Assembly (NCBI GenBank): GCA_016207095.1
Contig: JACQQF010000040.1
Coordinates: forward strand, 17,003-81,002
DNA: 64,000 nucleotides
DNA from: Candidatus Methylomirabilota bacterium
GTDB lineage: Bacteria; Methylomirabilota; Methylomirabilia; Methylomirabilales; Methylomirabilaceae
Reading direction: 5' to 3'
Shown here in pieces: positions 1 to 64,000 of this stretch. The number at the start of each line of letters is the position of its first letter. The stretch's first letter is position 1. The notes beneath the pieces were generated by a model. It saw only the letters and a program-made list of their open reading frames with translations. It was not told the origin of the DNA and did not search any database. Both the position numbers and the translations under genes were made by a program.

Positions 1-882
1 CTTACCCAACAGGCCGGATGGGCGAAAGATCAGCACCAGAACCAAGATGGCGAACGCGAACACATCCTTGTATTCGCTGGAGATATACCCTGCCCCGAGC
101 GCCTCAATCAGACCGAGGAGCAGCCCACCCAGCATCGCTCCCGGTATATTGCCGATCCCGCCGAGAACAGCCGCGGTAAACGCTTTGATGCCAGCGATGT
201 AGCCGATGAAGAAATTGATGAGCCCGTAGTACATTCCGACCATGATCCCGGCTACCCCAGCCAGGGCCGAGCCAATCAGGAATGTCGCGCTGATGACCCG
301 GTCCACATCAATGCCGACCAGGCTGGCCATCTGCATATCCTGAGCGGTTGCGCGCATCGCCTTACCGATCTTCGTTCGGTGGACAAGCAGTTGGAGCGCC
401 GCCATCATCAGCACCGAAGTCGCCATGATGAACATCTGGATGGCGCTGATCCGACTCCCGAAAAGATCGATCCCTTCGCCTGCGAACAGGTGCGGGAATC
501 CTTTATCTCTGGGTCCCTGGGCCAGCATGACGAAATTCTGGAGAAAGATCGACACCCCCAGCGCACTAATGAGCGGGGCCAAGCGCGACGCGCCGCGAAG
601 GGGCCTGTAGGCGAGCCGCTCTATGGTGATGCCGCAGGCGCCACAGAACAGCATTGCCATGACCATCATGATGAGAAGAGCGGCGCCCGATGTGGGGAAG
701 GTCAGATGAAGGGTGGTCAAAAGGCCGAAGGTGATGATCCCCATGTACGCGCCTAGCATGTAGATCTCGCCGTGGGCGAAGTTGATCAGCTCGATGATTC
801 CGTAGACCATGGTATAGCCTAGGGCAATCAGGGCATAGACGCTACCGAGCGTGAGGCCGTTAATCAGTTGTTGGACAAGCAT
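1..882 (-). CDS. livH: branched-chain amino acid ABC transporter permease (LivH family); 3' end cut by the window edge
   Basis: Absent from the ORF track because it runs off the left edge. My translation of the - strand from ATG 882..880 gives MLVQQLINGLTLGSVYALIALGYTMVYGIIELINFAHGE...KAFTAAVLGGIGNIPGAMLGG...FRPSGLLGK. That is 294 codons with no stop, and it matches the LivH pattern. Confidence 0.85.
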   Translation of the reverse strand, partial: MLVQQLINGLTLGSVYALIALGYTMVYGIIELINFAHGEIYMLGAYMGIITFGLLTTLHLTFPTSGAALLIMMVMAMLFCGACGITIERLAYRPLRGASRLAPLISALGVSIFLQNFVMLAQGPRDKGFPHLFAGEGIDLFGSRISAIQMFIMATSVLMMAALQLLVHRTKIGKAMRATAQDMQMASLVGIDVDRVISATFLIGSALAGVAGIMVGMYYGLINFFIGYIAGIKAFTAAVLGGIGNIPGAMLGGLLLGLIEALGAGYISSEYKDVFAFAILVLVLIFRPSGLLGK

Positions 883-892
883 ATTTCGCCAA

Positions 893-930
893 TGAAAAGG
901 GAGGGAAGAGATCGCTCCCTTCCCTCCTCC
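893..930 (-). terminator. strong hairpin plus short T-run between the binding-protein gene and the permease gene (intra-operon attenuator or terminator candidate)
   Basis: GGGAGGGAAGAG (899-910), loop ATCG, CTCCCTTCCCTCC (915-927+) gives about 12 bp with a 2-nt bulge. On the - strand it is followed by TTTTCATT. It lies between the livK-like stop (952) and the livH start (882). Confidence 0.4.
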
Positions 931-951
931 ATAACTCGAGTCACATCCGTC

Positions 952-2064
952 CTACTTCACCTGCACAAACTTCCCGTTCTTGACCTCCCAGACCACAAAG
1001 GGTGACACGAGGACATCACCCTTCTTGTCGAACTGGATCGGTCCCAGGGCGGTGTTCCACTTGGTCTTCCTGATATGCTCGGCGAGCTTGGGGCCATCGG
1101 TGGACTTGGTCGCGGCGATGGCGTCAAGCAGCATGTTGGTTGCCACGTAGCTATAAACCGTATAGGCCCCCACGTCTGAGCCGAACTTTTCCTTGTGTTT
1201 CTTGAGGACCCCCTGGGCCTCCTTGATCTTCGTCTGGTCCGGCGTAAAGGTGATGAACGCGCCCTCTGCGGCCTTACCAGCGATGTCGATAAATTCCTTC
1301 TGCCAGACGCCGTCCCCGCTGACGAACGCAGCCTTCATTCCCAGCTCGCGCATCTGCTTGGTCAGAAGGATCGCCTCAGGGTGTATCCCACCGTAGAAGA
1401 GGACCTCGGGATTCTTCTGCCTCACGGCCGTCAGGACCGGACGGTGGTCTTTTTCTCCCTGGGTGATGCCCCCGTAATAGACAGGTTTCACCTTGGCCTT
1501 TTTCAGGGCCTTCACGGTCTCGTCCGCCAGTCCCTGTCCATACGTCGTCTTGTCGTGCAGCACTGCAACCTTGCTTTTCTTCAGCTTCTTCACAATGAAG
1601 TCGGCGGCAACTACTCCCTGTTGGTCGTCCCTGCCGATTGTGCGGAATAGATTCCAGAAGCCGCGCTCGGTGAATTGCGGGTTGGTTGAAGCCGGTGTGA
1701 TCTGGACAACCTTGCCCTCGTGGTAGATCGTCGAGGCCGGGATCGAGCAACTGCTGTTGAAATGGCCGATCACTCCGACGATCCCCTCGTTCACGAATTT
1801 GTTGGCCACCGCGACGGCCTGCTTCGGATCGTGCTGGTCATCGCCCAAGACGATCTCGAGCTTTTTGCCGAGGACACCGCCCTTGGCGTTCCACTCTTCC
1901 ACCGCGATGATCGCGCCGTTTTTGAGCTCTTGCCCGAATGCTCCCTGGTCACCTGTCAGTGGGCCCGCCACCCCGAGCTTAATCGTGCTCGCCGCGTGGG
2001 CCAGGGTGAGCGCGAAAACGGCGATTGCGGCAATCGGAGTGAACCAGACTCTACCCCGTCGCAT
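952..2064 (-). CDS. ABC transporter periplasmic substrate-binding protein, Leu/Ile/Val-binding family
   Basis: 370-aa ORF with a signal peptide (MRRGRVWFTPIAAIAVFALTLAHAAS). It has the type-I periplasmic binding fold pattern (IKLGVAGPLTGDQGAFG...) and sits next to livH. Confidence 0.85.
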   Translation of the reverse strand: MRRGRVWFTPIAAIAVFALTLAHAASTIKLGVAGPLTGDQGAFGQELKNGAIIAVEEWNAKGGVLGKKLEIVLGDDQHDPKQAVAVANKFVNEGIVGVIGHFNSSCSIPASTIYHEGKVVQITPASTNPQFTERGFWNLFRTIGRDDQQGVVAADFIVKKLKKSKVAVLHDKTTYGQGLADETVKALKKAKVKPVYYGGITQGEKDHRPVLTAVRQKNPEVLFYGGIHPEAILLTKQMRELGMKAAFVSGDGVWQKEFIDIAGKAAEGAFITFTPDQTKIKEAQGVLKKHKEKFGSDVGAYTVYSYVATNMLLDAIAATKSTDGPKLAEHIRKTKWNTALGPIQFDKKGDVLVSPFVVWEVKNGKFVQVK

Positions 2065-2169
2065 CGTCTCCTCAGCCCTCTGTCGTCACGCACTATCCCT
2101 GGAGCTGCTCAAGCGCCTGCCCGGACCCGAATCCGTCTGCGCCTGCATAAAGAAGCAACGTAGGCTTCA

Positions 2170-2859
2170 CTATAAGGATACCGGAAAAGATCCGTCAACG
2201 ACTTTCTCGTCGGATCGTGACCCCTTTTCCGCCTCCAGGATCGCTGCCAGGAACCCCCTGGTCGCCAGGGCGACGTCTTCATCGCCGACGATGGCGGAGA
2301 TCACAGCGACTCCGGCAGCCCCGGCGCGGATCACAGAGCTGATGGTGTCCAGTGTGATGCCGCCGATCGCGATGAGGGGGAGTTCGAGCCGGGCGCGCAA
2401 TTGCCGGATCATCGCGCAGCCGACAGGTTCATACCCGATCGCCTTCGTGGAGGTGGAAAAGATCGGTCCGATGCCCAGATAATCGGCCCCTTCCTCGGCA
2501 GCCCTGATGGCTTGCTCCAGTGAATGCGTCGACACCCCCAGGATCTTCCCGGGACCGAGCGCCGCCCGCGCCGCCATGGGTGGGAGATCATCCTGTCCAA
2601 GGTGAACACCATCGGCATTGACGGCCAGTGCCAAGTCCAAGCGGTCATTCACGATAAAGTGTGCCCCGCGCTCTCGGCAGAGTCTCGCAATTTGTTGCCC
2701 CTGGGGCAAGAGCTCGCGCAATCCAGCCGATTTGTCTCGAAGCTGGATCATCGACGCCCCACCCTCAAGCGCCTGTCTGGTTATGCCAACGTGGCTCAGG
2801 CCCCGTCCCAGCTCAGGATCGGTGATGACACACAGGCGGCACGCCTGTCTCGGAATCAT
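2170..2859 (-). CDS. thiE: thiamine-phosphate synthase
   Basis: 229-aa ORF with a ThiE-like TIM-barrel pattern (LCVITDP..., MIQLRDK, FIVNDRLDLALAVNADGVHLGQDD, ADYLGIGPIF.T.TK, PLIAIGGI). Confidence 0.85.
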   Translation of the reverse strand: MIPRQACRLCVITDPELGRGLSHVGITRQALEGGASMIQLRDKSAGLRELLPQGQQIARLCRERGAHFIVNDRLDLALAVNADGVHLGQDDLPPMAARAALGPGKILGVSTHSLEQAIRAAEEGADYLGIGPIFSTSTKAIGYEPVGCAMIRQLRARLELPLIAIGGITLDTISSVIRAGAAGVAVISAIVGDEDVALATRGFLAAILEAEKGSRSDEKVVDGSFPVSL

Positions 2860-2868
2860 GATCTGGCC

Positions 2869-4206
2869 TCATACCAGCACCGACTCCAAGAACCTGGTGG
2901 AGATCCGCCCGGCCTTGAACTCCGGGGAGGCAAGGATGCGCTTGTGGAGAGGAATGGTTGTCTTCACTCCCTCGATGTCCAGTTCATCGAGTGCCCGAAC
3001 CATCCTGGCGATGGCCTCCTCCCTGGTGTTGGCTAGGACGATCACCTTGGCCATCAAGGAGTCATAGAAGGGAGGGATCGTACAACCCGCATACAGATGG
3101 GTGTCAACCCGCACGCCGGGCCCTCCAGGCAGCCGGAGACGGAGGATCTTGCCAGGAGAGGGAACAAAGGTTTCGGGGTCTTCTGCATTAATGCGGCACT
3201 CGATGCTATGGCCTCGAAGGACGATATCCTCCTGGCTCAGCAATAGCGGTTCGCCGGCCGCGATACGGATCTGGGCCTTGACCAGGTCGATCCCGGTGAC
3301 CATCTCCGTCACCGGATGTTCTACCTGGATCCTGGTATTCATCTCCATGAAATAGAAGTTCCCTTCTCCGTCCAGCAAGAACTCGACAGTGCCGGCCCCC
3401 CGGTACTTGACCGAGCGGGCCAACCGGACCGCCGCCTCGCCCATTCGAGCCCTCAGATCCGGCGTCATGGCCGGCGAAGGCGACTCTTCCACCAGCTTCT
3501 GGTGGCGTCGTTGAATGGAGCAATCACGCTCGCCGAGGTGAACCACGGAGCCGGTCCGGTCCCCTAGCACTTGAATCTCCACGTGGCGAGCCGGCGAGAT
3601 GTAGCGCTCCACATAGAGGGCTGGATTCCCGAACGCGGCCATTGCCTCTGCTGAGGCGGCGGCGAAAGCTCGCCCGATCTCGGTCGCGGACGGAACCAGT
3701 CGCATCCCCTTCCCGCCGCCACCCGCGCTGGCCTTCAGCATGAGAGGGTAGCCGATTTGGCATCCCACTTCGGCAGCCTCTTCCGTGCTGCCAACCGCCG
3801 TCTGGCTCCCGGGAACCACCGGGACTCCCGCCCCCATGGCGGTTTCCCTCGCCTTGACTTTGTCCCCCATGAGTCTGATCTGCTCGGCGGTGGGGCCGAT
3901 GAACACAATACCGCACTGCTCACACACCTCTGCGAACGAGCTGTTCTCCGCCAGAAATCCGTAGCCGGGGTGGATGGCGCCGGCGCCTGTGATCTCGGCG
4001 CTACTAATGAGGCGGGAGGCGTTCAGGTAGCTCTGAGCAGCGTGAGAGGGGCCGATGCAGATCGATTCATCCGCCAGCTCCACGTGGAGCGACTTGGCAT
4101 CGGCTTCGGAGTAGACGGCCACCGTTCCCACTCCGAGCTCCCGACAGGCGCGGATGATCCGAAGCGCGATCTCCCCCCTGTTGGCGATCAGGATCTTGGA
4201 GAACAT
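2869..4206 (-). CDS. accC: acetyl-CoA carboxylase, biotin carboxylase subunit
   Basis: 445 aa, [25 protein letters not shown]..., with an ATP-grasp region ([18 protein letters not shown]) and [14 protein letters not shown]. Confidence 0.95.
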
Positions 4207-4275
4207 CGCAGAACAGGGGCCGGGAGGCGAGCGGGGAGGATCACGTTCACTTGGTCACGAGCGGCGAGACAGGCG

Positions 4276-4735
<460 letters not shown>

Positions 4736-4752
<17 letters not shown>

Positions 4753-5293
4753 ATGCGCTGGAGCGCGTGTCTACACGGATCAGGTCGCCGATGTTAATGA
4801 ACAGCGGAACCTGTATGACTGCCCCGGTCTCCAGTTTGGCCGGCTTCGACCCGCCGGAGGCGGTGTCACCCCGGAGGCCCGGCTCGGTTTCGCCCACCTT
4901 GACCTCCACGAAGGTCGGGAGGAGAACTCCCGCCGGTTCGGCATGATGAAACAGGATGGATATGATCAGCCCTTCTTTGAGAAAGCCGCTGGCGTCTCCC
5001 AACTGTTTCTCGTCCATCGAGAACTGGTCGAAGCTCTCCATATCCATGAAGTAGTAGGCGTCCTCGGCACGATAGAGGAACTGAACCTTTCGCTCCTCCA
5101 CCTCTGCCCTCGGGATCTTCTCATCGGTCCTGAACGTCCGGTGGATGACGGCGCCGGTCTTCATATTTTTCAGTTTGGTCCGCATGAAGGCGCCACCCTT
5201 GCCGGGTTTGACCCACTGATGATCAGTCACCACGTACGGGGTCCCATCCAGTTCGACCTTGACCCCAGGGCGAAGATCTCCTCCAGCGATCAT
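4736..5293 (-). CDS. efp: translation elongation factor P
   Basis: 185 aa, [22 protein letters not shown]...[15 protein letters not shown], a canonical EF-P N-terminus. Confidence 0.95.
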
Positions 5294-5332
5294 TCCCTCT
5301 CCTTGCGACTCAATCGAAGGTGACTCAACACC

Positions 5333-5812
5333 CTACGACCTTCCCTTTTCAAGAAGATGGAGGGCCGCCTGTACTCCAAGCAGATAGCTGAACGCGCCGA
5401 ACCCTGTGATCTGGCCGATGGCGACATCGGCAATCAGCGACTGATGGCGAAATTCCTCCCGCCGGTAGATATTCGACAGGTGCACCTCCACCGTTGGGAT
5501 GTTAGCGGCGAGGATCGCGTCCCGCAAACCCACGCTCGTATGGGTCAAGGCGGCCGGGTTGACCACGATCGCGTCGGCCCACCCTATCGCGTTCTGGATC
5601 GCGTCGATGAGCACGCCTTCGTGATTCGATTGAACAAAACGAAGCTCAGCTCCCCTAGAGGCGGCGTAGGACCTGAGTTGATCCTCAATCTCCTTCAGGG
5701 TGTGACGACCGTACTGATTCGGTTCCCGCGGCCCCAGGAGGTTCAGATTGGGACCATTGAGAATGAGAAGCCGTTTCGCTTCGGCAACCTTCGTGGATCG
5801 CCGCGAAGGCAT
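5333..5812 (-). CDS. aroQ: 3-dehydroquinate dehydratase, type II
   Basis: 159 aa with LILNGPNLNLLGPREPNQYG and SNHEG...NPAALTHTSVGLRDA motifs. Confidence 0.9.
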   Translation of the reverse strand: MPSRRSTKVAEAKRLLILNGPNLNLLGPREPNQYGRHTLKEIEDQLRSYAASRGAELRFVQSNHEGVLIDAIQNAIGWADAIVVNPAALTHTSVGLRDAILAANIPTVEVHLSNIYRREEFRHQSLIADVAIGQITGFGAFSYLLGVQAALHLLEKGRS

Positions 5813-5878
5813 CTACCGACTCACGAGAGGTGGGGCGAAACTGGGGGGAAGCCTCAGCCATCGGGTCATGTCACTGCC

Positions 5879-6754
5879 TCACGCCGCCAGCACAAGGTAG
5901 CGGCGAACGCCCTGCAGCCAACACTCCAACTCCTCGATCAGCATCTGCTCGCGTCTCATCCGCGAAGGCCTCGCAGGTCCAGCCGGGGTCGCCTCCTTGG
6001 CGCCGAACACCCCGGCGGACTCGGATCGTGATGCTTCGGCGAGGCGGGGGTCGATCGGAGCGAAAATGGTGGGCTCCACCGGGGTACCCGTGATGTCCTG
6101 TCGCCTCTCGCCAAGGGCGCTCAACTTCCCACGAATCCTCTCGTTGAAGGGTTGCTCATCGATTAGTTGCCGATAGATGGAGGCGGCTTGACCCGTGAGG
6201 CCTTGCGAGGCATACAGGTCCGCCAACGTCTCGGTGGCGAAGAGGTTCTCATCTCTTTCTACAGAGCCGAACTCTGCATGAGGCTCCGGTAGCCCAGGAA
6301 CGCCGCTGGCCTGAGAATACACTGAGGGGGCGGACGGGGGGACCGACGCTCGTAGCCTCAACAGGCTTGCCCGAATCTCTCGGTTCAGCGGGGAGAACTC
6401 CAGCACCTTCTCGTAGTGTCCCATCGCCTCTTCGACCCGGTCCTGGGCTTCGCAAATCTGCCCGAGGTGCATCCGCGCCCGCAGGTTCTCCGGGGATAGC
6501 TCAACAACTCGACGAAACTCCTCCTCGGCTTGAACGGGATCGCCGCTCTCAAGGTACGCGCGCCCGAGCACCACGCGGACGCTGGCATATGTGGGGCTCA
6601 CCGTGAGCTCCTGAAGACAGAGCATGATGGCGTCGTCGAATCGCCCCTGCTTTCGATAGCGATCAGCCGCCCGCGCGACACTGTGCGACGAGCTCTTGAC
6701 GAATTGTGTGCCTGTCTCACGTTGTGGCATGATACCGGCCCCGCACTGCCCCAC
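5879..6754 (-). CDS. tetratricopeptide-repeat protein of unknown role
   Basis: 291-aa ORF. The N-terminal half has 3-4 TPR-like units (GRFDDAIMLCLQEL..., LGRAYLESGDPVQAEEEFRRVVELSPEN, LGQICEAQDRVEEAMGHYEKVLEFSP). The start is uncertain (M1 or M9). Confidence 0.6.
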   Translation of the reverse strand: MGQCGAGIMPQRETGTQFVKSSSHSVARAADRYRKQGRFDDAIMLCLQELTVSPTYASVRVVLGRAYLESGDPVQAEEEFRRVVELSPENLRARMHLGQICEAQDRVEEAMGHYEKVLEFSPLNREIRASLLRLRASVPPSAPSVYSQASGVPGLPEPHAEFGSVERDENLFATETLADLYASQGLTGQAASIYRQLIDEQPFNERIRGKLSALGERRQDITGTPVEPTIFAPIDPRLAEASRSESAGVFGAKEATPAGPARPSRMRREQMLIEELECWLQGVRRYLVLAA

Positions 6755-7854
6755 TACGATGATCTGCTGGCAAAAACCAGTGCCCTCCGCAGTTCACGCC
6801 GATCTGAAATAGGCGCCACCGTAACATGGCCAACACCCTTTGTCAAGACGAAATATGTCATGTTATTCTTTATCTTTTTATCATAACCTATTGACTGTAC
6901 TATATTTGTGAATCCAATATTGGAGCTGGTCGGCAACCCGATCCTTCGGAGAAGGGACCGCAGCCGATGAAGATCCTCTTTCCCGCACAGGCCCCGCATC
7001 ACCGAAAGCGCGGTGGCAACGACCATGCCGATGGCCACCGCCTCGCCGTGCAGGAGCCGCCGGTAACCGGTGGCAGTTTCAATGGCGTGGCCCACCGTAT
7101 GCCCAAAGTTCAGGATCGCGCGCAGCCCGTCCTCCCGCTCATCCTGTTCGACGACCTTCGCCTTGATCGCACAGGACCACGTGACGAGGAGGGTCAGTGG
7201 TTCCTCCTCGGCACGAAGAACCTGGTCGAGGTGCGATTCAATATATCCGAACAACTCTGGATCGGCGATCATGCCGTACTTGACCACTTCACTCAGGCCA
7301 GCCCGCAATTGCCGTGGGGGCAGCGACTCGAGGGTCTGGGTATCGGCAACAACGAGGGACGGCTGGTAAAAGGCGCCGACTAGGTTCTTCCCTTCGCGTA
7401 GATTGAGTCCCGTCTTTCCACCAACGCTGCTGTCCACCTGAGCCAATAAGGTGGTCGGGACCTGAATCAGAGGGATCCCACGAAGGTAGGTGGCTGCCGC
7501 GTAGCCGGCCAGGTCTCCGATCACCCCACCGCCCAGCGCGATCACGGCAGACCGGCGATCCATCCGGTGGCGCACAAAGGCCTGGTAGAGACGTGCCGCC
7601 TGCGAGAGCGACTTTGCTCGCTCTCCATTTGGAACCTGCACAAGCGCCACATCGAAGCCGGCTCGAACTAAGGACGCTTTGACAACGGCACCATAGAGGC
7701 GGTGCACCACGGGATTGGTAACGACCACCGCTCTATGCGTCAGGGGAAGCCCTGCGCAGAGCTCTCCGAGTCTTTTCAAGAGCCCGCTGCCAATGACGAT
7801 CTGGTAGCTCCTGTCTCCGAGCGAGACGGGGACAGTGTCTAAAGATCTCTTCAC
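6754..7854 (-). CDS. aroB: 3-dehydroquinate synthase
   Basis: AroB pattern (GGGVIGDLAGYAAATYLRGIPLIQVPTTLLAQVDSSVGGKTG, NFGHTVGHAIE). I moved the start from the track's TTG 7887 to the in-frame GTG 7854..7852, which overlaps the aroK TGA as GTGA. Confidence 0.9.
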   Translation of the reverse strand: MKRSLDTVPVSLGDRSYQIVIGSGLLKRLGELCAGLPLTHRAVVVTNPVVHRLYGAVVKASLVRAGFDVALVQVPNGERAKSLSQAARLYQAFVRHRMDRRSAVIALGGGVIGDLAGYAAATYLRGIPLIQVPTTLLAQVDSSVGGKTGLNLREGKNLVGAFYQPSLVVADTQTLESLPPRQLRAGLSEVVKYGMIADPELFGYIESHLDQVLRAEEEPLTLLVTWSCAIKAKVVEQDEREDGLRAILNFGHTVGHAIETATGYRRLLHGEAVAIGMVVATALSVMRGLCGKEDLHRLRSLLRRIGLPTSSNIGFTNIVQSIGYDKKIKNNMTYFVLTKGVGHVTVAPISDRRELRRALVFASRSS

Positions 7855-8378
7855 CCTGTTTCTCGCGTCCCGACCGGTTTCAAACAAAGACGCAGTACGA
7901 TCTGATCGACGACCTCCTCAACATTACACGTGCTCGTATCAATAGAGAGATCAGCCCTTGCATATGCGGCGGCGCGCATCTCGAGCAATTCACGGATCCT
8001 GGCCAAGCGTCCCTGACCCTCCAAGAGGGGACGACGATCATCGGTCCCGATCCGCTGCAGGATGACCCCGGGCTCAGCTCGGAGACAAACAATGACACCC
8101 CCCAACTTAAGATTGTGGACATTCTCGGCGTCGAGCACGGCGCCGCCGCCTGTGGCGATCACGCAGTCCCGGCGATTCGCAAGGGCTGCGATCAGCTCCC
8201 GCTCCCTCCGCCTGAACCCCGCCTCTCCCTCTGACGCAAAGACTTCTGTGACCTTCAGTCCCGCCTCCTCTTCTATCAGTCGGTCAAGGTCAACAAAGGA
8301 CAGCCCGAGCTGCTCCGCGAGACGGGCTCCGACAACGGTCTTCCCTGTTCCCATAAATCCGGTCAGGACGATCTTCAT
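7851..8378 (-). CDS. aroK: shikimate kinase
   Basis: 175 aa, MKIVLTGFMGTGKTVVG (P-loop) and ATGGG. Confidence 0.9.
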   Translation of the reverse strand: MKIVLTGFMGTGKTVVGARLAEQLGLSFVDLDRLIEEEAGLKVTEVFASEGEAGFRRRERELIAALANRRDCVIATGGGAVLDAENVHNLKLGGVIVCLRAEPGVILQRIGTDDRRPLLEGQGRLARIRELLEMRAAAYARADLSIDTSTCNVEEVVDQIVLRLCLKPVGTRETG

Positions 8379-8379
8379 G

Positions 8380-9543
8380 TCAACGATCGTGAAGCGATGC
8401 GAGGTACCCTCGATAGTTGCGTATCATCTCTTCCAGGCTGTCTCCTCCGAACTTTTCCCGAAGCGCTCGAGCGATCTCAAAGGCTACCACCGCCTCCCCA
8501 ATGACCCCGGCTGCCGGAACAGAACAGATGTCCGATCGCTCGATACTCGCCTTGAACGGCTCCTTTGTGAGCAGGTCCACCGATGCCATGGGGGCGTATT
8601 GCGTGGAGATCGGCTTCATCGCCCCGCGGACGACAATCGGTTGCCCGTTTGACATCCCGCCCTCCAACCCACCGGCGCGATTCGTCTTCCTCACGAATCG
8701 GCCGTCTTCATAGAAGATTTCATCGTGTGTCTCAAACCCGAACCGCTTGGCACCCTCGAACCCCAAGCCGATCTCGACCCCTTTGATCGCCTGGATGCTC
8801 ATCACCGCCTGTGCCAGTCGGCCGTCCAGTTTACGGTCCCAGTGGACATAGCTGCCAAGCCCCACCGGGAGATTCAGCGCCACTACCTCGAACACGCCTC
8901 CCAGGGAGGTGCCACGCTTTCTCGCCTCGTCGATCTTCCGCATCATCGCCTCGCCCGCCTCCGCATCCGCGCAGCGCACTTCAGAATCCTCTGCGCGATC
9001 GCGGCTCTGTGCGAATGACAGTCCATCGACCTTGGCCACGATGCCGCCGATCTCCGTGACGTGGCTGAACACCTCGATATCGAACTCTCGGAGCAACCGT
9101 TTGCACACCGCTCCAACGGCGACGCGCGCCGCCGTTTCTCTGGCACTGGCCCGCTCCAACACGTTGCGAATGTCGCGCTGCTCGTATTTCAGGGCGCCGG
9201 CCAAGTCGGCGTGCCCAGGTCTCGGGCGAGTGACGGGTTCTTTCGGGTCCGCCTCGATCCCCACGGCCTTCGAATCCATCGTTCGTTTCCAGTTTTCCCA
9301 GTCGCGGTTCGTAATCAGGATGGCGATGGGGCCTCCCATGGTCAAGCCGTGGCGGACACCGCCGACGATATTCGCCTCATCCTTTTCGATCCGCATTCTC
9401 CCGCCCCGCCCGTATCCCCGTTGCCTCCTGCCGAGGTCCAGATTGATCTCCTCGGCCACAAGCGAAAGATTGGCCGGGATTCCCTCCAGGATGGCCGTCA
9501 ACATCGGGCCGTGGGACTCTCCCGCGGTCAGGTAACGCAACAT
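8380..9543 (-). CDS. aroC: chorismate synthase
   Basis: 387 aa, [13 protein letters not shown]...[12 protein letters not shown]...RPGHAD..., the canonical family signatures. Confidence 0.95.
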
Positions 9544-10298
9544 GTGGATACAACTCCGCGATGAAGGTTACTGCGTTTCTGGGGTGGCACGATACGTGAC
9601 TGTTGAAGCAGGTACGCGACGCAGTTCTGGGCGAAGCGACCTCGGTCTTTCCATTCCCCGGTGAGGGTCAGATCGAGCGCCACCGCCAAGATGGTCCCGG
9701 CGTTCGCACTTCGCTCGGCGATCAGCGGGTGAGGAAGTCGCCGGGCTCTACTGTACCGCGCGATTTCAACGCCCCCTATGTTCAGCTCGACCTCGTTGAA
9801 AAACGCCATCGCCGGGATCTCGATCCCCTTGAGAATCGGATGTCCAGGTTGTAGGATAAGGGTCGGACCGAACGGGTGCGGCAGCCAGTCATCTCGCGAT
9901 GGCCGCAGCGGCAGAAGGTCTGCCAGTTCCGTGCCGCCATATCCCCCGCTGCCGTACGATTGCTTCCCGCCGGTGATGAGCATGGCGCCCCCCTGCTCCA
10001 GATAGTCCCGAAGCCCATCACGCACTCCCTCCGGCAGGCTCGCGTAGCTGACATTTGACAGGACGAGCAGTGAAAAGTCAGTGACTGGAGCATCTCCCGC
10101 TTCCCGCTTGACCACCGCGCCCGTCCGCGACTCCAGCTCGGACCAGGTGATGTAGGAATCATCTCCCAGCGATAGAATCATTACGCCACTCTGCGCCCAT
10201 ACCTGCCCTGGGCGGCCCCATAGGGAGCCCAAAACGATCGCGATGAGCACTCTCAGGACGCGGGTGGCCGACGAAGCCGATCTCGACGCTCTCTCCAC
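9528..10298 (-). CDS. secreted hypothetical protein (possible class-I glutamine-amidotransferase-like / DUF1355-like fold)
   Basis: 256-aa ORF with a GTG start and a signal peptide ([21 protein letters not shown]). The segment [38 protein letters not shown]...LADLLPL resembles that fold. The function call is weak. Confidence 0.5.
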
Positions 10299-10340
10299 GA
10301 ATTCCCCCTTTTGCCGAGGATTCTACCCCAACTCCAATAG

Positions 10341-10370
10341 GGAAAAAAGAAAAAACGCACCCCGGGTGCG
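10341..10370 (-). terminator. intrinsic terminator candidate downstream of the 271-aa ORF
   Basis: CGCACC/GGTGCG stem (10356-10370). On the - strand it is followed by TTTTTTCTTTTTTCC (complement of 10341-10355). Confidence 0.5.
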
Positions 10371-10468
10371 CTGACGAATTAGGAGAGGAAGCAATCAGTG
10401 TATCGAATTCGCGTATGTGTTGTGAGACCTACTTGGGGCGGGCGGGCGGCGATTGCCCCACAGTTTGG

Positions 10469-11284
10469 CTATCTCTTTACCTTTCTATAGCAGAGCCGTA
10501 CGCCTGCGTCCGGATCGCCCCGCCGCTCAACATGCTTGAGGAATCGTGCTGGCACCGGGAAATCAATCACAGTACTGTCACTTTGAGGGAGGACGCTCGA
10601 ATCTTCAACCTCGAACTTCCCCAACCGCTTCCCCTTCACTTGAACCTCGACGTCAAAACGTGGCTTCCAGGGCGCTTTGGAAAGGTTCTTGACGACCCCA
10701 ACCAGATTACTCCCGACGAGCTCGGTTTCGCTGATCGAAAACTCAGCGGCTTCGCCCGGACAGAGGCCTTCACCCGGTCGGGTCCTTGCCTCACCCTCTC
10801 GAACAATGTCGGTCACGCTCCGCCGATCGATCTTGGCGAGCTCATCTCGCTTCAGTCCGTGGACTGTTGTATCTTTCTCTTGGTAGATTTTCGCGTTGAT
10901 AAAGCTTTCGTCACGATTCGTGATAATATAATCCTCAAGGGGATGCTCCTCCAGAGGTGACGTCCAGCGGGGAGCGACCTTCTTGCCAGTCCCCTTTGTT
11001 CCGTAAATAGCATAGACATTGTCGGCGTCGACCTCGCCGAACTTGCCGTCGATTGTGCTCCAAAAAATCGGGCCCTCTGGCTTCCCTTTCGTGCAATCCT
11101 CGACGAAGACCGACTCCCTCTTCGCGTCAGGCTCCTTTGCGATCTCCTGACGAGCCAAGAAGGTGCACGTATCTGCCATAATATAGTGGCCGCCCTTTAA
11201 GTAGATGACATATTCAGCGTGGGACGCTGAAGCGACGGCAAGGATGAAAACCAACGCTATTGATGAAGCCGACAACGCACGCAA
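10469..11284 (-). CDS. secreted hypothetical protein
   Basis: 271-aa ORF with a signal peptide (MRALSASSIALVFILAVASASHA|EY). I recognise no family. Local GC is lower than in the flanks. Confidence 0.5.
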   Translation of the reverse strand: MRALSASSIALVFILAVASASHAEYVIYLKGGHYIMADTCTFLARQEIAKEPDAKRESVFVEDCTKGKPEGPIFWSTIDGKFGEVDADNVYAIYGTKGTGKKVAPRWTSPLEEHPLEDYIITNRDESFINAKIYQEKDTTVHGLKRDELAKIDRRSVTDIVREGEARTRPGEGLCPGEAAEFSISETELVGSNLVGVVKNLSKAPWKPRFDVEVQVKGKRLGKFEVEDSSVLPQSDSTVIDFPVPARFLKHVERRGDPDAGVRLCYRKVKR

Positions 11285-11373
11285 GTATCACCCTTCCTTC
11301 CCTAATTGGACATCGGTGGTAGGTGCAGCACCAAGGTCAGCCGGTCCGAAGGCATCCACTTCATGCATTTGCT

Positions 11374-11477
11374 AGCGCCGTTCCAACTTGTTCGGACAGG
11401 TAACAAGACTCTGCGACAGCCGATCCAGAGGCCTGCGGGTCATTGTGATGTTAGGCGGATAACGTTGGAACGGCACT
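11374..11477. mobile_element. MITE-like element (miniature inverted-repeat transposable element), copy a (104 bp, 14-15-bp terminal inverted repeats)
   Basis: Left TIR AGCGCCGTTCCAACT (11374-11388) and right TIR CGTTGGAACGGCACT (11463-11477), with a 75-nt interior. TA flanks both sides. Confidence 0.6.
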
Positions 11478-12231
11478 ACAACGCGAAATCAAATCTCAAA
11501 TACTCACAGAGCGAGGAGACCGATCGATGCCCCAGGTCAAGTTGATTCGCCACCTCTTGCTGAAGGATGAGGATCGGAGCCCGTTCCGCCACGGGTAACA
11601 GCGGCTGGAGCCGACAGAGGGTTTTGAATCTCCGCGCGAGGCACGGCCGTTCGCTCGATAGGCAGCCGGGCGGCCTCGCGAATTCCTGGAGAAGCTCCTC
11701 CCGCCGCACTGCGAGGAACCTCCCGAGAGCCCTTCTCTCGTCCTCTAGGATGCGAAGATACTCGGCTTGCTCAACATGAATCGCTTGCTCGATGACGCCG
11801 ATGCTTTCTTGCAGGGCTTCGATGCGACCCACAAGTCTCGCGCGCAGGGAGGCACGTTCCTGGGCGCTTGAACGATCCAGGTCGCGATCAGGGATCTCGC
11901 TCGCGGAGCTGTCGAGAAGGCGCAAAAGAGTCTCCGACTCGACGTGGCGATCCCTCATAGCATTCAATTGAGCCTGCTTTTCGGGCTGCATCGCCCCGAG
12001 TTTCAACCTAGCGATCTCTTGTTCGGTCTTATGAAAGGCATCTCGTAGCCTCAGGAGATCGTCGGGGGTTCCCAGCGCGATCAACCGTAGGGTGTCTTCT
12101 CGTATGCCTTTATGCGGGTCCATCGCGGGGTCTCGATCCGCCCCAAGAGATACCCCAGACCCCAATAAGACCCCCACTCCCACCGCGAAGGCCAGAACCC
12201 GATTCCAGTAGCGCCGCTTCAGCCAGTTCAT
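11476..12231 (-). CDS. hypothetical membrane-anchored or secreted coiled-coil protein
   Basis: Track ORF 11476..12276. I prefer ATG 12231 (MNWLKRRYWNRVLAFAVGVGVLLGSGVSLGA), which is preceded by AAGGAAAGGGAG. The rest is Arg/Glu/Leu-rich and helical. The TAG stop is formed at the edge of MITE-like copy a. Confidence 0.5.
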   Translation of the reverse strand: MNWLKRRYWNRVLAFAVGVGVLLGSGVSLGADRDPAMDPHKGIREDTLRLIALGTPDDLLRLRDAFHKTEQEIARLKLGAMQPEKQAQLNAMRDRHVESETLLRLLDSSASEIPDRDLDRSSAQERASLRARLVGRIEALQESIGVIEQAIHVEQAEYLRILEDERRALGRFLAVRREELLQEFARPPGCLSSERPCLARRFKTLCRLQPLLPVAERAPILILQQEVANQLDLGHRSVSSLCEYLRFDFAL

Positions 12232-12302
12232 CTCCCTTTCCTTTTTCGTGACACCGCCATCCGAGATCCTCGCCACGTCGAATGAGAATGGCAGCAGGCT
12301 CT

Positions 12303-12509
12303 AGTGCCGTTCCAACTATGTACGCCTAAATGGTAAGGCCAGTGCCGTTCCAACTTTTTCGGTGAGATACTGACGCTATGCAGAGGCCGATTAAGTTGCC
12401 CACACATCATGGTGTCGCGAGGCCAAATAGTTGGAACGGCACCGGGGAAAGCGATAGTTCTTAGCACAACACCTGTCGACAGGTAGCCGCAACAAGTTGG
12501 AACGGCACT
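12303..12509. mobile_element. MITE-like element copy c (105 bp) carrying a nested insertion
   Basis: Perfect 15-bp TIRs AGTGCCGTTCCAACT (12303-12317) and AGTTGGAACGGCACT (12495-12509), 17 bp if the CTAG ends are included. Removing the inner copy leaves 23+52=75 interior nt, the same as copy a. Confidence 0.6.
12341..12442. mobile_element. MITE-like element copy b (102 bp), nested inside copy c
   Basis: TIRs AGTGCCGTTCCAACT (12341-12355) and AGTTGGAACGGCAC (12429-12442). Its 73-nt interior aligns without gaps to copy a at about 55% identity. Confidence 0.6.
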
Positions 12510-15500
12510 AGGTTCTCGACTCCTGGAGGACTGAAGGGGTAAGAAAAATCAGAAGTTCGACCCGATCATCTGGTCCAATCGACTGCCGCTTGAACAGCCA
12601 ACTCAGGATCGGGATTCGTCCCAGAAACGGAACCCGATCATCGACAATTTGTTCGGTCGATTGAAGCAACCCTCCGATAACTACTGTCGAACCATTAGGG
12701 ACCAAGATGTTGGTCGTCACCTTGCGAGTGTTAATGGGAAAGACGAATCCGGTTTCAAAGGTGATCCGGTCCCCGGCGAAGGAGCGTTCCGCCTCAACCT
12801 TCATCGAAACCCGGCCGTCTGGAGTGATGTGCGGCTTGACCTTGAGTTTGATGAACGCATCCTGGAATGCGACAACCGTTCTGCCCGAGCTATCGATCGT
12901 GGTGAAGGGGACCTGGGTGCCCTGCTTAATCTCCGCCTCCTCATTGTCTTGGGTTGCCACTCTCGGAGACGATAAGGTCCTGAGTCTCCCCTCGCGCTCC
13001 GCCGCGGAGAGCTGTAATCCTACGAGGTACCGATTCGCGAGGCTGCCGACTGTTGCCCCGAGGATGAACGGGTTGGCCCCCGCCGCCGCGAGGGCCGGGA
13101 GGTTCAAGGCAAGCGGAACAGGCCCGAAGAAGGGAGCGGGATTCGTACCAACAGGAAATGGGTTCGGGTCGGTCGGCGTGAGCGGGGGGAATTGAATCGA
13201 CCCCCCGGGGGGAACACCGCTTCCGCCGAAGGTCGTCACCCCCGTCCTGCTTCCCGTAGACGTGGGAATCCCCGCCCCACCCCATTGCACGCCAAGGCTC
13301 TGGGAAAAAGTGCGGGACGCCTCCACGATCCTCGCCTCGATGAGGACCTGGGGCGTCGGAATGTCGATCTGTTTTAAAAACGTCTCTATCCTCTCGACCG
13401 CCTGCTGCAGGTCCTTCACAATGATCCTGCTCGATCGTTCATCGACCACCACGCTCCCTTGCGGGGTCTTCAACGCCGTCAAATTGGCTCTGAGATCTCC
13501 GGCCTTGGCATAGTTGAAGGTGAGCAGCTTCGTGACGAATGGGTCTTTCGGAGGCGCGTCAAGCTCCTTGGCGATCGCCGCCATTTTGAGACAGGCAGAT
13601 TGAACATCGTTCACGATCAGGGTATTAGTGCGCTCATCCAGTTCAACGCTTCCCCTCCGTGTCTTAAGCGAGTCCAGATGTTTCTTGACTTCAGAGGCTT
13701 TCGTATGCGCCAGCTGAATCAGCTTCGTGCACTTGGGCTCCTCCGCATACAGTCGTTCCTCTTCCTCGACCTTTTTCCTGGCTCCCTCTGCCTTTTTTCT
13801 CTCCTCCTCGCCCCTCCACCTTACCTCCTCAACCTTCAGCCTACTCTCCTCCACCCGTTGAATATCCTTTACGCGCTCCTCCTTGGCCTTTTGGATATCC
13901 GCCTTCAAACCGACGTAGATCACGTTCCCGTCCTGCTCATAACTCAACTTCTTGGTACGGAGGATGAGATCCAGCGCTTGACGCCACTCCACGTTAGTCA
14001 GGCGAATTGTGATATCTCGGTCCTTTCGCTCCTTGAGTTCATGCGCCGCCACCATGTTCAACCCGCTGACCTCGGAGATTAAGCGTAATAGATCATCGAG
14101 ATCGGCACCCTTGAAATCCAACGACAGCCGATTGTTGCTCAAAGCGGCCTTCGGCATGGTTGGAGGAGCCGGAGCGATCGGCCGTTCGGGAGGTAGTGCA
14201 GATAGAGGAGGCAGTTCCATCGTCTTGGGCGATTCTCTCGATGGCGCAGGTCTCGGCTCTGGCCTTGGCCGCCTGGCCAAAGCAGCGGGTGGCGGCTTTC
14301 TCCGGAGCGGCGGCTGCGCTTTCACCGCTGCCTCCTTCTTGGGTGCCTCCGCCATGGTGGACGGAACAGACTCCTGAGCCACTTCGCCGAGCGAGACCTG
14401 CAAGCCCGTCTCGACGCGATCGGTTTTGAAAGGCAACGGCTGCCCGAGATCGAAGACCAGGCGCACGACCGGGACCGGGTGTTCCCGGTACTGGGTCGTC
14501 CGGATCTTCAGGATCGGGGAGCCGGCGGGCAGGGTGACCGGTTGGCGGATCGCATGTCGGGCGCGCGGAAGGTCGATCACCAGGCGGGGCGGGTTGGGGA
14601 GCGTGAACGACTCGTAGTCGGTCAGGGTACCATCCACCGTCACGAGGATGGTCGCCCCGGCGGGCCCGCGCCCCTGCACCTGGAGGCCGGTCACCTCGAC
14701 CATCCGCGCCTCGAGTGGGGCTGCCGGGCTGATATCCTCCGCAGGCTTCGCCTCCCCCTTCTCCACCACCTCTACCCCGGTGGCAGGGGCTACGAACCCT
14801 GTCGATTCCGCCGTCCCATCGGCAGCAGAAGGAGCCACCTGAACAACGGTCGGAGGCTCACTCGGCTTCGGCGCCTCCGCGCTGGGTGTGTCCTGCTTTC
14901 CAGGCTCGGCCTGTTTTGACCCCGCGACAGACGACACCTCCTTCGAAGCCTCTTCGCTGACCAGGATCTGCATCTGGTTGCCGGTGAGCTCCAGTCGGTA
15001 CGGCAGCGGCTGCCCGAGATCGAAGACCAGGCGCACGACCGGGACCGGGTGTTCCCGGTACTGGGTCGTCCGGATCTTCAGGATCGGGGAGCCGGCGGGC
15101 AGGGTGACCGGTTGGGCGATCGCATGTCGGGCGCGCGGGAGGTCGATCACCAGGCGGGGCGGGTTGGGGAGCGCGAACGACTCGTAGTCGGTCAGGGTAC
15201 CATCCGCCGTCACGAGGATGGTCGCCCCGGCGGGCCCTTGCCCCTGCACCTGGAGGCCGGTCACCTCGACCATTCGCGCCTCCAGAGGAGTTGCCGGACC
15301 CGGCGGGAGAGCGGTCATCGCCTCCGGGGCTGGCACAGGTTGTCCAGGTTCCTTTTCCACCTCTTTCGCACGCATCCGTTCCGCCAGAATGGAGGGCGGT
15401 TGATCCTGGGGGAATTTCTTCAAGACTTCCCGTTCAGTCGGGCGATCGCTCGCGCACGACGCACACAGCAGCATCAGAACGATCGCTCCGATCGAGGCAT

Positions 15501-15567
15501 ATCGTTCAGAGATATGAATTGCCTCTCGTCCCATCTTGTCCCTAGAGACCGATGTGCTTTTGCACAC
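12508..15567 (-). CDS. pilQ: type IV pilus secretin PilQ with two N-terminal AMIN domains
   Basis: 1019-aa ORF with two AMIN-like repeats, a Pro-rich linker, N0/N1-type domains and a C-terminal secretin domain (...IEARIVEAS...LSSPRVATQDNEEAEIKQGTQVPF...GGLLQ...VPFLGRIPILSWLFK...ELLIFLTP). It follows pilMNOP. The start may instead be ATG 15534. Confidence 0.9.
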   Translation of the reverse strand: MCKSTSVSRDKMGREAIHISERYASIGAIVLMLLCASCASDRPTEREVLKKFPQDQPPSILAERMRAKEVEKEPGQPVPAPEAMTALPPGPATPLEARMVEVTGLQVQGQGPAGATILVTADGTLTDYESFALPNPPRLVIDLPRARHAIAQPVTLPAGSPILKIRTTQYREHPVPVVRLVFDLGQPLPYRLELTGNQMQILVSEEASKEVSSVAGSKQAEPGKQDTPSAEAPKPSEPPTVVQVAPSAADGTAESTGFVAPATGVEVVEKGEAKPAEDISPAAPLEARMVEVTGLQVQGRGPAGATILVTVDGTLTDYESFTLPNPPRLVIDLPRARHAIRQPVTLPAGSPILKIRTTQYREHPVPVVRLVFDLGQPLPFKTDRVETGLQVSLGEVAQESVPSTMAEAPKKEAAVKAQPPLRRKPPPAALARRPRPEPRPAPSRESPKTMELPPLSALPPERPIAPAPPTMPKAALSNNRLSLDFKGADLDDLLRLISEVSGLNMVAAHELKERKDRDITIRLTNVEWRQALDLILRTKKLSYEQDGNVIYVGLKADIQKAKEERVKDIQRVEESRLKVEEVRWRGEEERKKAEGARKKVEEEERLYAEEPKCTKLIQLAHTKASEVKKHLDSLKTRRGSVELDERTNTLIVNDVQSACLKMAAIAKELDAPPKDPFVTKLLTFNYAKAGDLRANLTALKTPQGSVVVDERSSRIIVKDLQQAVERIETFLKQIDIPTPQVLIEARIVEASRTFSQSLGVQWGGAGIPTSTGSRTGVTTFGGSGVPPGGSIQFPPLTPTDPNPFPVGTNPAPFFGPVPLALNLPALAAAGANPFILGATVGSLANRYLVGLQLSAAEREGRLRTLSSPRVATQDNEEAEIKQGTQVPFTTIDSSGRTVVAFQDAFIKLKVKPHITPDGRVSMKVEAERSFAGDRITFETGFVFPINTRKVTTNILVPNGSTVVIGGLLQSTEQIVDDRVPFLGRIPILSWLFKRQSIGPDDRVELLIFLTPSVLQESRT
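14432..14712 (-). repeat. 281-bp intragenic repeat, copy 2 (encodes AMIN-2)
   Basis: Aligns to 15002-15282 at an offset of exactly 570 nt with 9 mismatches in 281 positions (96.8% identity). Confidence 0.9.
15002..15282 (-). repeat. 281-bp intragenic repeat, copy 1 (encodes AMIN-1)
   Basis: See the partner at 14432-14712. Both encode PLEARMVEVTGLQVQG.GPAGATILVT.DGTLTDYESF.LPNPPRLVIDLPRARHAI.QPVTLPAGSPILKIRTTQYREHPVPVVRLVFDLGQPLP. Confidence 0.9.
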
Positions 15568-16117
15568 GGCGGGTGAGCGGCTTCCCCTCGCGAGACGTCG
15601 TCTCGACTTGAAAGATCACACTGTCCTTTGTGATCTTGAGGACCCTGGCCGACTCAACCACGTCATTTTCTCGGATGACGAATCCCGTCCCCGTTGGCGA
15701 CTCCGACTCGACCAATGCATAGTACGAGCGAGGGCCCCGGACTATACCCGTCACCTTAAGATTGACCTCAAGCCCTTTCTGCAGAGCTGCCACTCGAGGC
15801 TGCCGAAAAGGATCGCGCCGCCCCCTCGATTGGTAAACAACACGCGGAGGTGTCTCTTCCGGCGGAAGGGTGGGAAGTCCAAGAGCAGGGACGGCCTGGG
15901 CCCGAGCAGAGCTGGGGGTTGGCGGAGTCGCAGCTCTCTTATACCGATAGATAGAGATCAGCGTCAGCGCCAGGACAAGCACTGCGCCGAGGGCGCGTAT
16001 CAGAACGCTATGCGCCGCAACCTTACGTACCTCTTTTAGCAGGCTCACCGCTTTTCGCTCCCCTACTGCCCGTGTAGGTATAGGTGACCACTCCGAACTC
16101 GGCCTCGATGCTGGCAC
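15542..16117 (-). CDS. pilP: type IV pilus assembly protein PilP-like
   Basis: 191-aa ORF between pilO and pilQ with a TM or signal segment and an RDPF motif followed by a beta-rich C-terminus. The start is uncertain; the track start overlaps pilO by 95 nt. Confidence 0.65.
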   Translation of the reverse strand: MPASRPSSEWSPIPTRAVGERKAVSLLKEVRKVAAHSVLIRALGAVLVLALTLISIYRYKRAATPPTPSSARAQAVPALGLPTLPPEETPPRVVYQSRGRRDPFRQPRVAALQKGLEVNLKVTGIVRGPRSYYALVESESPTGTGFVIRENDVVESARVLKITKDSVIFQVETTSREGKPLTRRVQKHIGL

Positions 16118-16649
16118 CGGCCTTCTGGTCTTTCCCTGCCGGACGGATCGTGAGATCGGCCACGTTGACGATCCGCTCCATTCTGCCGAGTTGCTCGAAG
16201 AGCGCCCCGAGGTTATGGTACATGCCGGTCACCTTCACTTGAACCGGCACCTCCGTGTAGAACTCTTTCGCCACTGGATTGCCCGGCTTGAAGAGTGAGA
16301 CCACCAGGTCCGTCTCACGGCCGAGCTTTGCAACCCGAGTCAGTAATACGGGGATCTCTTTCTCCTGCGGAAGTTGTAGTACTGCCCGCGAGAGCCGCGC
16401 CTCCAAGAGTTTGAGCTCATGCTCCAAAAGTGGTCGTTGACTAGCAATGCGCCGCGTCCGTTCCGCCTCCGCTTGCAGTCGGAAATATTCCGCGCGCGCC
16501 TGGTCCAGCTCGTTCCAATTCGCCCTGAGAAAGAACTGCCAATACGCGGCGACCGCCAGCATGACAAGGAGAACACCGAGGGCAATCCTCAGCCTACGCG
16601 GAACATTGTCGATGTAGGCCGACCAGTTTATTGAGGGAAGGGCTACCAT
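16023..16649 (-). CDS. pilO: type IV pilus assembly protein PilO
   Basis: 208 aa with an N-terminal TM segment (LRIALGVLLVMLAVAAYWQFF), a coiled coil and a ferredoxin-like C-terminus. Its position is between pilN and pilP. Confidence 0.75.
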   Translation of the reverse strand: MVALPSINWSAYIDNVPRRLRIALGVLLVMLAVAAYWQFFLRANWNELDQARAEYFRLQAEAERTRRIASQRPLLEHELKLLEARLSRAVLQLPQEKEIPVLLTRVAKLGRETDLVVSLFKPGNPVAKEFYTEVPVQVKVTGMYHNLGALFEQLGRMERIVNVADLTIRPAGKDQKAGASIEAEFGVVTYTYTGSRGAKSGEPAKRGT

Positions 16650-16657
16650 CTTGCGCC

Positions 16658-17200
16658 TCAGCCCGGCAATCCTGCGACGATCTCGAACCGTTCAACTGGT
16701 TTGTTATCGTGCACCTGGCGCTCGATAACACCCAGCTCAACACTGACGATTAGTGGCTTCAGTCGCTCCAGCGCAAGCATCAGATTCGCCACGGCGACGT
16801 GAGAGGAGGCGTACCCTTGAACCACGAGCTTTCCCGATACCTTGCTGACTCCTGCGAGCCAGACGTCATCCGGCAGCACCTGGCTGATCCCGTCAAGGAG
16901 ACGGACGGGAGTTCCTTGAGCGGCAACCAGCCGTTGAATCACCGTCAGCCGATCCAGGAGCTGCTTCTTATCACGCGCGTATTGCTCGACGAATCGGACG
17001 GTCTGCTGATTCCGCGCGATCTCATTCCGCGTGGCAACCGCGTCGGCGCGAAGCCGCTCAATCTCCCCCTTCACCGAACGCCAATACGCCCCCATCCCTC
17101 CGACGACGAAAATCACCAGGGCGACGATCGCCACCTGTGGCACCTTCACCTTGATTGTTCTTCGTCGCTCTTCCCTGGGAAGGAGGTTGATCTTGATCAT
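16658..17200 (-). CDS. pilN: type IV pilus assembly protein PilN
   Basis: 180 aa. MIKINLLPREERR is the conserved PilN N-terminus that binds PilM, and a TM segment follows. Confidence 0.8.
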   Translation of the reverse strand: MIKINLLPREERRRTIKVKVPQVAIVALVIFVVGGMGAYWRSVKGEIERLRADAVATRNEIARNQQTVRFVEQYARDKKQLLDRLTVIQRLVAAQGTPVRLLDGISQVLPDDVWLAGVSKVSGKLVVQGYASSHVAVANLMLALERLKPLIVSVELGVIERQVHDNKPVERFEIVAGLPG

Positions 17201-18267
17201 CAGGCACCATCCTCAGGCTCGCGAAGAGCCAACCCCACACCTACCGCCATCTGCGGGGCAATGAAAGACAGGTATTCGGGATCGAACTTCCTGGGGTCCG
17301 CAGTGATCTCCCGAAGTGGGTTACCGATTTCAACAGGAAGTTCGAGGGCGTGGGACAGGTGGGACGGCAGGTCCGGCAACCGGGAGCCCCCCCCGCTCAA
17401 GACGACGCGGTCGATGGCGCCGCCCTGCATCGAGGAGCGATAAAACTCAAAGGAGCGCCGGATCTCTCCGGCCAACTCGCCGTTGACCATCTCGAACACA
17501 GGCCGGGCCTCCGCCACGTCATGCCCCTGAACGGCCCCTCCCATCTTCAATATCTCGGCTTGCTCGTAATTCAGCCCAAGGCCTTTTTGTAACGATTCGG
17601 TGTATCGGTTGCCCGCTAGCGAGCTGTCCCTCGTGAACTCCGAACATCCTCCTCGGATGACATTGATAGTGGTGACAGCCGCCCCGATGTTCATAAGGGC
17701 CACCACTTCGTCGCGCCCCACCTTCTCGAACATCTCAAAGGCGTTCTCCATGGCGAAGGCATCCACGTCAACCACTGCGGCCCTCAGACCGGCCGCGGAG
17801 ATCACCGCGAGGTATTGATTCACTATGTCCTTCTTCACCGCCACGAGCAGGACGTCCATCTCTCCCTTGCCGTTGTCCCCTGACCTGAGGATCTGAAAGT
17901 CAAGATTCACGTCCTCGACTGAATACGGGATGTGCTGCTCCGCCTCCCAGGCAATCCCCCCCCGAAGCTCATCGGCCTTCATGTGCGGGACCGCGATCCT
18001 CTTCACGATCACCGAGTGGCCGGATACCGACACCGCCACGTCCTTCAGGTCGATCTTGTTCTCCTCAAACATTCGCCTGACGGCATTGCTGACGGCGTCT
18101 GCATCCATGATCAGCCCATCCACGATCGTGTCCGGATGGAGAGGGGCGATACCAAGTGCGACGAGCTGATACCCCTTCCGTAATCGCCGGAGCTGGACGG
18201 CCTTGACGGAACTGGTCCCGATGTCCAGCCCGACCAACCCTTTAGGGCGCGACAACCAGGAAAACAT
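17200..18267 (-). CDS. pilM: type IV pilus assembly ATPase-fold protein PilM
   Basis: 355 aa with an actin/FtsA-like pattern (GLDIGTSSVKAVQL...VVDVDAFAMENAF...). Confidence 0.9.
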   Translation of the reverse strand: MFSWLSRPKGLVGLDIGTSSVKAVQLRRLRKGYQLVALGIAPLHPDTIVDGLIMDADAVSNAVRRMFEENKIDLKDVAVSVSGHSVIVKRIAVPHMKADELRGGIAWEAEQHIPYSVEDVNLDFQILRSGDNGKGEMDVLLVAVKKDIVNQYLAVISAAGLRAAVVDVDAFAMENAFEMFEKVGRDEVVALMNIGAAVTTINVIRGGCSEFTRDSSLAGNRYTESLQKGLGLNYEQAEILKMGGAVQGHDVAEARPVFEMVNGELAGEIRRSFEFYRSSMQGGAIDRVVLSGGGSRLPDLPSHLSHALELPVEIGNPLREITADPRKFDPEYLSFIAPQMAVGVGLALREPEDGA

Positions 18268-18323
18268 TACGGTTTCCTATTTCTAGGTAGTATTGGCCAC
18301 AAATCAACACATTTTACTTACGT

Positions 18324-18352
18324 GTCCTACGCCCATCGGGAGGGGTTGTCAA
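18324..18352 (-). promoter_or_regulatory. sigma-70-type promoter candidate for pilMNOPQ
   Basis: On the - strand, TTGACA (18352..18347), N17, TAGGAC (18329..18324). It lies in an AT-richer spacer just after a terminator, and the -10 is weak. Confidence 0.3.
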
Positions 18353-18388
18353 GGGAAAAATAACAAAACCCCCGTGAAGATAGGGGGT
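18353..18388 (-). terminator. intrinsic terminator after minor-pilin module B
   Basis: On the - strand, ACCCCC-tatcttcac-GGGGGT (18388..18368) is followed by TTTTGTTATTTTTCC. Confidence 0.55.
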
Positions 18389-18456
18389 AAGGAGTTTGTT
18401 TCCGTTGTGATACGGCAGCGTTCAGCAGGGAACGCTACTGTTCAGCATAACACGGC

Positions 18457-19848
18457 TTACTGTTCATGCCAGGTCCCTTTGACCATCTCAAACGGAAAGT
18501 TCTGTGACAAGCCGTCGATAATGCATTTGCTGTATTTGATGACTGGCGTTCCGGTGACGTCATCCACCGCAACACCGTCGGCGCCGGAGCCAAATCCGAA
18601 GATCCCCCCGATGATCTGGGCGGTCCCGTTGATTTTGTTGATCTTGTCGGCTATGATCACGCCCTTAAACGTCCCACCGTTGAAATTGCCCAGGTTCGCA
18701 TTATCGGTCGCGTTGTGGACGATCAGGATGCCGGTGCTGCCGTCAGGGGGCTGTGCGTAATTTCCGTTGACGTAGAGCACCCCATGAAATGGGGAGGTGG
18801 GGGCCTGGGCCGGTGTAACCTTGATGCTCTCCAGGTAAGCGTTGAACGCCTCGATCTGGGTAGTTGTTGCGGTCGGACCTAGGAGGAGCGCGCCAATCGT
18901 GCTTGGAAAAGTCGATGAGGTGCCCTTGCAAACGTCTCCGGTGCCTGCCGCGCATACAAGGTTTTCCGGTTTGTTGATGGAAACCCCGGATGCCCCTGTG
19001 GGAGAGGTCGCCGCCGAGACGCTGTCGCTGTTGGACGGATTATTGCCGTCGCAGTCATGATTTCGTCCGTCGATGACCGCCGCGGCGGATTGAACGTTGA
19101 TATTGGTATTGGCCGTCAGCGCACCGTCCAGCGGCGGCTTGATGGTGAATCGCTGGATCATGGTCGAGAGCACCTTGCGACCATCCCTCGCTGCCCCGGT
19201 GGAGATCACTTTGAAAATCGGATTCGTGGCGACGGTGGCGCATGATCCGAGCGGAACGCCGAACGAATCGACATATTGCCAGCAACCACCAACGAAGCCA
19301 ACAACCGGCGCCACGGTGGTGGTGTACGATCCACCATTTGTAAGATTTGCATTGACAAGTACCCCTCCAGAGGCAAAGGTTCTCCCCGCGCTATCGAGAT
19401 TCGCCGCGTTTCCGCCAAAATAGTTGCCCCAGCCTATGGCGCTGCTACCGGAATAGGTCCACGCACAGGTGGGAGGGTTATATCGCCAGAAAGCCGGATC
19501 AGTCGGGTTAGCCCAGGCGATCGTCGGGGTTCCCTGTTTCCCAATCACTACCGGGTCCGCTGCAGTACTACAGGCGGTATCGCCTTCGTCAGTGGATGTG
19601 CCCGGATCCAAACGCATCCTATACATCGCCTCCTGAATGCCGGCTTCAGCCGCGAAAAAGGCCTTCTTCAGGTCGGATTCATTCGATCCGATCTGACTCT
19701 CGGTCACCGAAAGCCCCATCAGTGTGATTCCCAGAAGCGACAGCATTGCCAGAACCAAGAGGGCGACGACGACCGCTATCCCCCCCTGATCGGCGATTGG
19801 AGATCGAGGCCTTCTGTCGCGCCCAGGTAGATCCCGCATCTCTTTCAC
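18457..19848 (-). CDS. PilX-like minor pilin / large pilus-associated protein (module B, gene 4)
   Basis: 463 aa. The N-terminus QGGIAVVVALLVLAMLSLLGITLMGLSVTESQIGSN...KKAFFAAEAGIQEA matches the PilX N-terminal pattern. The C-terminal region is large and Gly/Thr/Asn-rich. Confidence 0.65.
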   Translation of the reverse strand: MKEMRDLPGRDRRPRSPIADQGGIAVVVALLVLAMLSLLGITLMGLSVTESQIGSNESDLKKAFFAAEAGIQEAMYRMRLDPGTSTDEGDTACSTAADPVVIGKQGTPTIAWANPTDPAFWRYNPPTCAWTYSGSSAIGWGNYFGGNAANLDSAGRTFASGGVLVNANLTNGGSYTTTVAPVVGFVGGCWQYVDSFGVPLGSCATVATNPIFKVISTGAARDGRKVLSTMIQRFTIKPPLDGALTANTNINVQSAAAVIDGRNHDCDGNNPSNSDSVSAATSPTGASGVSINKPENLVCAAGTGDVCKGTSSTFPSTIGALLLGPTATTTQIEAFNAYLESIKVTPAQAPTSPFHGVLYVNGNYAQPPDGSTGILIVHNATDNANLGNFNGGTFKGVIIADKINKINGTAQIIGGIFGFGSGADGVAVDDVTGTPVIKYSKCIIDGLSQNFPFEMVKGTWHEQ

Positions 19849-20519
19849 AAATTCCTCAGCCGGACATCGGTGGTGACTGTGTAGCTACGAGACGATGTCC
19901 CGCGAGCATTTTCCACCCCCGTGATGGAGATGTTCAGGCGCCTGACATTGGCCGCGACCGTGGTGACCGCTCCGGTGCTGTCGTACGAGGTGATGCTGAG
20001 CGCGGTCATGCACTGGGCAACGTCACCTGCTATTGGCGTCGAGGGGCTCCAGACGCCCCCAACCCCGGCTTGAGCGCTGCGGGTGATCTTTCCGACTGTG
20101 GTGGGGTTGAGTGGATCACACGGCCGTGTGGCGTCCACCGGTGGCACGAATGTATAGATCACCTTATCGGTGACATTATCTCCATTGAGGTCAACCTGGA
20201 AGGTCACCGACGAAGGGGTAAGCGCCGTGATACCACAGGGTGGGACAGCACAGTCAGGATTGGGGCTATTCGACGGGGCATACGCCGCCATACGGAGCTC
20301 GCGGGCCATGCTCTCAAGGACCACGCGAACGTTCTGCTGCACGTCGGACTTGGCCGCCCCCATAGCGTAGTCAGCCCGGCTCGTGTCAAGCATGATATAG
20401 ATGGCCAGAAGCACGACAACAAAAACGGCTGAGCCGATCAGCATCTCTACGAGGGAAAATCCCCTCGCGCAGTTCATCGAATTGCGAACTCTGCCATTGA
20501 CAAGCGTACTCTGTCTCAT
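19845..20519 (-). CDS. PilW-like minor pilin (module B, gene 3)
   Basis: 224 aa with a prepilin motif G|FSLVEMLIGSAVFVVVLLAIY and then ...NVRVVLESMARELRMAAY. Its start overlaps the upstream stop as ATGA. Confidence 0.7.
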   Translation of the reverse strand: MRQSTLVNGRVRNSMNCARGFSLVEMLIGSAVFVVVLLAIYIMLDTSRADYAMGAAKSDVQQNVRVVLESMARELRMAAYAPSNSPNPDCAVPPCGITALTPSSVTFQVDLNGDNVTDKVIYTFVPPVDATRPCDPLNPTTVGKITRSAQAGVGGVWSPSTPIAGDVAQCMTALSITSYDSTGAVTTVAANVRRLNISITGVENARGTSSRSYTVTTDVRLRNL

Positions 20520-20974
20520 CGTGTGAAGAGCGCCTCCACATCGACAGAACCGGGACGATTTTGGGCGTCCCAGGTCACCGTTACCCGGACTTTTTTGAGA
20601 TCTGGCCTAAGGTCAGGCGGCGGCGTGGCCACGCCCACATTAGGCGTAAAGGTACAGGTCCTACTGAACGTGATAGTGGGCACAAGGGGGTCGGCGAGTG
20701 TTGCAGGGGTGACTGAGCAATTGGTCGCATCGATCGCATTGAACCCCTGGCCCGGCGTCGTATCGGCAGCAATCGCCTTCAATTGTTCGATCTTCTGCTG
20801 CGCATGCGCGACAGCCGTTGTCACTCTTCCCCCATAAGTGATATTGGAATACCCGGTCGGAAAGAGGGTGGAGATCGTCACAAACGCAAGCCCGATCAAT
20901 GCCGCGGCAATGAGGGTTTCAACGATCGAGAAGCCCTTTGGGACGACGACGTTTCGCTCGCCCTGACGTATCAT
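20516..20974 (-). CDS. PilV-like minor pilin (module B, gene 2)
   Basis: 152 aa with a prepilin motif KG|FSIVETLIAAALIGLAFVTI. Its start overlaps the upstream stop as ATGA. Confidence 0.7.
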   Translation of the reverse strand: MIRQGERNVVVPKGFSIVETLIAAALIGLAFVTISTLFPTGYSNITYGGRVTTAVAHAQQKIEQLKAIAADTTPGQGFNAIDATNCSVTPATLADPLVPTITFSRTCTFTPNVGVATPPPDLRPDLKKVRVTVTWDAQNRPGSVDVEALFTR

Positions 20975-21501
20975 GGCATCTTCACATTGCCGGCTGGGTT
21001 GACCTGAATGACCTTTGTCGCGCCCGAGTCATCGGCGAGCGTGATATTTACCGATCGGACTATATTAGCTGAGTCCACGCAGGCGCCTATTGCGTTGAAG
21101 ATGGGGCCGCCGATGGGATCTCCGTTTCCCACGCTTTGTATTGTCAGGCCGATAAACTGTGTCGAGAGATCTTGCCAATTTGTGATGTTGGTCGGTGAGG
21201 ACCATGTCGTGTCAGTAGCGCTTTTTTCCATCCGATAGGTGTTGTCGAGCGTGTGAACCCCATACAGACCGCCCTTAGAGACGGCGAGCGAACGGGCAGA
21301 GCGGATGTCGCTCGCAAGCTGCCGCACAGCGCCGCTAAGTCGAGCGTTCTTGAAGGTTGCCGCGAAGATCGGCAGCGACACTGTAGCCAATACAGCAAGC
21401 ATGGCGACCACGACGACCAATTCCGCCACCGAGAAGCCGTCGCGACCTTGATTTCGAGAAATCTGTGATGCTTGATGAAACTCCAGACACTTACGAGTCA
21501 T
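20971..21501 (-). CDS. FimT/FimU/GspH-like minor pilin (module B, gene 1)
   Basis: Prepilin motif DG|FSVAELVVVVAMLAVLATVSLPIF, then SGAVRQLASDIRSARSLAV (GspH/FimT-like). I moved the start to ATG 21501 because the track start at 21600 would run through the sigma-54 promoter. Confidence 0.7.
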   Translation of the reverse strand: MTRKCLEFHQASQISRNQGRDGFSVAELVVVVAMLAVLATVSLPIFAATFKNARLSGAVRQLASDIRSARSLAVSKGGLYGVHTLDNTYRMEKSATDTTWSSPTNITNWQDLSTQFIGLTIQSVGNGDPIGGPIFNAIGACVDSANIVRSVNITLADDSGATKVIQVNPAGNVKMP

Positions 21502-21545
21502 TGGGTCACTCACCTCGATGCTTCTTGGTCCTGTCGCAAGCGTGA

Positions 21546-21561
21546 TGCAAGCTTGATGCCA
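21546..21561 (-). promoter_or_regulatory. sigma-54 (RpoN) -24/-12 promoter upstream of minor-pilin module B
   Basis: The - strand reads TGGCAT-CAAGC-TTGCA, against the consensus TGGCAC-N5-TTGCW, about 45 nt upstream of ATG 21501. A 7/8 inverted repeat TTCGTCGG (21640-47) / CCGTCGAA (21658-65) about 80-100 nt upstream could be an enhancer-binding-protein site. Confidence 0.6.
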
Positions 21562-21690
21562 CAGGCTCAATATTGAGGGCCTAATCGTAGCACATGGCAA
21601 TGGTCCGAATAAGAGAGAGGTCTGTTCGAGAGCCGATAGTTCGTCGGATGGAGCAGGCCGTCGAATGCAATGAGCGAAATGGATGCTGGA

Positions 21691-22941
21691 CTATTGAGAG
21701 GCGGGGATTTCTTGCCAGGTCCGGAGCCTCGCGCTGAGTAAGCGCGCCGCGCCGCGCAGGGTCTCCTGGCTGAAGTGCAGTTGGGCACGATCCCTTATTG
21801 CAAAGCCAGCCCGACCGGCGTGGCTGGTTGTCCGGTTCGCGATGATAACCGAGCCGATGATCATTGAATCTCCTTCCAACGTAAGACGGCTGCCGTCGCC
21901 CACCAGAAGCACAGCCCCGTCAAACCGATATGACCCACGGAGCGTGAGCTCTCCCGTGACTACCAGGACCCCAGACCCGTGCCCGCTCCCCTCAAGAATT
22001 ACATCTCCGGCCGTATCGAGACCTCGGTTCGAATCGGCGGATGGATCACCGGTGACGAGGGTGACCTGCCCGCCCCCATCGATCCGACGAAGGTCTTCAT
22101 ATATCGTTCCAGGGTTGACGAGGACGCGATCGGCTTGTCGCGCCAACTGAAGCTTGACTCCCTGTAACGTACCGCTCGTCGCGGCATTCGCCACGACTGC
22201 CACGCTCGGTGTCGCCCCCACCCCGAGCGCCCTGCTCTGCTGTCCTGGCGTGAGGATGCCGAGGACAGTGGATGCCGCCTCCGACGAAACGAGGGCAATG
22301 GCGGGATGCGCAGGCGAAGGACCGGCGCCTCCATCCAGGTTGCGGTCAAACCCGCTGACCAGAAACGATTCCCCGTCAAAGAGCGGATCGACGGTGGAGT
22401 TCACAAGAGTCAGTGGAGCCGGCGGCCCCAGGAATGGTGGAACCTCCACCACTACCCTGACCACCCGCAGTGATCCTTGGAAGGTGCCGGTCCCGGTGAT
22501 GACCACAAGCCCATCGGTATCGCACGTGGTGCTTCCACAGACCGCTGTCCCGCCGTCTTGTGGGAGCCCTCCAATGCTTTCCACGTTATTGGTCACAGTT
22601 GCCCGATACGTCCCCGAGTCCGCGGACGTTTCATTGATCCACCCACCCAGCAGAAGATTGTTCACAAGGACATCGTTCACTGGAAACCGAGGCAACAGCC
22701 GCCGGGTTCGCTCGATGGCCGCCTCGGCGAGATAAAGGGCCTGCGCCGCGCTTCGGTCGTTCGACCCGACCTGTCGCTCACTCGAAGCGATGGTCAGCAA
22801 GGCGGAGCCCAGGAGCAACAGAAACCCTGTCAACAAGAGAACCAAGACCAGCACGACCCCGCCCTCTTGCGAGCAGATCGTATGGCTCGGAACAGCATCC
22901 TTACCCCACGCCGATCGTTCTTTCGCCAATAAAGGGCACAT
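21691..22941 (-). CDS. PilX-like minor pilin / large pilus-associated protein (module A, gene 4)
   Basis: 416 aa. GGVVLVLVLLLTGFLLLLGSALLTIASSERQVGSN...AQALYLAEAAIERT matches the PilX N-terminal pattern. The C-terminus shares a G.G(V/I)L(V/I)V.G...F.G(A/V) pattern with the module B paralogue. Confidence 0.6.
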   Translation of the reverse strand: MCPLLAKERSAWGKDAVPSHTICSQEGGVVLVLVLLLTGFLLLLGSALLTIASSERQVGSNDRSAAQALYLAEAAIERTRRLLPRFPVNDVLVNNLLLGGWINETSADSGTYRATVTNNVESIGGLPQDGGTAVCGSTTCDTDGLVVITGTGTFQGSLRVVRVVVEVPPFLGPPAPLTLVNSTVDPLFDGESFLVSGFDRNLDGGAGPSPAHPAIALVSSEAASTVLGILTPGQQSRALGVGATPSVAVVANAATSGTLQGVKLQLARQADRVLVNPGTIYEDLRRIDGGGQVTLVTGDPSADSNRGLDTAGDVILEGSGHGSGVLVVTGELTLRGSYRFDGAVLLVGDGSRLTLEGDSMIIGSVIIANRTTSHAGRAGFAIRDRAQLHFSQETLRGAARLLSARLRTWQEIPASQ

Positions 22942-22947
22942 GGGGAC

Positions 22948-23577
22948 TCACGATCCTCGATTCCGCAACTGAACCTCAGACACCAGGCGGAAAGGTTCGG
23001 AGAGGATGCGACCGGGGGGCGCGAGGGCCGTGATATTAATGCCGACTCGCCGGATCTCCCCAAGTCTTGCCGCAAGTTCGCCTGGCGGGATCGCGCTGCC
23101 GCCGGCCCCGAAATACGTAAACTCAACCGCCGTGATCCCCTCGGCGAGTGGTTGGGCGCCGTTGGTGCCGGACCAGCCGCCGCCCCAAGTGGACCACTGC
23201 TGTCGCCGAAGAACCGGCGGGCTTGCGGAGAGGTCCAGCCGATACTCAATCTTCTTGCTGCTGCCATCACCGTTGGGATCGCCGATGAACGCGATCCTGT
23301 TGATGTCTGCGCTCTGAATCGGCCCCGGAATCGGAAGACCGGGGATCAGGCCAGAGGGATCGAGGCCGGCGGCTCTGAGCTCTCGCACGATCCTCGCCAT
23401 CCCGATCCTGACGCTCTGCTGGAGGTCCGCGCGCCGTTCACCTCTGCTATACGCGCCGTGCATCGTCTCAAGTATGATGGAGGCGGAGATCAGGAGAGGT
23501 CCGATAAGGGTTGACGCGATCAGGACCTCAGGGAATGTGAGGCCGCGCTCTGTCTTCATGGAAACAACGGCGGACAC
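22948..23577 (-). CDS. PilW-like minor pilin (module A, gene 3)
   Basis: 209 aa with a prepilin motif RG|LTFPEVLIASTLIGPLLI and then ...SVRIGMARIVRELRAAG. Confidence 0.7.
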   Translation of the reverse strand: MSAVVSMKTERGLTFPEVLIASTLIGPLLISASIILETMHGAYSRGERRADLQQSVRIGMARIVRELRAAGLDPSGLIPGLPIPGPIQSADINRIAFIGDPNGDGSSKKIEYRLDLSASPPVLRRQQWSTWGGGWSGTNGAQPLAEGITAVEFTYFGAGGSAIPPGELAARLGEIRRVGINITALAPPGRILSEPFRLVSEVQLRNRGS

Positions 23578-23590
23578 AATCGCCCTCCCA

Positions 23591-24088
23591 CTACTGGCTG
23601 AGAACAGTTGTGAGCTGAACCCTTCGCTCTGTCGGAGTTGCCGGCCAACCTACCATCACCGTCAGCGACAACAACCCCGAATCGATCGACGTGACCTCGA
23701 TGCGACCCCAGCTCGGATTCACCTCTCCGCTAAGGGCCGCTGAAGCGATATCATCTCGCCAGCGCTGGAAAGATGACCCTCCGTGAAAGGGTGGAGTTCC
23801 TTCGAGATCATCAGCAGGGAAGGAGGAGTGTTGCCTGGTATCCGCTTGATGGTATCGAGGCAGGGCCTGGAGTCTTTCATCTCGTAGCACCTCGATCATT
23901 CGCTGCGCGAGGGCAGTCGCTTTTGTCAGGTCACCTCCAACCCGCAGGTGCTGATGAGCGACAGGAAACAACCCAATAACGCCCATCATGGCGACCGAGA
24001 GGATCGCCATGGCGATCAGTACCTCCACGAGCGTCAGACCCTGATCCTTGATGAGTTGGAACGGCCCGCAGGGAATCTTCATGGGCAC
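23591..24088 (-). CDS. PilV-like minor pilin (module A, gene 2)
   Basis: 165 aa with a prepilin motif QG|LTLVEVLIAMAILSVAMMGVIGLF. Confidence 0.7.
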   Translation of the reverse strand: MPMKIPCGPFQLIKDQGLTLVEVLIAMAILSVAMMGVIGLFPVAHQHLRVGGDLTKATALAQRMIEVLRDERLQALPRYHQADTRQHSSFPADDLEGTPPFHGGSSFQRWRDDIASAALSGEVNPSWGRIEVTSIDSGLLSLTVMVGWPATPTERRVQLTTVLSQ

Positions 24089-24570
24089 GAACCTTTACAC
24101 ACCGTGACCTTGCCTGTGAAGTGTGTGCGAACTTGAAAGCTGCTTGCCCCCCTGGCGAGGGTGACCGTTCCTCCGGCAGCCTCCCCGGTCTCGGCGAAGG
24201 TGATGGTGGCATTCGATGTGACCTGGACCTTATCCCTCCGCGGCCATACCGTCGCCTCGATGTCCCATCCGGAGCCCGTGTCTCGCTGGATCAGGTAGCC
24301 GCCGGCCGACACCGTCCCGCCACAGTTGTCGAAACAGATCCTGTGGCGGCGGTTGGTGCTCACAGCCTTCTGCCTGGCGAGGCGGAGGTCTCCGGCGAGC
24401 TGCCAGGCTGCACTCCGCAACCGGTAACCGTTAATCGTGCCAGTCAATGTGGGCAACGAGAAAGCGGAGATCACGGCGACGAGACCCACGGCGATGAGCA
24501 CCTCGGCGAGTGTGAAGGCGTGGGCGAAACAGGTTCTCTTCGATTCTGCGAACCCTCGACCCCGGTCCAT
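24079..24570 (-). CDS. FimT/FimU/GspH-like minor pilin (module A, gene 1)
   Basis: 163 aa with ...CFAHA|FTLAEVLIAVGLVAVISAFSLP and then YRLRSAAWQLAGDLRLARQKAV (GspH/FimT-like). Ala rather than Gly is at -1. Confidence 0.7.
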   Translation of the reverse strand: MDRGRGFAESKRTCFAHAFTLAEVLIAVGLVAVISAFSLPTLTGTINGYRLRSAAWQLAGDLRLARQKAVSTNRRHRICFDNCGGTVSAGGYLIQRDTGSGWDIEATVWPRRDKVQVTSNATITFAETGEAAGGTVTLARGASSFQVRTHFTGKVTVCKGSCP

Positions 24571-24641
24571 TGTTTTCTCTCACCCCTCCTCTCCAGGCCG
24601 CCCTCCGCGGGAGAACCGATCTCACAGTTGTGAGGGAAGTG

Positions 24642-24657
24642 AGCACGCACTATGCCA
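24642..24657 (-). promoter_or_regulatory. sigma-54-type -24/-12 promoter candidate upstream of minor-pilin module A
   Basis: The - strand reads TGGCAT-AGTGC-GTGCT (the -12 box has G in place of the first T), about 75 nt upstream of ATG 24570. A perfect 6-bp inverted repeat CTCACA-gt-TGTGAG (24621-24634) lies between the promoter and the start. Confidence 0.4.
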
Positions 24658-24879
24658 AGCGACTGATGGACCGGACGATGAGAGGGAAAGAAGCGCGAAG
24701 ACCGCTCTTTATGGGAGGTTAGCTACCAGTGCGAAGAATCGTCGGTTCATCGGCACCCGGTCTTGGATGACGCCCACGAGATACGACTCGTATGAATTTG
24801 GAGACGCTCGAAGGAGGAACTGAAGCGCGGAAGGAAGGATGGCGGTCAGAGAAGCTCTGTCAGCCGGACCGTTTCCGCA

Positions 24880-25650
24880 TCAGGTGGCCAGGAACGAGTA
24901 CTCCTTGCCCTGCTCCAGAATGGCGACCGGAGGATCCGACAGCTCGGCAAGCTCTCGGACGATGTCAGCGATAAATTGCGGCTTGATGTGCTGGGCATAG
25001 ATCGGACGCCGAACTGTCAGCTTCGTCAGCTCGGTGCGGAGCGTTTGGGGTGTCAGGTGGCCGCTCGCGTCGGCAAGATCCTGCAGCAGATTGGGATACG
25101 ATGTCTCGACAATGATCGCTTGAAGACGGGACGCCGCATTGGCAACCTTCCACAGCTCCGTTGTCGGCCCACTGTCTCCCTGGAAAAGGATAGAGGCCTC
25201 GCCATCGGAGACCAAATACCCCGTCGCCTCGACCGTGTGATCGACGCGGACCGCCATGACCTCATACCCGCCGATCCGCTGTGGCCGTCCTTCCCGAATC
25301 TCATGAAACGAGAGGATGGGATTCTGTGGCGAGGGGATGGTTGTGAAATCTGGCCAGATGATCCCGTTAAATACATGCTTCTTCAGGTGGCGAATCACGG
25401 GGGGGATGCTCCAGACCTCGATTGGTTTCGTCCTCACCGTGGAGAGGTTATCGGCGAGGAAGGCGAGGGCAGCGACATGATCGAGGTGGGAGTGAGTAAC
25501 CAGCACCTGATCGATCCCCGCCTGTGAGTCAAGAGGAAGAGCGGCGGTGACTGAGCCTGCGTCGAGGAGCAGGCGGCCGTCAACGAGATGGCTGGTTTGA
25601 TGGCACCCGGGCGCCTCCCCACCGTAACAGCCCAATGCGTGTAGCCTCAT
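24880..25650 (-). CDS. metallo-beta-lactamase (MBL)-fold hydrolase, class-II 3',5'-cyclic-nucleotide phosphodiesterase-like
   Basis: 256 aa. MRLHALGCYGGE...LLLDAGS...VLVTHSHLDHVAALAFLADN resembles the HxHLDH signature of class-II cAMP phosphodiesterases. Substrate assignment is uncertain. Confidence 0.55.
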   Translation of the reverse strand: MRLHALGCYGGEAPGCHQTSHLVDGRLLLDAGSVTAALPLDSQAGIDQVLVTHSHLDHVAALAFLADNLSTVRTKPIEVWSIPPVIRHLKKHVFNGIIWPDFTTIPSPQNPILSFHEIREGRPQRIGGYEVMAVRVDHTVEATGYLVSDGEASILFQGDSGPTTELWKVANAASRLQAIIVETSYPNLLQDLADASGHLTPQTLRTELTKLTVRRPIYAQHIKPQFIADIVRELAELSDPPVAILEQGKEYSFLAT

Positions 25651-25756
25651 CCGTGGCCCATTCTTTTTGCTCGATCCATGCGCCCCAATGAATGATTCGC
25701 GATGCGCAGGCCGCCGTCTCCAATAGCAGCGGCCGGTTGGACGTGCATCTCGCGCG

Positions 25757-26581
25757 TCACCGACCTCGATGCTCCTCTGCCTGGCGCGCTCTTGTTGCCG
25801 CCTTCAACGAAGCGACGAACTCGCCCGCGTCTTTCACGAGGCCTACCCTTCCGGCATTTCGCTCAAGGAGGGACACGATGGCGCTCCCCACAATCACCCC
25901 ATCGGCCACCCCGGCGACCATCTGCACCTGCGCCGGGCTGGAGATCCCGAACCCAACCGCGAGCGGCTTGTCGGTCTCAGCGCGGATCATCCGGACGGTC
26001 GCCTCGAGGTCGTCGCTGAGACGGGAACGGGCTCCTGTCACACCGCGTAGCGAGACGTAATAGATGAACCCTCTCGAGACAGCGGCGATCCTTTGGACCC
26101 GTTCGCGCGAGCTGGTGGGGGCGAGCAGGAACACCGTGTGAAGGTCATGAGGGGCAGTCGCCTCGATCAGCTCGGCCCCCTCTTCGGGTGGAAGGTCCGG
26201 CACGATGAGCCCATCGACCCCTGCCGCTACGGCCTCCTTCGCGAAGCGGGCAAACCCGAAGTGGAAGATCGGGTTCGCGTAACTCATCAGGAGAAGCGGC
26301 AGGTCACAGTCCGCGCGAATGCCGCGCACCATCTCGAGGATCCGAGTCAGCGTCGTCCCACCCCGAAGGGCGCGTTGGGATGCCCGCTGGATGGTCACGC
26401 CGTCGGCCAGCGGATCGGAGAACGGGACGCCAATCTCCAGAAGGTCCGCCCCTCGCCTCTCGAACTCAAGAATCAGCGCCTGTGTTGTGGCGAGATCGGG
26501 ATCGCCGGCGGTCAGGTACGGTATCAGGGCGCACTCCCCTGCCCCCTTGAGACGGTGGAAACGCTCGTCGATCCGGTTCAT
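25757..26581 (-). CDS. trpA: tryptophan synthase alpha chain
   Basis: 274 aa with ...[12 protein letters not shown]...[14 protein letters not shown]..., followed by GFIYYVS..GVTG. Confidence 0.95.
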
Positions 26582-27837
26582 CCCTCACCCACCTGGGACA
26601 ACCCCTCGGAACGGCCAAGGAGTTTTGCCGCAACCTCTACATCCTTGTCGCCGCGACCCGAGAGATTGATCACCACGATCCGGTCCTTCTCGAGGGTCGG
26701 CGCCAGCTTCTTGACATGCGCGACCGCGTGCGCGCTCTCGAGGGCTGGAATCAGCCCCTCGAACTCGCTGAGAAGCTGAAAGGCCTCCAGCGCTTCATCA
26801 TCGGTGGCTGACACATAGTCGATCCGGCCCAGGTCCCGGTAGTAGCTGTGTTCAGGGCCCACGCTCGGATAATCGAGTCCGGCGGACACCGAATGCGTCG
26901 TCTGGATTTGGCCGTCCCCATCCTGCAGGACGAAGCTCATCGTGCCGTGGAGGATGCCCAACTCTCCGGTCGCGAACCGAGCGGCGTGGCGGCCGCTGGC
27001 GATCCCCAGGCCGCCGGCCTCCACTCCGATCATACGGACAGAGGGCTCCTCGAGGAAGTCAAAAAAGAGGCCGAGCGAGTTGCTGCCTCCCCCAACGCAC
27101 GCCACGAGGTAGTCAGGGAGCCGCCCCTCACATTTCAGTATCTGGTTCCTCGTCTCACGGCCGATCACCGCCTGAAAATCCCGAACCATCATCGGGTAGG
27201 GATGGGCACCCAGGACCGATCCCAGGATATAATGAGTGGTGTCGATGTTCGTGACCCAGTCGCGCATCGCCTCATTGATGGCGTCCTTCAAGGTCCGGCT
27301 CCCTGCCTCAACGGGCACGACCTTTGCGCCGAGGAGTCGCATACGGACGACGTTCAGGGCTTGTCGCCGCATGTCCTCGGTACCCATGAAGACCTCACAC
27401 GCCATTCCGAACCGGGCGGCGACTGTTGCCGTGGCAACCCCATGCTGCCCCGCACCCGTTTCGGCGATGACTCTCGGCTTTCCCATGCGGCGAGTGAGGA
27501 GGATCTGACCCAGGGTATTATTAATCTTGTGGGCGCCGGTGTGACAGAGATCCTCACGCTTGAGGTAAATCCGCGCCCCTCCAAGATGCTCGGTCAGCCG
27601 CTCGGCGAAATACAGGGGCGTAGGACGCCCGACGTAGTCGCGGAGATACCCCTGCATCTCGGACTCGAATGCCGGATCGGCCTTGGCCTTGAGGTAGACC
27701 TGCTCCAACTCTTGGAGCGCCGCCATCAGGGTCTCGGGGACAAACTTTCCCCCGTATCTCCCGAAGTGTCCGCTGGCATCGGGGATGGCTCCCCGACGCC
27801 CCGGCTCAGCGCGCTCCGGCCTTCTTTGCTTGGTCAA
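26578..27837 (-). CDS. trpB: tryptophan synthase beta chain
   Basis: [16 protein letters not shown]...HTGAHKINN...GGGSN.. signatures. The track ORF extends to 27939, deep into trpF. I prefer the in-frame TTG 27837 preceded by GGGAG; ATG 27900 is the alternative. The start is uncertain. Confidence 0.9.
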
Positions 27838-28429
27838 TGAACTCCCGCACCTTTCGATGATCTTTCCGGCCGGGTGAGGACTCGACCCCACTGCAGACAT
27901 CGACGGCGTACGGCCTGACCTGAACCACCGCCCTGGCAACCGTCTCAGGCGTCAGCCCGCCGGAAAGAATGATCCGAGACTCGCGCGCGGCTCGGGCCGC
28001 GATCTCCCACGGGAAGGTCTTTCCCGTCCCGCCGAGCCGGTCGGGGACGTAGGTGTCAAGGAGAAAGGCCCTCGCCCGCTTGTACTGGTGGAGCCCTGCC
28101 ACGTCCCCTTCGCCCTGAACCCGGATCGCTTTCACGTAGGGGAGTCGTAGGCGCGCGCACTCTCCTGGGGGCTCGCTGCCGTGAAGTTGCGCCAGGGAGA
28201 TTCCAGATGCGGTCGCGATCTCCTCGATCTGTTCAGCCGTCCGGTCGATGAAGACCCCCACGGTGGCAACGAATGGCGGCATCTCTATCGTGATGGCTGC
28301 GGCCTCCTCCGGCTCGATCCAGCGGGGGGTGCCCTCCACGAAGATGAAGCCAAGGGCATCCGCCCCGGCCTCCACCGCAGCCCACGCGTCCTCGCGCGAC
28401 GTGATCCCGCAGATCTTGACCCGTGTCAT
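27806..28429 (-). CDS. trpF: phosphoribosylanthranilate isomerase
   Basis: 207 aa, [30 protein letters not shown]... Confidence 0.9.
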
Positions 28430-29232
28430 CCCGTCGCCCCTCGCAACAACTCCTGAAGCTTCCCGCCGGGGTCCGTGCTCTTCAGCAGCGCTTCCCCGAC
28501 CAGGATCGCATCCACTCCCGCCTCTGACAAACGCCGCACCTCCTCCGGTCGACCGATGCCGCTCTCACTCACGACAACCGCCTCTGGCGCCATATGCGGA
28601 AGGAGCGCGAACGTCGTCTCCAACCGTGTTTCAAGGGTGGCAAGGTCGCGATTGTTGATCCCGATCAGCGTGGCCCACGCCTTGCGCGCGACGTCAAGCT
28701 CTGCCAAGGTGTGGACCTCCACCAGCGGGTGCAGTGAGAGCGATGTGGCCAGGGAATGCAGGTCCAGGAGTTGGAACGGATCGAGGGCCGCGGCGATGAG
28801 TAACACAGCATCCGCGCCATGCACCCGGCTCTCGTAGATCTGGTAGGGCTCGACGATGAACTCCTTTCGTAACAGCGGAAGATCGACTGCGCCTTTCGCT
28901 GTCGCCAGATCCTTCAGGCTTCCCCTGAAGAACGGGCCGTCCGTCAGGACCGAGATGGCGCAGGCCCCCGCCGCCCGGTAGGTAGTCGCCATCTGGGCCA
29001 CATCAAGGGGATCGCGGATCGTCCCGTGTGATGGAGATGCCCGCTTGATCTCGGCGATCGCTCTGAGCGGTGAGACACGCTTCGCCCCCTTTCGCGCCCG
29101 CGCGACGGCCCGGATAAAATCGCGTGGAGGAGGCGAGTCCAGCGCCCTCGCCCTCAGCTCCGCCAGCGGGATGGCAGTCGCCCGCTCTGCGACCTCCTCC
29201 CGTTTTCGCTCGAGAATGGTACGGAGGATCAC
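28426..29232 (-). CDS. trpC: indole-3-glycerol phosphate synthase
   Basis: 268 aa, ...AIAEIKRASPS.G.I...ISVLTD..FF.GS...LLRKEFIV.PYQI...IGINNRDL... Confidence 0.9.
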   Translation of the reverse strand: MILRTILERKREEVAERATAIPLAELRARALDSPPPRDFIRAVARARKGAKRVSPLRAIAEIKRASPSHGTIRDPLDVAQMATTYRAAGACAISVLTDGPFFRGSLKDLATAKGAVDLPLLRKEFIVEPYQIYESRVHGADAVLLIAAALDPFQLLDLHSLATSLSLHPLVEVHTLAELDVARKAWATLIGINNRDLATLETRLETTFALLPHMAPEAVVVSESGIGRPEEVRRLSEAGVDAILVGEALLKSTDPGGKLQELLRGATG

Positions 29233-29241
29233 CGCTCATCC

Positions 29242-30297
29242 TCAGTGGGCGCTGTGTCGCCGGCTGAACTCCACCAAGCGGCGGAGTTTCTCCATGGCGG
29301 CGCCGCTGTCGATCGATTGAGCGGCTATCTTGACACCCTCGTGGAAGTCATTGGCCTTGCCGCCCGCGGCGATGGCCAGCGAGGCATTCATCAGCACGAC
29401 GTCACGCTTCGGGCCCTCCTCTCCGCCCAGAAGGCTCCTGATGATCTGGGCGTTTTCCGCGGCATTGCCCCCCTGCAGGTCACTGAGACGCGACCGCCTC
29501 GCGCCGAAATCCTCCGGCGACACCCTGTAGGTGTGGACGTGACCTCCCCTCACCTCTGAGACCTGGCTCTCGCCCGAGGCCGAGATCTCATCCAGGCCGT
29601 CAAGGCCGTGAACGACGAACGCCCGCCGGGAACCCAACTCATTCAACACCCGCGCCAAGACCTCGGTGAGCCCCTCCTGATAGACACCCATCACCTGGGC
29701 GGATGCTCCCGCCGGGTTGGTGAGCGGCCCCAGGATATTGAAGACCGTCCGGATTCGGATCTCCCGGCGGGCCGTCATCACGTACTTCATCGCCTTGTGA
29801 AGCAACGGCGCGTAGAGGAAGCCGATGCCCACCTCGTCGATGCACTGTCCCACCTGTTCGGGCGGCAACTCGATGTTCACGCCCAATGCCTCGATCACGT
29901 CGGCGCTCCCGCACAAGCTCGACACAGAACGGTTACCGTGTTTGGCCACCGGGATCCCGGCACCGGCGACGACGAACGCGGTAGCGGTCGAGATGTTGAA
30001 CGTATTGCTCGCATCGCCCCCGGTGCCGCACGTGTCCACAAGCGCCTCCCGGTCGGTGCCCGAGATCGATGCGTCCACTGGGCCGCGCACCTTCACGGGG
30101 GACACCTTCTCACGCATCGCCCTGGCAAAACCGGTGATCTCCGCAACCGTTTCGCCCTTGAGTCGAAGGGCGGTGAGAAACGCCGCGATCTGCGCGTCGG
30201 TCGCCTTCCCGGACATGATCTCATCCATGGTCATGAAGGCCTCTTCCGCGCTCAGGTTCTCCCGCTCCACCACCTTCTTCAACGATTCGAGGATCAT
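29242..30297 (-). CDS. trpD: anthranilate phosphoribosyltransferase
   Basis: 351 aa, ...VDTCGTGGD.SNTFNISTA.AFV.AGAG..VAKHGNRS.SS..GSADV.EALG... Confidence 0.9.
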   Translation of the reverse strand: MILESLKKVVERENLSAEEAFMTMDEIMSGKATDAQIAAFLTALRLKGETVAEITGFARAMREKVSPVKVRGPVDASISGTDREALVDTCGTGGDASNTFNISTATAFVVAGAGIPVAKHGNRSVSSLCGSADVIEALGVNIELPPEQVGQCIDEVGIGFLYAPLLHKAMKYVMTARREIRIRTVFNILGPLTNPAGASAQVMGVYQEGLTEVLARVLNELGSRRAFVVHGLDGLDEISASGESQVSEVRGGHVHTYRVSPEDFGARRSRLSDLQGGNAAENAQIIRSLLGGEEGPKRDVVLMNASLAIAAGGKANDFHEGVKIAAQSIDSGAAMEKLRRLVEFSRRHSAH

Positions 30298-30318
30298 GAC
30301 ACGCCTCCGACAGCCTCC

Positions 30319-30891
30319 TCAGGAGAGGGCGAGGAAGTTCCTGAGCAGCCCCTTGCCTTCCTTCGTGAGAATCGATTCGGGATGAAACTGTATCCCTTCG
30401 ATCGGGTACTCCTTATGGCGAACGCCCATGATCTCGCCCTCGGCCGTCTCGGCCGAGATCTCCAGACAACTCGGAAGCTCACCTCGGTCCACCAACAGGG
30501 AATGATAACGCGTCGCCTCAAACGGGTTCTGCAGCCCTTCAAAGATGGTCCGGCCGTCGTGGTGGATCGGGGAGGTCTTGCCATGCATGAGCCGCCCGGC
30601 CCGCACGACCCTCCCGCCAAACGCGGCGCCAATACACTGGTGGCCCAGACAGACCCCAAGAACCGGCACCTGTCCGGCAAATCGCAGGATGAGGTCGCAA
30701 CAGATCCCGGCTTCCTTTGGTGTCTTCGGTCCCGGAGAGATCACGATCCGATCCGGTCGAAGCTGCGCGAGCTCTTCGAGCGCGATCTGGTCATTCCGGA
30801 ACACGCGGGGGCGTTCGCCAAGCTCTCCCAAATACTGAACCAGATTATAGGTGAAGGAATCGTAGTTGTCGATGACGACCAGCATCTGCAC
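30319..30891 (-). CDS. trpG: anthranilate synthase component II (glutamine amidotransferase)
   Basis: 190 aa, [16 protein letters not shown]...GPKTP...VLGVCLGHQ..., followed by ...GIQFHPES. Confidence 0.9.
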
Positions 30892-30896
30892 CCCGC

Positions 30897-32399
30897 TCAG
30901 CCAACGAGAAGGTGGCCCGATTCCGCCATCTCGATCGCCTTGATCATCCCCTTCGCCTTGTTCATCGTCTCCTCATACTCCCGTTCCGGATTGGAATCAG
31001 CAACTATGCCGGCACCGACCTGAACGTGGGCGTTTCCCTCGGCGATCAGCACCGTGCGGATCGTAATGCACGTGTCCATGTTGCCGGAGAAGCCGAAATA
31101 CCCGACGGCGCCCGCATAGGGCCCCCGACGGACCCGTTCCAGCTCCTCGATGATTTCCATGGCCCGGATCTTCGGGGCGCCGGTCACGGTGCCTGCTGGA
31201 AAGCAGGCTCGGAGCAGATCAAAGGCGTCACGCCCTTCCTCCAACTCCCCGTTGATGTTCGAGACGATATGCATCACGTGGGAGTATCGCTCGACGACCA
31301 TCAGCTCGGTGACCTTGACCGAACCGATCCGCGCCACCCTCCCGACATCATTGCGGCCAAGATCCACCAGCATGATATGCTCCGCCCGCTCCTTGGGATC
31401 ATCGAGGAGCTCGCGTTCGAGGGCCAGGTCGTGCTCCTCGTTGCTCCCCCTGGGACGGGTCCCCGCGATCGGACGAAGGTGGATCCTGCTTCCTTCCAAT
31501 CGAACCAGCACCTCGGGCGAACTGCCGACCACCCGCAGATCGCCGAGTCGCAGGTAGTACATGTATGGCGACGGATTGACCACGCGCAGGGCGCGATAGA
31601 TATCAAAGGGATCCGCGGAGGTCTTGGCCGAGAGGCGCTGGGAGACCACCGCCTGAACGATATCCCCGGCCCGCACATACTCTTTCGCATGCTCGACGAC
31701 CCGTAGAAACTCTTCGCGGCTCATCGTGGAGCTTAACTGAAACCCTTCTCCTGCTCCGCGGCGCTCCTCCGACGCGCCCAGCGGGCGCCGCAGCGCCCTG
31801 ATGATGCCATCGATCTTACGTGTCGCCTCCTCGTAGGCGCGCCGAAGCCCCTCGGGCGATGGGTCAGGAACATAGGCGTTCGAGACCACCTTGATCCGGT
31901 GAGAGACATTATCGAAGATCACCAGGGTGTCGGTAAGCAGGAACAGGGCATCCGGCAGGTCGAGATCATCTTTGGTCGTAGCCGGAAGCCGCTCGAATTG
32001 ACGGACCACGTCGTAGGCCAGAAACCCGACCATTCCCCCACAAAACCTTGGGAGGTCATCGGCTCGCACCGGCCGGTACCGGCTCAAGATCGCCTTGAGG
32101 GGTTCGAGTACGTCTGTGTTGATCTCGTGGAACTGGATCCCATCGCTGGTGATCACCTCTGCCCTGGACCCCTTTGCCTTGAAGACGAGGCCCGGGTTGC
32201 TGCCGAGAAAACTGTATCGCCCCCACTTCTCCCCACCTTCGATACTCTCCAGGAGGAAGGCATAATCGCCGCTATCGATCTTTCGAAATGCGGAGACCGG
32301 CGTTTCCATGTCGGCGAGGATCTCGCAATAGACCGGGATCAGGTTGCCTTCCCTGGCCTTCCGTGAGAATTCATCGAAGGATGGGCTGAGCATATCCAC
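30897..32399 (-). CDS. trpE: anthranilate synthase component I
   Basis: 500 aa with chorismate-binding domain signatures (...[21 protein letters not shown]...[10 protein letters not shown]...). Confidence 0.95.
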
Positions 32400-32553
32400 C
32401 TGCTTTGCTATTGTTCGACCGGAAAGGTGTCGCGTTCACACATCACACCCCTCGGTGTCCCCGGGCCAAAAACCGGTCACCGGGAGGTTCGGCGTGGGAA
32501 TGTCGCTGAGGGTCGTAGGATATCGTGGACGGGTTGCCCTGGGGAGCGGCGAC

Positions 32554-32883
32554 CTAGAGATGCTGTTGGATCTTCGTTTTGATCGCCGATTTCGGCAGAG
32601 CGCCGATGACCTGCTCAACCTGTGACCCATCCTTGAAAAAGAGGATGGTCGGGATACTTCTGATGCCGAATTGGGCTGCCGTCTGGCGATTCTCGTCCAC
32701 GTTCAGTTTTGTAACGGTCATCCGTCCCTCATATTCGACCGCGAGATCCTCGAGTATAGGAGCGACCATCCGGCAGGGAGCGCACCACTCAGCCCAAAAA
32801 TCGACGAGGATCAGCCCCTTCCCCTTGATGACCCGCTCCTCAAAGTCGGCGTCAGTGACGTGAACGGCTTTATCGGACGCCAT
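32554..32883 (-). CDS. trxA: thioredoxin (WCAPC active-site variant)
   Basis: I trimmed the start to ATG 32883, which is preceded by GGGAGGG. MASDKAVHVTDADFEERVIKGKGLILVDFWAEWCAPCRMVAP...GIRSIPTILFFKDG. Confidence 0.9.
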   Translation of the reverse strand: MASDKAVHVTDADFEERVIKGKGLILVDFWAEWCAPCRMVAPILEDLAVEYEGRMTVTKLNVDENRQTAAQFGIRSIPTILFFKDGSQVEQVIGALPKSAIKTKIQQHL

Positions 32884-33006
32884 GCGGCCCTCCCTCTGGC
32901 CCTTATGAAACAATGCCCTCGCCGGGCTCTCCGTCAAGGGCAGCCGTATAGTAAAGGACAGGACGCCCAAGTGTCAAGCTGTTTCAAACCGTTGGCGATG
33001 AGCGGG

Positions 33007-33036
33007 TTGACGGAACGGCGGCGCAAGAGTTATGAT
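33007..33036 (+). promoter_or_regulatory. sigma-70-type promoter candidate for rnc (would give a leaderless or near-leaderless mRNA)
   Basis: TTGACG (33007-12), N18, TATGAT (33031-36). The rnc ATG at 33042 lies only 5 nt after the -10 box, and there is no SD. Confidence 0.35.
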
Positions 33037-33041
33037 GCAGC

Positions 33042-33758
33042 ATGCCTAGAGGGTCGAGATCCCCTGCCGCACGCCTGCCCACCTCCGTCTTCGGCCATCG
33101 ATTTAGGGATGAAACACTCCTCGAGGCCGCGCTGAGCCACCCTTCTTCAGTCGACAGCTCGCTGGCCCACCTGCGACGTCGCTACCAGCAGCTTGAGTTC
33201 CTGGGCGATGCGGTATGGAATTGCTGTATCAGCGAGGCCCTGATTTCCCTCTTGCCAGGGGCCCCAGAGGGCGAATTGAGTCTTTGTCGTGCGCGCCTCG
33301 TCAGCGCTGCTGCCCTGGCCGAACTCGCGAAAAGCCTCGACCTTCCTCCCTTGCTCTTCCTGAGTAAGGGGGAAGAGTCGACCGGTGGTAGGGAGCGCGC
33401 TTCCGTCCTGTCTGGCGGCTTTGAAGCTGTCATCGGGGCGATCTATTTGGATGGCGGCGGGGCACTCATCCGTCGGTTGGCGCGCAGCGTTTGCGACGAT
33501 CAGCTTCCTGGTGTGAGGCTCGGCTGCGATCCGAAAACCGCGTTGCAACAGTTGATGCAATCCCGCTTCCACGAAACGCCTCGCTATCATCTGCTTTGTC
33601 GTTCAGGCCCTCCCCATGCCCCATCATTCGAGGTCGAGGTCCGAGTCGGCCAATCGGCTATCGGCCGGGGAAGCGGGCGAAACAAGCAGGATGCCGAGCA
33701 GGAGGCTGCTCGTCTGGCGATGGCGGCTTTTGGCCATCCACATACCCACAATATCTAG
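33042..33758 (+). CDS. rnc: ribonuclease III
   Basis: 238 aa with ...LLEAALSHPS...QQLEFLGDAVWNCCISEAL (RNase III signature) and a C-terminal dsRBD (...HAPSFEVEVRV...G.GRNKQDAEQEAA). Confidence 0.9.
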   Translation: MPRGSRSPAARLPTSVFGHRFRDETLLEAALSHPSSVDSSLAHLRRRYQQLEFLGDAVWNCCISEALISLLPGAPEGELSLCRARLVSAAALAELAKSLDLPPLLFLSKGEESTGGRERASVLSGGFEAVIGAIYLDGGGALIRRLARSVCDDQLPGVRLGCDPKTALQQLMQSRFHETPRYHLLCRSGPPHAPSFEVEVRVGQSAIGRGSGRNKQDAEQEAARLAMAAFGHPHTHNI

Positions 33759-33924
33759 TAGTGAGACTCCACCTAACTACTGGCTCTTGTAATTACCCTT
33801 GACACCGAGAAATATGACATGATACCCTTGCCGCCATTAAGGCCGTTCCGGGGCCTCGCTTCTCTCGAGTTGTGTTCGACAAACATGAGATGGCTATGAC
33901 AACCGCAAAAGGCCACCTGAGACG

Positions 33925-36900
33925 ATGCGGCTAACGCGGCTTTCCCTCTTCGGGTTCAAATCGTTTGCCGAGAAGGTCGAAGTTACCTTTGAACCCGGCA
34001 TCACGGCGATCGTTGGACCCAACGGCTGCGGCAAGAGCAATCTATCAGACGCCATCCGATGGGCCCTCGGAGAACAGAGCGCGAAGCTGCTCCGAGGGGA
34101 CCGAATGGATGACCTGATTTTCGCCGGAAACAGTGGACGTAAACCCCTCGGGGTGGCCGATGTATCCCTGACCTTTACCGATAACCATGGCGACATTCCT
34201 ACAGAGTTCCACGAGGTGACGGTCACCCGCCGACTGTATCGCTCCGGAGAGAGCGAGTACCTGCTCAACCATGTTCCGTGCCGTCTCCGAGATATCACCG
34301 ATCTGTTCCTCGATACCGGGCTTGGGGGTGAGCCCTACGCTCTCATCGAGCAAGGCTCCATCGGAGACGCCGTGAGCTCGAAGGGACACGAGCGCAGGCT
34401 CCTCATCGAGGAGGCTGCCGGCATCATGACCTATAAGGTGCGAAAGAAGTCGGCACTGGTGAAGTTAGAGTCGGCAGAGCAGAACCTGCTTCGGGTCAAC
34501 GATATTATTCACGAGGTCGAGCGGCAGCGAAACTCGCTCAAGCGACAGGCGAACAAGGCGGAGCGCTACCGCGCCTACCAGGAACGGCTTCGAGAACTCA
34601 AGGGTTTTCTGAAATTCCATGAGGGTCAACAACTGCAACAACAGCTTGATGCGGCGGAGCATTCGGAACGGGCAGCGCAGCAGGACGTCGACTCCGTGCA
34701 GGCTGCACTCGTCGCCCTGGAAGCCCAGCAGGAATCGATTCGGATCCGCGAGCTGGAACAAGGTCAAGCGAGGGCGTCCTTCCAACAGCGGCTCTACGAT
34801 ACCAGGGCTCGCCTGTCCCGTGATGAGGCCGAGCTCAGCCACCTGCGTCAGATGCTCGATGCGTCGACCAACCAACTCGAGGAGCGGCGGCGGCGTCTGA
34901 CGCGACTGCAGGAGCGGACGGCTGTCCTGACGCAGGAGGAAACGCCCACGCGAGAGCGGGAACGGCTCCTCTCTGGAGAGCTCGAATCCCAGCGCAAGCA
35001 TCTCGATCTGAAGTCATCAATGCTTCGAGGGCTGGAGGAGACGATCGCGGAAGGGGTGAGTGGGCTTGAGAACCGGCGGCGACGTCTCATCCAAGACGCC
35101 GCGTTGCTCGCCGAGCGACGAAATCACCTCAGCGGCCTCCGAGAGCGAGAGCGCTTGTACGGTAAACAACGCGACATCGCCGGTCAGCGTAAGGGCGGGC
35201 TGGAACAGCAGGATCGAGACCTCGCCACCCTTGAGGAGCAACAGCGCCGATTCCTTGCTCGAGTCGTCGAACAACTTGCGCAGGTTCATGGGGAACGGGA
35301 TGAGCTGACCCAGCAGGCACTCGCGGAGGAGTCTGGCAGAGACGCCATCAGGCCTGAGCGTGATAGCCTCCGGGAGGAGACCGCACGGCTCAATAGCCGT
35401 CTGACATCCCTTATAGAACTGAGCGAGAGCTTCGAGGGCTACGATGGCGGACACCGATTCCTCCTCCAGCGAAAAGCCGGCGGAGAATCTCGGTTGACAG
35501 GACTGAAGGCCTCTCTTGCCGAGCTTATCGAGGTGCCGCCCCGCTATGAGCGAGCGGTAGAGGTCTTGCTCGGCGACACGCTGCAGGGGCTTGTGATCGG
35601 GCGGGCCGACGACGCTGAGGAGGCCATTCGTCTCTTGACCGAGCGGGGCCAGGGTCGCGCGACGTTCATCCTTTCTCCCGGGAGCCGCTCCGGCCCCGAA
35701 ACGATGCCCTCCCTGGCGCGGCACACTGGCCCAGCGCCCTCAGTTGTATTGGCAGGCGGGGTTATGCTGGAGGGCGTTGCCATCGACCTGATCCACTGCG
35801 CCGAGGGCGATCGGCCTCTCATCGAAGCTCTGCTCGCCGACGGAATCATCGTCAAAGATCTCTCCGACGCGCTCTCCCTCCGTCGGCACCTCCCTCCCCC
35901 GTTCGCGATTGCCACCCTGGCTGGCGAGTTGGTCACCAGCCGTGGAATCATCGTCGGCGGCCCGGGAGGTGGCGGTGGGATCCTCTCGCGACGGCGCGAG
36001 ATCTCCGAACTCCAGGAACAGGCCCGTCACCGTCACGAGAGCCTCCTGGCCGTCGACGCCTCATGGGAGGCTTCTTGTCGCCGCTCATCACAGTTAACAG
36101 ACTCCCTGGAGTCGCTGACCCGCCGACTTGATGAAGTGAAGATCGATCGCCTCAAGGCCGAAAAGGAGCTCTCCCACACGAGTGGCGAGCGGCGCCGGCT
36201 CCTTCAGCAGATCGAGGTGTTGACGTACGAAGCGAAAAGTCATGAGGAGGACCTCCGGGTCTTGACCGATGAGATCCGGAGATTCGAATCCAGTCTGCTG
36301 GAGGACGAGGGACGATACGCTGCCTCGCAAGCCGATGCTGCCCGGCTCGAGGCCGAGGCAGCCGTCCACCAGCAGGCCCGCGACAACCTCATCGGTGATG
36401 TCGGTGAACTCCGCGTGCAGCTCACCTCACTCCAGGCGCAGCGAGATCTCCTCGCTCTTGGACTCGCCAGGATCGAAGACGAGAGTGGTCAACTTGTTCG
36501 CGAGATGGAAGCGCTCGAAGCCGAGTTGACCGAGGAAGAGACGCGGCGGAAACAGATGGAGGCGACCATCGCTCATCTCCATGAGCGCCTCACGGCGCTG
36601 ATACAGGAGGAGGGAGTGGCGCAGCGGGCGGCCGCTGAGCAGGACAAGGCACATCAGGAACTCGTCGAGGAGCGTGAATCGTTAGAGGAGCGCGTTCGAG
36701 CGCTGAGGCAGTCGCTCGCCCACGTACAGCAGGCCCTGAGCGCGACGGCTATACGGCGCGCCGAACTACGGAACACCATATCCCTTTTCGAAGACGCCTT
36801 GCGCGATGAAGGGCTCGAACAGGTGGAGGCGATCGCCGTACGGCTCTCCGAAAACGGCCTTGGCCTCGAGGAGGCCAACTCTGAACTGGCAGACGTCACC

Positions 36901-37518
36901 GCGAAGATCGCGGAGCTTGGTGGCGTCAATCTTGCCGCCCTGGAGGAATACCAGGAGTTGGCTGGGCGGCACCACTTCCTCTCGGTCCAAGCCCAGGACC
37001 TCCACTCTTCTGTCCGATCGCTCCGCGCTGCCATCACTGAGATCAACACCACTATTCAGCAACGGTTCAATGAGACCCTCATGACCGTCAACGGCCATCT
37101 GGATCGGTTGTGGAAGAGACTCTTCTCGGGTGGCGAGGCGCAGCTCCAAGCGGTTGAACTTGAGCCGGGAGACGAGGAGCCGGGGCTCGAGTTGGTGGTG
37201 CGCGTCCCTGGCAAGCGCGCCACTCTCAATCTTTTGTCTGGAGGCGAAAAGGCGCTCGCGGCCCTGGCGCTGCTGCTGGCGCTATTTGAGACTCGCCCAA
37301 GCCCCTTCTGTCTGTTGGACGAAGTGGATGCCCCACTCGACGATGTGAATGCAGAGCGCTTCGTGTCACTACTGAAGGAAATGGCCGCGACCTCCCAGTT
37401 TATCCTGATCACACACAACAAGCGGACGATGGAAGCCGCTGATATCCTCTATGGGGTCACCATGGAGGAACATGGTGTTTCCAAACTTCTCTCTCTTCGA
37501 ATGGCCCGGGCCGCTTAA
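33925..37518 (+). CDS. smc: chromosome partition protein Smc
   Basis: 1197 aa with a Walker A motif (MRLTRLSLFGFKSFAEK...IVGPNGCGKSN), long coiled coils, a hinge, and LSGGEKALAALALLLA...LLDEVDAPLD at the C-terminus. Confidence 0.95.
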   Translation: MRLTRLSLFGFKSFAEKVEVTFEPGITAIVGPNGCGKSNLSDAIRWALGEQSAKLLRGDRMDDLIFAGNSGRKPLGVADVSLTFTDNHGDIPTEFHEVTVTRRLYRSGESEYLLNHVPCRLRDITDLFLDTGLGGEPYALIEQGSIGDAVSSKGHERRLLIEEAAGIMTYKVRKKSALVKLESAEQNLLRVNDIIHEVERQRNSLKRQANKAERYRAYQERLRELKGFLKFHEGQQLQQQLDAAEHSERAAQQDVDSVQAALVALEAQQESIRIRELEQGQARASFQQRLYDTRARLSRDEAELSHLRQMLDASTNQLEERRRRLTRLQERTAVLTQEETPTRERERLLSGELESQRKHLDLKSSMLRGLEETIAEGVSGLENRRRRLIQDAALLAERRNHLSGLRERERLYGKQRDIAGQRKGGLEQQDRDLATLEEQQRRFLARVVEQLAQVHGERDELTQQALAEESGRDAIRPERDSLREETARLNSRLTSLIELSESFEGYDGGHRFLLQRKAGGESRLTGLKASLAELIEVPPRYERAVEVLLGDTLQGLVIGRADDAEEAIRLLTERGQGRATFILSPGSRSGPETMPSLARHTGPAPSVVLAGGVMLEGVAIDLIHCAEGDRPLIEALLADGIIVKDLSDALSLRRHLPPPFAIATLAGELVTSRGIIVGGPGGGGGILSRRREISELQEQARHRHESLLAVDASWEASCRRSSQLTDSLESLTRRLDEVKIDRLKAEKELSHTSGERRRLLQQIEVLTYEAKSHEEDLRVLTDEIRRFESSLLEDEGRYAASQADAARLEAEAAVHQQARDNLIGDVGELRVQLTSLQAQRDLLALGLARIEDESGQLVREMEALEAELTEEETRRKQMEATIAHLHERLTALIQEEGVAQRAAAEQDKAHQELVEERESLEERVRALRQSLAHVQQALSATAIRRAELRNTISLFEDALRDEGLEQVEAIAVRLSENGLGLEEANSELADVTAKIAELGGVNLAALEEYQELAGRHHFLSVQAQDLHSSVRSLRAAITEINTTIQQRFNETLMTVNGHLDRLWKRLFSGGEAQLQAVELEPGDEEPGLELVVRVPGKRATLNLLSGGEKALAALALLLALFETRPSPFCLLDEVDAPLDDVNAERFVSLLKEMAATSQFILITHNKRTMEAADILYGVTMEEHGVSKLLSLRMARAA

Positions 37519-37536
37519 CGGCGCACCCTCCGACCG

Positions 37537-38481
37537 ATGCCCCCCAACGGTACCCCTCCCACAGGTCTCTTCGGCCAGCTGGTGGCTGGCCTCGCACGAA
37601 CCCGTCAGAGATTGATCGGGCAGATCGAGCGGCTCTTTGCCGCGAATGCCGGTAGCGCCCCGACGTTGGAGGCGCTGGAGGAGCTCCTGATCGCCGCCGA
37701 CCTCGGTCCGATTGTGGCGGGACAGATCATTGCCGCCCTGCATCAACGTCTCGGTCGTCGGGACCTCAAGGAGCTTCGCCACGTGGAAGAGACCGTCAAG
37801 GAAGAGATCCTGTCTGTCCTGAAAGCAACCACCCCTCCTCCTTTGAGCGCAGACCCCGATGCCCGACCTCGAGTCTTTCTCTTCCTGGGAGTGAACGGTT
37901 CAGGCAAGACCACCACCATCGGAAAATTCGCGAAACGCCTGATCGATGAAGGTGGCAAGGTGATCGTCGCCGGGGCCGACACCTTCCGCGCCGCCGCGAT
38001 CGAGCAGCTTCAGGTCTGGGGCAAGCGCGTCGGGGCCCATGTGGTCTGTCACCAGGCCGGCGCCGATCCCTCCGCAGTGGTCTTCGATGCGTTGCAGGCC
38101 GCTGTGGCGCGACAGGCAACCCACCTTCTCATCGACACCGCGGGCCGACTCCACACCAAGCGAAATCTGATGGAGGAATTGAAGAAGATCCACCGTGTCA
38201 TCTCCCGGCAGATGCCGGGGGCCCCTTACGAGCGGTTCATGGTTCTCGACGCCACCTCCGGCCTGAACGCGCTGGCTCAGGCCAGGGAATTCCACGACGC
38301 CGTTGGACTCACCGGCCTCGTCCTGACCAAGCTGGATGGGACGGCGAAGGGCGGCATCGTCGTCGCCATCGCTCAGCATTTGAAAGTCCCTATCGCGTTC
38401 GTTGGTCTTGGCGAAGGGCTCGACGACCTTCAACCATTCTCTCCCGAAGCCTTCACAGACGCCCTGTTTGTGAGCTCTTAG
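37537..38481 (+). CDS. ftsY: signal recognition particle receptor FtsY
   Basis: 314 aa with an NG domain (FLGVNGSGKTTTIGK...DTAGR...TKLDGTAKGG). Confidence 0.9.
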   Translation: MPPNGTPPTGLFGQLVAGLARTRQRLIGQIERLFAANAGSAPTLEALEELLIAADLGPIVAGQIIAALHQRLGRRDLKELRHVEETVKEEILSVLKATTPPPLSADPDARPRVFLFLGVNGSGKTTTIGKFAKRLIDEGGKVIVAGADTFRAAAIEQLQVWGKRVGAHVVCHQAGADPSAVVFDALQAAVARQATHLLIDTAGRLHTKRNLMEELKKIHRVISRQMPGAPYERFMVLDATSGLNALAQAREFHDAVGLTGLVLTKLDGTAKGGIVVAIAQHLKVPIAFVGLGEGLDDLQPFSPEAFTDALFVSS

Positions 38482-38504
38482 CCGCTCCGGCGGGGGTTTT
38501 CACC

Positions 38505-38533
38505 TTGACACCCCTACGACGCGGTGTTAGTGT
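38505..38533 (+). promoter_or_regulatory. sigma-70-type promoter candidate for the rib operon
   Basis: TTGACA (38505-10), N17, TAGTGT (38528-33), about 45 nt upstream of the ribD ATG at 38580. Confidence 0.4.
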
Positions 38534-38579
38534 CACTCAGGAGATCGCGTTACACGGTTGCATCTCTTGAGGGGATAGG

Positions 38580-39698
38580 ATGCGCATGGCATTCGATGAA
38601 CCATTGATGCGGCGGGCGTTGGATCTTGCCAAGAAAGGGCTGGGCCGGACGAGCCCCAACCCTATGGTGGGCGCTGTGGTGGTGCGAAACGGAGGCATCC
38701 TTGGAGAAGGTTATCACGCGTACGCCGGCGGACCACATGCCGAGGTGGTTGCGCTGGAGGCCGCTGCCGGGGCCACTGCGGGAGCGGATCTCTACGTCAC
38801 GCTCGAGCCCTGTTGCCATCAGGGCCGGACGCCGCCCTGCACCGATCGGATCATTGCCGCGGGGGTCCGACGAGTCGTCATATCGGTGTTGGACCCGAAC
38901 CCGCTGGTCTCGGGCAGGGGCGTTGAGACGTTGCGTGCTGCAGGGGTCCTGGTGGAACTAGGACTCCTATCCAAGGAGTCGACAATCCTGAACGAAGCGT
39001 TCATGAAATTCATCAAGAGCCGCCTTCCATTCGTCGTGCTCAAGGCTGCGGTGAGCCTTGACGGCAAGATCGCGACCCGGACCGGCGACTCTCACTGGAT
39101 CTCCGGCGAACAATCGCGGCAGCGGGTCCACGAATTACGGGATCAGATCGATGCGGTCATGGTCGGGCTCGGCACGATCCGGCGCGACGACCCGATGCTC
39201 ACAACCCGGCTTCCATCGGGTGGGCGTAATCCGATCCGGGTCATCGTGGATGGACGGGATTCTCTCCCCTTACACGCGCGGGTGTTTCACTCCACCTCTT
39301 CATCGCCAACCTGGGTTGCGGTCACCGCCGATGCGCCCCGTACACGGATCGATATCCTGGAGCGGCACGGCCTCACGGTCATCGAGGCAGGCGGTTCCAA
39401 TGGGAGGGTCAACCTTCATCATCTTCTGAAACGCCTTGGAGAGCGCGAGGTCACAAGCGTGATGATCGAGGGCGGCGAGGGGATCTTTACCTCTGCCATT
39501 GAAGCGGGCATCATCGACAGATTCCTCGTCTTCGTGGCTCCGATTTTGATCGGAGGGAAAACGGCCCCGAGCCTTTTTGGAGGGGCGGGGATCGAACATC
39601 TCGTCCAGGCCTTGCGCCTAGAGCGTGTGCGCGTCGAACAACTGGGCGAGGACCTCCTGATCGAGGGATATCACTCGCCGAAGGAGGTGAGCGGGTAG
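38580..39698 (+). CDS. ribD: bifunctional riboflavin biosynthesis deaminase/reductase
   Basis: 372 aa with a deaminase zinc motif (HAEV.AL...TLEPCCHQGRTPPC) and a C-terminal reductase domain. Confidence 0.9.
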   Translation: MRMAFDEPLMRRALDLAKKGLGRTSPNPMVGAVVVRNGGILGEGYHAYAGGPHAEVVALEAAAGATAGADLYVTLEPCCHQGRTPPCTDRIIAAGVRRVVISVLDPNPLVSGRGVETLRAAGVLVELGLLSKESTILNEAFMKFIKSRLPFVVLKAAVSLDGKIATRTGDSHWISGEQSRQRVHELRDQIDAVMVGLGTIRRDDPMLTTRLPSGGRNPIRVIVDGRDSLPLHARVFHSTSSSPTWVAVTADAPRTRIDILERHGLTVIEAGGSNGRVNLHHLLKRLGEREVTSVMIEGGEGIFTSAIEAGIIDRFLVFVAPILIGGKTAPSLFGGAGIEHLVQALRLERVRVEQLGEDLLIEGYHSPKEVSG

Positions 39699-39707
39699 GC
39701 TGAACCG

Positions 39708-40358
39708 ATGTTCACAGGCCTCATCGAAGAAGTGGGCGTGGTTCAACAGGTTCGACGGGCGGGCGGCGTCACGAGGCTGGCCATCAGGGGAAAGGATGCC
39801 GTGACCGACCTCTCGATCGGCGACAGCATCGCGGTCGATGGCACGTGCCTGACGGTCACCACGGCCGAGCACGATGTCTTCGAGGTCGAACTGTCGGACG
39901 AGACCCTGGTCCGTACCACCCTGGGTGGTCTTGGCCCTGCGGATCAGGTGAACTTGGAGCGGCCTTGTCGGGCAACCGACCGACTCGGAGGACACATCGT
40001 CACCGGTCACATCGACGGGGTGGGCACGCTCCTGGAGACCCGCGAGAGCGGCGGGACGTGGTGGTTCTCGTTCTCCTATCCAGAGCCCCTCCGCCCTCTG
40101 CTCGTCGAGAAGGGATCTGTTGCCGTGGATGGGATCAGTCTGACGGTTGCCAGCCTTGGTGATGTCTCCTTCGGGGTTGCCATCATCCCGCACACCTATC
40201 GGCACACCACATTAGGGAGCAAGCAGGTGGGGCAACGCGTCAACCTGGAAACCGACCTGCTAGGAAAATACGTCATCCGATACCTTGAAGGACTTCAGGC
40301 TTCGGGAAGAAAGGTGGTGCTTACCCAGTCGGTCCTCCGGGAGTGGGGGTACGTCTGA
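39708..40358 (+). CDS. ribE: riboflavin synthase (alpha chain)
   Basis: 216 aa, MFTGLIEEVG...GDSIAVDGTCLTV...VAVDGISLTV (internal duplication). Confidence 0.9.
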   Translation: MFTGLIEEVGVVQQVRRAGGVTRLAIRGKDAVTDLSIGDSIAVDGTCLTVTTAEHDVFEVELSDETLVRTTLGGLGPADQVNLERPCRATDRLGGHIVTGHIDGVGTLLETRESGGTWWFSFSYPEPLRPLLVEKGSVAVDGISLTVASLGDVSFGVAIIPHTYRHTTLGSKQVGQRVNLETDLLGKYVIRYLEGLQASGRKVVLTQSVLREWGYV

Positions 40359-40379
40359 GCCCGGGTCAACGGAGTAACA

Positions 40380-41594
40380 ATGGAAGAAACCATCCGGTTC
40401 CACACTATTGAAGAAGCGATCCGAGACCTCCATGACGGCAAAATGATCATCGTGGTGGACGATGAAGATCGCGAGAACGAAGGCGACCTCACGATGGCAG
40501 CCGAGAAGGTGACGCCCGAGGCAATCAACTTCATGGCCTCGAAGGGGCGAGGGTTGATCTGTGTGGCCGTCACTGGGCAGCGGCTGGATGAGCTCCGGAT
40601 CCGGCCAATGGTAAACGACAACACCTCACCGTACGAGACGGCCTTCTCCGTCTCCGTCGATGCGAAGCGCAAGGTAACGACCGGAATATCCGCCCATGAC
40701 CGAGCGATGACGATCCGGACCATCGTCGACCCTAAGGCGACCGCCGACGACCTGACCAGCCCCGGGCATACCTTTCCGCTTCGAGCAAGGGAGGGTGGTG
40801 TGCTGACGCGCGCGGGGCAGACGGAGGCCGCCGTGGACCTGGCAAGATTGGCCGGCCTGTACCCCGCGGGCGTGATCTGTGAGATCATGAATGACGATGG
40901 GACGATGGCCAGGACTCCTGAGTTGCACCGCTTCGCTCGGGAACACGGCATCAAGCTGATCACCGTTAAAAGCCTGATCGAGTTTCGATTGAAGCGCGAG
41001 CGATTCGTGAGCCGGGTCGCCACAACGGTCCTGCCGACACGGTACGGCCGATTCACCGCAATCCTGTATTACAGCCAAGTGGATAAGAAACACCATCTGG
41101 CTCTGGTCATGGGAGACGTGAACGCCGTCAAAGACACCCTCGTGCGGGTGCACTCGGAGTGCCTTACGGGGGACGTATTCGGCTCGCTCCGGTGCGACTG
41201 CGGACCTCAGATGGACAAGGCGCTAGATCTGATCGCGAAAGAGGGAAAGGGGGTCTTTCTCTACATCCGACAGGAAGGGAGAGGGATCGGCCTCGCAAAC
41301 AAGATGCGCGCCTACGAGCTACAGGACACGGGACTGGACACGGTGGAGGCCAATGCGAGGCTGGGCTTCAAACCCGATCTACGAGAGTACGGGATCGGGG
41401 CTCAGATCTTATCGGATCTCGGGTTGTCCAAGATTCGGCTACTGACCAACAACCCTCGGAAGATCGTAGGGCTTGAGGCATACGGTCTGCATGTGGTGGA
41501 GCGACTCCCCATCGAGATCCGCCCGAATGCCGAGAATCGCGCCTATCTGCAGACCAAGCACGAGAAGTTGGGCCACCTGCTGGAAAAGGTCTAG
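40380..41594 (+). CDS. ribBA: bifunctional 3,4-dihydroxy-2-butanone-4-phosphate synthase / GTP cyclohydrolase II
   Basis: 404 aa, ...[11 protein letters not shown]...[16 protein letters not shown]..., followed by [21 protein letters not shown]. Confidence 0.95.
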
Positions 41595-41893
41595 TGCCCT
41601 CCCAGCTATTTCGCCCTAAGATGGTGGTCCAACCTGCCGGTCCAAGAAACGAGCTTAGCAAGGCGCAGCCCTTGGGGCCGCACCCACTGGGCGGGTACCC
41701 GACGTACGTTTTCGGGTACGTCGCAGGAGGTGCCCCAGGGGCTAGCAACGCGGCTAGGCGAAATTGGTTGGAGCGGCAGTAGTCGCTTCTCAACCTGCTC
41801 CAGGGACCCTGTGAATCAGGTCGCCGCGCGGATGCACAGTCCCACCATGGAGCGCTCGAACAACGCGGTCGGTCACATGGCAGAGAGGGCTCG

Positions 41894-42373
41894 GTGGAGA
41901 GGATGCCTTTGAAAATCACTGAGGGGACATACGCAGCCAGGGGATTCCGATTCGCTCTCGTGGTCAGCCGCTTCAACGATTTCATCACCAAACAGTTGGT
42001 GGAAGGGGCCCTCGACTGTTTGCTTCGACACGGGGCGGAAGAAAGCGACCTGCATCTGGTCAAGGTGCCTGGAGCCTTCGAGCTGCCCTACACGGCAAAG
42101 CGCCTGGCCGTCTCTCGTAATTACGACGCCGTCATCGCCCTCGGAGCGGTCATTCGGGGAGCCACCCCCCACTTCGAGTACGTCGCCGGAGAGACAGCAA
42201 AGGGGATCGCCTCGGCCAGCCTCGAAACCGGTGTCCCGATCATCTTTGGGGTCATCACCGCGAATACGGTTGATCAGGCGATCGAGCGGGCCGGCACCAA
42301 GGGTGGCAATAAGGGGTTTGCCGCAGCTCTTTCAGCCATAGAAATGGCCAGCCTGTTCGCTCAACTCAAGTGA
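41894..42373 (+). CDS. ribH: 6,7-dimethyl-8-ribityllumazine synthase
   Basis: ...[21 protein letters not shown]...VPGAFELP...[20 protein letters not shown]... The track start is GTG 41894; ATG 41903 is equally possible. Confidence 0.9.
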
Positions 42374-42410
42374 TCTTTAGGAAGGGGGGTCTCCACCCCC
42401 CACAATTCGA

Positions 42411-42842
42411 ATGGGAAAGCGGCATCGGGCCAGAGAGCTCGCACTCTCCTTCCTCTATCAGTCGGAATTTCACCCCGTGGGGGCGTTTGAGGAACGCCTC
42501 AACGCCTTCTGGGGGGAGCACCCTGTCAAGCCTGAGGTCCGATCCTTCGTCGAGGAGTTGGTGCGGGGCACGATAGCCCATCGGATTTCGATCGATGGCC
42601 TTCTTTCCCCTCTGATTGAGCACTGGATCCTCTCCCGTCTGGCGCTCGTGGATCTCTGCATCCTGCGATTAGCCGCCTATGAGCTCCTCTTTCAGCCACA
42701 CACACCGTCGAAGGTCGCGATCGATGAAGCGATCGAATTAGCGAAGGCATTCGGAGGGAAGGACTCCGGTGCCTTTGTCAACGGCGTCCTTGATAAGATC
42801 AAAACGCTCGCCGACGACCGCTCCACGGCACCTCTGGCCTAA
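42411..42842 (+). CDS. nusB: transcription antitermination factor NusB
   Basis: 143 aa, [17 protein letters not shown]...[22 protein letters not shown]. Confidence 0.9.
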
Positions 42843-42958
42843 GGCAGCCTCTTCAGCTCAAAAAAGGGAGTTGTGGCTCGCGCTGTCGCAGCCTATGGAT
42901 GGATCAATGCGAAGGGCGGGATTCGAACGGTCAGCAAGAGCGGAAGGCTGCCCATCAC

Positions 42959-44194
42959 TTACTCATACTGCCTGAACACCAAGGTGGCATTGGTTCCGCC
43001 GAACCCGAAGGAGTTGGTGAGGGCGACCCTCACCTCAGCTTGACGCGCCTTGTTAGGGACGTAATCGAGGTCGCAGCCCGGGTCTGGCTCGTCGTAGTTA
43101 ATCGTAGGCGGGATCAGCCGGTGATAGATGGTGAGGACGGTCGCCACCGACTCGACGCCGCCCGCCGCCCCTAGGAGGTGCCCCGTCATGGATTTGACCG
43201 AGCTGACGGCCAGGCGATAGGCATGGCCTCCGAACACCTGCTTGATCGCTCTGGTCTCGGCGGTGTCGCCCATGGGTGTCGATGTTCCGTGGGCATTGAT
43301 GTAGTCCACATCCTCAGGGCTCAGTCTCGCAGCCTCTAGCGCGAGCCGCATTGCGGCAATCGCCCCGATCCCTTCTGGCTCTGGTGCCGTCATGTGGTAG
43401 GCATCGGCCGACATCCCGTAACCGACCAACTCGGCATAGATCTTCGCTCCACGCCGCACGGCGTGCTGCAGCTCCTCGAGGACCAGGACTCCCGCGCCCT
43501 CCCCCATCACAAAACCGTCCCGCCCCTTATCAAAGGGACGGCTGGCCCGGCGGGGCTCATCGTTCCTGGTGGACAGCGCCTTCATGGCACTGAACCCGCC
43601 GATCGTGAGCGGGGTGATGACTGCTTCGCTTCCGCCCGCGATCATCACGTCCGCCGCTCCCCGCTTGATCAGCTCTAAGGAGTCGCCGATGGCGTGATTG
43701 CCGGTTGCGCAGGCTGTGGAGACGCATGAGTTCGGTCCCCGAAACCCATACCGCATAGCGATCTGCCCGGAAGCCAAATTCGTGATAATAGAAGGAATAA
43801 AGAAGGGACTGATCCGGCCAGGCCCCTTCTCCAGCAGGACGTTGTGAGACTCCTCCAGGGCCGGGATCCCACCCATGCCGGTGCCGATCAGTGTGCCGAT
43901 TCGGCCCCGCTCGCCCTCCTCGAACTTTAATCGGGCATCGTCGACCGCCATAATCGCGCTGGCCAAGGCGTAGTGGATGAAGAGGTCCATCTTCTTGACC
44001 TCTTTCTTCTCCATGTAGAGGAGCGGGTCGAAGCCCTTGATCTCTCCGGCGATCTTCGAATCGTGGTGACCGGCATCGAATCGAGTGATTCGATCGATAC
44101 CCGTGACTCCCGCCACCAGGTTCTCCCAAAAGGTTTCGGTCCCGATCCCGTTGGGGGCGACCACGCCCAGGCCTGTCACGACCACTCGCCTCAT
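42959..44194 (-). CDS. fabF: 3-oxoacyl-ACP synthase II
   Basis: I trimmed the start to ATG 44194 (MRRVVVTGLGVVAPNG...). It has the active-site region ...CVSTACATG..., followed by ...NAHGTSTP.GD... and ...NSFGFGGTNA. Confidence 0.95.
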   Translation of the reverse strand: MRRVVVTGLGVVAPNGIGTETFWENLVAGVTGIDRITRFDAGHHDSKIAGEIKGFDPLLYMEKKEVKKMDLFIHYALASAIMAVDDARLKFEEGERGRIGTLIGTGMGGIPALEESHNVLLEKGPGRISPFFIPSIITNLASGQIAMRYGFRGPNSCVSTACATGNHAIGDSLELIKRGAADVMIAGGSEAVITPLTIGGFSAMKALSTRNDEPRRASRPFDKGRDGFVMGEGAGVLVLEELQHAVRRGAKIYAELVGYGMSADAYHMTAPEPEGIGAIAAMRLALEAARLSPEDVDYINAHGTSTPMGDTAETRAIKQVFGGHAYRLAVSSVKSMTGHLLGAAGGVESVATVLTIYHRLIPPTINYDEPDPGCDLDYVPNKARQAEVRVALTNSFGFGGTNATLVFRQYE

Positions 44195-44246
44195 GTCCTC
44201 TCGTCCCCTTCGCAATTCAGGGTCCATCTTCGCCGGCCGGACCTCA

Positions 44247-44492
44247 TTACGCGGAATGCGCCTTGATATACTCGACGGCATGTTTGACGGTCATAATCTT
44301 CTCGGCCTCCTCGTCCGGGATTTCGATTCCAAACTCTTCCTCCAGGGCCATCACCAGCTCTACCGTGTCCAGAGAGTCGGCGCCCAGATCCTCGATGAAG
44401 GAGGCCTCCGGGGTTACCTCCGCTGCATCGACTCCCAACTGATCCACGATGATTTTCTTCACCTTTTCCTCTAGTCCCGTCACGCCAGCCAT
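44247..44492 (-). CDS. acpP: acyl carrier protein
   Basis: I trimmed the start to ATG 44492, which is preceded by GGGAGGGGGAG. It has ...[23 protein letters not shown]... (DSL phosphopantetheine attachment site). Confidence 0.95.
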
Positions 44493-44531
44493 CAGCTCCC
44501 CCTCCCTACGGCCTCGGTGCCGTCCCATCGA

Positions 44532-45284
44532 TTACATTCGCAGCCCGCCATCGACGTTGATGACCTGCCCCGTAATATAACTCGCCGCCTCTGAGGCAAG
44601 AAATGAAACGAGGGCGGCGACTTCCGTCGGATCGCCGAATCGCCCCATGGGGATTTGCTTGCAATATCCGGCCTTGAGATCTCCGGACAGGCCCTCGGTC
44701 ATTTCAGTCTCGATGAACCCGGGAGCCACGGCATTCACCGTAATCGCCCGCGACGCGACCTCTCTCGCCACCGTTCTCGTGAAACCATCGAGGCCAGCCT
44801 TTGATGCAACATAGTTCGCCTGTCCGGGGTTACCCAACATCCCGACAACCGAGCTGATATTCACGATTCGCCCGCTCTTCTGCTTGAGCATGGGCCGAAG
44901 CGCCGCCCTCGTCGTGAAAAATGCCCCCTTCAAATTGACGTCCAGCACGTCGTCCCAATCTTCATCCTTCATCCGGAGCACCAACGCATCCTTCGTGATC
45001 GCGGCGTTATTGACCAGGATGTCCAGGCGGCCAAATCGCTCGACGCATCCCGTAATCAGTGCCTCTACATCCGCCCGCTGCGCCATGTCTGCCCGCACAG
45101 CGGCCCCTCCGCCGCCGGCTGACCGGATCTCGGATGCCACCATCTCCGCCGCCTCCTGTCGCCTTGAGCAGATCAGGACTTTTGCGCCTTCCGCTGCAAC
45201 CATGAGGGCGATTGCTCGACCGATCCCCCGCGAGCCCCCCGTGACGACGGCCACCTTCCCCGCATGACGGCCCGCCATCACCAT
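44532..45284 (-). CDS. fabG: 3-oxoacyl-ACP reductase
   Basis: 250 aa, an SDR (short-chain dehydrogenase/reductase): [17 protein letters not shown]...NNAAIT...[19 protein letters not shown]. Confidence 0.9.
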
Positions 45285-46225
45285 CAGGCAATTGCCCTGA
45301 CCTGTTTCAGCGCAATGCGCAGGGAGTCAACATCCTCTGCGTGAAGCGCCAAGGCCTCCTTGGCGATCCGCTTGATGAGACCGGTGAGCACCTTTCCTGG
45401 GCCCAGTTCCACAAAGAGGCCGACGCCTTCTTTCACCAGTCTTCGCACCACCTCTTCCCAGCGGACCGGACTTGATACCTGTCGGATGAGACTCCTGGCG
45501 ATGTGGACGCCTTTCGTCAGGAGCTCGGCGTCAGCATTGTTCACAAGCGGAACCGCTGGATCGACGATCGGGAACGTCTCCAGCACGCCGGCCAGCCGTT
45601 CCCCCGCCGGTCGCATGAGAGAGCAATGGAAGGGCGCACTCACCTGCAAACGGACGGCGCGTCTAGCCCCACGGTCCCTGGCCAAGTCGATAGCACGTTC
45701 GACCGCCTCCGTCACCCCGGCGATGACGATTTGACCAGGGCCGTTGAAATTCGCAACCTCGACGACCCCGGTTCGGCCCGCCTCCTCACACACCTCAAGG
45801 AGGGCCTCACGCTCGAGGCCGAGGATGGCAGCCATCGCCCCGAGCCCGGGCGCAATCGCGTCCTGCATGAACTCGCCCCGCTTCCTGACCATACAGATCG
45901 CATCCTCAAACCGGATGCTTCCGGCGGCCACGAGCGCAGACGTCTCGCCGAGGGAATGACCGGCGACGTAGTCGAACCGAATCCCCTCACGATGGAATGC
46001 GGCAAAGGCAGCCATGCTGACCGCCAGGATGGCGGGCTGCGCGTTCGCGGTCAGGGTGAGTGCATCCTGGGGCCCCTCAAAGCAAAGGCGAGCCAAGTCA
46101 AAGCCCAGCGCCTGTCCCCCCATCTCGAAGAGCTCACGAGCCTCAGGGACCTGTTCCCAGAAATCGCGCCCCATTCCAACCTGCTGCGAACCCTGGCCGG
46201 GAAAGACGAGCGCGATACTGGTCAT
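45284..46225 (-). CDS. fabD: malonyl CoA-ACP transacylase
   Basis: 313 aa, [14 protein letters not shown]...AGHSLGE. Confidence 0.9.
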
Positions 46226-46247
46226 CGCCTGGCAGGTTGGACCACGC

Positions 46248-47231
46248 TCACCATCGGACCAGGGCCGAGCCCCAGGTCAGGCCTCCCCCAAAGGCAACCA
46301 TAAGGAGCAGGTCGCCTGGCTTAAGCCGCCCTGCCCTGACCGCTTCGTCAAGGGCAATCGGGATCGAAGCCGCGGAGGTGTTGCCGAAGCGGTCGATATT
46401 GACAACAATCCGCTCCCTCGGCAAACCTAACCGCTGGGCGGTCGCACTGATGATCCTGCCGTTCGCCTGATGCGGCACAAAGAGGTCGATATCGGAGATC
46501 TCTACACCGTTGGCCTTGAGTGCCGCCACAGCGGCCTCCTCCATAGCCCGGACCGCCGTCTTGAACACCTCGTTTCCGTTCGCCATCTTGATCTTCGCAA
46601 GATTGTCATCCACGACTTTCTGGCTGATAGGATGGCGCGAGCCGCCGCCGGGGACAATGAGCTGTCCTCCCTTCGATCCATCGGCGTATAGGTGCGTAGA
46701 CAGAACACGAGCATCACCTGTTGTCCGCTGAACCAGCGCTGCTCCCGCACCGTCTGCGAAGAGGACACAGGTGCTTCGGTCCTTCCAGTCTACAAGTTTT
46801 GAAAGGGTCTCCGCACCGATCACCAGGACGTTCCGCATGAGGCCAGCTCGGAGATAGGCGTCGGCCACTGACAAGCCGTAGATAAAGCCGGAGCAGGCCG
46901 CGGACAGATCGAACGCGGCGGCATGCAGGGTTCCCAACCGCTCCTGGAGGAGACATCCGGTGGAGGGAAAAAACATGTCCGGCGTCACCGTGCTGACGAG
47001 GATCAGGTCTACATCGATCGGGTCGACGCCGGCCGCCTCGAGCGCGCGTCGCCCCGCGCGTTCGGCCAGATCCGAAGTGGCTTCACCATCAGCGGCGATT
47101 CGACGCTCCGAGATGCCGGTTCTGGTAACGATCCACTCATCGCTAGTGCTGACGATTCGTTCCAGATCTGCATTGCTGAGAACTCGATCCGGAACCGAGG
47201 ACCCTGTGCCCGCAATCCTGCTGCCGTACAT
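46248..47231 (-). CDS. fabH: 3-oxoacyl-ACP synthase III
   Basis: 327 aa, ...AACSGF.YGL..., followed by ...VPHQAN.RI..., ending ...GGGLTWGSALVRW. Confidence 0.9.
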   Translation of the reverse strand: MYGSRIAGTGSSVPDRVLSNADLERIVSTSDEWIVTRTGISERRIAADGEATSDLAERAGRRALEAAGVDPIDVDLILVSTVTPDMFFPSTGCLLQERLGTLHAAAFDLSAACSGFIYGLSVADAYLRAGLMRNVLVIGAETLSKLVDWKDRSTCVLFADGAGAALVQRTTGDARVLSTHLYADGSKGGQLIVPGGGSRHPISQKVVDDNLAKIKMANGNEVFKTAVRAMEEAAVAALKANGVEISDIDLFVPHQANGRIISATAQRLGLPRERIVVNIDRFGNTSAASIPIALDEAVRAGRLKPGDLLLMVAFGGGLTWGSALVRW

Positions 47232-47248
47232 TGTCGTCCCCCCCTTAA

Positions 47249-48247
47249 CTAGCTGACGGCAATTCCTTTCCTGATGTGGTCGATCACCTTATTCTCCACG
47301 CATTCGGCAGCCACGCGGATGGCGTTCTTGATGGCCTTGGCGGTCGACCGGCCGTGGCTGATAATGCACATGCCTCCCACACCCAACAAGGGCGCCCCAC
47401 CATATTCGGTATAGTCGACCCGCTTCTTAAATCTGCGAAACGCGCCCCGTGTCAGTAGGGCACCCAACTTTCCGACCAGCCCCTTCTCCAACTCCTCCTT
47501 CAGCGAGACGGTGAAGAACTCGGCGGCGCTCTCGCTGATCTTCAAAGCAATATTCCCGGTGAACCCGTCACACACGATGACGTCGGCTGCCCCGCTGAAG
47601 ACCTCACGACCCTCCACGTTCCCGATAAAGTTGAGAGAGCGCTCCTCTTCCAGCTCCTTAAAGGCCTCGCGGGTCAGTTCGTTCCCCTTGCTCTCCTCTT
47701 CCCCAATGCTGAGCAATCCAACCGTCGGGGATGTCTTCCCCATGACCTGGCGGGCGTAGATATCTCCCATGATGGCAAATTGTAGGAGATGGCGCGGCTT
47801 ACAGTCGGCGTTGGCGCCGGCATCAAGCAAGATCGCCTGGCCCCGAAGTGTGGGGACGATGAGGGCAATGGCGGGCCGCTCAACCCCAGGCAAAGAACCC
47901 AGTGTGACCATGGCGGTGGCCATCACTGCCCCGGTATTGCCTGCACTAATGAAGGCATCGGCCTCTCCCCTCTTGACCAGCTCCAAGCCGACACGGATCG
48001 ACGAATGCTTCTTTTTCCGAAGCGCGGCTGAGGGGGATTCATTCATGCCGACCGTCTCAGGGGCGTGGCAGATGGTGATGCCGAGGCCGTTGGTCGAGTG
48101 GGGTCGCAGGCTCCGACTGAGTTCTTCTTCGTTTCCAACCAGGAGGATGGAAAGACCCAGTTCCCGAGCAGCCGCCACCGCTCCCTCGATGTTGACCACC
48201 GGGCCTCGATCGCCCCCCATCGCGTCAAGGGCTACACGAGTCGTCAT
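47249..48247 (-). CDS. plsX: phosphate acyltransferase PlsX
   Basis: 332 aa, MTTRVALDAMGGDRGP...VCDGFTGN. Confidence 0.9.
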   Translation of the reverse strand: MTTRVALDAMGGDRGPVVNIEGAVAAARELGLSILLVGNEEELSRSLRPHSTNGLGITICHAPETVGMNESPSAALRKKKHSSIRVGLELVKRGEADAFISAGNTGAVMATAMVTLGSLPGVERPAIALIVPTLRGQAILLDAGANADCKPRHLLQFAIMGDIYARQVMGKTSPTVGLLSIGEEESKGNELTREAFKELEEERSLNFIGNVEGREVFSGAADVIVCDGFTGNIALKISESAAEFFTVSLKEELEKGLVGKLGALLTRGAFRRFKKRVDYTEYGGAPLLGVGGMCIISHGRSTAKAIKNAIRVAAECVENKVIDHIRKGIAVS

Positions 48248-48277
48248 ATGTATCTGCCCAATCGGGAGCGGGGGGGG

Positions 48278-48460
48278 CTAGGCCTCCTCCCGTTTCACGA
48301 CTTCGCGGCCGCGGTAGTGTCCGCAGGCCGGACAGGCGCGATGGGGAAGCTTCCGCTCATGACAGTTGGGGCATTCAACCAGATTGGGGACGGAGAGGGC
48401 ATCGTGGGAGCGACGCTTTCTTGTCCGGGCATTGCTATGTCGCCGCTTCGGAAGAGGCAT
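48278..48460 (-). CDS. rpmF: 50S ribosomal protein L32
   Basis: I trimmed the start to ATG 48460, which is preceded by AGGAGG. MPLPKRRHSNARTRKRRSHDAL...CPNCHERKLPHRACPACGHY. Confidence 0.9.
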   Translation of the reverse strand: MPLPKRRHSNARTRKRRSHDALSVPNLVECPNCHERKLPHRACPACGHYRGREVVKREEA

Positions 48461-48486
48461 CCGTGATCCTCCTGGACATTCGTAGG

Positions 48487-48996
48487 CTATAGGAGATGCT
48501 GAAGGGGACGAAGCCTCGGGTCGGGTTCCGGGATGCGACACTGGCAGGAGATCTCGTTCAGGTTGACCCCGCAGCGGGGACAGAGGCCACGGCACTCGGC
48601 CCGACACAGAGGCTGAAGTGGGAGGTTCAAGAGCACGTTTTCACGTAAGAGCCCCGACAGATCGAGCCGATCGTCTTCAAGAAATTCCACATCCGTCTCC
48701 TCGGGAGTCAACTCGCTATCGTCGCCGCGAGGGCCGTTCGGGGTTCCCCCGTACAGGACCTCGAACTGATCCGACACCGGGATAGAAACCGCCTCTGAAC
48801 ATCGACTGCAAAGGACCACGGCCGTTGTGACGAAGGCTCCCGTCGCAAGGATGCCCCCACCCTTCCGCTCCAAATGAAAGGAGGCCTCGACCGGGTCTAG
48901 AGATGTCCACAAACCCTCAACACCTTCCCAGCGTGGCTCCTCGCAAACTCTGAGATCTAAACCCTCAGGCGGGATTCGTGATCGCTCCACCAGCAT
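48487..48996 (-). CDS. yceD: DUF177 / YceD-family protein
   Basis: 169 aa in the conserved position upstream of rpmF, with a C-terminal CxxxC...C.C pattern (CRAECRGLCPRCGVNLNEISCQC). Confidence 0.75.
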   Translation of the reverse strand: MLVERSRIPPEGLDLRVCEEPRWEGVEGLWTSLDPVEASFHLERKGGGILATGAFVTTAVVLCSRCSEAVSIPVSDQFEVLYGGTPNGPRGDDSELTPEETDVEFLEDDRLDLSGLLRENVLLNLPLQPLCRAECRGLCPRCGVNLNEISCQCRIPEPDPRLRPLQHLL

Positions 48997-49087
48997 CGCG
49001 AAGACTCCCTCAAAACTGGCGAATTATACAGAGGCATTCCTCCGAAGTCAAGGGATTTCCTCGCCAAACGGTCAATGTCTTAGGGGG

Positions 49088-49534
49088 TCAACTTGAAGCC
49101 GGGGTCACGCTCCCGGTCGTCAAAATGAGCTCAACACGACTGAAAAAAAAGGGGATCTCAAGGGCTGCTGACTCGGCCGAATCGGACCCATGAACAACGT
49201 TCCGCTCGATCGTGGTGGCGAAGCTCCGGCGCAACGTGCCTTGCTCGGCCTTCAGCGGATCGGTGGCGCCCATGATATCCCGGACCCGCCGGATCGCCCC
49301 TTCTCCCTCGAGGACCATCGCCACACACGGGCCGGACGCCATGAAGCGAGTAAGGCTTTGGAAAAATGGCTGGTGCCGATGGACCTGATAGAATCCTTCA
49401 GCCTCTCTTTGCCCCAGCGCCACCATCTTCAGCCCCCGGACTACCAACCCTTCCGCCTCAAATCGCCGGACCACCTCGCCGATAAGCCTCCTGGAAACGG
49501 CATCCGGCTTCACAATTACTAAGGTCTGCTCCAT
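49088..49534 (-). CDS. ndk: nucleoside diphosphate kinase
   Basis: 148 aa, MEQTLVIVKPDAV...NVVHGSDS. Confidence 0.95.
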   Translation of the reverse strand: MEQTLVIVKPDAVSRRLIGEVVRRFEAEGLVVRGLKMVALGQREAEGFYQVHRHQPFFQSLTRFMASGPCVAMVLEGEGAIRRVRDIMGATDPLKAEQGTLRRSFATTIERNVVHGSDSAESAALEIPFFFSRVELILTTGSVTPASS

Positions 49535-49606
49535 GGTCGTCCTCGGTGTGAGGAAAAAGAAGACCGCCCGCGCGATGGGGATGGCCTGCGGCTCGACGTT
49601 TCCCTC

Positions 49607-50479
49607 CTACGCGTTGAGGGCCTTCTTCACCGCCGCTCCCATCTCTGACGGGCTCTTCACCACGGCGATTCCGGCGCGCCGGAGGGCGGTGACCTTTTCC
49701 GCCGCTGTCCCTTTCCCGCCCGAGATAATCGCCCCGGCATGACCCATCCGTCTGCCCGGAGGAGCTGTCTGGCCGGCGATGTAGCCAACCACCGGTTTGG
49801 AGACGTGACGCTTGACGAACGCGGCGGCCTCCTCCTCTGCTGTCCCGCCGATCTCGCCGATCATCAAGATTGCGTGGGTGGCCGGGTCGTCCTCAAACAG
49901 GCTCAGACAGTCCACGAAGGTCGTGCCGATGACCGGATCCCCGCCGATCCCCACGCAAGTGGACTGACCAAGGCCCAAACGGGTGAGCTGGCCAACCGCC
50001 TCATAGGTCAGTGTTCCGCTTCGGGAGACCACACCGACCTTGCCCCGCTTGTGGATGTGTCCGGGCATGATCCCAACCTTGGCCTTTCCCGGGGAGATGA
50101 TCCCCGGACAGTTCGGACCGATGAGCCGGGTCCCCGAGCCACGAAGGAAACGGGCGACCCGCACCATGTCCAGCGTCGGAATCCCCTCGGTGATACAGAC
50201 CACCAGCGGGACGGCTGCATCGATCGCCTCCAGGATGGCATCGGCGGCGAAGGCGGGTGGAACAAAAATCAGCGCGGCGTTCGCCCCCTCCTTCGCCACT
50301 GCCTCGCGGACCGTGTCGAAGACCGGAATGCCCTCGTGGCGGCTCCCGCCCTTTCCCGGGGTGACACCTGCGACCACCGTCGTCCCGTAGTCACGACACG
50401 CCAACGCGTGAAATGTCCCCTCCCTGCCAGTCATCCCCTGGACGACCAACCGCGTCTTCTTATCCACCAGAATGCTCAT
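49607..50479 (-). CDS. sucD: succinyl-CoA ligase subunit alpha
   Basis: 290 aa, ...[12 protein letters not shown]...SRSGTLTYE...MGHAGAII. Confidence 0.95.
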
Positions 50480-50573
50480 GGCTCCTCGGAACGGTTCATT
50501 GTTCAGCGTTCACAGGTCATAGACAGAACATTCGATACCGCCGCGATTTCGCCCTTCGGCGATGAACTACGAA

Positions 50574-51746
50574 CTATGAACGCTTTCCCTGTCGGGCAGC
50601 GGCCACTGCCCTCTCGGCAGCCTCGCGCATCCCGTCGGCAGTAATGAAGTTTAGGCCGGATTCCCGAAGCATCCGCCTCCCTTGCTGGACGTTGGTCCCT
50701 TCCATCCGGATCACAATCGGTAAAGTGACCTGGAGTGACCGAACAGCATGGATGACCCCCTCCGCCAGTCGGTCACACCGTAGGATGCCGCCGAAGATGT
50801 TAATGAGAACAGCCTTGACCGAGCGGTCGGACGTCAGGATACGAAACGCATTCTGGATCTGTTCAGCGCTGGCGCCGCCCCCAACATCCAGGAAGTTCGC
50901 TGGCTCGCCGCCGGCAAGCTTGACGATATCCATGGTGGCCATGGCCAGGCCGGCCCCATTGACCATGCAGCCCACTGTGCCCTCCAGCTTGATGTAGTTG
51001 AGTCCGAACTTCGAGGCCTCAACCTCGAGTGGAGACTCCTCGTCCAGGTCGCGCAACTCCTTGATATCGGGATGGCGAAAGAGGGCGTTGTCATCAAAGT
51101 TTATCTTCGCATCCAGAGCCAGGAGCCTGTTCTCGGCGGTGACCACCAGTGGGTTGATCTCGACCAGGGAACAATCCTTCTCTTGGAATGCGCGGTATAA
51201 ACCACGAAAAACCTCGACACCCGCCCTCTGGAGAGGCTGAGGTAGTCGTAGCCCGAAGAATAGCTGGCGGGCGTGAAAGGCCTGAAGCTGCGTGGTGGGG
51301 TCCACCGCAACCTTGATGATCTTCTCGGGATTCTTGGCTGCCACCTCTTCGATATCCACGCCCCCCGCTGTGCTGGCCATGATGACGGGCAGCGCCGTCT
51401 TGCGATCCAGCACGATCCCGGCATACAACTCTCTGGTGATGGACGTCCGTTCCTCCACAAGAACCCGCTTGACCACGCTCCCCTCCGGGCCGGTCTGATG
51501 CGTGACCAGTCGGGAGCCGATGAGTCGCTCTGCGGCAGTCTCTGCCTCCCCTGGCGAAGATGCCAGCACGATCCCGCCGGCCTTTCCGCGACCCCCGGCG
51601 TGAATCTGAGCCTTTATCACCACAGCTCCACCAAGCCGCTCGGCGGCATTCCTCGCCTCGGCCGGCGTAAGAGCCACCTCGCCCTTCGGAACCGGCAGTC
51701 CATATTCGGCGAGGATCGCCTTAGCCTGGAACTCATGGATCTTCAT
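50574..51746 (-). CDS. sucC: succinyl-CoA ligase subunit beta
   Basis: 390 aa, MKIHEFQAKAILAEYGLPVP...INIFGGI.RCD. Confidence 0.95.
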   Translation of the reverse strand: MKIHEFQAKAILAEYGLPVPKGEVALTPAEARNAAERLGGAVVIKAQIHAGGRGKAGGIVLASSPGEAETAAERLIGSRLVTHQTGPEGSVVKRVLVEERTSITRELYAGIVLDRKTALPVIMASTAGGVDIEEVAAKNPEKIIKVAVDPTTQLQAFHARQLFFGLRLPQPLQRAGVEVFRGLYRAFQEKDCSLVEINPLVVTAENRLLALDAKINFDDNALFRHPDIKELRDLDEESPLEVEASKFGLNYIKLEGTVGCMVNGAGLAMATMDIVKLAGGEPANFLDVGGGASAEQIQNAFRILTSDRSVKAVLINIFGGILRCDRLAEGVIHAVRSLQVTLPIVIRMEGTNVQQGRRMLRESGLNFITADGMREAAERAVAAARQGKRS

Positions 51747-52088
51747 CCTTCACGTCCCCCTCGGCCCCTGGCCGTTGATTTCCCGATCGGCCCTCGACAC
51801 CCCCGCTCACAGCGACTGCTGAACCGGGGCTCTCTTGACGTGGGCAATGCTCGTGGTTACTCGGATCCGTGTGGGGCAAACTTCACTGCGGGTGAAACAC
51901 GATGCGGCCTTCCCCCCAGGAACTCCCGAGCGCTGCTCGAGGACCTCCGTGAATTGAGCACCGGACGATCCGGAGAGCTCTCTCAAAGGAGCTCTTACCT
52001 CATCCGCTACATCGATCTATACAGCGTGGCGCGCGTTGGCTCGGGTCACGCCGAAGAGCGTGAGCACCAACCCTGATGAGTGCCCCTC

Positions 52089-52862
52089 TCACATTCCAGC
52101 GGCCCGTCGCCCCACCTTCCAATCCCTAACACTTGCCCTGATGAGGTCGCGATTCATCAGCGCAATGAAGTGGAGCCTGATCTCCTTAGGGCACACCGCC
52201 TCGCACTCGCCGATGTTTGTACAGCCCCCGAACTCCTCCTTGTCCATTGTCGCCACAATGTTGCGCGCGCGATCGTAGCGCTCGGGCTGCCCCTGCGGGA
52301 GGAGGTGGAGGTGCGATACCTTCGCGGCCGTGAACAGCATGGCCGAGGCGTTCGGGCACGCCGCAACGCAGGCCCCGCAGCCGATACAGGCCGCGGCGTC
52401 GAATGCGAGCTCCGCGTTTTCTTTCGGGACCAGGATCGCATTGGCATCGGGAGCCGAGCCCGTCGGCACGCTGATGAAGCCGCCAGCCTGGATGATCCGA
52501 TCGAAGGCGCTCCGATCGACAATGAGATCCTTGATGACAGGGAACGCCTTTGCACGCCAGGGCTCGATCGTGAGGCTGTCGCCGTCCCTGAAGCTCCGCA
52601 TGTGGAGCTGGCACACGGTGCTGGCGCGTTTCGGCCCGTGCGCAACGCCGTCGATCATGAAGCCGCACGAGCCGCAGATGCCCTCGCGGCAATCGTGTTC
52701 GAACGCGATCGGCTCCTCGCCGCGCCCGATCAACTCCTCGTTGACGACGTCGAGCATCTCGAGGAACGACATGTCCGGAGTGATGTTCTTCGCTTCGTAG
52801 GTGACAAAGCGGCCGCGGGCGTTCGCGTTCTTCTGGCGCCACACCCTGAGGGTCAGCTTCAT
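52089..52862 (-). CDS. sdhB: succinate dehydrogenase / fumarate reductase iron-sulfur subunit
   Basis: I trimmed the start to ATG 52862 ([10 protein letters not shown]...). Cluster motifs are [22 protein letters not shown] and [12 protein letters not shown]. Confidence 0.9.
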
Positions 52863-52926
52863 CAGAGTGGGCTCCGCGAGACGAGCCTCCGCCGTGGTGG
52901 GGGGCCTGCCAGCGATGTATGTGGCG

Positions 52927-54903
52927 TCATTTGTAGCTTCGCTGAGTGAGGTGGACGTACTCGAAGTGCAAGAGTTCCTTATGGAGATTCGGACGCGCCA
53001 GCGTGCCTGTGTATTCCCAGGCCGCGACGTAGGCGAAGTGCTCGTCGTCGCGAAGCGCCTCCCCGTCCGGAGTCTGACTCTCCTTGCGGAAGTGACCGCC
53101 GCATGATTCTGTGCGATGGAGCGCGTCGATGCATATGAGTTCGCCCAACTCGAGGAAATCGGCCACCCGGCCCGCTTTCTCAAGCGACTGGTTCACCTCC
53201 TCGCTCCCTTCAAGCACCCGAACGCTCTTCCAAAACTCCGCGCGAAGCTCTGGGATCTTCTCGAGGGCGCGACGCAACCCGGCGTCATCGCGTGCCATGC
53301 CACAGTCGTCCCACATGATCCGCCCGAGCTCCCGGTGGAACGAGTCGACCGTGCGCTTGCCCTTGACGTCGAGCAGCCGCGTGATACGCCCCAGGACCTC
53401 CTCCTCGACCGCGCGGAACGCCGGATGGCCTTCGTCCACCTTGTCCGGCCGAGTGCGCCCAATGTAATCGGCGATAGTATACGGCAGGATGAAATAGCCG
53501 TCGGCGAGCCCCTGCATCAGCGCGCTCGCGCCGAGCCGGTTCGCGCCGTGATCGGAGAAGTTGGCTTCCCCGCCCACAAACAACCCAGGGATGGTTGACA
53601 TGAGGTTATAATCAACCCAGAGGCCGCCCATCACATAGTGGGCGGCGGGATACATCCGCATCGGGACGCGGTACGCGTTCTCCCCGCTGATCCGCTCATA
53701 CATGTCGAACAGATTGCCGTACCTCTCCCTGATCGCCGACTCGCCGAAACGCTTGATGGCATCGGTGAAGTCAAGGTACACCCCGCGCCCGCCGGGGCCG
53801 ACGCCGCGGTTGTCATCGCAGACCTCCTTGGCCGCACGTGAGGCAATATCGCGCGGGGCGAGATTGCCGTAGGTCGGGTACTTGCGCTCGAGGTAGTAAT
53901 CGCGCTCGTTGGGCGGGATCTGGTCTGGTGCGCGCGTGTCCCCGGCTTTCTTTGGCACCCACACGCGGCCGTCGTTCCGCAACGACTCGCTCATCAGCGT
54001 GAGCTTCGACTGGTGGTCGCCGCTCACAGGGATGCAGGTCGGGTGGATCTGCGTGAAGCATGGGTTCCCGAAGAAGGCCCCACGCTTGTGGGCGCGCCAG
54101 ATGGCCGTTGCATTCGACGCCTTCGCGTTCGTCGAAAGATAGAAGACATTCACGTAGCCGCCGGTGGCCAGGACCACGGCGTCACCGACGTGGGACTCGA
54201 TGGCACCCGTGACCAGGTCGCGCGTCACGATGCCGCGCGCCCGTCCCTCCACAACGACCAGGTCGAGCATTTCCATGCGCGTCTGCATGGTCACCGTGCC
54301 GAGGCCGACCTGGCGCTCGAGCGCCTGGTATGCTCCCAGCAACAGTTGCTGTCCTGTCTGGCCCCTGGCGTAGAATGTGCGCGACACCTGGGCACCACCG
54401 AACGACCGGTTGTCGAGAAGCCCACCGTACTCGCGCGCGAAGGGGACACCCTGAGCGACGCACTGGTCGATGATGTTCACACTCAGCTCGGCCAACCGGT
54501 AGACGTTAGCCTCCCGCGCCCGGAAGTCTCCGCCCTTCACCGTGTCGTAAAAGAGGCGGAACACGCTGTCGCCGTCGTTCCGGTAATTCTTCGCCGCATT
54601 GATGCCGCCCTGGGCGGCGATCGAATGAGCGCGGCGTGGGCTGTCGTGGTACGAGAAGCACTTGACGTTGTAACCGAGTTCGCCGAGTGACGCCGCCGCC
54701 GCAGATCCTGCGAGGCCCGAGCCCACCACCAGGATCGTGCAGTTGCGGCGATTGGCTGGGCTCACCAGCTTCATGTCGAAGCGATGCCGCTCCCATTTCT
54801 TATCGATTGGCCCCGGAGGGATCCTCGCATCGAGCCTGCCGTGTACAGGGTCCACTACTGTACCGCTGACCCTCGTCTCAACATCCATGTCTGTCGCCCC
54901 CAT
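52927..54903 (-). CDS. sdhA: succinate dehydrogenase / fumarate reductase flavoprotein subunit
   Basis: I trimmed the start to ATG 54903..54901, which overlaps the sdhC TGA (GTGATG). [15 protein letters not shown]...[13 protein letters not shown]... FAD-binding pattern, 658 aa. Confidence 0.9.
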
Positions 54904-55580
54904 CACTTGACGAGTCCGACCAGGACTCCGGCCGGCACAGAAATGTTGCCCACCACGACGACGAACGACGAGACGATGGCGAGCGACCGGTAGAGGCGAC
55001 CTGTGTTCTCGTCGCTCAGGCCGAGCGTCTGAAACATACTCCATACCCCATGATACATGTGAAGCCCAAGCGCGACCATTGCCGCGATGTAGAAGGCTGA
55101 TACGTACCACAGGGAGAATCCGGTCACGACATTGCGATACACGGACAAGTGCCTGTATTGCCCGGGCGGGAACCCGACAGCACCAAAGGTAAGGTGGAGG
55201 ATATGGTAGACTACGAAGAGCGTGATGATCACGCCACCCCACCGCATGGTTCGCGATGCGTAGGTCGCTTGGATGACCTTCTTCTGCACGTAGCTCACCG
55301 GCCGTGCTGCGTGGCTCATCTGCGTGAGCTGCACGGCCGCGACGATGTGGAGCCCGGTTGCCGTCAGCAAGACGAGACGCATTAACCAGAGGAATTGCTC
55401 GTGTCCGACGGCAGGGCTGCCAATCTCCCGGAGCCCGACGGCATAGGCGTTGAACTTCTCCTCACCCTGGTAGACCTTGAGGTTCCCGAGCATATGAACG
55501 ATGACGAAGCCGACCAGAATGAAACCAGTGACAGCCATCACTGCCTTCTTCCCGATCGACGTACTCCAGAGTCCCATCAC
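54903..55580 (-). CDS. sdhC: succinate dehydrogenase cytochrome b subunit (single-subunit b558-type membrane anchor)
   Basis: 225 aa with about 5 TM helices and conserved His residues. The gene order sdhC-sdhA-sdhB matches the Bacillus-type enzyme. Confidence 0.8.
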
Positions 55581-55778
55581 CTACCCGAATGAGGAGGTAG
55601 CGACAAGGGTCACACGCCCGGTCCCAGGTTTGAGGGTCAGATCTGATCGTGCCGAAATCTACGATCTCGGCCAGCACGAGGAGGAAACCGCCTCCTCCGG
55701 TTACACGACGAAGAATGCACGACCCCGTAGCACCTCGACGGGTCAATACACTCTTGGCGCCGTTACCGTCTCCGGGCC

Positions 55779-56048
55779 CTATCTTTTCTTGACGGACTTG
55801 CCCGCCTTCATCCGTTGCTGCATCTGATCCATATGTTGCTTCATTCCATCGAGCTGCTTCTTCAGGGCCTCGTTGTCACCCTTGAGCGCCATCGACTCGG
55901 TCTTGAGATCCGCGTTCTCCTTCTGAAGCGAGGCAACCTGCGTTTTTAGTTGCTCATTCTCCTTCTTCATCTCCTGCCCGCACCCGGCGAGCAACAACCC
56001 CACGACCAACATCATGGAGATCCCCACGTTCCTTCCTACCTGTCGCAT
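55779..56048 (-). CDS. small coiled-coil lipoprotein
   Basis: 89 aa with a lipobox LLAGC|G, followed by heptad-rich QLKTQVASLQKENADLKTESMALKGDNEALKKQL. A strong SD (AAGGAAGGAGGAGAGG) precedes it. Confidence 0.6.
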   Translation of the reverse strand: MRQVGRNVGISMMLVVGLLLAGCGQEMKKENEQLKTQVASLQKENADLKTESMALKGDNEALKKQLDGMKQHMDQMQQRMKAGKSVKKR

Positions 56049-56081
56049 AACGGCCTCTCCTCCTTCCTTAAACGGTTAATG

Positions 56082-56105
56082 GTTCAGAGTTCCTCGTTCA
56101 GAGTT
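56082..56105. repeat. direct repeat GTTCAGAGTT x2 (period 14) upstream of the lipoprotein gene
   Basis: GTTCAGAGTT at 56082-56091 and at 56096-56105, separated by CCTC. Confidence 0.6.
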
Positions 56106-56173
56106 TATAGATGGAATCCACTGTTACTTCTGCCTATGAACTACGAACGTCTTGTTCCTACTATGAACGCATT

Positions 56174-57103
56174 TCAAAGCTTGAGGATATCGACCAGCTC
56201 CTTCACTGAAGCCGCAGACCGATTCAGGGCTGAGGCCTCGCTGGGTGTCAGCCGGATTTCGATGATCTGCTCAACACCCGAGATGCCCAACTTGACCGGG
56301 ACACCAACGCACAACCCTCGTATCCCGTACTCTCCCTCCAGACAGACACAACACGGAAGGATCTTTTTCTTGTCTTTCAGAATCGCCTCCACCATTTCCA
56401 TCACTGAGGCCGCCGGCGCGTAATAGGCGCTCCCTGTCCCCAGAAGGGCGACGATCTCCCCTCCACCACCCGCCGTCCGCTTTACTAGAGCCTCAACCCG
56501 GTCGGGCGCCAACAGCTCGGTGATCGGGATCCCTGCAACTGTTGAGTATCGAGGGAGTGGGACCATCGTGTCGCCGTGGCCGCCAAGGACAAAGGCGTGG
56601 ATATTCTCGACGGACACCCGAAGCTCCTGTGCGATAAATGCCCGGAGGCGCGCGGAGTCCAGGACACCGGCCATACCAATGACCCGCTCCCGAGGGAAGC
56701 CGCTCCGCTTAAGTGCCAACTGGGTCATCACGTCGAGCGGGTTGCTGACCACGATCAGAATGCAATTCGGCGAATGGGCTATCACCTGCTCGACCACCCC
56801 GCCGACGATCTTGGCATTGGTGTTCAGCAGCTCATCTCGACTCATTCCAGGTTTTCTGGGAATCCCCGCCGTGATGACGACGATGTCGGAGTCGGCAGTG
56901 TCCTTGAACTCCTTCGTGCCAACGATCCGGCTGTCAGAACCCAAAATCGGGCCCGCCTCAAGAAGATCCAGCCCCTTCCCATGTTGCACACTCTCCAGGA
57001 TGTCGATAAGGACCACATCGGCCAGCTCCTTCGTCACTAGGTACTGGCCGACCGTGGCGCCGACATTGCCCGCGCCCCCTACTACCGTCACCTTTGGTCG
57101 CAT
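56174..57103 (-). CDS. mdh: malate dehydrogenase (LDH-like family)
   Basis: [17 protein letters not shown]... The track start is GTG 57124. I prefer ATG 57103 (GGAG 8 nt upstream, and the family N-terminus). Confidence 0.9.
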
Positions 57104-57154
57104 CAGGATCTCCAGATGGGTCACCGTTCACAGAAAGCTGCGATGCGTATCGGT

Positions 57155-57182
57155 CCGTCAACCGTCAACAGTGAACCGTCAA
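57155..57182. repeat. tandem heptamer array CCGTCAA-CCGTCAA-CAGTGAA-CCGTCAA between the icd stop and the mdh start
   Basis: Read directly: 57155-61, 57162-68, 57169-75 (variant) and 57176-82. On the - strand the unit is TTGACGG. Confidence 0.6.
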
Positions 57183-58598
57183 CTAACCCATGTTCTCGAT
57201 AACGGCCGTGGCGAATTCCGAGCACTTCAACTCCTTGACGTCCGTTGACCCTTCGGCGCGAAGGAGACGCGCGAAGTCGTAGGTCACTCGTTTCTGCTCG
57301 ATGGTCTGCTCAAGGCCCCGCACCACCAGATCCGCTGCCTCGTTCCATCCCAAGTGGCGCAGCATCATGTCTCCGGAAAGGATCACGGATCCGGGATTTA
57401 CCTTGTCAAGGTCGGCGTACTTCGGGGCCGTCCCATGGGTCGCCTCGAAGATCGCGTGGCCGGTCAGATAATTAATGTTGCCGCCCGGGGCAATCCCGAT
57501 CCCACCGATCTGGGCGGCGAGCGCATCGGAAAGATAGTCACCGTTAAGGTTCGGCGTCGCGATGACATCGAACTCATCGGCGCGGGTAATGGTCTGCTGC
57601 AGCGTGACGTCCGCGATCGAATCCTTGATCATCAGCTTTTTCTTCCACTTGCCCCCGCCGTGCGTCGCCCAGAGCGCGAGGCCCGCCTCCACTTCCGTGC
57701 GGACCGTCGCCTGCTGCTCAGGTGTCATATCTTTGTAGCCGGGTTCGATCGCCCGGGCGTTCTCCTCAACCGTCAGATTGGTATTCTTCTCCTTGTTGTC
57801 CAGGATCCAGCTTTCCCGAATACTGACCGTCTCGTTCCTGTACTTCCTGGCGGCCAGCGCATAGCCCCAATCCCGAAAGGCCCCTTCCGTGAACTTCATG
57901 ATGTTACCCTTGTGGACCATATTGACGGACTTCCGCTTGTGGCCGAGGGCGTACTGAATCGCCGCATCGACGAGGCGCTCAGTCCCTTCTCGGCTGATAG
58001 GCTTGATCCCGATAGCCGAGGTCTTCGGAAACCGGATCTTCGTCACTGCCATTTCGGTCTGAAGAAAAGCGATGATCTTCCTGGCCTCAGGCGATCCTGC
58101 TTCCCACTCGATGCCAGCATAGATGTCTTCTGTGTTCTCCCGGAAGATCACCATATCGACCAGCTCGGGGTGTTTTACCGGGCTCGGCACGCCGCGAAAA
58201 TATTTGACAGGCCTGAGGCACACGTAGAGGTCCAACAATTGACGTAATGCAACGTTCAAGCTTCGAATGCCGCCCCCCACGGGAGTGGTGAGCGGTCCCT
58301 TAATGCCGACCAGGTAGGTGCGGAAGGCCTCGACTGTGTCGTCTGGCAACCAGTTATTGAACGTATTAAAAGCCTTTTCCCCGGCATAGACCTCGAACCA
58401 GGCCATACGGCGCTTGCCGCCATACGCCTTTTTCACCGCCGCATCGAACACGCGGACCGAGGCACGCCAGATGTCGCGACCAGTCCCATCCCCCTCGATA
58501 AAGGGAATGATCGGATCATCGGGGACAACCAACTGGCTCCCCTTCAACGTGATGGCGTGACCATCTCTTGCCGTCTGAAACCTCCCCAAAGTCTTCAT
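57183..58598 (-). CDS. icd: isocitrate dehydrogenase (NADP-type, Icd family)
   Basis: I trimmed the start to ATG 58598, which is preceded by GGGGAG. ...[54 protein letters not shown]... Confidence 0.9.
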
Positions 58599-59206
58599 GG
58601 TTGACTCCCCTTGTCCAGATATCGAGATGCCACTTGCCATTTCGGGCTGATCGCAGTCAGGAGAGAACGCGATAGCCCCTTGCACATGCAATTCGCTACC
58701 GCAACAGACTATCTATCTATCGGAAACGCGAGGAGTGAAGGCGACTGCAAGGCGTATCTGATTGGGGCTTCCCCTGGGAAGCGTGAAGCCCTGCATCACC
58801 TCGAGGAGCGTCAACACACCATGCGGCACAGGGGAGGGAGCCATACTCGATACGCGTCCGTTCCTCAAAGAAAACATGAAGCAAGATGCCTCATCCCTCA
58901 ACGCGGGCAAGCTAACATGGAGCACGGATACCTGTCAAGTAATAGTTCCCCTAACCGAGTGTCGTGCCGCAGCGACGATTCAGCCAGTAGACACAAGCAC
59001 CTGAAGCCATACGACAAATCACGTTCGCTGTCCACGATCCAAATCAAGGATATCTATGATTCAGATCAAATGGAGACCTCCCATATGCCGAGGTGTCGTG
59101 CGTTGGTCAGCGCCAACTCCACAAGATTCCGAGATTCTCATTCAGCTCAGGTGGCCCTAGGACAGTGTTGATCGATTCCCCCCGACCGGCCGCTGAAATC
59201 GTCCGC

Positions 59207-60529
59207 CTACGCCCGTTTCGCCCTTAAGACCAATCGGATGGGCGTCCCTACAAACCCATACGCTCCTCGCAGTTGGTTGACGAGATAGCGTCGGTACGAG
59301 GCCGGGACTTTCTGAGGGTCACTGACAACGAGCAGAAAGGTGGGTGGTGGCCCGGCTGCCTGCGTAGCGTAGCGAAAGCGGATCTCTCGGTTGCCACCTG
59401 ATGGGGGGGGATGTTTTCGAACAGCCTCCCCGATGAGCGTATTGATCTCGTGGGTCGGGACCCGGCGCGAACGCGATGTCGCGACGGCAGTGAGCAGAGA
59501 GAAAAGCGGAGTGACCCCGAAGCCGGTGAGGGCCGAGACGAATGCAATCGGCGCATAGTCCAGATGCCTCAGACGGTCACGGATCATCACGGTGAGGTGC
59601 TGGTGAGCCTCGGGCCCTCGTGGAGCCAGGTCCCACTTGTTGACCACGAGGATCGAACCGCACCCAGCCTTCTGGACGTAGGCGGCGATCTTGGCGTCCT
59701 GCTCCGTCACCCCATCCGGCCCATCAAGGACGATCAGCACCACATCACAACGTTCAATGGCCCGCAGCGTCCTGAGTGCACTGAATCCCTCCAATGGCCA
59801 TTGGACCTTCGCACGCGAGCGGAGACCCGCAGTGTCGATCAGAACGTAATTGGTGTCTTGGTAGGAGAATGGGGTGTCGATCACGTCCCTCGTGGTTCCC
59901 GGCTGCTCACTCACAATCACACGCTCCTGCCCGAGGATCCGGTTAACCAGCGATGATTTTCCCACGTTCGGACGACCCACGACAGCGACTCGAACAGCCG
60001 TTTCCTCAGTCTCGTCAACCCCGGATGGCAGCGCGTCGACGATGAGATCAGCCAGTTCCGCAACCCCCAGTCCGTGCTCGGCCGATACCGGAACGACCTC
60101 GGCAAACCCCAGGCGAGAGAACTCTGGCACCAGCAGATCCCCTTGGGCCGCCCGATCGACCTTGTTGGGCACGAGAACGATGGATGCCTTGGCAATCCGT
60201 CGGAGCAACCTGGCAATCTCCAGGTCCAGCGGCAACACGCCCTCGCGGGCATCCACCACGAACACGATCAAGGCGGCTTCCTGAACGGCGCGGCGAACCT
60301 GCGCGAGCACCATGGCGGGGAGGCCCGTCTTGGCGCCGGGCTCGAGCCCTCCGGTATCGGCAAGGATGAACGTGCGGCCTTTCCAGCGACCCGTGGCGTA
60401 GTGCCGGTCCCTCGTCACGCCCGGCTCATTATGGATGATCGCCTTCCGGCGCCCCACGAGCCGGTTAAAAAGGGTCGATTTCCCCACATTGGGGCGTCCA
60501 ACGATAGCCACCACGGGAATGGGCGTCAT
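59207..60529 (-). CDS. der: ribosome-associated GTPase Der (EngA)
   Basis: Two tandem GTPase domains (IVGRPNVGKSTLFN ... VVGRPNVGKSSLVN) and a KH-like C-terminus. I trimmed the start to ATG 60529. Confidence 0.9.
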   Translation of the reverse strand: MTPIPVVAIVGRPNVGKSTLFNRLVGRRKAIIHNEPGVTRDRHYATGRWKGRTFILADTGGLEPGAKTGLPAMVLAQVRRAVQEAALIVFVVDAREGVLPLDLEIARLLRRIAKASIVLVPNKVDRAAQGDLLVPEFSRLGFAEVVPVSAEHGLGVAELADLIVDALPSGVDETEETAVRVAVVGRPNVGKSSLVNRILGQERVIVSEQPGTTRDVIDTPFSYQDTNYVLIDTAGLRSRAKVQWPLEGFSALRTLRAIERCDVVLIVLDGPDGVTEQDAKIAAYVQKAGCGSILVVNKWDLAPRGPEAHQHLTVMIRDRLRHLDYAPIAFVSALTGFGVTPLFSLLTAVATSRSRRVPTHEINTLIGEAVRKHPPPSGGNREIRFRYATQAAGPPPTFLLVVSDPQKVPASYRRYLVNQLRGAYGFVGTPIRLVLRAKRA

Positions 60530-60594
60530 CGACGTGTTGCCTTCGTGTTCATGCCCCTGTCCCACGACACCCGATCTCTCCTGACGGTTTCACC

Positions 60595-60623
60595 TTGCAG
60601 AGTAAGGGATTCCCGCCTACACT
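60595..60623 (+). promoter_or_regulatory. sigma-70-type promoter candidate for the HMA gene
   Basis: TTGCAG (60595-600), N17, TACACT (60618-23), about 40 nt upstream of ATG 60665. Confidence 0.3.
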
Positions 60624-60664
60624 ACCATTATACTGCGAAGTCGACCTTTTCGAGCGCAAACGCG

Positions 60665-60973
60665 ATGAAGCCAAAAAATCTTCTTGTCAACCCGGCAGCA
60701 ACGATCCTCTCTGATCGCCCGCACGGGTCCTCAACGCGACGCCGACGGAAGATCCTCGACGTGAAGGGGATGCTTTGCGGCCTCTGAGCAGATCGGGTAA
60801 GAAGGGCCCTGGAGGGGCTCGAGGGAGCCACTGCGGCTCGCGTGGACCTGGATACCGGACGGGCTGTTGTTGACTACCGCGAAGGGACCCTGACCGATGC
60901 CAAGGCGATCAAGTCTATTCAGGACACGGTGGTGCTGCCACACCTGCGCCGCTGGCTATCACGTCTCCCCTGA
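60665..60973 (+). CDS. heavy-metal-associated (HMA) domain protein with an in-frame TGA at the second Cys of GMxCxxC; candidate selenoprotein, alternatively a nonsense pseudogene
   Basis: ATG 60665 ...RKILDVKGMLCGL, then TGA (60785-87), then ADRVRRALEGLEGATAARVDLDTGRAVVDYREGTLTDAKAIKSIQDTV..., then TGA (60971-73). The joined 102 codons fit the HMA beta-alpha-beta-beta-alpha-beta pattern. GC-rich hairpins begin 16 nt after the internal TGA. Confidence 0.5.
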
Positions 60974-60989
60974 ACAGCGAGGTCTTCTT

Positions 60990-61523
60990 TCAGCGACTGA
61001 GAAACCTTGCTCCCCGCAGAACATACTCGAGCCCGGATAGGATCGTGATGGCTGCCGTCACATACATCAGAGGCGCCAGGTAAGGCCCCACGCCGCCCAT
61101 CACGCGTTCGAGCATCGTCCCCAACACGGTTGCCAACTGTAGCCCGGTCGTGAGCTTGCCCATCTGCGAGACGGAGACAGTGCTCTTTCCGATTGCGATG
61201 TATAAGACCAGGAAACCGCCGATGAGGATCAGATCGCGGCTCACGACGATAATAAATAGCCAGCGCGGAATCCGGCGAAGGTAGACCAGGGGCATGAACG
61301 CGGCAAATAGCAGGAGCTTATCGGCCAGGGGGTCCAGGATCATCCCCAACTCGGTGCGCTCGGCTCTGGAACGGGCGAAGAACCCGTCCAGCGCGTCAGT
61401 GATGCCAGCCAACAGGAAGGTGGCCAAGGCCAGCCTCCAGAACCTGTAGACGAGCAGGATCGAGATGACGGGGGCCATCAGAATCCGCAGGATCGTGAGG
61501 CTATTGGCGAGGTTCACCATCAC
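60990..61523 (-). CDS. pgsA: CDP-alcohol phosphatidyltransferase (PgsA-like)
   Basis: 177 aa with the motif DALDGFFARSRAERTELGMILDPLADK (D-G-x2-A-R-x8-G-x3-D-x3-D) and multiple TM segments. Confidence 0.8.
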   Translation of the reverse strand: MMVNLANSLTILRILMAPVISILLVYRFWRLALATFLLAGITDALDGFFARSRAERTELGMILDPLADKLLLFAAFMPLVYLRRIPRWLFIIVVSRDLILIGGFLVLYIAIGKSTVSVSQMGKLTTGLQLATVLGTMLERVMGGVGPYLAPLMYVTAAITILSGLEYVLRGARFLSR

Positions 61524-61612
61524 GATGCCATTTCCGGGGTCGATCCCTCGGACCCCCGATCGTCGACAGCGCGTCCGTCATGATCGGGTCCCATGACTCC
61601 TCCTAACCGAAC

Positions 61613-62758
61613 CTATCCTCGGACGGTTAACCGTGGAGCCGGTGCAGGTTCCACTGTCCGGCCATCCGTCGAGACAAGCACGTCCCGCAGCAGATCTCGC
61701 AGCCGATCGAGGCCATACCCCGTACGGGCAGAAACGGCTATACGTGGCGTCGAATCTGCAACACGAGCGAACGCCCGCTCAGCCCCCCAGGGAAGCAGAT
61801 CCACCTTATTATACACCTCCGCGACCGGCTTCCCGGAGAGGCCAAGCTCCTCCAGGATCGCGTCAACTGTCAGTTTCTGCTCCATCATCTGGGGATGACT
61901 TGCGTCGATCAGATGCGCCAGGAGATCAGCCTCATGCAGCTCTTCGAGTGTCGCCTTGAATGCCGCCACCAACTGCGGAGGGAGTCGCCTGATGAACCCG
62001 ACCGTATCTGAGAGCAGAAACACGAAACCGTCGGCGTTGGTCACCCGTCGAAGGACCGGATCGAGGGTCACGAAGAGGGCGTTATCCGTGCGAACACCTG
62101 AGTGCGTCAAGGCGTTAAAGAGGGTCGATTTGCCGGCGTTGGTGTACCCGACGAGCGCCACGATCGGGATGGCGTGGCGCCGCCTTGGCCGCCTCAATAG
62201 CGCCCGATGACGGCGGAGCTTCTCCAGATCGCCGCGGATCCTGGCCATGCGTCGGCGGATGGTCCGACGGTCGGTTTCCAACTGGGTCTCGCCGGGGCCA
62301 CGCGTGCCGATGCCGCCCCCCAGCCGCGAGAGATCGACCCCCCGACCAACCAGGCGGGGGAGCAGATAATCGAGCTGGGCCAGTTCAACCTGCAACTTGC
62401 CTTCCCGGGTCTTCGCGCGCTGGGCAAAGATATCCAGGATCAACGAGGGGCGATCGACGGTCTTGCGCCCGGTCAGCTCTTCCAGGCTCCGCTGCTGCGA
62501 TCCTGACAACTCTTCGTCCACCAGCAACAGGTCGATCGCCTCGCGCCATCTCTCCTTGATCTCCTCCGCTTTGCCCTTGCCGATCAGATAGCGAGGGTCC
62601 GGTGAGTCCCGCTCCTGCAGAATCGTCGCAACGACTGTGGCACCGGCCGATTCCGCCAGACGACCGAGCTCGACCAGCGATTCCTCGGCCTCCCAGCGGG
62701 GGGTTCGTTTCCTGTGGAGCCCGACCAGCAGCGCGCGTTCTCGCCCTTCACTCATCAC
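61613..62758 (-). CDS. hflX: GTPase HflX
   Basis: 381 aa with an HflX N-domain (ALLVGL...YLIGKGKAEEI) and a G-domain (LVGYTNAGKSTLFNALT...DTVGF). Confidence 0.9.
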   Translation of the reverse strand: MMSEGRERALLVGLHRKRTPRWEAEESLVELGRLAESAGATVVATILQERDSPDPRYLIGKGKAEEIKERWREAIDLLLVDEELSGSQQRSLEELTGRKTVDRPSLILDIFAQRAKTREGKLQVELAQLDYLLPRLVGRGVDLSRLGGGIGTRGPGETQLETDRRTIRRRMARIRGDLEKLRRHRALLRRPRRRHAIPIVALVGYTNAGKSTLFNALTHSGVRTDNALFVTLDPVLRRVTNADGFVFLLSDTVGFIRRLPPQLVAAFKATLEELHEADLLAHLIDASHPQMMEQKLTVDAILEELGLSGKPVAEVYNKVDLLPWGAERAFARVADSTPRIAVSARTGYGLDRLRDLLRDVLVSTDGRTVEPAPAPRLTVRG

Positions 62759-63695
62759 TGCGTGTACGATTGCCCGCCCCCTTCACACGCCCCACGGCCT
62801 CTCGGACCGTCCGTGCCCTCGCGAACTGCCGATAGAGCCCCTCGCCGTCTTCCGCGCTGATCATCGACATCAACCGGCTGAGGGCGCTCTGGAACCGGCG
62901 AATCATTTCCAGGATCTGCTGACGGTTGGCAAGACAGATGTCACGCCACATGAGCGGATGGCTCATCGCCACCCGTGTGAAATCTTTCAGGCCGCCTGCC
63001 GCAAATTCATGCAGATCCTGCCCGTCCTCGGACAGATCGACGATGGTGCCCATCAGTGCGTAGGCGACGATGTGTGGCAGGTGGCTGACGGCAGCGAAGA
63101 TCTCGTCGTGCCGCTCAGGGCTCATCTCCAATACATCAGCTCCGATCGCAGTCCACAAGCCTCGGACGCGCTCCAGGGCAACAGGATCGGTTGTTGGGAT
63201 CGGCGTCAAGATGCACTTAGCCCCAACAAACAACTCGGCAGACGCCGCCATCGGTCCAGAGAGCTCCCGTCCTGCGATCGGGTGGCCCGGGACCGCCTTG
63301 CCGCCCGGCAGCAGTCGCTCCATCGTGGCTGCTATCGACCCCTTTACGCTCCCCACGTCGGTCACCACCGCGCCCGGCGGCAAATGCGCCGCGATCCCCT
63401 GGATCACCCTCGGGATCTCTCCAACAGGGATGGCGAGCACTACGAGGTCGGCCCCGTCGATGGCCGCCGCCGAATCTTCGAACGCCTCCCCCACGCACCC
63501 CAACGCTATCGCCTGCGCGCGGTGACCCGGATCGTGATCGGCCCCTCGAACCTCTTTTGCCAGGCGGCGGGCGCGACAGGCAAGCCCCACGCTGCCGCCG
63601 ATCAGGCCGAGGCCGATGATGGCAACACGTTGAAAGAGCGGGACGCCACGTGAGATGGCATCAATGGGCGACTCGGGTGTGGAGCGGAACGTCAC
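62748..63695 (-). CDS. tyrA: prephenate/arogenate dehydrogenase
   Basis: Rossmann motif [13 protein letters not shown]..., followed by ...VTDVGSVK and ...HPIAG.E. The track start at 63878 lies inside aroF. I use the in-frame GTG 63695..63693, which overlaps the aroF TGA (GTGA); no other start codon lies downstream of it. Confidence 0.8.
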
Positions 63696-64000
63696 AGGGT
63701 GCGTCCCACGGCTGAAGCCAGTGTGCCGAGATCGTGCATGAGTTTCGTGAAGGTGCTCGGAAGAAGGGCTTGTGGCCCGTCTGAAAGGGCTTCCTCGGGG
63801 CGAGGATGGACCTCGACCATGATCCCGTCGGCGCCCGCGGCCACGGCGGCCAGGGCCATCGGCGGGACCAGGTCCCACTTGCCGGTCGCGTGGCTCGGGT
63901 CGACGATTACGGGTAGATGGGAGAGCTGCTTGATCAGAGGGACGACCGATAGGTCCAGGGTATTACGGGTCGCGTCCTCGAACGTCCTGATGCCGCGCTC
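63692..64000 (-). CDS. aroF: 3-deoxy-7-phosphoheptulonate (DAHP) synthase, type I-beta, C-terminal part (5' end outside the window)
   Basis: Not in the track. My translation of the - strand from 64000 gives [79 protein letters not shown]...GRTL*, that is 103 codons with a stop at TGA 63694..63692. Confidence 0.85.

Follow-up and report, generated by a model that had tools for sequence, protein, structure and literature searches.

The window analysed here, a stretch of 64 kb, carries a small gene for a protein with a heavy-metal-associated (HMA) domain, which stands alone on the plus strand with minus-strand genes on either side (Table 1). The order der(-)/HMA(+)/pgsA-like(-)/hflX(-) was found at every related locus whose flanks were examined. 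No gene follows downstream on the plus strand, the next genes being convergent to the HMA gene, and there is no metal-transport neighbour at the Methylomirabilis locus, nor copA or csoR. Scans for sigma-70-like promoter and intrinsic-terminator consensus sequences around the gene gave no matches.

Table 1. Window coordinates of the HMA gene, its parts, and the neighbouring genes
Feature	Position	Strand	Remarks
Der	59207-60565	-	TIGR03594, 521 bits
HMA-domain gene, predicted selenoprotein of 102 residues	60665-60973	+	ATG; predicted Sec-UGA at codon 41; stop TGA
N-terminal extension	60665-60754	+	M-K-x-x-N-L-[LF]-V-x-P-x-A ... RRRRK; conserved in orthologues and Cys forms
HMA (predicted ferredoxin-like) domain, residues 31-87	60755-60925	+	PF00403 match
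Metal-binding loop G-M-L-C-G-L-U	60767-60787	+	GMxCxxC motif; predicted Sec as second ligand
In-frame UGA, predicted Sec codon	60785-60787	+	Invariant in orthologues; Cys in other homologues
Candidate bSECIS hairpin	60804-60820	+	Stem 60804-60810/60814-60820; apical loop GGA 60811-60813
C-terminal tail	60926-60970	+	Last HMA residues VVLP and basic segment HLRRWLSRLP; conserved motif
PgsA-like CDP-alcohol phosphatidyltransferase	60990-61523	-	
HflX	61613-62758	-	

From the ATG at 60665, the frame is uninterrupted save for one TGA (60785-60787) and closes with a TGA stop at 60971-60973. The plus-strand translation from the ATG up to the internal TGA reads MKPKNLLVNPAATILSDRPHGSSTRRRRKILDVKGMLCGL; past the TGA come 61 sense codons, ADRVRRALEGLEG...WLSRLP, and then the stop. 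A first-pass annotation of this DNA had placed the TGA at the second Cys of a GMxCxxC motif, and both its coordinates and its sequence proved accurate; the open frame that it described beyond the TGA is also present, although of its “62 more codons” only 61 are sense codons, and the 62nd is the stop itself. When the two halves are joined with U (selenocysteine, Sec) written as C, the protein matches PF00403 over residues 31 to 87, on both sides of the TGA, with a score of 47.9 bits (E value, 1.8e-12) that lies above the gathering score of 24.8 bits, as expected from the earlier proposal that the joined halves make up an HMA domain. The tail motif V-V-L-P-x-L-R-R does not vary among orthologues and can still be made out in the distant Sec and Cys forms. 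The N terminus of the window protein is polar and basic, without a hydrophobic signal, and no signal peptide was found in it. The architecture and the start codon of the 102-codon gene are kept in 26 loci.

Gene callers handle this locus poorly, as had been anticipated. The ORF list of the window holds only 60074-60787, an ORF antisense of der to which the first 40 codons are fused, and the retrieved public records either lack the gene or contain fragments of it (N-terminal pieces of 40 to 72 residues and C-terminal pieces of 58 to 67 residues). Searching proteins for matches to the joined sequence likewise yielded fragments only, namely, seven C-terminal halves starting from “(M)RRALEGL” (74 to 91% identity), one N-terminal piece stopping exactly at “...GMLCGL”, and one shorter piece that is partly out of frame; no full-length product was found among the 5.8 billion protein clusters searched. 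The gene callers had placed a GTG or ATG start on the C-terminal ORF in seven relatives, which speaks for a split gene that encodes a 40-residue peptide and a separate C-terminal half. However, the window and many orthologues have GTA where the callers used a GTG start, so the segment ADRVRRALEGLEGATAAR could be made in the window only via read-through of the TGA, and because the start codon is not conserved across orthologues, this segment has no conserved start of its own. Half of an HMA fold is, moreover, not a stable unit, which also counts against a split gene.

Conservation of the TGA and of the frame beyond it

TGA is a normal stop in this DNA, as the first-pass annotation had assumed. 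It ends 22 of the 44 long coding-like ORFs of the window; a reassigned genetic code was rejected on this ground, and recoding at codon 41 must be site-specific. Related loci, 26 in number, were gathered from JGI, NCBI, ENA, and Logan and represent 22 distinct nucleotide sequences; the orthologue records that carry a name belong to Candidatus Methylomirabilis sp. or Methylomirabilota MAGs, and the nearest public contig, CAZCMC010000073.1, is 97% identical. A look for orthologues with TGA or Cys at the column in question had been proposed as a check, and TGA is present at codon 41 in all 26 loci (22/22 distinct sequences), with synonymous variation in the codons beside it (TGC or TGT for Cys38, GGC or GGT for Gly39, and CTC, CTT, or CTG for Leu40). 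Three distant homologues also have TGA at the same column: L015, which shares 43% identity and lies on a 5.17-Mb MAG chromosome; L027/L028, with GMICAL-TGA-ALRVKRALEGL; and L029, with GLLCDL-TGA-AHRVRRSLERL. No Pfam matches were obtained in the ORFs neighbouring L015 and L027.

Substitution rates were estimated by the Nei-Gojobori method for 28 pairs among eight divergent orthologues. The dN/dS values were 0.09 to 0.27 for the 40 codons before the TGA (dS, 0.2 to 1.7) and 0.08 to 0.32 for the 61 codons after it (dS, 0.2 to 1.1). The TGA is thus of old standing, and purifying selection acts alike on the codons that precede and follow it; the decay of the downstream frame that the first-pass annotation had named as an outcome against its reading is not seen in the orthologues. 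A pseudogene, in which a recent nonsense mutation turned TGC or TGT into TGA in an ordinary HMA gene, would draw on the fact that TGA is one substitution away from either Cys codon and that annotation pipelines call fragments only. However, the low dN/dS on both sides together with the range of dS rules out a recent nonsense mutation, as the downstream frame is intact at dS values up to about 1 and the TGA is shared by all 22 distinct orthologues as well as by homologues down to 43% identity. A single shared misassembly is countered by the distinctness of these 22 sequences and by their origin from all four of the above-mentioned sources, and resequencing of the site, once suggested as a check for TGC or TGT, has lost its point now that TGA is known from 22 distinct, independent sequences. 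We therefore give the pseudogene next to no probability.

Cysteine and glycine counterparts in the family

When the C-terminal half was used as the query of an exhaustive profile search, Cys forms of the family were retrieved, together with more short proteins that start just past the TGA column. Two of the short proteins (P0016 and P0017) are TGA forms at the DNA level, and the others are likely TGA forms too. The full-length relatives, for instance, P0025, P0055, P0063, P0064, P0077, P0081, P0090, P0094, P0105, and P0108, are 105 to 136 residues long and consist of an N-terminal R-N/R-L-F-x-x-P motif, an HMA domain, and a V-[VI]-[LF]-P-x-x-R-R tail; the N-terminal extension of the window protein is thus typical of this HMA subfamily, as the motif is a feature of the Cys-form relatives. 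The HMA loop of the Cys forms reads G-[LM]-[VL]-C-x-x-C-A. P0063 aligns with the joined window protein over residues 1 to 102 with 41% identity (BLASTP; E value, 4e-20), and U41 falls on the second Cys of the CxxC motif in P0063, P0064, P0025, and others, so full-length relatives with Cys at this column do exist. When the Sec set was aligned as a whole with the Cys set by hhalign, the E value was 1.9e-32. At the DNA level, the position of the Sec codon is occupied by TGC in two Cys forms (L030 and L031) and by GGA (Gly) in one relative (L033), indicating that at least one lineage can do without the second ligand.

The AlphaFold model of one Cys homologue, P0063 (pLDDT of 83), was used for structural comparison. 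Extra N-terminal β-strands adjoin the HMA sheet in this model, the C-terminal tail is helical, and the last HMA strand is not called by DSSP. The model superimposes on the HMA structures of PacS, ATP7B, MerP, and CopZ with a root mean square deviation of about 1 Å over about 61 columns and with TM-scores on the target of 0.75 to 0.83, and its best structural matches are the CopZ/Atx1 chaperones and the PacS/ATP7B HMA domains.

The candidate SECIS hairpin

A candidate bacterial SECIS (bSECIS) hairpin follows the UGA within the coding sequence. The stem that the first-pass annotation had pointed out (GGGCCC at 60804-09 and GGGCTC at 60815-20) exists and may be drawn with 6 bp and the loop UGGAG, but it is better drawn with 7 bp and the loop GGA. 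The latter drawing corresponds to the RNAalifold consensus of 14 sequences, a 7-bp stem of G-R-G-C-C-C-U and R-G-G-G-C-U-C closed by GGA. Set against the bSECIS model (PMC13188914, Fig. 2A), the window hairpin has an apical loop of 3 nt (model, 3 to 9 nt), an upper stem of 7 bp (model, 4 to 16 bp), the required G within the first two loop positions, a UGA-to-loop distance of 23 nt (model, 16 to 37 nt), and a minimum free energy of -9.8 kcal/mol (model, -7.5 kcal/mol or lower); the UGGAG drawing also suits the usual loop pattern of the model, N1-G-[G/U]-N-N2. The energies across the 22 orthologous sequences range from -7.7 to -10.7 kcal/mol. A second hairpin (GAGCC at 60825-29 and GGCTC at 60835-39), formerly offered as an alternative, was rejected as part of the SECIS; it occurs only in the clade to which the window belongs and lacks conservation elsewhere.

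Little synonymous variation occurs within the hairpin. Codons 48 to 52 (GCC CTG GAG GGG CTC) have a mean pairwise synonymous difference of 0.04, versus 0.30 in the rest of the gene, and the two Leu codons and the Gly codon among them each occur in a single form, whereas all the other conserved Leu and Gly columns use two to four. All hairpin variants still pair, the only exchanges being A-U/G.U, C-G/U.G, and U.G/U-A. In L015, at 43% protein identity, the same 17 nucleotides recur with a single G-to-A exchange that leaves the pairing intact; L029 encodes other residues here (RSLERL) and forms a hairpin in a shifted register, GGAGCC-UGGAAC-GGCUCC, whose loop lies 22 nt past the UGA. No qualifying hairpin was present in the two Cys forms checked (L030 and L031). 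Examination of the hairpin in relatives, which had also been proposed, thus showed that all TGA forms retain it and that the two TGC forms checked lack it.

Part of this conservation comes from the protein, since the hairpin overlaps the conserved residues RALEGL, and no double compensatory changes are found in it among the orthologues. Comparable hairpins accompany 5.3% of all TGA triplets of the window, and those of 2.8% equal or exceed this one in stability. The folding z-scores downstream of the UGA are not significant (-0.5 to -1.0, in sequence of 61% G+C), and thermodynamic stability is therefore left out of the argument. No Rfam match was obtained for the whole window at the gathering threshold or for 60600-61000 at E values up to 10, which says little either way, and further matches to the hairpin core GCCCTGGARGGGC with up to two mismatches are no commoner than chance. 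Taken alone, the hairpin would be weak evidence for a SECIS; it is the comparison of related sequences that carries the case.

A conserved stem-loop directly after a conserved stop could also indicate a regulatory device, in which a 40-codon leader peptide, its termination, and the hairpin control a downstream ORF, and the empty promoter and terminator scans were counted on its side. However, the two halves form one HMA domain with a Pfam match running across the stop, the Cys-form homologues are uninterrupted, and the plus strand offers only convergent neighbours where the controlled gene should be. We judge such a device to be very improbable.

Probable selenocysteine at the metal site and its place among known systems

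The Sec machinery was searched for in the sequences at hand. There are no tRNA genes in the 64-kb window, ARAGORN detected no tRNA-Sec in the window or the 22 loci, and E. coli SelA, SelB, and SelD gave no tblastn match in the window or in 200 kb of related loci, which is too small a sample of the genome to carry weight. Other places in the window where an in-frame TGA lies between coding-like segments were considered as further selenoprotein genes and set aside, as they looked like antisense frames or adjacent genes. As for the lineage, Table S2 of PMC5029168 counts M. oxyfera as a Sec user and gives it six known selenoproteins; the Sec-trait search of that study used SelD, SelA, and SelB as queries. 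For one Methylomirabilota MAG, 63 selenoprotein genes have been predicted (Deng et al. 2026, as cited in PMC13188914), and Sec-type [NiFeSe] group 4 hydrogenases have been described in Methylomirabilota (PMC13582414). We infer that selA, selB, selC, and selD are present in this genome.

These observations also bear on the split gene introduced above and on its companion, read-through by a non-Sec near-cognate tRNA (Trp or Cys). Both are favoured by the C-terminal ORFs called in relatives and by the fact that Sec insertion is deduced rather than observed. However, the stop falls exactly on the column of a metal-ligand Cys, it is accompanied by a hairpin of the SECIS-model type that the Cys forms lack, and the lineage is a published Sec user; we consider this pair of explanations unlikely. 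Selenocysteine at the second metal ligand, encoded by the UGA at 60785-87, is the best explanation of the data as a whole and is very probably correct. There is every reason to expect that the locus holds one real, intact metal-binding protein gene with a Sec-read TGA, which the gene callers split. The Sec reading put forward in the first-pass annotation was strongly supported, and the tests run that could have refuted it all favoured Sec.

Based on this sequence comparison, we propose that the hairpin at 60804-60820, lying within the coding sequence, would act as a bacterial SECIS for the UGA and recruit SelB-GTP-Sec-tRNA(Sec), upon which the ribosome would insert Sec in place of terminating. 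Sec insertion would then yield the complete ferredoxin-like HMA fold in a 102-residue cytoplasmic protein, in which a soft metal ion could be held in a two-coordinate manner between the thiolate of Cys38 and the selenolate of Sec41. The bound metal is most likely a soft ion, as judged from CopZ/Atx1-type chaperones and from the domains at the N termini of P-type ATPases; Cu(I) would be our first candidate, but Hg(II), Cd(II), or Zn(II) may be bound instead. The protein may serve as a small metallochaperone or as a metal buffer, a function guessed from the fold, given that no metal-transport gene neighbours the Methylomirabilis locus. In L029, the Sec-HMA gene is directly followed by genes for an AhpC/TSA-thioredoxin-like protein and an HMA P-type ATPase, an arrangement that we take to be the only direct contextual support for a metal role. 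A redox role for the CxxU pair is possible as well.

HMA-type metal sites with Sec have been described before, in UxxC ATPases, UxxU proteins, and MerP. The closest system is NF041115 (“UxxU_metal_bind”), which, like the window protein, is small, stand-alone, and HMA-like, with Sec in a CxxC-type loop, and whose UxxU form is listed as “putative mercuric reductase” (PMC13188914, PMC9312934). It is among the two best NCBIfam matches of the window protein (E values, 4.6e-11 and 2.4e-12), but the score of 42.7 to 46.8 bits against a cut-off of 95 means that the window protein is not a member; in addition, its motif is CxxU instead of UxxU, and it has N-terminal (NLFVxPxA) and C-terminal (VVLPxLRRWL) extensions. 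A cation-transporting P-type ATPase of the E1-E2 family (TIGR01525) is a selenoprotein with a UxxC motif (Zhang & Gladyshev 2007, PMC1976440), which presumably lies within its N-terminal HMA domain. Sec replaces the first Cys in this large membrane ATPase, whereas the window protein has the predicted Sec in place of the second Cys and is soluble, 102 residues long, and devoid of an ATPase domain.

MerP is likewise an HMA-fold metal binder that has been reported with Sec, although the published table entries for MerP give no Sec position. The window protein scores 24.3 to 25.3 bits against MerP TIGR02052 (cut-off, 92.55) and, unlike MerP, has neither a signal peptide nor a mer operon; an M. oxyfera orthologue may nevertheless have been counted under the MerP label in published tables. 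The CopZ/Atx1 chaperones (NF033795, NF033794, and NF047957; PDB 2qif, 6ff2, and 1fd8) and the N-terminal HMA domains of PacS and ATP7B (2xmw, 4a48, and 7si6) have the GMxCxxC loop and the fold that is predicted for the window protein, which likely also resembles the CopZ/Atx1 chaperones in binding soft metals in a two-coordinate manner, as judged by analogy. However, both ligands are Cys in these proteins, whereas the window protein combines Cys with a predicted Sec and has extra terminal segments; its scores of 40.4 to 46.6 bits are below the cut-offs of all CopZ models (85 to 95). Other catalogued Sec metal-site proteins include MerT and the MerT/CopZ fusion NF045683. When the 2026 catalogue of 119 families or subfamilies was matched by its terms, no entry for PF00403 or “metal-associated” was found, and the HMA-type entries were without CxxU. 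The stand-alone CxxU form is possibly a new subfamily.

Methylomirabilis is a copper-dependent methanotroph and nitrite-dependent methane oxidiser. That the window protein is the founding member of an uncatalogued CxxU HMA subfamily and, at the same time, that its selenolate tunes Cu(I) handling in Methylomirabilis is a tentative reading, with the balance of probability against the two holding jointly. If it is true, the subfamily would comprise stand-alone HMA proteins with a Cys-x-x-Sec site and characteristic N- and C-terminal extensions, the Sec and Cys forms being spread over Methylomirabilota and other MAG and metagenome lineages, and the selenolate could tune copper supply or buffering for pMMO and the nitrite/NO enzymes. 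With the natural Cys and Gly counterparts, the effect of a selenolate ligand on metal affinity and redox stability could be tested directly. Since standard SelB/SECIS recoding is combined here with a standard fold, a known pattern is extended and no new one is opened, and the protein is a real, fairly ordinary addition to the known selenoproteins. The annotation of a gene that is otherwise absent or fragmented in the retrieved public records is corrected, and the Methylomirabilis selenoproteome gains one gene, in a phylum for which very large selenoproteomes have been reported.

Boundaries of the HMA gene

Mechanical ORF calling lists a 237-residue ORF that is an artefact: it reads der in antisense, continues through the first 40 HMA codons and thereby masks the true start of the HMA gene at position 60665. 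At its other end, the HMA gene is convergent with a pgsA-like gene in the window. In the window's clade, the HMA protein is nine codons shorter and terminates in WLSRLP, followed in the window by TGA at 60971 to 60973. Other Methylomirabilis lineages have a longer tail (...LLPGTRRSPFSR), and where this is the case (L002 to L009), the called HMA and pgsA-like genes share approximately 11 nt at their 3' ends. Past the stop codon of the window's clade, a TARSSFS(R/D) remnant is still legible in frame. The pgsA-like gene, running in the opposite direction, has its 3' end within this stretch.

Features in the window and at related loci (L-numbers)
Feature	Location	Strand	Remarks
ORF of the mechanical list	window 60074-60787	+	237 residues
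Second hairpin downstream of the TGA	window 60825-60839	+	5 bp, GAGCC/GGCUC, loop ACUGC
Shortened C-terminal end	window 60956-61000		likewise L010, L017-L022
PgsA-like CDP-alcohol phosphatidyltransferase	window 60990-61523	-	TIGR00560, 106.2 bits, slightly below the 109.1 cut-off
Distant Sec form, neighborhood	L029:4001-7363		GCA_016192655.1, JACPTR010000168.1
Cys-form gene-pair regions	L030:404-913; L031:1104-2000; L032:1082-1714
Gly-form HMA homologue	L033:132-602		ENA ERZ27256499 k141_1042110; U-equivalent codon at ~360-362

Gene neighborhoods of Cys and Sec forms

An overlapping gene encoding a xylose-isomerase-like TIM-barrel protein (Pfam AP_endonuc_2) is located 3' of the Cys-form homologue in two independent cases, and the two genes constitute a recurring pair; this pairing was not found at the Methylomirabilis loci. 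In L029, the HMA gene is directly followed by genes for a 200-aa AhpC/TSA-thioredoxin-like protein and an 819-aa P-type ATPase (HMA plus E1-E2), with a ChrB-domain gene close by, which is the sole metal-transport context observed for the HMA family among the loci examined.

Second hairpin and the Gly form

The second hairpin is restricted to the window's clade; in this region, the window has GCC (Ala55) versus GTC (Val) in other lineages. Because it is not conserved, this hairpin is probably incidental. The homologue in L033, whose syntenic orthologues L027 and L028 are Sec forms, has GGA TCC (Gly-Ser) at the Sec column versus TGA GCG (Sec-Ala) in the latter. Its gene call is a single unbroken protein of 156 residues, and the hairpin sequence GAGCCCUGGAGGGGCUG is retained. 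L033 may represent a natural Sec-to-Gly replacement at the second metal ligand.
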